Assembly (NCBI RefSeq): GCF_006345805.1
Contig: NW_021836845.1
Span: 1 to 37,461, forward strand
DNA length: 37,461 nt
Origin: Octopus sinensis
Lineage: Eukaryota
Direction of reading: 5' to 3'
The notes beneath the pieces were generated by a model. That model searched no databases. It saw only the letters and a list, made by a program, of their open reading frames with translations, and was not told the origin of the DNA. Shown here one piece after another: positions 1 through 37,461 of the stretch. Position numbers and translations under genes: made by a program. Every line of letters begins with the position of its first letter. Positions within the stretch are counted from its first letter, which is position 1.

Positions 1-221
1 GGGTGTGAAATATTGGTGTATATATCGATTTGTACGTATGTATATGTGTGAGTGGGTATATGTATATGTTGTGGGTGTGTGTTATACGTGTGTGTATTTG
101 TATGTGAATGTATAGATTAGGGGATGCTATATAGGTATATATTGTGTATGGTAAAGGGAGGTTTTATCATTATTGTATATATGGGTTTCGTTTATCATGA
201 TTGTTTTATTAAAGAATTTTA

Positions 222-446
222 TATCCGTCCGTGGCTGTTTGCCAGCTCCGTCTGGCACCTGTGCGGGTGGCACGTAAAAAGCACCCACTACACTCATGGA
301 GTGGTTGGCGTTAGGAAGGGCATCCAGCCGTAGAAACTCTGCCAGATCAGACTGGGCCTGATGCAACCTTCTGGCTTCACAGACTCCAGTTGAACCGTCC
401 AACCCATGCTAGTATGGAAAGCGGATGCTAAATGATGATGATGATG

Positions 447-447
<1 letters not shown>
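222..447 (+). mobile_element. Isolated 3' end of the RTE LINE family (or a SINE sharing its tail), ending in (GAT)n
   Basis: Similar to the 3' UTRs attached to RTE bodies at 10338, 15400-15619, 23241 and 27197 (aggaagggcatccagccgtagaaa...aaccgtccaacccatgctag...gatgatgat). Confidence 0.8.
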
Positions 448-483
<36 letters not shown>

Positions 484-514
484 TGTGTGTGTGTGTGTGT
501 ATGTATATATATGT

Positions 515-545
<31 letters not shown>

Positions 546-716
546 ATGTAATATATGTTTATATATGTGTGATGTGTGTATGTATATATCTATGTATGTT
601 TGGTGTAGTATAATTGTGTGTGTGTGTATGTATATATATGTTATATATATATGTGTGTGTGTGTATGTATATATATATATGTATGTTTGTGTGTATGTAT
701 ATATATGTGTGTGTGT
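448..716. repeat. (TA)n/(TG)n compound microsatellite
   Basis: Read directly from the sequence. Confidence 0.95.
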
Positions 717-782
717 TTGTATTAAAATTAAATATCATAATCTCTTTTTTTTTTATCTCTCACTCTCTTTGTCTCTTTACAG

Positions 783-857
783 GAATGCCTGGGGAGATCT
801 TTCTCCGAACCCTAACTGCCATGATTATACCACTTATAATTAGCAATGTGATAGCAG
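783..857 (+). CDS. Coding exon of an SLC1A/EAAT-family (glutamate/neutral amino acid) transporter; paralog not assignable
   Basis: Polypyrimidine tract plus tttacAG acceptor at 781-782 and GTaaat donor at 858. The exon is 75 nt, phase 1-1, and reads (G)MPGEIFLRTLTAMIIPLIISNVIA(G). This matches the SLC1 TM2 motif [25 protein letters not shown]. Confidence 0.9.
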
Positions 858-1548
858 GTAAATCTTCAGCATCTTACAATTGTAAATACAATATTAGTCA
901 CATCTCTTATCTCATACATTTGATAACATAGTTGGAAGAATGTTTTCTGAATTTTTATAAGTAACATGATGGTATAAGAATCCTTCATATTTTACTTGCC
1001 TACTAATGATAAACTGTTAAAAAGTTTGCTTTTTAACCATGTAGTTCACTTATTGATTGCTCTGCATTGTACCCTCTATTGCTTCAGAGTGATTCAAGCT
1101 CTGTGTAAAATTGGGGCAGCAGAAACTGAAGTTATGGGTAATTCAAAGGCCCAGATTTATTACTTGCAACCTCATTCTACTTTTGCTTGATGAATCTTTC
1201 TACCTTGTCTTTCTCATATACATTCGTATGTTTTGTCTCATGAATATTATTTGACACGTGATTCACTCCTTGGCGATGATGAAAGCTGCATATCTACAAC
1301 TTCCTATTATCATCCTCTATATAATACATCAGCATATTTGCTTTATTTCTCATTTACTATACTCTTGCCTATTACCAACCATATTCCCTTCTGTTTTATG
1401 AAAAGCAAAGTCCAGATAAGCTCAAATTTGTTTACCTTGCTTTCAATTTTGAGTCATTTTATTTAATCATACATTGTCTTCAATTTAATTCTAGTATACC
1501 TCTTTTTTAATATTCAATATTATCTCTATATATATATTCCTACACACA

Positions 1549-1581
<33 letters not shown>

Positions 1582-1838
1582 TACATACACACATAGATAG
1601 ATAGATATATAGATACCAATCTTGAGAAATTAGGCTTCTCAAAACTAGAAAGGAGAAAGCTAATATGAAGATTACAGATCTAATCCATCACTGGAACTGT
1701 AAAAATCTGTAAAACTTTCCAGAAATTTATCATTTAAATATATATAAGCATGTCTAGATATGCAACTATATGCATGAGAATACATACATGAAACAAAATA
1801 TATAAATCTGCACACATACATATATGCATGCATGCATG

Positions 1839-2689
1839 CTTCCTAGCAGGACAATTGCAGGGGAAGCATTTAGCTAAAAATAAACTGCTGTACTTGGCAT
1901 TTTTTGACATAGAGGAAGCCTTTGACAGAGTCCCTCACTCTATCATCTAGTGGTCGATTCAGAAGCTAGGAATCATCTAGTGGTCAATACAGAAGCTATG
2001 AATAGAGGAGTGGTCAGTGAGAGCTGTGGAAACTATGTACAAGGATGCTGTTAGTAAGGTGAAAGTCAACAATGAGTATAGTAACAAATTTAGTATGCAG
2101 GAGAGTTTACCAAGAGTCAGTTCTCTGCCCCCTCTTGAATATGGCCTGTTATGGTCTGGTCCTCCAGGCCATAACAGGCATTTAAAACTTGGCTCATGGG
2201 AGCTCCTCTATGCTGATGACTTTGTTCTCGTAATTGAATCTCTGCTAGAATTAGAGAAGAAATTTTGGAAGTAGAGGCAATTACTGGAATCAAAATCCTG
2301 ACAGTTAATTTAGCAAAGACCTACTATTAGCAAGCATTAAAGCAGACAACTTCAGCGAGATGGCCCTGCTCGATATGTGAAAAAGTTATGAATAGGAATT
2401 CCATACAGTTACTCAATGCAAGCTAGAGACAAAAGAAGTGCAATGGAATCACAGGAAGATTAAGAAGAAAGTAGTCTTTGTGTGTGGCAGATGTGCAGGA
2501 ACAATAAGCACTAAGAAATAGATTTCCTCAAATGCTTCAAAGGATCCTTGCAGGTAGTAGATATTTCCTTTACCTAGGTGACCAAATTAGCAGTAGAGGA
2601 GGATACTCTGAAAGTGTAATTGCTAGAATAAGAACTGGATGGGAAAAGTTCAGAGAGCTATCACTTTTGTCAGTATCAAAGGGCCTCTC
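1839..2689 (+). mobile_element. Degenerate RTE LINE, 5' part (RT region), interrupted by the hAT insertion
   Basis: Decayed reading frames resemble LAKNKPLYLAF.D.EKAFDRVP, WELLYADD and TKGLS. The element continues at 5807. Confidence 0.85.
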
Positions 2690-2845
2690 TAGTGGTGGGC
2701 ACAGCTAACCAAAAAGTTAGCTTCACTAAATGCTAATCCACGAACTAAAAAAGTTAGCTTTTCAAACACTAAAGCACTAAACAGGTAACAAAATTAGTGG
2801 AAGCTAATGCTGATAACCTCTTACTTTTATCATATGAATTTAGTT

Positions 2846-4394
2846 TCATGTTTGGTTTTTTGGTTCTAAAACCCTTAAAAACAGACCTAGATAGCTGAAA
2901 TTTTCATGTAGTTTAGACATAGTACATTCCAAAAGGGTATAGCATGCCAAGATCAGATGATGATCAAGGTGTACTACTCTGGCTGGGAGCTTCTCCATTG
3001 CCTCAACATGATGCTGATTGCCTTTCATAAACATCAGCCTCTCAAAGTTACCATCTGACAGGGTGACTCTCTTGGCCTTCAAAATATCTTTACCTATAGA
3101 GAACAGGTGCTCAACTGCAGCACTGGATGGGATGGTGGTGTTATACTTGGTGAACAGGTAAATCAAGACCTGCTCACCCAAAAAGGCGACTTCAGTCAGG
3201 ACTTCCTTTGAGATGGCCTCCAGCAAGTCTTCATCAAGTTCTGCTCCTTGGATTTCAGTGACCTGTGGCTTCTGCTCTCCTGAAACTGAGTGATGTTGCT
3301 GAAGAAATCATCTTCATTCTCATTGCTGGTGGTGCTGCTGCCCTCCTCATTGGTTTCCATTAGGGCTGTCTCTACAACGGTCTCCATAGTGTTCGTTACC
3401 CTGCCAACCTGGCTATTTTTATACTGCTCCAGCCAGAATAGGCAAAACTCAGAGTGGAAGGTAGCAGTTGGCTGGCATTCCAAGTTTTCTAAGAGGGACC
3501 CAAACCTCTTCATGATACCTGTCAGTATTGCATCTACCAGAGGACTGAAGTACAGAAGATGTTTGAAATTGGCTTCCTTCAACTTCATAATGGTAGCTGC
3601 TACAGTTAGCAGAAGGCTTCCGAGATAAGCCTGGTCCTCCTTTTGTCCAAGGCCTTGGCAACATTAGACATCACCTGGGCATACTGTCAGGAAGCCGACA
3701 TCAGAAGTCTGCAGCTTCAGTTGTGTCATCAACCTGTGGACAGCTCCCCTATTCTTCTCCAGCAGTTTGTTGAGGACAACAACAGAGTCATAGATAGAGT
3801 TCAATCTGGTACTGTTGAGGACCACCAGCCTCCTCTTCAGCATGTCTAGAATGTTATCTGTTGCCACTGTGCCTTGGACATGGCCTTCCTGTAGGTCAAC
3901 TTGAACAAAGCACTGTCAAGAGCCTTGTCGGCATCCACACTGGCTACCAAGTTGAGGTATGAGCTGCACACTTCATCTGCACTGGCAGGTTTTAGACTCA
4001 GGTTACTGGACTTGTCAAGGATGGCATCAACAGAGATGTACTCAACTTCGTCCACATCTCCAGCCAGGGATCCACGTCCAGGTTCACATCCTTGATGCCC
4101 TCCATGTCAGGATCAGCTGCAGCCTTAGGAATGTCTGACAAGAGTTCAACTTCTGTACCAAACTGCATAAATGCCTTAAGGGCTTTTACCATTGTCCATC
4201 ATGATCCTGGTCTGCTTGTCTTGCAGATGGAACTTGTAATGGGTGTTCACCATAGCCTGGGTGAAAACATCAAAGGTGTGATGTCCTCTGAGCCGAGAGC
4301 AGGCCAGGACGGCATGTTGTCTCATGCAGGTCTTGGGGTCCAGCCAGTATGCTGTCATCCCCAGGTAGGACCTGTTGTGGGCCAACCAACAGTC
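2846..4394 (-). pseudogene. Frameshifted hAT transposase coding region
   Basis: ORF fragments 4176-4427, 3998-4192, 3846-4055, 3664-3867, 3196-3588 and 2846-3226 are collinear pieces of one hAT transposase. Confidence 0.85.
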
Positions 4395-4446
4395 CTTTAA
4401 ATTATACAGAGAGAAAGAGACAAACATAGACAGAGAGACAGATATG

Positions 4447-4830
4447 TAAAATAATCAAAGTGGCTAGCAGCAATTTAAAACCAATAAGGAAATAATTCAC
4501 TGTCACTAAGAGTGACAAGAGTGCAGTGAGCACCAGCATTGCTAGAAATAGGAGTTGTAGGCTCCTTAGCCATAAAAGCACATGGTCTCTTTGTATTGAC
4601 TGTAAGCGAGATGCATTAGATTAGCATGCTAATTTCATATAAGAAATTAATACTCATCAGTAATGCTCACTCTATCACAGCTGGTAGAGACTAACTCACC
4701 CAGTCAATATTATGGAGAATGCCACTGGAATTGGTGACTGATTTCACAAAATGGCAATGTGAAAATTATAAAATAATCAAGGTGGCTAACAGCAATTTAA
4801 AACCAACGAGGAAATAATTTACTGTGACTA
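4447..4830. repeat. 62-bp direct repeats (4447-4508, 4769-4830) bounding a 322-bp unit that carries a hammerhead motif
   Basis: Manual alignment gives 56/62 identical positions, with a period of 322 bp. Confidence 0.9.
4613..4666 (-). ncRNA. Type I hammerhead ribozyme motif
   Basis: Minus strand reads GCATTA-CUGAUGA-GUAU(UAAUUUCUU)AUAU-GAAA-UUAGCAUGCUAA-UC-UAAUGC. Stem I is 6 perfect bp, both core motifs are intact, stem III is palindromic, and the cleavage triplet is AUC. Activity is untested. Confidence 0.85.
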
Positions 4831-5806
4831 TTTATAAACTGATGCAGAGTATGATCAAGGCCTACTACAAAAAAAACAAAACAAACAAAAACAAAACTAG
4901 TCTCTCCTCCACATCTCCATGCAAGCTGCAATGGGTTTTGTGAGCACATGGTTTGTACAATTTTTGCTGGTAAGGAGGCAGAACATTTGATTGCAGTATC
5001 TTATAACCATATTTTGTTTATAGAAAGTACACACATTGCAGTTTAACATTTGTCATTAGGCTGTTCTAAATTCATGGAAATATTGCTTATAATTTAAAGT
5101 CTTGTTATTAAACTTTTTAAAATAGTAATACTATGCATTGGGGTGAGGGGATGACAAACCAAGATGAGTGATGGTTGGAATATGATAAGTTCAGAACTTA
5201 AGGTTTGTTTATTCGTTATTTCATTAAAGACTGCTGTTTTGGCTATGCAGACATGATCATGAGTGGAATATATATATTAGCTATTATACATTTTAGTACA
5301 TTAATTAAGAAAATAATTATTTAATAAATAAATAATTAAATTAAGAAAATATGAAGTACAGACTCCTCAACAAGCCCTTCATCCTCAGGTTGAAAAAAAA
5401 ACGTCTTCACCTTCCATAACAATAAGCGATAACTTGCTAATCTGATAACGTACACTGCTGTTGCTGATACTGTAAAACTATCTGTAATGTGACAACATTG
5501 TAAGTAAACACAACTCAAAAGTGCAGAATTACACATAACTGCTGAGTTAGCTGCTGTTGTGTCTTGTCATGTCTACATGTAGTCAGCCAAGAGCATGCTT
5601 GACAGACTCTTCAAGACACGGCCACAACAGATAGGAACAAATGTATGAATTTTGTTAGTGGACTTAAAGTTAGTGGAGCTAAATTTAGCAGAAGCTATTT
5701 GGTCCGCTAATGGTTTCCAAAGTTAGCAAAAACGCTAATCTGCTAAATGAAAAGTTAGCTTCACTAATTAGCCATTAGCGGATTAGCAGAACTGTACCCA
5801 CCACTT

Positions 5807-6235
5807 GGCCCCTCCCACAAATTGAAAAATACATTGTATGATGCCTGTGTACAAACAGCTATATTACATGAGTGTGAAATATGGGCTGTGAATGTGAAGG
5901 CTTAAAAGAAATGAAGCCAGCATGCTCCACTGGATGTGCAATGTCAGTGTATAATAAAGTAAAAGTATTTTGAGAGCAGAATTGGGTATAAGATGCATCA
6001 GATGAAGTGTACAAGAGAGAAGATTGTGCTGATGTGGGTATGTGATGCATATGGATGAAGACAACTGCATAAAGAAATGCTGATCTTTAAATGTTGAAGG
6101 AACCTGTGGAAGAGGAGAACAGAACAGAGTGGTGCGATATGATCTTCAGATATTGAGCCTCACAAAGGAGATGACAAAAGACCAAGATGATCGGCAATTT
6201 GTTGCACTTGAGATGACCTGTCCAGCTAAGTATAA
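5807..6235 (+). mobile_element. Degenerate RTE LINE, 3' part, resuming after the hAT insertion
   Basis: Sequence resumes GLS...LYDACV...ERNEASMLHWMCNVSV, collinear with 1839-2689. Confidence 0.85.
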
Positions 6236-6719
6236 TAAAGGCCCCACCAAAAAAACCCTACCCTCTATGATCTCTGTATGTCTTCAATTCATCAACTTGA
6301 TATTAGGTTCAGTTTGTAATTTTGTGATGGAAACTGTCACTGTTCTTGAGCCACAGGCTTGTCAACCAGTTTAAGACTACCACCTGGTCCATATAACACT
6401 ATGCTTTCATTTTATCCTGAAGCTTTCAGTTTTTCAAAAGCATTTACAACTTTCGGGCTGGGTTGTGTGAATTTCCAGCCAAGGGTTGGGTGTCAACGAA
6501 TTTGTTGAGTAACTCTTAGAGCCTGTAATACCAGTATAGTGGTGGTAATGCTAGATGTGCATATGTTGTAGCACCAATAAAGCAGTGCAAGGTTATTTAG
6601 TACACATGTGTTTGTTTATGCATGTTTTGACCTTGTTTTGATTAATCAGTCAGAATGTCTATTACATCTGAATATAAGACAATATGTCTTCACCCAGTTC
6701 AATTGTTTTGGCAGTGTGT

Positions 6720-9070
6720 AAACCATAAGACGTGTGGCCAGAGCCTCGTGGAAAGTAACCATAGCAAGGTTCATTCCACAGTTGAATTGGAACAGTCTAA
6801 AAGAGTGATAGGCATGAAGAGGACAAAGATTAAGTGGCCGAAAGCAAATGACGCAGTGAGTTATAAAAAATTTGACAACGAGGTAGCAAGAATGACCACC
6901 AAATTCAAAGGCAACAATGAACAAAAGCTCGAAAACTTGGCTAATACAATCTACCAGGAAAGAGAGAAAAGATTTGGACTGGAAACAACAAGGAAGGTAG
7001 AATCAACGGCAAAGAGCAGACCATCGAGGAGAGAAAGATGGATCGCAAAGATTCGAGAAGAGAAGAAAAACCTCAGAACCAGATGGAGGGATGCAAAGGA
7101 AGAGGAAAAAGAAGGGCTAAAGCAGCTTTATGAAGAGATAAAAAAAGAGGCATCGAGATCTACTAAGAAAACAAAGAAGGAAGAGCAGAAGAAAGGAGAG
7201 AGAAAAGAACTATCGTAGCTTTGTGAACAATCCCTATCAATATGCGAAACATCTATTTACTGAAAGTAAAAGTGGAAAATTAGATTGCACGAAAGAAGAG
7301 CTTGAACAACATCTGAAAGAGACATACAGTGACTCCGACAGAAATAAAGTACTCCCAGAAATGCACGGACTGAAGAAACCACCTGAACCAAGAGTACCAT
7401 TTGATTTGAATGACATCAAACGGAAGGAAATGGATGAGTTCATAAGAAAAGCAAGAGCAAAAAGTTCACCAGGGAACATTGGAGTGAGCTAAAAGGTATA
7501 TAAATATTGCCCGAAATTACGTTTGCAGCTGTTTGCACTGATAAGAGAAATGTGGAAGAAGAAAGATGTAGCAGAGCGATGGTGTATAACTGAAGGTATC
7601 TATCTACCTAAAGAAAAAGATGCAAAAACACTAGGACAATTTAGACCAATTTCATTATTAAATACTGATGGGAAAATCATGTTTGGAATTATTGCTAGAC
7701 GAATCATAAGATTCGTACAGCATAATGGGTACATTAATGAAGCAATCCAAAAAGCAGGAACCCCCAGAATCCCTGAGTGCATAGAACACACATTTGCCAT
7801 CTGGGAAGCCATCACCTATGCAAAACAAATGAAGAAAAACCTGTATATTGTTTGGCTAGATCTTGCCAATGCTTATGGATCTGTTCCGCATGCACTAATA
7901 AAATTAGCAATAGACTTCTTTTAGATTCCAAAAGATGTTCAATGAATGCTCATGTCCTACTAAGACAACCTGAGGATGAGGTTCACAGCAGGAAAGTTCA
8001 CAACAGAGTGGCAACGGCTTGAAATAGGTATTGCAGCCGGATGCACGATAACAGTCATCTTATTCGTGCTAGTCATGGAAATGTTACTTAGACCTACAAA
8101 CTGTGAGAAAGCTGTTACAAAGACACCATTAAGGGCTTTTATGGACGACGTTACTGTATTATCGGAAAGTAGAGAAGCAGCAGAAGCGGTTGGATGAACT
8201 GATAGGATGGGCAAGAATAAAATTCAAAGCCAAAAAATCTCGAAGCGTGGCTTTGGTGAAAGAAGAAGTGAAATTCAGGATAAGAGGTGAAGACATACCA
8301 ACAGTGAAAGAACAACCAGTAAAGAGTCTTAGCAGATGATAAGAAGCAAGGGAAAGAAACACACGAGTTAGTAGAATGAGGATTAAAGGCAATTGACAGA
8401 ACAACGCTGCCGAGAAAATTCAAATGTTGGATACTGCAATTTGGGCTGTACCCAAGGATAATGTGGCCATTGCAAATGTACGAAATAGCCTCGAGTAGAG
8501 TAGAAAGGATGGAACAAAGATGCAGTGTGTTTATCAGAAAATGGCTTGGTCTTCCAAAATCACTGAATACAACTGCACTATATGGAAAACCCATATTGCA
8601 ACTACCGATAACATCAATTGCTGAAGAATATAAGGCAAGGACAGTAATGATGCTACGGTATTCAAAAGATCAGAGCATCCGAGAAAACCCTCCAAAGGTA
8701 CGAACAGGGAGGAAATGGAAGGTGGAAGAGGCAGTAAACAGGGCGATTGGAAAACTAAGACATGCAGATATAGTCAGAGCGACGCAAAAAGCAAGAGCCA
8801 GCCTAGGGTCGCACAATTTCAGGCCATTTTGCAAGAGCAGTATAAAAGAGATGAAAGAGGAGGTGGTATATGAAGTGAGAAAGGAGGAAGAAGAAAGGTG
8901 AAATGTACATTTGGTGCAATGTAGTCAACAGGGACAGTGCCTGAGAAGATTTGTTTTTTTCTAGCTCAGAGCTGAGAAAACTAATAAGGAGAGTACAGGA
9001 GGCAGTCGAAAAAACCAGCTTCTATATATGGCTGAAGCGGGAAGACCAAAAATGGCTTAAAAGTCATAAC
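6720..9070 (+). mobile_element. Hero/NeSL-like (R2-group) non-LTR retrotransposon, decayed, with the CCHC/endonuclease region deleted
   Basis: Fragments IKWPK..D...FD, KARAKSSPG, EGIYLPKEK...FRPISLLN, WLDLANAYGSVPH, GIAAGCTITVILF, RAFMDDVT, WLGLP..L...ALYG..LQLP, RTGRKW and the terminal EAVEKTSFYIWLKR. Clade assignment is by motif recognition. Confidence 0.8.
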
Positions 9071-9549
9071 ATGCCAGCGGAAAATAACATCACTAGGTGA
9101 GACAAGCTGACACTGAATTAGCTTTGCTAATTGACAGATGACAGTATCGTTTAGAGAATGCATGGGCTGAGACTATGCACCTTCATTGGTCAGTTAAAGT
9201 TGAGATAGTGTCATGTGACAACTTGCTAGGGCTGCCTGCTGGAGCCTAGCAGCGAGTATTTAAAGGGAAAAACTTTGACAAGTCAGTCAGTCGCCCGCTG
9301 ACACTCGTTGACACTACATCGAAGAGGCCAGGGAACAGAAGAAAGAAGAAAGGAGACATGCACCCAACACCAGAGCTGAAGACACCTTTGAAAGTGGGGG
9401 GGCGGTCCCGCTACGTCAAAACGGTAGAGGAGTAGGGGCCGAAACCGGATGTGGTTGCTCCTGATGATGTCTTGAGCTAACTGGATCCTATAAAGGGGCT
9501 GTTGTGGTAGCAGATCATGAAACACGGTTGAAATTCCTTCCTTGTAGAA

Positions 9550-10337
9550 ATGGGGAGAAATTTCACACTGAAATGAGCTCTAGTATGTGAATATGAGACT
9601 GGGCTGTTGGGATCAAAACACAAGAGCCAGAAACTATACACTGCCAGTCAAATGCTTGATATATTGGATTAATTCAGTGAATTAGATACCAAAAATGATG
9701 CGAATTACCTAGATAGGGACTTAGCACCTGCTTCTGACAATGACAGACACAGTGTAGGAAATGAAGGTAGTGACAGCAAAAATGATTCAGATAATGAATC
9801 CATTGGTGCAGAAAAGGAACCTGGCACTACAGAATTGGTTGCCAACATTATCGACTTAGGTTCATTTGATGCTTCAAATTATGGGTCCAAAACATTCCTG
9901 ATAGCATAACTGATGAGTCTAAACCAATTTGAGTGTGTAAATATAAAATATATTTCTGGATGATCAATTCTGAGTAAACACCCAAACCAATCTGCATGCC
10001 ACACAGGATTGAGAAACAATCCCCAGTAAATGTTATTGTAAAAATTTCTAAGTTTTTACTGCTGAAGAAGCAAAGCCTTTACAGGCCTGTATCTTGCAAT
10101 GGAAAGTAGCGTGATCAAACCATAGTATCAGAGGGCAAAAACTTTTTTGTTACACACAGTTTCCATCACAGAATTAGAAAATGAACCATAGACAAATCAG
10201 ATAAGATATATAAAGTTAGGCCACTACTCAACACACTGCTGCATAAATTCCATGAGCATCACAACCCAAAGCAGCACCTTAGCCTAGCTGAAGAGATGAT
10301 ACTGATCAAAACAGGTTGGTCATCAGTATATAAAAGA
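9550..10337 (+). mobile_element. piggyBac-like transposase remnant, N-terminal part
   Basis: Near 10195-10335 the sequence reads DKIYKVRPLLNTLLHKFHEHHNPKQHLSLAEEMILIK, resembling the piggyBac K(V/I)RP....LS(I/V)DE.M motif. The 5' boundary is uncertain and no TTAA/TIR was found. Confidence 0.7.
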
Positions 10338-12942
10338 CATCATCATCATCATCATTGTTTAGCGTCCGCTTTCCATGCTAGCATGGGTTGGACGGTTCAA
10401 CTGGGGTATGGGAAGCCAGAAGGCTGCACCAGGCCCAGTTTGATCTGGCAATGTTTCTACGGCTGGATGCCCTTCCTAACACCAACCACTCCATGAGTGT
10501 AGTGGGTGCTTTTTACGTGCCACCGGCACAGGTGCCAGACGAGTCTGGCAAACGGCCACGATCGGATGGTGCTTTTTATGTGCCACTGGCACGGGGGCCA
10601 GGCAAGGCTGGCAACGGCCACGGACGGATGGTGCTTTTTACGTGCCACCGGCACAGGTGCCAGGTGAGGCTGGCAATGGCCACGAATGGATGGTGCTTTC
10701 TACATGCCACCGGCACGAGGCCAGTCGTGGCGGCGCTGGCAACGGCCACGTTCGGATGGTTCTGTTATGTGCCACCGGCACTGGTAACTCAGCTGCAATT
10801 TTCATTGATCGATTTCGATTCTGATTCTGATTCTCACTTGCCTCAACAGGTCTTCACAAGTAGAGTTTTGTGTCCCAAGAAGGGAAGGTATGCATAAGTG
10901 GGCTGGCTACATCCCATGTAGAAGGCCACAGGTTATGGTCTCGCTTGTCCTGCCAGGTCTTCTCACGCACAACATACTTCCAGAGGTCTCGGTCTCTAGT
11001 CATTTCCTCAGTGAGACCTAAAGTTCGAAGGTCGTGCTTCACCACCTCGTCCCAGGTTTTCCTGGGTCTGCCTCTTCCACAGGTTCCCTCAACCGCAAGG
11101 GTGTGGCACTTTTTCACACAACTATCTTCATCCATTCTCGCCACATGCCCATACCAGCGCAATTGTCTCTCTTGCACACCACATCTGATGCTTCTTAGGT
11201 CCAGCTTTTCTCTCAAGGTACTTACACTCTGTCGAGTATGAATACTGACATTACACATCCATCAGAGCATACTGGCTTCATTTCTTGCGAGCTTACGCAT
11301 ATCCTCAGCAGTCACGGTCCATGTTTCACTACCATGTAACATGGCTGTTCGTACACACGCGTCATACAGTCTGCCTTTTACTCTGAGCGAGAGGCCTTTT
11401 GTCACCAGCAGAGGTAAGAGCTCTCTGAACTTTGTCCAAGCTATTCTTACTCTAGCAGTTACACTTTCAGCACACCCACCCCCGCTGCTGACTTGGTCAC
11501 CTAGGTAACGGAAGTTATCAACTATTTCTAGTTTTTCTCCCTGGAAAGTGACAGAAGTTGGTCTCAGAGCATTTTCAGTGTTTATTGTTCCTGAGCATCT
11601 GCCACATACAAAAACCATCTTCCTAGTTAGCCTTCCAAAGGCTACACTTACACTTGGTGCATCTTATAGAGTTTCTGCTTACACCTTTTCTACCGATCGA
11701 GCAGGGCCATCTACCTGAAGGCGTTTGTGATTTGTCTACCTTCCTACTTATTAGGACTTTGGTTTTAGCTAGATTGACTCTAAGGCCCTTCGATTCTAAT
11801 CCTTGCTTCCACACCTGAAACTTCTCCTCAAGTTCTGATAGTGACTCAGCAATTAGAGCAAGGTCATCAGCATAGAGGAGCTCCCAAGGGCATCCTGTCT
11901 TGAATTTCTCCATTATTGCCTGGAGGATTATGATAAATAGAAGGGGGCTGAGGACTGAGCCTTGGTGGACCCCTACCTCTACCTGGAATTCTTCACTGTA
12001 CTCGTTGCCAACCCTCACCTTACTAGCAGCGTCCCTGTACATGGCTCGCACAGCTCTCACTAATCATTCATCTATCCCTAGTTTCCTCATTGACCACCAG
12101 ATAAGGGATCGGGGAACCCTGTCGAAGGCTTTCTCCATGTCAACAAAAGCCAGGTACAGGGGCTTATCTTTGGCTAGGTATTTCTCCTGCAGGAATATAG
12201 CATCAGTGGTACTTTTCCCTGACACAAACCCAAACTGCATCTCATCTGAACTAACTCTCTCTCTAATTAGTTGGGCTATGACCCTCGCCATAACCTTCAT
12301 CACCTGATCCAACAGCTTGATACCTCTGTAATTATTTGTATCTAGGGCGTCACCTTTACCTTTGTAGCAGTTGACTATTATGCTGCTACACCAGTCATTG
12401 GGTATGACTCCTTCGTGTATCACCTGATTAACTATACGGGTGACTAGGCTATAGCCGACACTACCAGATATTTTGAGCATCTCTGCAGTGATTCCTGATG
12501 GGCCTGGGGCTTTCCCTGTCTTCATGCTTTTAATTGCCTTAACTACCAAGGAACTGTCAACTCGGATAGCTGGTCTCTCTGTTGGGTCAACATTCGGCAG
12601 ACTCTCTTTCTCCCATTCATTTTCTTTATTCAGCAACCTTTCATAGTGGCGTCTCCAAACATCTCTCTTTGCATCCTCATTTAGCGCAAGTGAACCATCT
12701 TCCATGCGAACACACTTCTCTCCTACCACATCACAATTCTCTCTCACACACTGTCTTGCAACGCGAAACACCTCCAGTCTTTGGTCCTCACGGCGCAGAA
12801 CATTGGCAAATTTTTTCTTATCTGCTTCCCCTCTGGCTAGATAGACCTGTCTCCTAGTTTCCCTTTTGGCAGTCTGATACAATTCCCTGCTACCACCATT
12901 CTTCCAGTCCTTCCAAGTCTGTCTCTTTTCTCTAATAGCCCT
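10338..12942 (-). mobile_element. RTE LINE, 5'-truncated, with RT and a complete 3' UTR ending in (GAT)n
   Basis: ORFs 12064-13095, 11623-12060, 11262-11618 and 10854-11258 (KAPGPSGI, FVDMEKAFDRVP, GVHQGSVLSPLLF, YADD, FRYLG, RQLRWYGHV). (cat)n tail at 10338. Confidence 0.93.
10505..10780. repeat. About five tandem ~62-bp units in the RTE 3' UTR
   Basis: Recurring ggtgctttt(t)acgtgccaccggcac at about 10505, 10568, 10630, 10691 and 10758. Confidence 0.85.
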
Positions 12943-13915
12943 AAAATTTGGAGTTAAATCATTCATTCTGTGTGAAGAGGACACAGTATATATTATGAAT
13001 GCAGAAATATACACAGGAAAGGTTAACAGAGAAGTAGAGGAGCTAGGTGTTACAGGTAATGTTGTTTTGAGGTTGGTGAAAGAGGTGAATCTCACTTACT
13101 TGATATGGATAGATACTACAACTCTGTAACATTGACCAACCACCTGCTCACATATGAGAAAACATTCACAGATGGTACAGCCATGACAGTCAGGAAGCTC
13201 TATCCCAAAGAACTGTGCAAAAAGAAGTTGAAAATCTATGGGAAATCTGACTACCTCGGTCAAAGAAGTTTTGTCTGCATGGTATGGAATGATCACAGAT
13301 CTATTCATTTCATTTCTAATTGCCATGACCCAACCAAAACAGTTACTGTCAGTTGCAGAAATGAAGATAGATCATAACAAAATGTCCAGATGCTCATCCT
13401 TGTCAAGGATTATAATATATACCTGGGGGTGCAGACAAAAATGATGCTATGAAGCCACACAAAACCTGCAGGGTCTATCAATGGTCAAGGAGGCTTGTAG
13501 AGAAATTTATCATGTGGGTTATATACAAGGCCTATGTGATGTCTTGTCACTATCCAGAAACTGCTAAGAAGTACACTTCCTAAAAATTTCTGGATGAGTA
13601 TCCCTGGGTTTGGTAGATTACAGAAATAGTATGGCTGGCCATGAGTCCAGAGATCATGAAGTGCTTACTCATCTCCAAAATGTTGGATTGCACCATCCAG
13701 AGATATCCGAGGAGGGCTCCACTAATCATCTGTGTGTGGTTTGCTCATACAAGTACAATAAATTCAAAAGGGAAAATGCCAATGTGGGTTATAAAGACTA
13801 TCCTATGAAAGCTGTCAAGTCTTCAGTCTGCTGTTATGAGTATAAACACCACCTGTGCATCAAGCAGGGTTCCACATGTTGGTCTGATTGGCACAAGATG
13901 GAATATTGGCATTAA
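12943..13915 (+). mobile_element. piggyBac-like transposase remnant, catalytic and C-terminal part
   Basis: KFGVKSFILCEEDTVYIMNAEIYTGK, MDRYYNSV.L, W.DHRSIHFISNCH, KDYN, then a Cys-rich tail LCVVC...SSVCC...HLCI...TCWSDWH. Confidence 0.85.
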
Positions 13916-13976
13916 AACATTGGTAAGTACATATAAAGTGTTTGCATGGTTTTTAGCCTTACAACAATGTAGAAAC

Positions 13977-15619
13977 TACTGGACCAGGTAATGAAAATTA
14001 CAGAGAGTTAGTCTTGATGAGATGCAGTTTGGTTTTGTGCTTTGGAGAAGCACAACTGATGCTATATTCCTGGTAAGGCAAGTTTGTACGTATTTAGTCA
14101 AAAATAAACCTCTGTACTTGGTTTTTGTTGATATGGAGAAAGTCCTTGACTGGGTCCCCTGTTCCCTTATCTGGTGGTCAATTTGAAAGCTAGGGATAGA
14201 TGAGTAGTTGGTGAGACGTTGCAAGTCATGTACTGGGATGCTGCCAGTAAGGTGTTGGTTGGCAATGAGTTTAGCAAGTAGGACTTCACCAAGAAACAGT
14301 TCTCAGCCCCCTCTTGTTTATCATAGCCCTCCATCCCATAAAAGAAATTCAAGACTGGCTATCCTTGGGAGCTCCTCTACATTGATGACCTTGTTCTTAT
14401 AGCTGACCTAGAGAAAATATTTCAGGTGTGGAAGCAAGATCTGGAATCAAAGGACCTTTGAGTTGATTTAGCAAAGACCAAAGCCCTAGTAAGTAGGAAA
14501 GCAGGCAAATCACAAGTCCCTTCAGCAAGATGGCCCTGCTTGATATGTAAGAAGGGCGTTGGTAGAGACTCCAAACATTGTACCCAGTGTAAGCTTTGGA
14601 CACATAAGAGGTGTAGCGGTATCACAAGAAGGTTAACATAAAAAATAGTCTTTGTGTGTGGCAAATGTGTGGCTACAATAAGCACTAAAACAACACAGAG
14701 AATAGACTTCCTCAAGTGCTCGGAGGGATCCCTAAAAGTAGTAGATAACTTCTGCTACTTAAACAACCAAGTTAGCTGTGGAGGAGGAAGTTCTGAAAGC
14801 ATAGTTGCTAGAATAGGAATGGGCTGGGCAAAGTTCAGAGAGCTTCTACGTTTGTTGGTAACTAAGGGCCTCTCCATTAGAGTGAAAGGCAGATTGTATG
14901 ATGCCTGTGTACATACAACTATGCTACATGGTAGTGAAACATAGGCTGTAATTATGGAGGACTTATGAAGGCCTGAAAGAAATGAAGCCAGCATGCTCTG
15001 CTGGATGGGTAATGTCAGTGTGCATGCACAACAGAGTGTAAATGATTTAAGAGGAAAACTAGGTATAACAGGCATCAGATGTTGTGCACAAGAGAGGAGA
15101 CTGTGCTGGTATGGTCATCCGATGCATATGGATAAGGATAGCTGCGTAAAGAAGTGCTGATCTCTACTTGTGGAAAGGGTAGATCTAGGAAAACACAGGA
15201 CAAAGTGGTGAGAAATCTTCAGATACTGGACTTCACTGAGAAGATAACAAGGGACTGGAACTTGTGGCAATTTGCTGTACATGAGAAGTCATGTCAAGCT
15301 AAGTAAAATCATGGCCATCCATACATACATACAAGCATATCCTTTATGGCCAAGCCCTAACTCTCTCTCCCAGCTGAGGGAGTCTTTGTCTTGCAGGCAC
15401 CAGTGTCACATAAAATATACTCGCACCAGTGCCACCTAGGATGCACTTATGCTGGTGGTATGTAAAAAAGCACCCAGCACACTCTGTAAAGTAGTTGGTG
15501 TTAGGAAGGGCATCCAGCTATAGAAACCATGCCAAAGACAGACAATTGGAGTCTGGCCAGCTTCTGTTAAACCATCAAACCCATGCCCCTATGGAAAATG
15601 GATGTTAAACAATGATGAT
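13977..15619 (+). mobile_element. Degenerate RTE LINE, 5'-truncated, with 3' UTR and (GAT)n tail
   Basis: Remnants of LDQVMK, MQFGFV, ELLY.DD and KFRELL.LLVTKGLSIRVKGRLYDACV. The 3' UTR is similar to the other copies. Confidence 0.88.
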
Positions 15620-15620
15620 G

Positions 15621-15666
<46 letters not shown>

Positions 15667-15710
15667 ATAAATATACACTCATGTACACATACACATGTTT
15701 ATATATATAC
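15620..15710. repeat. (TA)n-rich microsatellite
   Basis: Read directly from the sequence. Confidence 0.9.
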
Positions 15711-17262
15711 TCTCATGCTTAAATATACTATTCCTGTCCAGACACTCCTCTCCTATCTCTTGCCTTGCCTGTATGTATGTATGTTTTTAATGTATGTATC
15801 ATATATAGGCACACATATATGTAGCACAAAACTGCCACTTATCAAAACGAAAAAAATTCTTTTAAAAGTTAATTACGAAATAGGTAAAATATAATGAAAT
15901 TTAAAGAATGGATTCTTTAAATTTCTCCTTACAAAACTTACAAATAAATTTTCATTGAAAAATTATTTAAAATATCCCTATTTTATTTTAACAAGTTATT
16001 TTGTATACAATAAGAGATGCCATGTATGTATCTATATATCTCTCCACCTGTCTGTCTATCTAACTGACTAACTGAATGTCTGACTGACCAACCAACTGAC
16101 TGACCTAATGTCAGTGGTGGCAGAATCTGTGGCATTTATTTTTACCTCTTTACATTCAAAACTATTGCAGTGGAGTTGACTTTACCCCTCATCTCTTCTG
16201 GGTTTAAGAAAATAATGGTATGGAATTAGTTGCTGCCATTTTGTTGCCAGCTATTTGACAACCATTTTATCAATAGAAAACATATTTTGATGTCAACTCC
16301 TGTAACATGTTTTGGAAATACCACATTTGATTAATTCATTATTACTCATAGTTACAACTGGTAAACTTTCTTAAGTACTAACCACTATCCATGTTTTCAC
16401 AACTAAAAATAGCTTCATGTATTCATGATCTCTATAATTTTCTGTGGAACATTGATTGTTGGGTCATGTCCATCTAGGATGCATTCAAATATGTGTTTTT
16501 ACTTTCTGTATTTTTTACATGACCACCTGTTAATTTCCATTGTGTGTCAAGTTCACATTGTAATTAATGAAGGGCTATTAACTTCATAATTTTTTCTTTC
16601 CCAAATGCCAAAATTTAACTCAATTTATGCTTGCTTTAATCAAACACATAGAGGAATCTATGATATGCATATTTTTGTCTACCTAGCCATCATATGTGAA
16701 TAAAAGAAGGGTGTTTAGTTTAAAATTTATAAAATAAAAATATAACAGAATAGTAGGGTTGTGGAAGTGCTGATGTAGCAAATGCAGCTTGGATGCTACC
16801 TGTTGATAGGAACACTGATACTATCTGTAACCCATCTGGATGTGGTTTAGTTTTTCAGTAGTTGAATAGTTCAATAATTTCAACTTTTGGATTTAAAGAT
16901 ATGCAGAATAAAATGCAGTGTATCATATAAAAATGTTCATAGCCTCAAAACATTCACCACCCAGTTGTGGCACCAAAACAATGACCAAAATGTATTGACC
17001 CATAAATAAGTATCCTCACTACACTGGACTTAATTCAATTGACTGACTTCACTTTATCCCTAAATGAAATTGTCCAAGAGACATGAAAGCTATGTATATT
17101 ATTAACCCATAAGTAATGAGAAGCATAGTTGACTCTGATGTGATTAGAACCTAAAAATATATAGTAATGAAGCTAAATTATTGTGGACGTCCATCATTTC
17201 TGCCACTTCACTACTTCCATCAAAAAATGTTGATATCTACTTGTTTCACCTTTTTTGTTAAG

Positions 17263-17385
17263 GTGCTGCTACACTTGATGTGAAATCAAATGGAAAACTA
17301 GGAATATCTGCTTTAATAGTTGTTATTTTAAGTAATCTGCTTGGCTCCATCATTGGTATTGCCTTCTTCATGCTTATAAAACCAG
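17263..17385 (+). CDS. Next coding exon of the same SLC1A/EAAT-family transporter (TM3 region)
   Basis: ttttttgttaAG acceptor at 17261-17262 and GTAAG donor at 17386. The exon is 123 nt, phase 1-1, and reads (G)AATLDVKSNGKLGISALIVVILSNLLGSIIGIAFFMLIKP(G). It is in frame with the 783-857 exon and matches the SLC1 pattern LDxKxSGRLG...IHPG. It is missing from the ORF track because it is short. Confidence 0.9.
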
Positions 17386-17917
17386 GTAAGGATCATTATT
17401 ATATTATTCTGAATGTTTTTTTTATTTCTGCAAACTGATTTTCTATTACCATTTTAATGGATTAGACAGTACATAGATATATCATTAGCTATCATGTGAT
17501 GCACCAAAAATACACACAGAAAGGACAGGCAGGGTTGTGTGATTAAGAAAATTACCTTGCTTGGAAACAGGCAAGGGTTGTCAATAGGAATAGCATCTGA
17601 CTGCAGAAAATCTCTCATCAAATTTCATCCAATGCATCTGAACATGGAAAAGTGGATGATGATGTTTTATATTTATGTATACGTGTGTATGTATATATAT
17701 GCATGTGTGTCCATCTTAAATAAATCCTTGCTGATGAGTTAGATAGACACATTGATTGTGCACTTCTCAGCTAAGTTAACTTCTGAGTTTCTCTTGTTGA
17801 TAATATGTAATATTGCAACTCAGTCACTTACTTTTTCCTCTTCAGTCCCCTCAGCTTCATTGAAAACTGTAATACCTTATTACTATTATTATTATTATCA
17901 TTACTTTCTTATTGCTA

Positions 17918-18120
17918 GAGGTGAGCTAGCAGAATCATTAACATGCTGGACAAAATGGTCAGTGACATTTCATCCATCTTTACAGAAGTGTTCACATTCT
18001 GCTGGGGTTGATTTTGCCTTTCATCCTTTTGGGGTCAATAAAATAAATACCAGTTAAATACTGGGGTTGCTGTAATTGACTTCATCCTCCTCTCATAAAC
18101 TGCCAAAATTTGAAGCCATT
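17918..18120 (+). mobile_element. Degenerate tRNA-derived SINE
   Basis: 5' ggtgagctagcagaatc (A-box-like) and a central gcctttcatccttttggggtcaataaaataaataccag...ctgggg block that recurs at 18165-18225. Confidence 0.65.
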
Positions 18121-18124
18121 AATT

Positions 18125-18295
18125 GCAACTTTATGTTCTGAGTTTAAATTCTGTTGAGGTTTACTTTGTCTTTCATCCTTCCAATGTTGATAAGATAAGT
18201 ACCAGTTGAGAACTGGGGTCAGTGTAATTTACTGACTCCACCTCACAAAATTTCAGGTCTCGTGCTATTAGTAGAGAGGCTTATTTTTTTCTTAT
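18125..18295 (+). mobile_element. Second, 5'-truncated copy of the same SINE
   Basis: gttctgagtttaaattc (B-box-like) followed by tctttcatccttcc...gataagataagtaccag...actggggtc. Confidence 0.6.
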
Positions 18296-18396
18296 TATTT
18301 GTAGTATTGGTAACTAATATTAAATTGTTTTTCAGTGAATTCTCCATAGTTTTATTTTTCACTCCGGCAGCACCATGCTGATTAATTATTATTTAT

Positions 18397-18793
18397 AACT
18401 AGCAGTATCGCCCGGCGTTGCTCGGGTTTGTAAGGGAAATAATTATATAAGCATTTTTAGAGATGTAAAGTATAATAGCCATCTCAATATGGCTAACCAC
18501 AAAGGGGGAGGGGTGTTACTGTAGCTTTTTACGTTCTGAGATTTAATAATAAATTTTAGAGAGTTACTTCCCTTATATATGTCAAAAATGGATTAAAAAT
18601 GGGAAAAATTGATGGTAAATTTTTTTTAAATCGTAGACTCATCGTAGACGCGCGCTAATACCCAGACGGTCTCGATATGAATCACGACTATAAGATACCC
18701 GGTTTTGGTTAAACTGCACCGCAAAATGTGGGAGTAGTTAGGAATCTAAATCGTAGGAGACAGACACACAACCTCACTTTTATATATAAAGAT
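18397..18793 (+). mobile_element. Non-autonomous Helitron/Helentron-like element
   Basis: 5' ACTAG followed by the GC hairpin cccggcgttgctcggg; 3' end cacttttatatataaagat; T-rich flanks; no coding capacity. Classification is by analogy to Lep1/DINE-1-type elements. Confidence 0.55.
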
Positions 18794-18954
18794 TTCCTCT
18801 ATTTACATAATATTGAGGTCTCTTTCTTTCTTTTGTTATCTTACTGTTTTTACCAATATACATATATATATATATATAAATATATATATAGTTACAGAGA
18901 TGTACTTGCATAGCAAGTGACTTGATCTGAGATTGTGTGCTGGAACGAAAACAG

Positions 18955-19213
18955 TTGCAGCGTTGAAGGTGTTTATAAGCCATTTAAGAAACACGCAAAA
19001 ACCGTTAGATTCACTTCAACATTTAAATTTAATTTGTCAAAATATTTTCATCGCTTTGAGACCGCGACCTGTTAGCACGATATTTTTGTCAGTGAACAGG
19101 TCGCGGTCTGAAAGCGACGAAAATATTTTGGCAAATTAAATTTAAATGTTGAAGTGAATGTAACGGTTTTTGTGTGTTTCTTAAATGGCTTACAAACACC
19201 TTCCACGCTGCAA
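18955..19213. repeat. Long inverted repeat (MITE-like foldback) with 119-bp arms and a 21-nt spacer
   Basis: Arms at 18955-19073 and 19095-19213; 112/119 complementary by manual alignment. Confidence 0.95.
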
Positions 19214-19289
19214 TATATATATACACACATATTTATATATGTATGTATGTATGTATGTGTGTATATGTGTATGCATGTATGTGTGTGTG

Positions 19290-19512
19290 TGTGCGTGTCT
19301 GTGCTTGTGATTGTCCTCCACTACTGCTTGACAACGAATGTTGGTTTGTTTACATCCCTGTCACCTAGTGGTTTGACAAAGGAAACAGATAGAATAAGTA
19401 CAATGCTTACAAAAATAAAACTGGAGTTGATTCATTAAACTACAATTCTTCAAGGCATTGCCCCAGCATGGCCACAGACCAATGGCTGGAAAAAGCAGAA
19501 GAATAAAAGAAT
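19290..19512 (+). mobile_element. SINE 3' half with a CR1-like tail
   Basis: gatagaataagtac core similar to the other SINEs, then gccccagcatggccacag (shared with the CR1 3' UTR) and an aagaataaaagaata tail. Confidence 0.6.
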
Positions 19513-19579
19513 ACATTCTCTGCTTTGGTCTTATGTTCAAGGCATGAGAAAGCTTGAGTTTACATGAGAAGGCCTAACA

Positions 19580-19845
19580 GACCTGGTAGAAACAGCAGCC
19601 AAATCTCCCTCAAATCACACCTTACTGTCTTATGTATGTATATATATATGAGCCAATGAGGGGGACCTCTACATGGTAGCTAGACCTGGTAGAAATAGCA
19701 GCCAAATTTCCCCCAAATCACACCTTACTGTCTTATCTATGTATATATGTATGTATGAGCCTATGAGGGAGACCCCTACATGGCAGCTAGACATGGTAGA
19801 AATAGCAGCCAAATCTCCCTCAAATCACACCTTACTGTCTTATCT
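19580..19845. repeat. 2.5 tandem copies of a 103-107-bp unit
   Basis: Units start at 19580, 19683 and 19790 (gac(c/a)tggtagaaa(c/t)agcagccaaat...caaatcacaccttactgtcttat). Confidence 0.9.
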
Positions 19846-19849
19846 TTCT

Positions 19850-20348
19850 GCTACTTGGATATAGGTGTTATATTCGTCGTAAAAAAACTTTCCTGTCACA
19901 CACTCACGCACACGCACACACACACACACACGCACCCTCACACACACACGCGCACACCCACACACACCCACTCACACACACGCACGTTAGCTTACAATTT
20001 TATTTATATATTTGCGTGTCTGTGGAAAGAGGAAGTGGGAGGCAGAGTGAAAGAATCACTCACTACAGTAAGTCAATTACTTTCATTTTATTCGTTGCCC
20101 ACTCTGTGTGTGCGTTTGCGTGTGCTGTAAACCAGACTAAGAAAAGCATTTGACACACACACCAGAATGTGAGTTTTCTGTAAATTTTGCTTAACTGGAG
20201 TTTAAATTTTAAAAACTGGAGCTGGCATGACGCGATGCATTGTACTCTTAAAAATGCAAGGTAAATTGTAATTGAAGAAATCCTATATTGTAGATTTGTA
20301 TAACTCCCAAAGGGAGGCAGATAAAATCTGCCTTATATAATAAGAGAT
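19850..20348 (+). mobile_element. Second putative non-autonomous Helentron-like element (3' end recognisable)
   Basis: Perfect hairpin AGGCAGAT-aaa-ATCTGCCT (20315-20333) followed by tatataataagagat, resembling the 18793 end. It contains a (CA)n tract. The 5' boundary is a guess. Confidence 0.45.
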
Positions 20349-20559
20349 AATGTATAATAATGCACACTTGTTTGTGGTAAATAGATTTAAAAAATTTTCC
20401 TGTAGAGAGTTATAGTACAATAAATTTGAAACAGAATTAAACTAGATAAGATGTACCAGGGAGAGGTACTACTGAAGTCATCTTAGTAAGACAACTGCAG
20501 AAGTGTTTAGTCAGAAGTAAAACTATTATACTTGGTATTTGGTGACCTAGTGACCTGGT

Positions 20560-20760
20560 GGTCTCTGAGAAAGCTATATATAGATGAATGGCTTGTGAAA
20601 ACCATAGAAGCCATGTAGAGGAGTGCTGTAAGTTGATAACCCTGAATAATGATAAATTTAGAGTACAGGTGGGTGTTCACCAGAGCTTGGTTCTCCATCC
20701 CCTCCTAGTCATCATTGTTTTCCAGGCCATAACTGACAAATTTCAGGTTAGCTGCCTTGT
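20560..20760 (+). mobile_element. Small RTE RT fragment
   Basis: FRVQVGVHQSLVLHPLLVIIVFQAITDKF. Confidence 0.7.
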
Positions 20761-20769
20761 TGTAGAGTC

Positions 20770-21600
20770 TAGACCTGGGGGTTCCATTCAGTTAAGACTC
20801 CTTGAGATACCGGTTCCACAGCACTTGCTCTTCTTTCTTCCTTCTGGTGCTGAACTTCTGCCTGATCATGACCCTCTTTTCTTTGATACCTGCTTTCTTC
20901 CATTGTTGGAAATAGGAAGAACCAAGACCCTGCCTTCCACTACATATCATTCCAATGATGTCACACAGCTTCAGCTTTTGCAGCTGTGATAAAGCCAGTC
21001 TGACACACTCATTCTAGGAGTCCTACACTTTGTGATCTTGAATTTCTTTACCACTAATAGCAGAGCTGTTCAGATCTTATGTATAGGCCTATCAAAATGA
21101 GGCTTGGAGGTACCTGTTTACAATTCACCGTCTGTTGTTTATCCTCCTCTACTCTTTCTAGTCTTGTCATTGGAACTCATCTCATAACCACATGAGGCTG
21201 GGAGCAATCTGTGTTGGTAGAGTCATGCCTTGTATTTTCCTGGGGGCCCTGATCTTTCAATCCCCTTCAGCCATTCCTCTATTTCTCAGTAGTGGTGACA
21301 TTGCTTCCATTAGAATGAATTGTCAAACTACTTCCCAAGGCATTTGATCAAAATGTTTTCTATTGATGGAATAGCCTCCGTTGCTCTTGCAGTTTGATTG
21401 TGTTTGTTAACTTGCTTTCCCTGATTACTGCACTCCTAGATTTCTTCAGTTTAAACTTCAATCTAACCTTTGTTGCCATGTATTCAAGTGAAATCAGCAC
21501 CCATTCTGCCTCCACATGGGTTGTGGTTGTCACTGTAAGATCATCCATAGTACCCCTTATTGGTTATCTAATTCCATTGTTAGTCCTTTGACTACTTTAT
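20770..21600 (-). mobile_element. Second Hero/NeSL-like LINE fragment, highly decayed
   Basis: MDDLTVTTTTHVEAEWVL...LKFKLKKSRS, KFKITKC and QAEVQHQKEERRASAVE..SQG remnants, homologous in content to 8100-8940. Confidence 0.65.
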
Positions 21601-22137
21601 TAGTAGCTGTTATAAGAAGATTCATGATTCCTTTCTCCAGGTCTTGCCACTGAATTGTAAAATAGCTGGTGATTATCCCCTCGATGTGTGGAGGGTTATG
21701 GTAGCAGACAGTATGTACATTTCAGGTTCGTGTATTATAATAGGAAATGCATCCATTACACAGGACCTTCTTTAGTTAAAACATTTGAAAATATAACCCA
21801 GTTGATGGAAGTAGTTCAATATATACGTTTAATATAAGTTGGCTGCAAACTTAAGAGGATAAATATATATATATATAGAAAGGGAAGAAGGAAAAGAGAT
21901 AGAAGTTTAGAGAGTGGGGAGAGATAGTAAAAAGATAGAAAGATATATATATCTGCGCGGATAAAAAAGCCTTCTTTTTTCTGTCAAGGGCTTATATACC
22001 ATTTATTAGTCTATTTTCTTTAGTCATTGCACGGTGATCGCCATAAACTTTAACCTTATATAAATATACTATTATTGTCATTTACAGGATTGTAAAAAAC
22101 GGTGCTGTATAAAAAAACCATTCGCACAGAAAGCATA

Positions 22138-22179
<42 letters not shown>

Positions 22180-22200
22180 ACACACACACACACACACACA
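22138..22200. repeat. (CA)n microsatellite
   Basis: Read directly from the sequence. Confidence 0.95.
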
Positions 22201-22569
22201 TGAAGTGAGGTAGTGGGGAAGGGAAAAAAGAAAGGGGATGGTTAAATCTGTATATGCGCATATAAAACAGGAGGAAAAAAACAGAGTAGAGAGTTGAGAA
22301 GGTCATGGTTTTGGTGGAGAGAATAGGAGGAAGTGAACCAGATGTTGGGGTGTGGTTAAGAGATGTTGGAGGTGGTAGTATGTGGCCTTGACACCACTAA
22401 TATATTTAAGCAATTAATATGTATGTTTTAGATCTTGCATAATATATAACAGGAAATTCATCCCCTTACACACATGCATGCATGCATGCACAGGCACACA
22501 CACACATTATTTAAAATAGTTCAATTCAGCTCCATGCAGGCAAGGCACCTTAGTGCAAGTAAAAAAATG

Positions 22570-23170
22570 TCCATCTATTGAGCTGTTTGTGTATTCATCC
22601 TACTGTATGGGTCTGAGTTGTAGACCCTTTATCAGCTGCAGATCAGACAACTAGAAGTGCTCCTTATCAGATCGCTCCAAAGTATTCCTGGTTTCACATG
22701 GAAGGACAAATTACCTTATATCAAAATCCTCCTGTGAGTTGGGATCTACAGCATTAAGTCTTGCAACCGTTACTATCTTCTCTATTGGGTTGGCCATGTG
22801 ATTCAGATACTAGGTAACTGGCTCCCAAAGACATTCCTCTTCAGCAAGATTGAGACTAGAAGGAGGGCTCATGGATGTTCAAAACTGTTTTCATCATCAC
22901 CTCAAGCAGTCTCTCATTTTATGCTGTGTCCCCCACAAACAGTTGGAGATCCTAACTGTTAATTGGAAGGCACAGAGGTATGTGTGTGATACTGGATTAG
23001 AGCACTTTGAAACTGAATGTAGGAGACTGCATGGAAAGAGAAGACATTGTCATCAATTTCTTGTGGCTGTTGTTCAAGGTCACTTTCAATGCCCTCAGTG
23101 CCACAAGATCTATTTCATATTGGTCTTGTCAGCCATGTCCACTCATATGAGAAACAATGTACTGGAAGAA
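22570..23170 (+). mobile_element. Decayed C-terminal fragment of a second RTE lineage (BovB-like)
   Basis: Remnants of LLYGSE.W.LY...IRQLE, W.DK, W.GHV and CPQCHK. Confidence 0.55.
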
Positions 23171-23240
23171 GAGGAGGATGAATGCCTTAGATTACACTGT
23201 TATCACCCTTGATAGGTTGTCATGAGCAAGTAAGCATGTA

Positions 23241-24440
23241 TCATCATCATCATTGCTTAACGTCTGATTTCCATGCTGACATGGGTTGGACGATTTGACA
23301 TGGAGCTGAATAGCAGGGAGCTGTCCTGACTCCAGTTGTGTTGTAGCATAGTTTCTATGGCTGGATGGCTTTTCAAACGTCAACCACTTAACAAAGTGTG
23401 CTAGATGTTTATTACATGCCACTGTGTGTTTATGTAGCATCAGCATGGGTACATTTATGCAGCATTGGCTTAAATGCTTTTTATGTGGCACTAGCACCTG
23501 AAAGATGACCCTGTATGTATGGAAGTCAACAATTTTACTTACTTTGATGTGTTTTATTAAGTACAACAAATTGCTACGTCTCCTGGTCCCTTGTTATTTA
23601 TTCAATGAGGCTCAGTCGCTCAACACTTCTTTATGCAGTTGTCCTCATCCATACACATCACATAACGAAACCAGTGCTGTCTTCTCTCTTGCACACAACA
23701 TCTGATGCCTGTTATATCCAGTTTTCCTCTTAAGTCATTTACACTCTGTTGTGCATGTACACTGACATTACCCATCCAGTGGAGCATGCTGGCTTCATTT
23801 CTTTCAAGCTTTAGCAAGTCCTCCATAGTCGAAGCCCATGTTTCACTATCATGTAATATAGCTGTACATACACAGGCATCATACAATCTACCTTTCTCTG
23901 TGAGGAAGAGCTCCTTAGTTATGAACAAATGTAGAAGCTCTCTGAACTTTGCCCAGCCTGTTCTTATTCTAGCAACCACACTTTCAGAACTCCCTCCACC
24001 ACTGCTAACTTGTTCTCCTTGGTAACAGAAACTATCTACTACTTCTAATGACCCCTCTCCCTGCTCCCAAGCATTTGAAGGAGTGTATTGTCAGCACATT
24101 TTTAGTGCTCATTGTGATACATTTGCCACTCATTGTGATACATTTGCCACACATGAAGACTATATTCTCTATTAACCTTGCTGTGATACTGCTATACCTC
24201 TTATGTGTCCAAAGCTTGCACTGGGTACAATGTATGGAGTTTCTACTAACAGCCTTCTTACATATCAAGCAGAGCCATCTCACTGAAGTGACTTGTGAGT
24301 TATCTGTTTTCATAGTTACTAGGACTTTGGTTTTTGGTAAATTAGCTCTAAGGCCCTTAGATTCCAGGCCTTGTTTCCATACCTGAAATTTCTTCTCTAG
24401 TAGTGAGTGATTCAGTTATAAGACAGTGAGTCTTGAATTC
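23241..24440 (-). mobile_element. Degenerate RTE LINE, 5'-truncated, with 3' UTR and (GAT)n tail
   Basis: ORFs 24032-24313 and 23620-23979 (ARIRTGWAKFRELL...GRLYDACV); (tca)n at 23241. Confidence 0.88.
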
Positions 24441-24902
24441 CTGTTAAGCCCTGAAGGACTAAGATAAACAAGAGGGTGCTACACATACAAATACACATTC
24501 ATAGATATGTATATGCACAAATATACACATACGTGCACATAGAAACATGTGCATGTATGTATATATGTAGACATACCTGCATATGAAATAACGACACACA
24601 ATACCAATTGCAGTAATATATGGTAAGATTGGGGAAAAGAGTAATATGAGATAGTATGAAGTAAACAAAAAATTAAAATTAAGCATAATTAAGAATATTA
24701 AGAAAATTCAGAAAAATGATGAATAGAATGCAATCTGTAGAAAGATAAGGTGTAGTCCAAGATAATAAGCTAGAAATAAATCATTTCCTGAAGTAAGTTC
24801 TTTTACAGCTAACAATTTTCTTGGAAGTTCTTGAAAATAAATTTTATGTTTAAGTTAACCGCATTTGTTTAAGAAGTTTTTGCCTACCAAAGAATGAAAT
24901 TT

Positions 24903-24942
<40 letters not shown>

Positions 24943-24959
24943 AAAGTAAGATAGAGGTT

Positions 24960-25641
24960 ATGAAGGTAACCCACTGGGATATCAATTATCCAATATACTG
25001 TTGGTAAAGTACCCAAATTCTTAATACATAAATGTTTTTAATTGCAATGCAATTAATTCATTTATTGTATTAAATGGGTGAAGGTAAAAAAATATTTTTA
25101 CCGTAAATTTATAATACAAATAAGAAAATGGAGAAACAAATTCATCTCGTTCATCAACATACGGATATTACAATTTTACATTATTTATTAATTATTCAAA
25201 TGAGAACAACAAAAGCAAACAAGACATTATATAAATCAATAGATAATATAATAATAATAATAATACAAATACATATTTTAAAAGTCATATTATAAATTAT
25301 TGAAATTCATAAACTACTTCTTACAGCAGTTTCAGCCTATGGTCAAAAGTCAAACCAACTTATATTGCCTATAGATGTCAGTATATTATGGTTGTAGGCA
25401 TTAAAATTTATACTTATATGTTAAAAGAACCATAGGCCTCATCAGAGGATATAATTAACTTGAAAAGTATAATAATAATATTGATATACAAAACATGCTG
25501 CACTTATTATCTAATATATACAGATAAATAATAAACAAATATCCAAAATACACACATATATATATATAAATAAAATTAGAAAAAAAAACACCTTTTATCA
25601 ATTCAAAATGAACAATTAAATTACACCATCTAGAAAATTAC

Positions 25642-25650
<9 letters not shown>
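24960..25650 (-). mobile_element. AT-rich non-coding repeat carrying a minimal hammerhead, a candidate Penelope pLTR or derivative
   Basis: Contains the hammerhead motif at 25317-25450 and shares 50 bp, inverted, with 27050-27099. Boundaries are uncertain. Confidence 0.45.
25317..25450 (-). ncRNA. Minimal type I hammerhead motif with a large stem II loop
   Basis: Minus strand reads AUCCU-CUGAUGA-GGCCUAUGG-(87 nt)-CCAUAGGCU-GAAA-C-UGCU-G-UA-AGAAG. Stem II is 9 bp, stem III is a single C-G pair with a tetraloop, and the triplet is GUA. Stem I is weak. Confidence 0.7.
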
Positions 25651-25682
<32 letters not shown>

Positions 25683-25683
<1 letters not shown>

Positions 25684-26955
25684 AATTATTGGGTGCACCA
25701 CAACTTGTCAGAAAGTGCGTATAAAGTATATGCAGTAATGTACAAATGTCTGGAAAGTGAACAATGTATGAGTCAGATATATGCTTGTGTGTGTATGGAG
25801 GGGAGAAAATCAGGTGCAGTGTTGGCGAATCTCAGAAAGCATGGAAGTTTTGAAGGATGCAGTGCTCCGACAACTAACAACTGATGCCGGCAGTTTGTTC
25901 CATGCTTCAGCAACTCTCAGCGTCAAAAAATGTTTCCTAAAGTTATGGGAGCTGTGCTGTTTTCTGACTTTGTAAATATGTCCACGGGTGTTAGAAGGGT
26001 GGAGTTCGAAAAGGTGCTCAGAGTTATTGTTTGTAAGATGGTTGATAATTTTATGGATGTCAGCCAAATCAGCTGCCAGACGTTGGAGTTTCAATGTGTC
26101 CATGCCCAGGGAAGTAAGGCGTTCAGAATATGGCAAATGCCTGATGGAGGGTATTCTTTTAGTTGCACGTCACTGAACGGCTTCCAGACAATTGATATCC
26201 TGGGCAAGATAGGGGTTCCAGACCGGTGATGCAAATTCCAGGTGAGGTCTTACCATATAAAGCCGCAGATAGATAGTCGGAGAGCAGCTCACAAAGGACT
26301 TGGTGAGTGATGCCAAGACACCCTCAGCCTTCTTGACAATTTTAGCGATGTGTTTTGTCCAACGCAAATCACTGTCGACAATAACACCCAGGTCATGTTC
26401 ACACGAAGACTTTTTTAGATTAGTGTTGTGGAGGAAGTAGGTGGACGCTGGGTTTCTCCTCCCACAATGCATGGTGGTACATTTGTCCACAGCCAGCTTG
26501 AGTTGCCAGTCCATGATCCACTGCTGCATTGTGTCCAGGTCTGCTTGCAATAGAGATCTATAGTGTACAGGATCTGACCTCATTATTTCGAGGTACAGCT
26601 TGATGTCATCTGCATATTTCAGCACTGTGGCATTCTTTAAGTTGGCATCTATGTCATTAACATATGCAACAAATAAAAGGGGGCCAAGAACAGATCCCTG
26701 TGGTACACCAGATGTCATCTCATAGGGCGAAGAGTGCTGTCCTAGAACTGTGACAACCTCTTTTCAGCCGAAAATAAAGGACTTCAACCAGTTATAGAGT
26801 TCGTCTCTTACGCCCAACACAGAGAGTTTCACCATAAGTCTTTTGTGTGGCACAGAGTTAAAAGCCTTAGCAAAGTCCAGGTAAACAACATCCACCCAGG
26901 ATCCTCGATCAGTGATTTGGGTAACATCCTCAAGAAACTCGATGAGTTGTGCAAA
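25683..26955 (-). mobile_element. CR1-like LINE, 5'-truncated, with an (ATT)n tail at 25645-25682
   Basis: YLDFAKAFNSVPH, SGVPQGSVLGPLLF, YADD, RPHLEFASPVWNP and TRGH...F.T.RV..AWN.LP. Confidence 0.9.
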
Positions 26956-27196
26956 AAAATAATAATAAATTATATACATTTTTATTATTATTTTTTTTGC
27001 AATTTACTTAATCATTGACATTTTATTGTTATTTTAATTTTAATATTTCTATTATATGTAATTTTTTAGATGGTGTAATTTAATTGTTCATTTTGAATTT
27101 TTTATATATATATTATTTTATGTGAAATTTGATTTAGTATTTCTAAATTGAATTTTTTTCCTTGTAAGTTCGGATTTTATTCCCTCAAATAATAAT

Positions 27197-30100
27197 TCAT
27201 CATCATCATCATCATCGTTTAACGTCCGTTTTCCGCGCTAGCATGGGTTGGATGGTTCGACCGGGGTCTGGGAAGCCAGGGGCTGCACCAGGCTCCAGTC
27301 TGATCTGGCAGTGTTTCTACAGCTGGATGCCCTTCCTAACGCCAACCACTCCACGAGTGTAGTGGGTGCTTTTTATGTGCCACCGGCACAGGTATCACAA
27401 CTACTATTTCCATTGATATTTATTTCGATGTTCATGTACTTGACTCGATAGGTCTCCTCAAGCACAGCGGGATGTTCTGAAATCCAAGGTACTTTGAATG
27501 GGCAGGGGCTATGCGGAACTGGTGCAGGAAGCAGCCCGGGTCTTTGCAGTCACAGCATATCTCCAGAGATCTCAGTCCTTCATCATTGCCTCTGTGAGGC
27601 CCAACGCTCTGAGGTCATGCTTGACTACCTCATCCCATGTCTTCCTGGGTCTACTTCTCGCCCTGATACCTTCAATTGTTTGGGAGCGGCACTTCTTCAC
27701 ACATCTCTCTTCATCCATCTGCAGTACATGACATCTGATGCTTCTTATGTCCAGCAATTCTCTCAGGGTGCTTACACTCTGTCGTGTATGCACACTGACA
27801 TTACACATCCAGCGGATCATGCTAGCTTCATTTCTTTCAAGTCTACGCATGTCCTCTGCAGTCACAGCCTATGTTTCACTACCGTGAAGCATGGCAGTTC
27901 GTACACATGCATCATACAATCTACCTTTCACTCTGAGCGAGAGACCCTTTGTCGCCAGTAGGAGCTTTCTAAACTTTGCCCAGGCTATTCGTATTCTAGT
28001 GGTGACACTCTCTGAGCATCCACCTCCACTACTAACTTGGTCCCCCAGGTAGCGGAAACTATCAACTACTTCTAGTTTCTCCCCCTGGAGTGTGATGGAA
28101 TCTGTTTTCTGAGTATCTGTGGTGTCTGTTGTCCCTGTGCATCTGCCGCACATGAAAGCTATCTTATCAGTTAATTTCCCTTTGATGTTGCTACACCTCT
28201 TATGCATCCATAGCTTACACTGGGTACATCTTATGGAGTTTGTACCTACACCTTTCCTACAGATCGAGCAGGGCTACCTGCCTGAGGGTGTGTGTGCTGA
28301 GTTCGCCTTTCTGCTTACTATAACTTTGGTCTTTGCTACATTTACTCTAATCCTTGCTTCCACGCCCGAAATTTCTTTTCTAGTTCCGGTAGTGATTCTG
28401 CTATGAGAGCCAGGTCATCAGCATAGAGGAGCTCCCAGGGACAACCTGTTTTGAATTCCTCTGTTATTGCCTGGAGGACTATGATGAATAAAAAGGGACT
28501 GAGCCTTGGTGTACACCTACTTCTACCCGGAATTCTTCACTATATTCGTTGCCAATCCTAACCTTGCTGACAGCCTCTCTGTATGGGGTCTGTACAGCCC
28601 TTATTAGCCATTCGTTAATCTCTAGTTTCCGCATCGACCACCAGATAAGGGATTGGGGGACCCTGTCAAAGGCTTTCTCCAAGTCCACAAAAGCTATGTA
28701 GAGGGGTTTATCTTTAGCCAGGTACTTCTCCTGCAGTTGTCGGACCAGGAATATAGCATCAGTGGTGCTTCTACCAGCACAAAACCGAACTGCATCTCAT
28801 CTAAGCAAATTCTCTCCCTAATGAGATGGGTTATGACCCTCTCTGTGACCTTCATCACCTGATCCAACAGTTTAATACCCCTGTAGATATTTGTATCTAG
28901 AGCATCACCCTTACCCTTGTAGCAGTTGACTATGGTGCTGCTACGCCAGTCATTGGGTATGACTCCATTATGAACTACCTGGTTTACAATACGGGTGACT
29001 AGGCCATAGCCCACATAACCAGCTGTTTTAAGCATCTCAGCAGTGATTCTTGATGGGCCGGGGGCTTTACCTGGTTTCATACGCTTAATTGCCTTAACTA
29101 CAAGGGAGCTGTCTATTCGGATAGCTGGTCCCTCTACTGGGTCAACATTTGGCAGGCTCTCCTCCTCCCATTCATTCTCCACATTCAGCAGTCTTTCGTA
29201 ATGGCTTCTCCAAGCGTCTTTCTTTTCACCATCATTAAAAGCAAGTGCCCCATCATCCATGCGGACACATTTCTCTCCTGTAACATCACTATTTTCTCTC
29301 ACACACTGTCTAGCAATCCGAAATACCTCAGTTCTTTGGTCCTCACGTCGCTGGACATTGGCAAACTTCTTCTTTTCTGCTACATCTTTGGCTATGTATA
29401 CCTGCTGCCCAGCCTCCCTTTTGGCTACCTGGTACAGTTCCCTGCTACCCCCATCCCTCCAGGCTTTCCAGGCCTGTTTCTTTGCACTAATGGCTTTGTC
29501 TACTGTACTATTCCACCACCACGTAACTCTAGGTTTGGAAGGGACTTTGCACCATCCACAGACTTGGTCTGTGGCACTCAGCAAGCTGTCTCGTAGGAAT
29601 TTCCAGCTACCTTCTATGTCCGACGTCTGTAGCTCCTCCTCCCTCTCATCAAATTTCTTGATGAGGATGTCCCTAAATCTCTGACCATGTGAAGGGTTCT
29701 TTAGCTTCCAAATCCTTCTTTTCTGGATTGGTCTGATTCTTGGAATCCTTCTGGCCTCAAGCCTAAAGTCACTAATGATTAGCTTATGCTGAGGGGTACA
29801 TTCTTCACCCGGGAGGGTCTTTGTATTTAAGAGCAACCCTGCATCCCGCTGTCTGGTGAGGATGAAGTCTATTTGGCTAGCGGAGTCTCCTGACTGATAG
29901 GTTATAAGGTGGCAGTCAGGCTTCCTGAAGTTAGTGTTGCAGATTAAAAGGTTACATGCATCACAGAATTCCTGTAATCTAGTTCCCTCATCATTTCTGG
30001 TGCCAATACCATGGCCACCGTGTACCCCAGTGAAGATACCCGATTCCTGCCCAACATGCCCATTAAAGTCTCCACCCACAAAGATGAGGTCCTTGCCACT

Positions 30101-30358
30101 CGTCTTTGAGGTAGCCTGTAGAAGGGTATCATAAAAGTGGTCCTTCTGATCATTTGGTAGCCCCGCATGTGGGGCATAGGCGGAGATAATCGTAGCTGTG
30201 CTGTTCTGTAGGACTAACCTGAGCTTAAGCACTATCGCAAACCCTGACAACCTCTTTGACCTTATCCACCCATTTCTCCGCAAGGAGAATGCCTACACCC
30301 CCTACACCATCCATGTTACCTTGCCAGAAGACTTTATACCTATGTGCCTTGCCTGGTG
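27197..30358 (-). mobile_element. Near-full-length RTE LINE (APE endonuclease plus RT), frameshifted
   Basis: ORF 28694-30283 (ISAYAPH, GDFNGHVG, SQIDFIL, QHKL, then RT motifs) with downstream fragments 28479-28688, 28119-28406, 27869-28207 and 27572-27865. (cat)n tail at 27197. Confidence 0.95.
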
Positions 30359-30399
<41 letters not shown>

Positions 30400-30719
30400 A
30401 AAATATACAAATATACATACATATATATACATAAGCAAATCGTACATACTATTCACATGCGCAAAATACATCAAAGAACATCATTGAACAATATATTACA
30501 TTACATTGGGTATATCATGCGTCATATAGTAAAGTAAATACATTCTAATGTATATAGACTACCACGTTTAACAGTACCAACAGTATTATTGCTTTAACGA
30601 TAATCCTCAACAGATCATACATACTATATTCATGTTTACTAACATAACAAAAATTCACGATACAAGGTTCGAAATATAAATATTCACACATATACATATA
30701 TATATGTGCACAAACAAAG

Positions 30720-31640
30720 AATTTGCGGATGAGTATATTAATCAGACAAACATAATCTAGATATTACTTAACGCATCCACGTAACACGAACAAATTCAAT
30801 TTTAGAATCCAAACTATATGTCTAAGCTGGGTTAGGTCCACAATGTCGTTGTCTCTGTTATATGCATATTGAATTTATCTAGATATTATTTAATACATTC
30901 ATGTTATGCAAACAAATCCAACTATAGAATCCAGAAAGTAAATCCAAACTTTATGTCTAAGCTGAGCTTAATTCGCAATGTTTACGTTTACGTTATATGC
31001 ATATTAAAATTAATACATCCACGTATTCTAACAAATTCAATTTTAAAAACCAAAGTAGCAACTTTAAACTCCATGTCAAAGCTGAATTTAGTCCAAAAGT
31101 TTATGCTTATGTTTATGCATATTAAATATTTAAAAATATTTAAAATTATATTGGGGGTCAGGGAGCGGTCGTTTAAATCATTGGCTATTTCCAATTGGCT
31201 AATTCATTAGAACTTATCCGCCAGTCATGTAGTAAACAATAGAAGGTCAGATTATTAGTTAAAAAGAATCATATTAGTTTGAATTAGATCCACAATATTT
31301 ATGCTCCCGTTATATGTATATTAAAGTTTAAACATCCACATAACACTAACAAATTCCATTTTAAAATCCAGAAAAGTAAATTCCAAATTCTATGTTAAAT
31401 CTGAACTAAATCCACAAAGTTTATGCTTAACTTATGCATAATAAATATTTTAAAATATATTGGGGGTCAGGGATCGGTCATTTAAATCATTGGCTATTTA
31501 ATTTATGCATATTAAATATTTAGAAATATGTTTGGGGTTAGGGAGCGGTCACTTTAATTCATGATCTATTTCCAATTGGCTAATTCGCTTAAACGCATCT
31601 GTTAGGCCTGATTTAAAACAATATGGGGTCTGATTATTAG
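30720..31640. repeat. Degenerate composite tandem repeat (~120-bp AT-rich units plus three GC-rich motifs)
   Basis: aacaaatt/cc...atgtc.aagctg...tatgcatattaaa recurs at about 30789, 30909, 31030 and 31347. ttgggg(g)t(c/t)aggga(g/t)cggtc recurs at 31151, 31460 and 31532. Confidence 0.75.
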
Positions 31641-31804
31641 TTGAATAGATCATGTTAGTTTATCTAAACTAAATAAATTGTTAAATGAAAGTCCATTCAT
31701 TTATATGTTAAAACTTGGTCAGGTATTTACAAAAACAGACAACTATATCTTCAATCGTATTTTACACTTACAAAGTTTATTTATACTAACATCTCTCTCT
31801 CTCT

Positions 31805-32690
31805 TTACTCTTTTACTTGTTTCAGTCTAATAGAATAGTTCTCGTTTTCAATAGTAATGGATAGGCCGAAACTCTTCAAAAATTTATGCAATTGTTTCTT
31901 AAGTATTTCCAGTCTTCTGTTAGATAGATTCTTAACTAAAAATAAAGTGTCGTCTCTATAGAGGCTGCCATTCAATTCAGGGAATTCTCTACTTAAATTA
32001 TCTAATAAACAAATCCCTACTAAATCAGTCATTTCCGCTGAATCTGGTGAACCCATTGTAATGTCAAATAAGTCAGGCGTATCCTTCCTAGCCCATAATT
32101 TATTATCGAATTCTATAACTGTTTTTCTTGCCGTCAAAATTACCTTAATTTCTTTTATGCTAATGTTAGTGTATTTTCTAGCAAAAATTAAAGCTTTGTA
32201 TATTATTGGGTTAATTGATGAGTAATAATTTTGGATATCAAATTGGATAAATTTATGGTTACTACCATTATCAACCATTCCAATGCACCCTGTGTATTCT
32301 TCCATAAATTAAGCTTAATTTTATTTCTAATAATGGGTAAATATTTATCTAGGATTAATTTACTTAATTTTCCTCAGTCCGATTTATTTGGACAGATTAA
32401 TCTAACTTGTGTAATATTAGGCAAATTATCTTTCTGGTCTTTAATCGTTATTCGTGGTCTAATTGGAGTAAAAGGTTCAGTTTTATCTTCTAGATAATAA
32501 TTAAACATAATATTTTTAGCTTCCAAGTTCAATTTTCCAAGTGTATCAAAAGGTACAACCCTATATTTTTTTGTAATTTCTCTAAGTAATAACTCATGGT
32601 AAGTTTGAGTGTCAGCACCAGCGTATAATAATAGGAATAGAAAATGCTGCATTAATGAGATATTTTTATAATTAGGGCTAATTTACCGAT
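31805..32690 (-). mobile_element. Penelope-like element reverse transcriptase, decayed and 3'-truncated
   Basis: ITKKY...LNLEAK.I...ITIKDQK.N....RLICPNKS, FDIQNYYSSI, LFDITMGSPDSAEMTDLVG, LYRDD and GLSITIE. These match PLE RT signatures. No GIY-YIG domain is seen. Confidence 0.8.
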
Positions 32691-33279
32691 TCTTAACAAT
32701 TTTAAAGAACGTAATGTTCATGTCTTCATAAACTGTGGTATACTTTCTCTTGATACAAATAATACTTAGTATAAAATACCCTTTGAAATAGATACAAATT
32801 GTTGTTATGAGCTTTTTTACTTTATTATATTTAAGAGTACAAAATTGTTAAGGGTTATAGGCATATGGTTTTTGTATATCTGTATAAATGTATAATATAT
32901 GTATTTGTGTATGAATGTGTTTATATATTTTGATATAAGTATTTATTTGTGTGTACATATTTGTACTTTTTTTATATACTGGTACTTGATTGTAAATATA
33001 TCTTTATATTTATGTATATTGATATGTATTTACTTTTGCCTTTTAGTATCGTAGTTATGCACAAAGTATGAGTCAAAGTACTAAACATATTGAGGTCACT
33101 ATTGGATTTGTATATATTTAGATGCATATGTATATATATATGTGTTTATTTATTCATGTAGGTTTATTTGTGTGCATGCATATGGTAGTTTTAAGTATTA
33201 TTTGATGTTATCTTTCTTGTATGTTAGATATTATGTATAGACTTCAGTACACTTTTGTGTATGTGATGTTTGTACTGGT

Positions 33280-33488
33280 TTGTATGTAGGGGTATATATG
33301 TGTATATATCTGTTATGTATGTGTGTGTATATATTATATTATATATATATACACACAGATATATACACATATATGTATATATATATATATGTATATATAT
33401 ATCCAACCCCATCTCATTTTATAATATATATATATATATATTATATAATATATATGTATATATATATTATTATGTATAATATATAATG

Positions 33489-33520
<32 letters not shown>

Positions 33521-33586
33521 GTATATGTATATATATATATGTATATAATGTATATATATATATGTATATGTATATATATATATATG

Positions 33587-33617
<31 letters not shown>

Positions 33618-33959
33618 GTATATCTATATATGTATATATATGTATATATATATATGGTATATATATGTATATATATATATGTATATATATGTGATATATA
33701 TATAGTATATGTATATATATATATATATGTATTATATATATGTATATATGTATATATGTATATATATATATATGTATAATATATGTATATATGTATATTA
33801 TTATATATATGTATATATGTATATATGTATATATGTATATAAGTATATATGTTATATGTATATTGTATATATATATGTATATATGTATAATATATAATAT
33901 ATATATGTATATAGCATAATTATATGTATATATAATGTATATATATATGTATATATGTA

Positions 33960-34003
<44 letters not shown>

Positions 34004-34150
34004 AATTATATATCCCCCTCATTTTAATAATATATATATATAGTATGTATATATTATAGATATATATATTTTATATATATATGTATATATTATATATATA
34101 TGTATATATATATATGTATATATATGTATATATATATATATGTATATGAT
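33280..34150. repeat. ~870-bp (TA)n/(TATG)n low-complexity tract
   Basis: Read directly from the sequence. Confidence 0.95.
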
Positions 34151-37100
34151 TGATTGATGATTGATTGATTCTAGTTTTCAGCTTATGAGCTGTGGCCATG
34201 CTGGGGCACCGCCATTTGGTGTTGCTACTTGGTTTCACTTCATGAAGCTTTCTAGCAACTGCCATTTGGTGCATGAGAGAGGTCGATGCAGCTGCCCTCA
34301 TCTGCCCCTCCTGCCGTGAAGTTTGTTCATCTGGGACACCTGACAGGAAGAGATCCAGCTTCATTTTAAGACATCTGCATCCACCCCATGCAGGTCTCTC
34401 AGGTTCTTCGGGAGGATATTGAAGAGCTGTGGGCCTCGGAAGCCCAGGCTATCACAGAATCTTATCCTACATCTTGATGGCAAGTTTGGAGTCCTAGGCA
34501 CCACGCAGTGGCGCCCAGTTCTGGCATTTGCGTAACTCTCGATGCCAAAGTTCAGGACACGTCCCTCCAGGATCTTCCAGATGTATATTATGGCATATCT
34601 TTCCAGCCTACGCTCCAGGGAATATAGTTTTACTCTCTTGAGTCTTTCCCAGTAGCTTACATTCTGCATAGAGGCTATCTTCTTCGTGTAGCTACGTTGG
34701 ATCGCCTCGAGCTCTGTGATCAACTTGACACTGGATGGTGACCATAACTGAGAGCAGTAGTCAAAGTGGCTTAGGACAAGTGTCCTCCAGAGGACCATCA
34801 TGGTTCTTGTTCTCTTGTTCTAAAGGTTCTGAGGATCCATCCGGCCAGTCGTCTACATTCATTTCATTGCCATTTAGCAACATGTACACGAAAAGGTCTC
34901 GCATCACTCATGTAAATACCTAGGTCACGCACTGATTGTGCCTCTGGGATTGCTATTCCTCCGGGTCCAGTGTATTCATGGGTATTGCATTTAGTTTTGC
35001 ATGCTGATAGTATAAGCTTGAAACTTTTCAGCATTGAACTGCATGCTATTCTTTTCGGCCCACTGTATATTTTGTCTAGCTCACTTGCAGGTGTTTAGTG
35101 TCCTCAGGGTTCTGTATTGCCTGTGAAACTTTTGTATCATCTGCATAACTTGTGATCGTGGCTCTCTGCGTGGCTGAGGGCATGTCTGAGAGGGCCATTA
35201 TGAACAGTAGTGGTCCCAGAACAGTGCCCTGCGGAACACCGCTCACTATTTGCGTGTTAATGGAAGTGGCCCCATTGGCCACTACCACCTGACTTCTATC
35301 TTTCAGAAAGTCATGAAGCCATTCTCCCAGTTTTCCAACTATGTTGAGATCACGCAGTTTGTGACATATCATTCCATGATCGACTTTATCAAAGGCCTTT
35401 GCAAAGTCGAGATATAACACTTCCACATTTGACTGGTTGAGCATCCGTTTCAGAACCCAGTCATAGTGTTGTAGGAGCTGAGTTAAACAGCTTCTCCCTG
35501 GTTGGAAACCATGTTGGGTGTCGGGCAGCAAGTCATTCTCTTCAAGGAAGGTGATCAGCTTCCTTCTGACTATTCGTTCCATGACCTTGCTGATGTGTGA
35601 GGTCAGAGAGATAGGTCTATAGTTCTTGGCTTCCGCTCTGCTACCTCCTTTATGAATAGGGCATATTTTACCTTCCTTCAGTTTTCCTGGAAGTTTGCCA
35701 GCTGCAAGGAAGCTCTGAAAGACAACTGCAGTGGTCTTGCTAGGACTCTCTTACATGCTTTTAGGAGGATTGCCGGGAATCCATCGGGGCCAGTAGCTGA
35801 GTCTGTTTTCATTTCATCTATAGCCTTGATTACATCGTCTTCCTTTATATCGATGTAATCTATCGTCGCCGCCGCCTCTGTTTTATATCTGCACTGGTAA
35901 AAAAGTCAGTTGGATTGGTGATTTGGAGATGCCCAAGGGTTGGAGTGAAAACACTCTTGAATTGCTCATTCAGTATTTCACTACCCTCATTGTTTCCTGT
36001 AAGTGTGCCATCCTTTCAAGGAGTGCCCTATTCTACAGTGCACCGTAGCTGTTTCTTTTGATACCTGTAGAAGGCTCTGGGGTTAGATTTTATGTTGTTT
36101 ATAGCCCAGGCTTCTTTGTCTGCTCTTTCCTTTTCATGGGAGAGTTGCAGACATTTTCGATTTCCAACAGTTTTATTTTTATTTTTAGGCGGGACTTTTA
36201 CTGCTTTCAATCTGTTTGTTTAGGCGATTTGAAATTTTGTACGCCATCTCATTAATTTTTCCTCTCTCTGGGGATTTTTGTTCTGTGTACAGTGGCCTTT
36301 CTCTCTGGGACACATTTGTAGCATATGGCTTGCATTACAGACATGATTGTTGAAGTTTCACGTCGATGTCTGGCGAGGAAGAGACATTAGGCCAGTTTTT
36401 GTTTGAGGATCTCTTCTCAATTGTTTCCAGTTTGCCTTATGGTAGTTCAAGCTGGAAAGATTCTGAGGTTTCTTGTAGGCTGCATGTCGTGCTCTCTTTT
36501 GGCCCGTACATGGTCAGCTCTATCAGTTGTGATCCGAGAGTAGTGTCGGTGTCACTTTCACGTTATGGATGAGATCCTGTCATTTGTGAAGCAGAGATCC
36601 AGTGTGTTACCTGCCCTGTTGGTTGGAGTATTACCTGCTCCATGTACAGGGTGTTGATGAGGTTCAGGAGGGACCTCGTCTGTCCTCGTTCACATCTTGT
36701 CATTCCTGGGAGAGAAAGGCCCTCGGGCCATCTGACATTGGGCAGATTGAAGTCTCCCATAAGAAGTACACTTATGTGTTGTTCTAATGTGGTTAGAACT
36801 TTCTTCTATTTTTATAAGGCAGTCTTCAAACTTGCCCACATGGCTGGGGCATCTGGAGGGTGATATGTAGCACACACAACTACATCAAGTTGCCTAATAT
36901 GTACAATTAGTGTGTCACACACCGAGTTTGAGTATGACAGAGGACCTGGTTGTGAGGTCCTCACGGATGTACATAGCAACACCTCCATGACTCCTTTCTT
37001 TCCTGTCGGTCCGTAGTACAGCAATGACTGTGGTATTGTACCTCCGCATCTGCTGCTATCCGGTTTCAGGTGCGTTTCCATTAGTGCTATGCATAAGGCT

Positions 37101-37461
37101 TGATTGCATGCAACAAAATCTCTCAGGAACGGGATTTTTGTCCGTTTACTGAGTGTTGCAGTCCTCTGATATTCAGTAGGAGCATCGAGGTGAGGTGTAC
37201 GTTGTTGCCGGTGGTGTCCATCCTGTGAGTCTGTTTGTGTGGTGGTCTGGTATATAGTGGGTAGTCCCACCTGCGGGCTTGGGTTGATGAAGCCAGGTCA
37301 GCTGCTGTACAATCTTTTGTGCCAAGAACAAAAAAGATTGTTGCTAGCAGTGCCCTTTCGACAACATCATGTTGGTGGTTTGTGGCACGCACAACATCTG
37401 CGTACCTCCGCTTTGGGGCAAGTGGTGCGTGGTCCATCCCTTTTCCTTGTGTTGATGGTTT
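34150..37461 (-). mobile_element. CR1-like LINE (APE plus RT), frameshifted, running off the window edge, with an (ATCA)n-like tail
   Basis: ALMETHL, YHPP, GDFNLP..W, QHGFQPGRSCLTQL, YLDFAKAFDKVDH, SGVPQGTVLGPLLF, YADD and LSHFDYCSQLWSP. Confidence 0.93.

Follow-up and report, generated by a model that had tools for sequence, protein, structure and literature searches.

Hammerheads found in animal genomes have been tied in the literature consulted to retroelements, namely retrozymes and Penelope-like elements, and to satellite repeats, and minimal hammerheads reportedly reside in the pseudo-LTRs of Penelope-like elements (Cervera and de la Pena, 2014). A full-text search of a paper library found no report of a hammerhead carried by hAT or any other DNA transposon, and no published retrozyme-like family or hammerhead for cephalopods. 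The non-LTR retrozymes of metazoans, which count molluscs among their hosts, are tandem, low-GC, self-paired units of 170-400 nt with type I hammerheads (PMC7229834), and cleavage has been assayed for those of coral (Amil224), mussel (Mg353) and axolotl (Ax353 and Ax330) (Cervera and de la Pena, 2020; PMC7229834). Helix III is perfectly palindromic in all four validated retrozyme hammerheads (ACAGUACUGU, ACGCGCGU, ACACGUGU and ACAUGU; PMC7229834). Insertions of Penelope-like elements are arranged as partial tandems, head to tail (Craig et al., 2021; PMC8557442), and the hammerheads in amniote introns have roles in mRNA biogenesis (PMC7229834).

The DNA analyzed here, referred to as the window, is a stretch of 37,461 nucleotides from Octopus sinensis (contig NW_021836845.1). 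On its minus strand, the 54 bases from 4666 to 4613 read as the consensus of a hammerhead self-cleaving RNA in type I order, GCAUUA-CUGAUGA-GUAU-UAAUUUCUU-AUAU-GAA-AUUAGCAUGCUAAU-C-UAAUGC (Table 1). The catalytic core is present in its proper order (C3-U-G-A-N-G-A9, G12-A-A14, A15.1-U16.1, H17), the pair A15.1-U16.1 being A4633-U4620, and is surrounded by three helices of 6, 4 and 5 bp, of which helix I is open and holds both the 5′ and the 3′ end. The core letters CUGAUGA / GAAAU / AUC satisfy the descriptor used in the field, CUGANGA / GAAAY / RUH, with perfect helices. Helix III consists of 5 bp and a self-complementary CAUG loop, and its palindromic nature makes a dimeric form possible. 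At positions 10.1/11.1, where type I hammerheads have G-C, helix II has a G-U pair (G4653-U4637), and its remaining pairs are A-U. A bulge of 3 nt, AUC (4612-4610), separates helix I from its extension, and an outer 9-bp stem closes a long structured hairpin domain that encloses the motif. An earlier note on this DNA had given the core and the three helices with the same letters and coordinates; its predicted cleavage between 4619 and 4618 agrees with the scissile bond predicted from our reading, and the extension of stem I past a 3-nt bulge is there as it had claimed.

Table 1. Positions in the window of the candidate hammerhead, the repeats and transposon parts around it, and the nearby host-gene stretch.
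Feature	Position	Strand	Basis or remark
hAT element, non-autonomous, decayed	2690..5806	minus	TIRs, target-site duplication and frameshifted transposase
Target-site duplication GGCCTCTC / GGCCCCTC, 8 bp, 7/8 matching	2682..2689 / 5807-5814	.	read at the ends
Transposase exon 2 remnant, codons ~229-728, several frameshifts and stops	2990..4397	minus	homology
Transposase exon 1 remnant, first ~18 codons	5363..5417	minus	comparison with L004
Lineage-specific filler, ~900 nt, holding the motif	4447..5345	minus	in L001 at ~87% identity, without counterpart in L004
Direct repeat DR1, upstream copy, 62 nt	4769..4830	minus	90% identical to 4447-4508
Direct repeat DR2, downstream copy, 62 nt	4447..4508	minus	90% identical to DR1, spacing 322
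Outer 9-bp stem	4594..4709: UAUUGACUG (4701-4709) / CAGUCAAUA (4594-4602)	minus	141-nt fold
Helix I extension	4604..4672: GAGUGA (4672-4667) / UCGCUU (4609-4604)	minus	in the 72-nt MFE fold
Helix I, 6 bp	GCAUUA 4666-4661 / UAAUGC 4618-4613	minus	read directly
Core CUGAUGA	4660-4654	minus	read directly
Helix II, 4 bp	GUAU 4653-4650 / AUAU 4640-4637	minus	read directly
Loop II UAAUUUCUU	4649-4641	minus	read directly
Core GAA	4636-4634	minus	read directly
Helix III AUUAGCAUGCUAAU, perfect palindrome, 14 nt	4633-4620	minus	read directly
C17	4619	minus	read directly
SLC1 (EAAT) exon-like stretch	770..880	plus	EAAT3 residues 51-85 (PDB), E 0.0013

The motif lies within a hAT element, which has the TIRs, the 8-bp target-site duplication and the transposase of this superfamily. 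The TIRs match at 13 of 15 positions, one reading TAGTGGTGGGCACAG (2690-2704) and the other, 5792-5806 in reverse complement, AAGTGGTGGGTACAG, and the subterminal motifs GCTAA/TTAGC occur 5 times in 2700-2810 and 10 times in 5678-5790, compared with a window average of about 2 per kb. A frameshifted hAT transposase is spread over ORF fragments of the minus strand between 4427 and 2846; its best match was a 735-aa protein of Homarus americanus (E 3.8e-186, 67% identity), fragmentary proteins of Octopus vulgaris and O. bimaculoides matched as well, and the homologues carry ZBED1_RNase-like domains according to precomputed annotation. On the plus strand, the SLC1 exon-like stretch scored 16.1 bits (E 0.006) against the Pfam SDF model, below the cut-off of 27.9. 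The earlier note had described the motif as sense to the hAT transposase, antisense to the SLC1 gene and placed in a host intron. Both orientations hold; the host intron is plausible at most, as one SLC1 exon lies upstream and no further SLC1 exons were found in the window. Transcription of the host gene would yield the non-catalytic complement of the motif. No Penelope-like reverse transcriptase was found near the motif. The reverse transcriptase fragments checked in the window (7523-7924 and 11623-12060) matched the generic Pfam model RVT_1 only and look LINE-like.

Two related loci define the surroundings of the motif. A paralogous hAT copy in O. vulgaris (L001, OX597829.1) has the same filler and aligns to the window from 5046 to 4037 at about 80-87% identity, and an intact autonomous relative (L004) has its exon 1 at 7759-8418, an intron of 1573 nt and exon 2 at 9992-11518. 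The filler replaces exon 1 codons ~19-229 of the transposase (~121-229 in L001) together with most of the intron. Only the last ~75 nt of the L004 intron are common to the octopus copies, and a descriptor scan of this intron gave no hammerhead. The picture of a ribozyme hidden in a DNA transposon stands as far as its position inside the hAT element goes, but the motif sits in filler that is missing from L004 and is not ancestral to hAT; for this reason, its link to a cut-and-paste transposon looks like capture and not like an intrinsic feature. A reading of window positions 5300-4841 as a decayed 3′ part of exon 1 was rejected, because their alignment to L004 exon 1 was no better than that of shuffles. 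An octamer, GTAGGCCT, is shared at the L004 5′ splice site, which may be a coincidence.

Within the filler, DR2 and positions 4509-4768 make up one unit of 322 nt with a GC content of 0.37, so that the block 4447-4830 is a 1.19-mer, and the motif lies in the unique part between DR1 and DR2. The same arrangement of repeats is found in L001, where homology to L004 picks up again right after the end of DR2, which marks this point as the edge of the lineage-specific block. Repeat-bounded units of about 322 nt account for about 1% of the octopus DNA sampled. The circularized unit folds at -81.5 kcal/mol (z -3.5 vs shuffles), compared with z-scores of +0.4 to -1.8 for five control segments, and its paired fraction was 0.62 vs 0.59 in shuffles. 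In size, low GC and possession of a type I hammerhead, the unit falls within the range of retrozyme units (~170-400 nt). Retrozymes are, moreover, tandem dimers or longer with a hammerhead in each unit, whereas the block holds 1.19 units and one hammerhead; with a single full unit and a single hammerhead, no circle could be excised at the window locus. Microsatellite-like sequence is seen at the 3′ junction (4406-4442). In helix III, the motif GCTAA, known from the subterminal regions of the hAT element, occurs as an inverted pair, and ATGCUAAUC recurs in the 3′ subterminal region of the element. It is possible, judging from these letters, that the palindrome represents a pair of hAT transposase-binding motifs, a coincidence that is statistically insignificant (~0.1-0.2 expected by chance).

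Comparison of the window motif with its L001 homologue showed that every core base is kept and that 51 of the 54 bases are identical. In L001, a C to U change in helix I still pairs with G (C-G to U-G), C replaces U at 11.1 (...AUAC-GAAA) and gives the canonical G10.1-C11.1 pair, and C replaces U at 15.3, which breaks one pair of helix III. A further difference of L001 was noticed in loop II. The helix I extension is kept, with G-C replacing G-U, and so is the outer pairing, read from the sequence as UAUUGACAGGAG / CUCCUGUCAAUA. With G-C at 10.1/11.1 in L001, the ancestral state of 11.1 was probably C, giving G-C, and the suggestion that the G-U pair arose by CpG decay is plausible. Between these two copies, which go back to a single ancestral event, conservation of the motif (51/54) shows no excess over the flanking filler (~87-90%), and the two motifs have no compensatory helix changes. 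Like L004, the O. vulgaris loci L002, L003 and L005 were fetched via transposase homologues, and the filler segment is missing from these three through truncation or replacement; loci L006 and L007 came from other organisms. Over ~195 kb of fetched loci, no copies of the 322-nt unit were found outside hAT; metagenome and viral contigs gave 0 matches to exact or gapped DNA patterns of the segment, and a protein search with the translated ORFs of the filler gave 0 matches. A second hammerhead-like motif was seen in L001 at 8639-8676 and was rejected, as it goes back to one C-to-T change peculiar to that copy of a palindromic MITE unrelated to the candidate; its origin from one such change shows that motifs of this kind do arise accidentally in palindromic repeats.

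Rfam yielded no match at gathering score over the window, and the hammerhead models Hammerhead_1 (RF00163), _3, _II, HH9 and HH10 gave none even at E<=10 in 501 or 90 bases around the motif. The earlier note had named an Rfam hammerhead search as a check on its claim, and this search found none of these five models at either threshold; its term 'near-canonical' is overstated, as those models are silent and only RAGATH-1-hammerhead (RF03152) scores. The scores of the latter were 11.7 bits for the window and 13.4 bits for L001, vs a gathering score of 56.3, and its alignment agrees in full with the proposed placing of helix I, CUGAUGAG, (C)GAAA, helix III and UC. A covariance model, R1, was built from the four validated ribozymes of PMC7229834; with its rough calibration, the window motif was the top match in 195 kb (18.9 bits, E~0.01), the next match had a broken core and scored 15.5 bits, only 3.4 bits lower, and the L001 motif scored 15.8 bits. 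An E of ~0.01 per 195 kb corresponds to more than 100 R1 matches of such score per genome. The best Rfam scores at the motif were weak and came from models of C/D snoRNAs, namely snoMe28S-Gm1083 (17.9 bits), snoR26 (13.9), SNORD113 (13.7) and SNORD59 (12.2); these scores of 12-18 bits, vs gathering scores of 36-48, reflect the terminal stem and UGAUGA.

Nearest-neighbor energies, which leave out tertiary contacts and dimer formation, put the hammerhead fold of the window motif at -1.8 kcal/mol and its MFE at -14.2 (gap 12.4), with helix II alone at +2.2 and hence predicted to be unstable. The corresponding values for the L001 motif were +2.1 and -8.5 kcal/mol (gap 10.6, helix II alone +0.9), and placing C at 11.1 of the window motif gave -4.0 vs -13.5 kcal/mol (gap 9.5). 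Among the validated ribozymes, coral Amil224 had a hammerhead fold of -11.6 kcal/mol and an MFE of -15.2 (gap 3.6, helix II -5.8), mussel Mg353 -5.7 and -13.1 (gap 7.4, helix II -1.9), and axolotl Ax353 -6.0 and -8.3 (gap 2.3). The active fold of the window motif is, by these energies, less accessible than those of the validated ribozymes, and the calculated energetics of helix II and of the active fold are the weakest among the ribozymes compared. In the competing fold, a rod of 21 bp, GAAAUUA is paired with the UAAUUUC of loop II, which hides G12-A14. A rod-like MFE fold also occurs in the validated mussel ribozyme, so the competing fold alone is no disqualifier. Around the motif, a hairpin of 72 nt folds at -20 kcal/mol (z -2.9) and a stretch of 141 nt at -39.9 kcal/mol (z -3.07). 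For helix III, the 14-bp duplex of a dimer was calculated at -17.8 kcal/mol vs -0.4 for the hairpin, which bears out the proposal that a palindromic stem III would permit a dimeric fold and suggests, on modelled energies, that activity would be more credible for a double hammerhead.

We give a probability of roughly one half to the reading that the motif is a relic type I hammerhead of the retrozyme or Penelope type, one of the retroelement hammerheads that are common among invertebrates, carried as filler of the hAT element and weak or inactive in the window copy. The hammerhead would have belonged to a structured unit of ~322 nt, AT-rich and partly tandem, which became filler in an internally deleted hAT transposon; the capture of the unit would have preceded the spread of the hAT subfamily in an octopus lineage, and the hammerhead would be a passenger of the transposon, outside hAT biology. 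If RNA of the minus strand were made, the three-way junction would cut after C17, leaving a 2′,3′-cyclic phosphate and a 5′-OH, and the form likely to be active would be a double hammerhead joined through the 14-nt palindromic helix III. The anatomy of the motif, the ends of the hAT element, the filler nature of the segment, the G-C pair of the paralogue and the calculated energies are shown here, and we infer both the retroelement origin of the motif and any cleavage, past or present. The G-U pair at 10.1/11.1, the AU-only helix II and the strong competing fold suggest that the window copy is probably weak or inactive.

How readily such a motif arises by chance was estimated with a type I descriptor (CUGANGA, GAA, A15.1-U16.1, H17, helices of at least 4/3/3 bp, G-U allowed) on 400 dinucleotide-preserving shuffles of the whole 37.5-kb window, both strands. 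The descriptor was matched 3 times in the 400 shuffles and the observed 6/4/5 bp quality in none of them (0/400), which extrapolates to ~3-6e-5 per window and to a few matches of such quality per 2.7-Gb genome. For a single window, such a match goes far beyond what chance would give; for a scan of an entire genome it does not. Over 197 kb, comprising the window and the fetched loci, the same scan returned only the motif and its L001 homologue. A chance resemblance, in which AU-rich, palindrome-rich filler spells the core between unrelated stems and never cleaved itself, is a real, if minority, possibility. It would be in keeping with the few matches expected per genome, with the rod as the best fold of the 54 nt, in which GAAA is sequestered and helix I forms the base of the rod, with a helix II of four weak pairs and positive free energy, with the silence of the Rfam hammerhead models, with conservation that is uniform with the flanks, and with the accidental motif in the L001 MITE; the inverted GCTAA copies and the stretch that helix III has in common with the 3′ subterminal region point the same way, but such coincidences are insignificant alone by our estimate. 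Against chance speak the low probability per window and the features that go beyond the descriptor and fit validated hammerheads, namely the palindromic helix III and a helix I of 6 bp that leads across a bulge into an extension. The low-GC, partial-tandem unit, of a kind making up so small a part of the sampled DNA, and the probable C at ancestral 11.1, which would give a canonical G-C, argue in the same direction.

A ribozyme intrinsic to the hAT subfamily, which would cut unspliced transposase pre-mRNA between exons 1 and 2 and thereby limit transposase, is unlikely. The sense orientation of the motif, its place between the remnants of exons 1 and 2 with the exon 2 acceptor ~215 nt downstream, its presence in two hAT copies, and the precedent of the amniote intronic hammerheads would all agree with it. 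However, the intact L004 has neither a hammerhead in its intron nor similarity to the segment there, the O. vulgaris loci L002, L003 and L005 are devoid of the segment, and there is neither a conservation peak nor more than weak energetics; moreover, both carrier copies are deletion derivatives that have lost exon 1 codons 121-229 or more, and there is therefore no transposase for a ribozyme to regulate. That the motif is an active, selected component of the subfamily that cuts sense transcripts between the two exon remnants, singly or as a double hammerhead, is very unlikely; if true, no self-cleaving ribozyme before it would have had a functional tie to a cut-and-paste DNA transposon. Least credible is another structured RNA in sense orientation, either an intron-encoded RNA of box C/D snoRNA type or an inverted-repeat hairpin of miRNA type, for which the top-ranking C/D snoRNA models at the site and the stable 72-nt hairpin might be quoted. 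All of these Rfam scores are far below gathering, no miRNA family of Rfam matched the site, and the transposon copy that holds the motif is dead. A box C/D snoRNA has the terminal stem and (C)UGAUGA in its favor and was rejected because the position of box D reads CUAA and not CUGA in both copies, with loss of the GA of the kink-turn.

If the motif is a real relic, retroelement ribozyme units can be captured as filler of cut-and-paste transposons and then spread passively, and the locus would also point to a retrozyme-like family in cephalopods. If it is due to chance, it calls for caution, as a sequence can match a descriptor in every point and yet have no active fold that is stable. In both cases the biological weight is modest, since there is a single copy, probably inactive, and the element around it is dead.

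Among the described systems, the amniote hammerheads HH9 and HH10 resemble the candidate in being single, non-tandem hammerheads that lie in the non-coding DNA between exons and are sense-oriented. They are ultraconserved across species and lie in host genes, whereas the candidate belongs to a decayed transposon and is conserved no better than its flanks. The Penelope-like elements with minimal hammerheads in their pseudo-LTRs share with it the type I architecture and an insertion built as direct repeat, body and direct repeat, and Penelope-like insertions also have a microsatellite-like 3′ junction (PMC8557442). Unlike these elements, the candidate has no Penelope reverse transcriptase or GIY-YIG gene nearby, lies in the unique and not in the repeated part, and has a long helix III in place of a minimal one.

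The retrozyme hammerheads (PMC7229834) share more features with the candidate. Both have the type I topology with the core CUGAUGA / GAAAY / RUH, a helix I of 6 bp with further pairing beyond an internal loop, a helix II of 4 bp, and a perfectly palindromic helix III that permits a double hammerhead, and both belong to low-GC units of about 300 nt and occur in molluscs; the retrozyme units are self-paired, and the candidate unit may be. The differences lie in helix II of the candidate, which is AU-only with a basal G-U and a loop of 9 nt vs 5, in its helix III of 14 nt vs 6-10, in its fold gap of 12.4 vs 2.3-7.4 kcal/mol, and in its setting, 1.19 units with one ribozyme inside a DNA transposon, whereas the retrozymes form tandem arrays. 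If real, the candidate would add a member to the type I hammerheads already known from retroelements, in an unusual carrier.

The hammerhead-like motif in one copy of a palindromic MITE-like element, at positions 8639-8676 of the O. vulgaris locus L001, is minimal, with helices I, II and III of 4, 3 and 3 bp. The core CUGAUGA is unique to this copy, the remaining MITE-like copies reading CCGAUGA or CCGACGA. The motif is accidental. The element is inserted within (TA)n.

Repeats and related features in the window and in the loci compared (L001-L003 and L005, O. vulgaris loci with related hAT copies; L004, a relative of the window hAT)
Feature	Location	Strand	Remarks
Palindromic MITE-like element	L001 8554-8714; also L001 2666-2857, L005 14309-14491		
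hAT family members compared	L004 7759-11518; L001-L003, L005; window 2690-5806		
Reverse-transcriptase-bearing retroelement fragment	window 6655-8901	+	
Reverse-transcriptase-bearing retroelement fragment	window 11262-12060	-	
Reverse-transcriptase-bearing retroelement fragments	window 14400-15160, 23620-24400, 27657-28750		
229-nt inverted repeat	window 223-451 and 10339-10567		arms 91% complementary, 9.9 kb apart
Hairpin and adjoining tandem repeat	window 18955-19213 and 19528-19844		
Degenerate (TA)n/(TATG)n microsatellite block	window 33000-34150		extremely AT-rich, GC 0.15
Short ACAGAGAG-type low-complexity tract	window 4406-4442		

Two of the five ORFs scanned in the window retroelement fragments matched Pfam RVT_1, and some fragments, lying in both orientations, are 72-85% similar to one another; none of those checked had a Penelope-like appearance. 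The 229-nt inverted repeat and related pieces at 23239-23388 and 27295-27393 belong to a dispersed repeat family, which encodes a recurring pseudo-ORF, 'MDGSTGV.EARRLHQAQ'. In the near-perfect hairpin, a spacer of 21 nt separates arms of 119 nt that are 94% complementary; a 107-nt tandem repeat in three copies adjoins the hairpin. Smaller blocks resembling the AT-rich one were found at 440-720, 15600-15720 and 30350-30450. In the window hAT, the ACAGAGAG-type tract is flanked by the downstream direct repeat on one side and the acceptor of exon 2 on the other, a region comparable to that of a long (CT)n tract in the L004 intron.

The L004 hAT copy (ENA ERZ26222911), with two exons of 220 and 505 aa, looks autonomous and intact, and exon 2 of the octopus copies is ~80% identical to it at the DNA level. 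The family transposase shares 67-84% identity with a Homarus americanus protein, and related proteins are present in toadfish, Xiphophorus and Poecilia. Members of this hAT family in distant animals are close to one another, a pattern suggestive of horizontal transfer.
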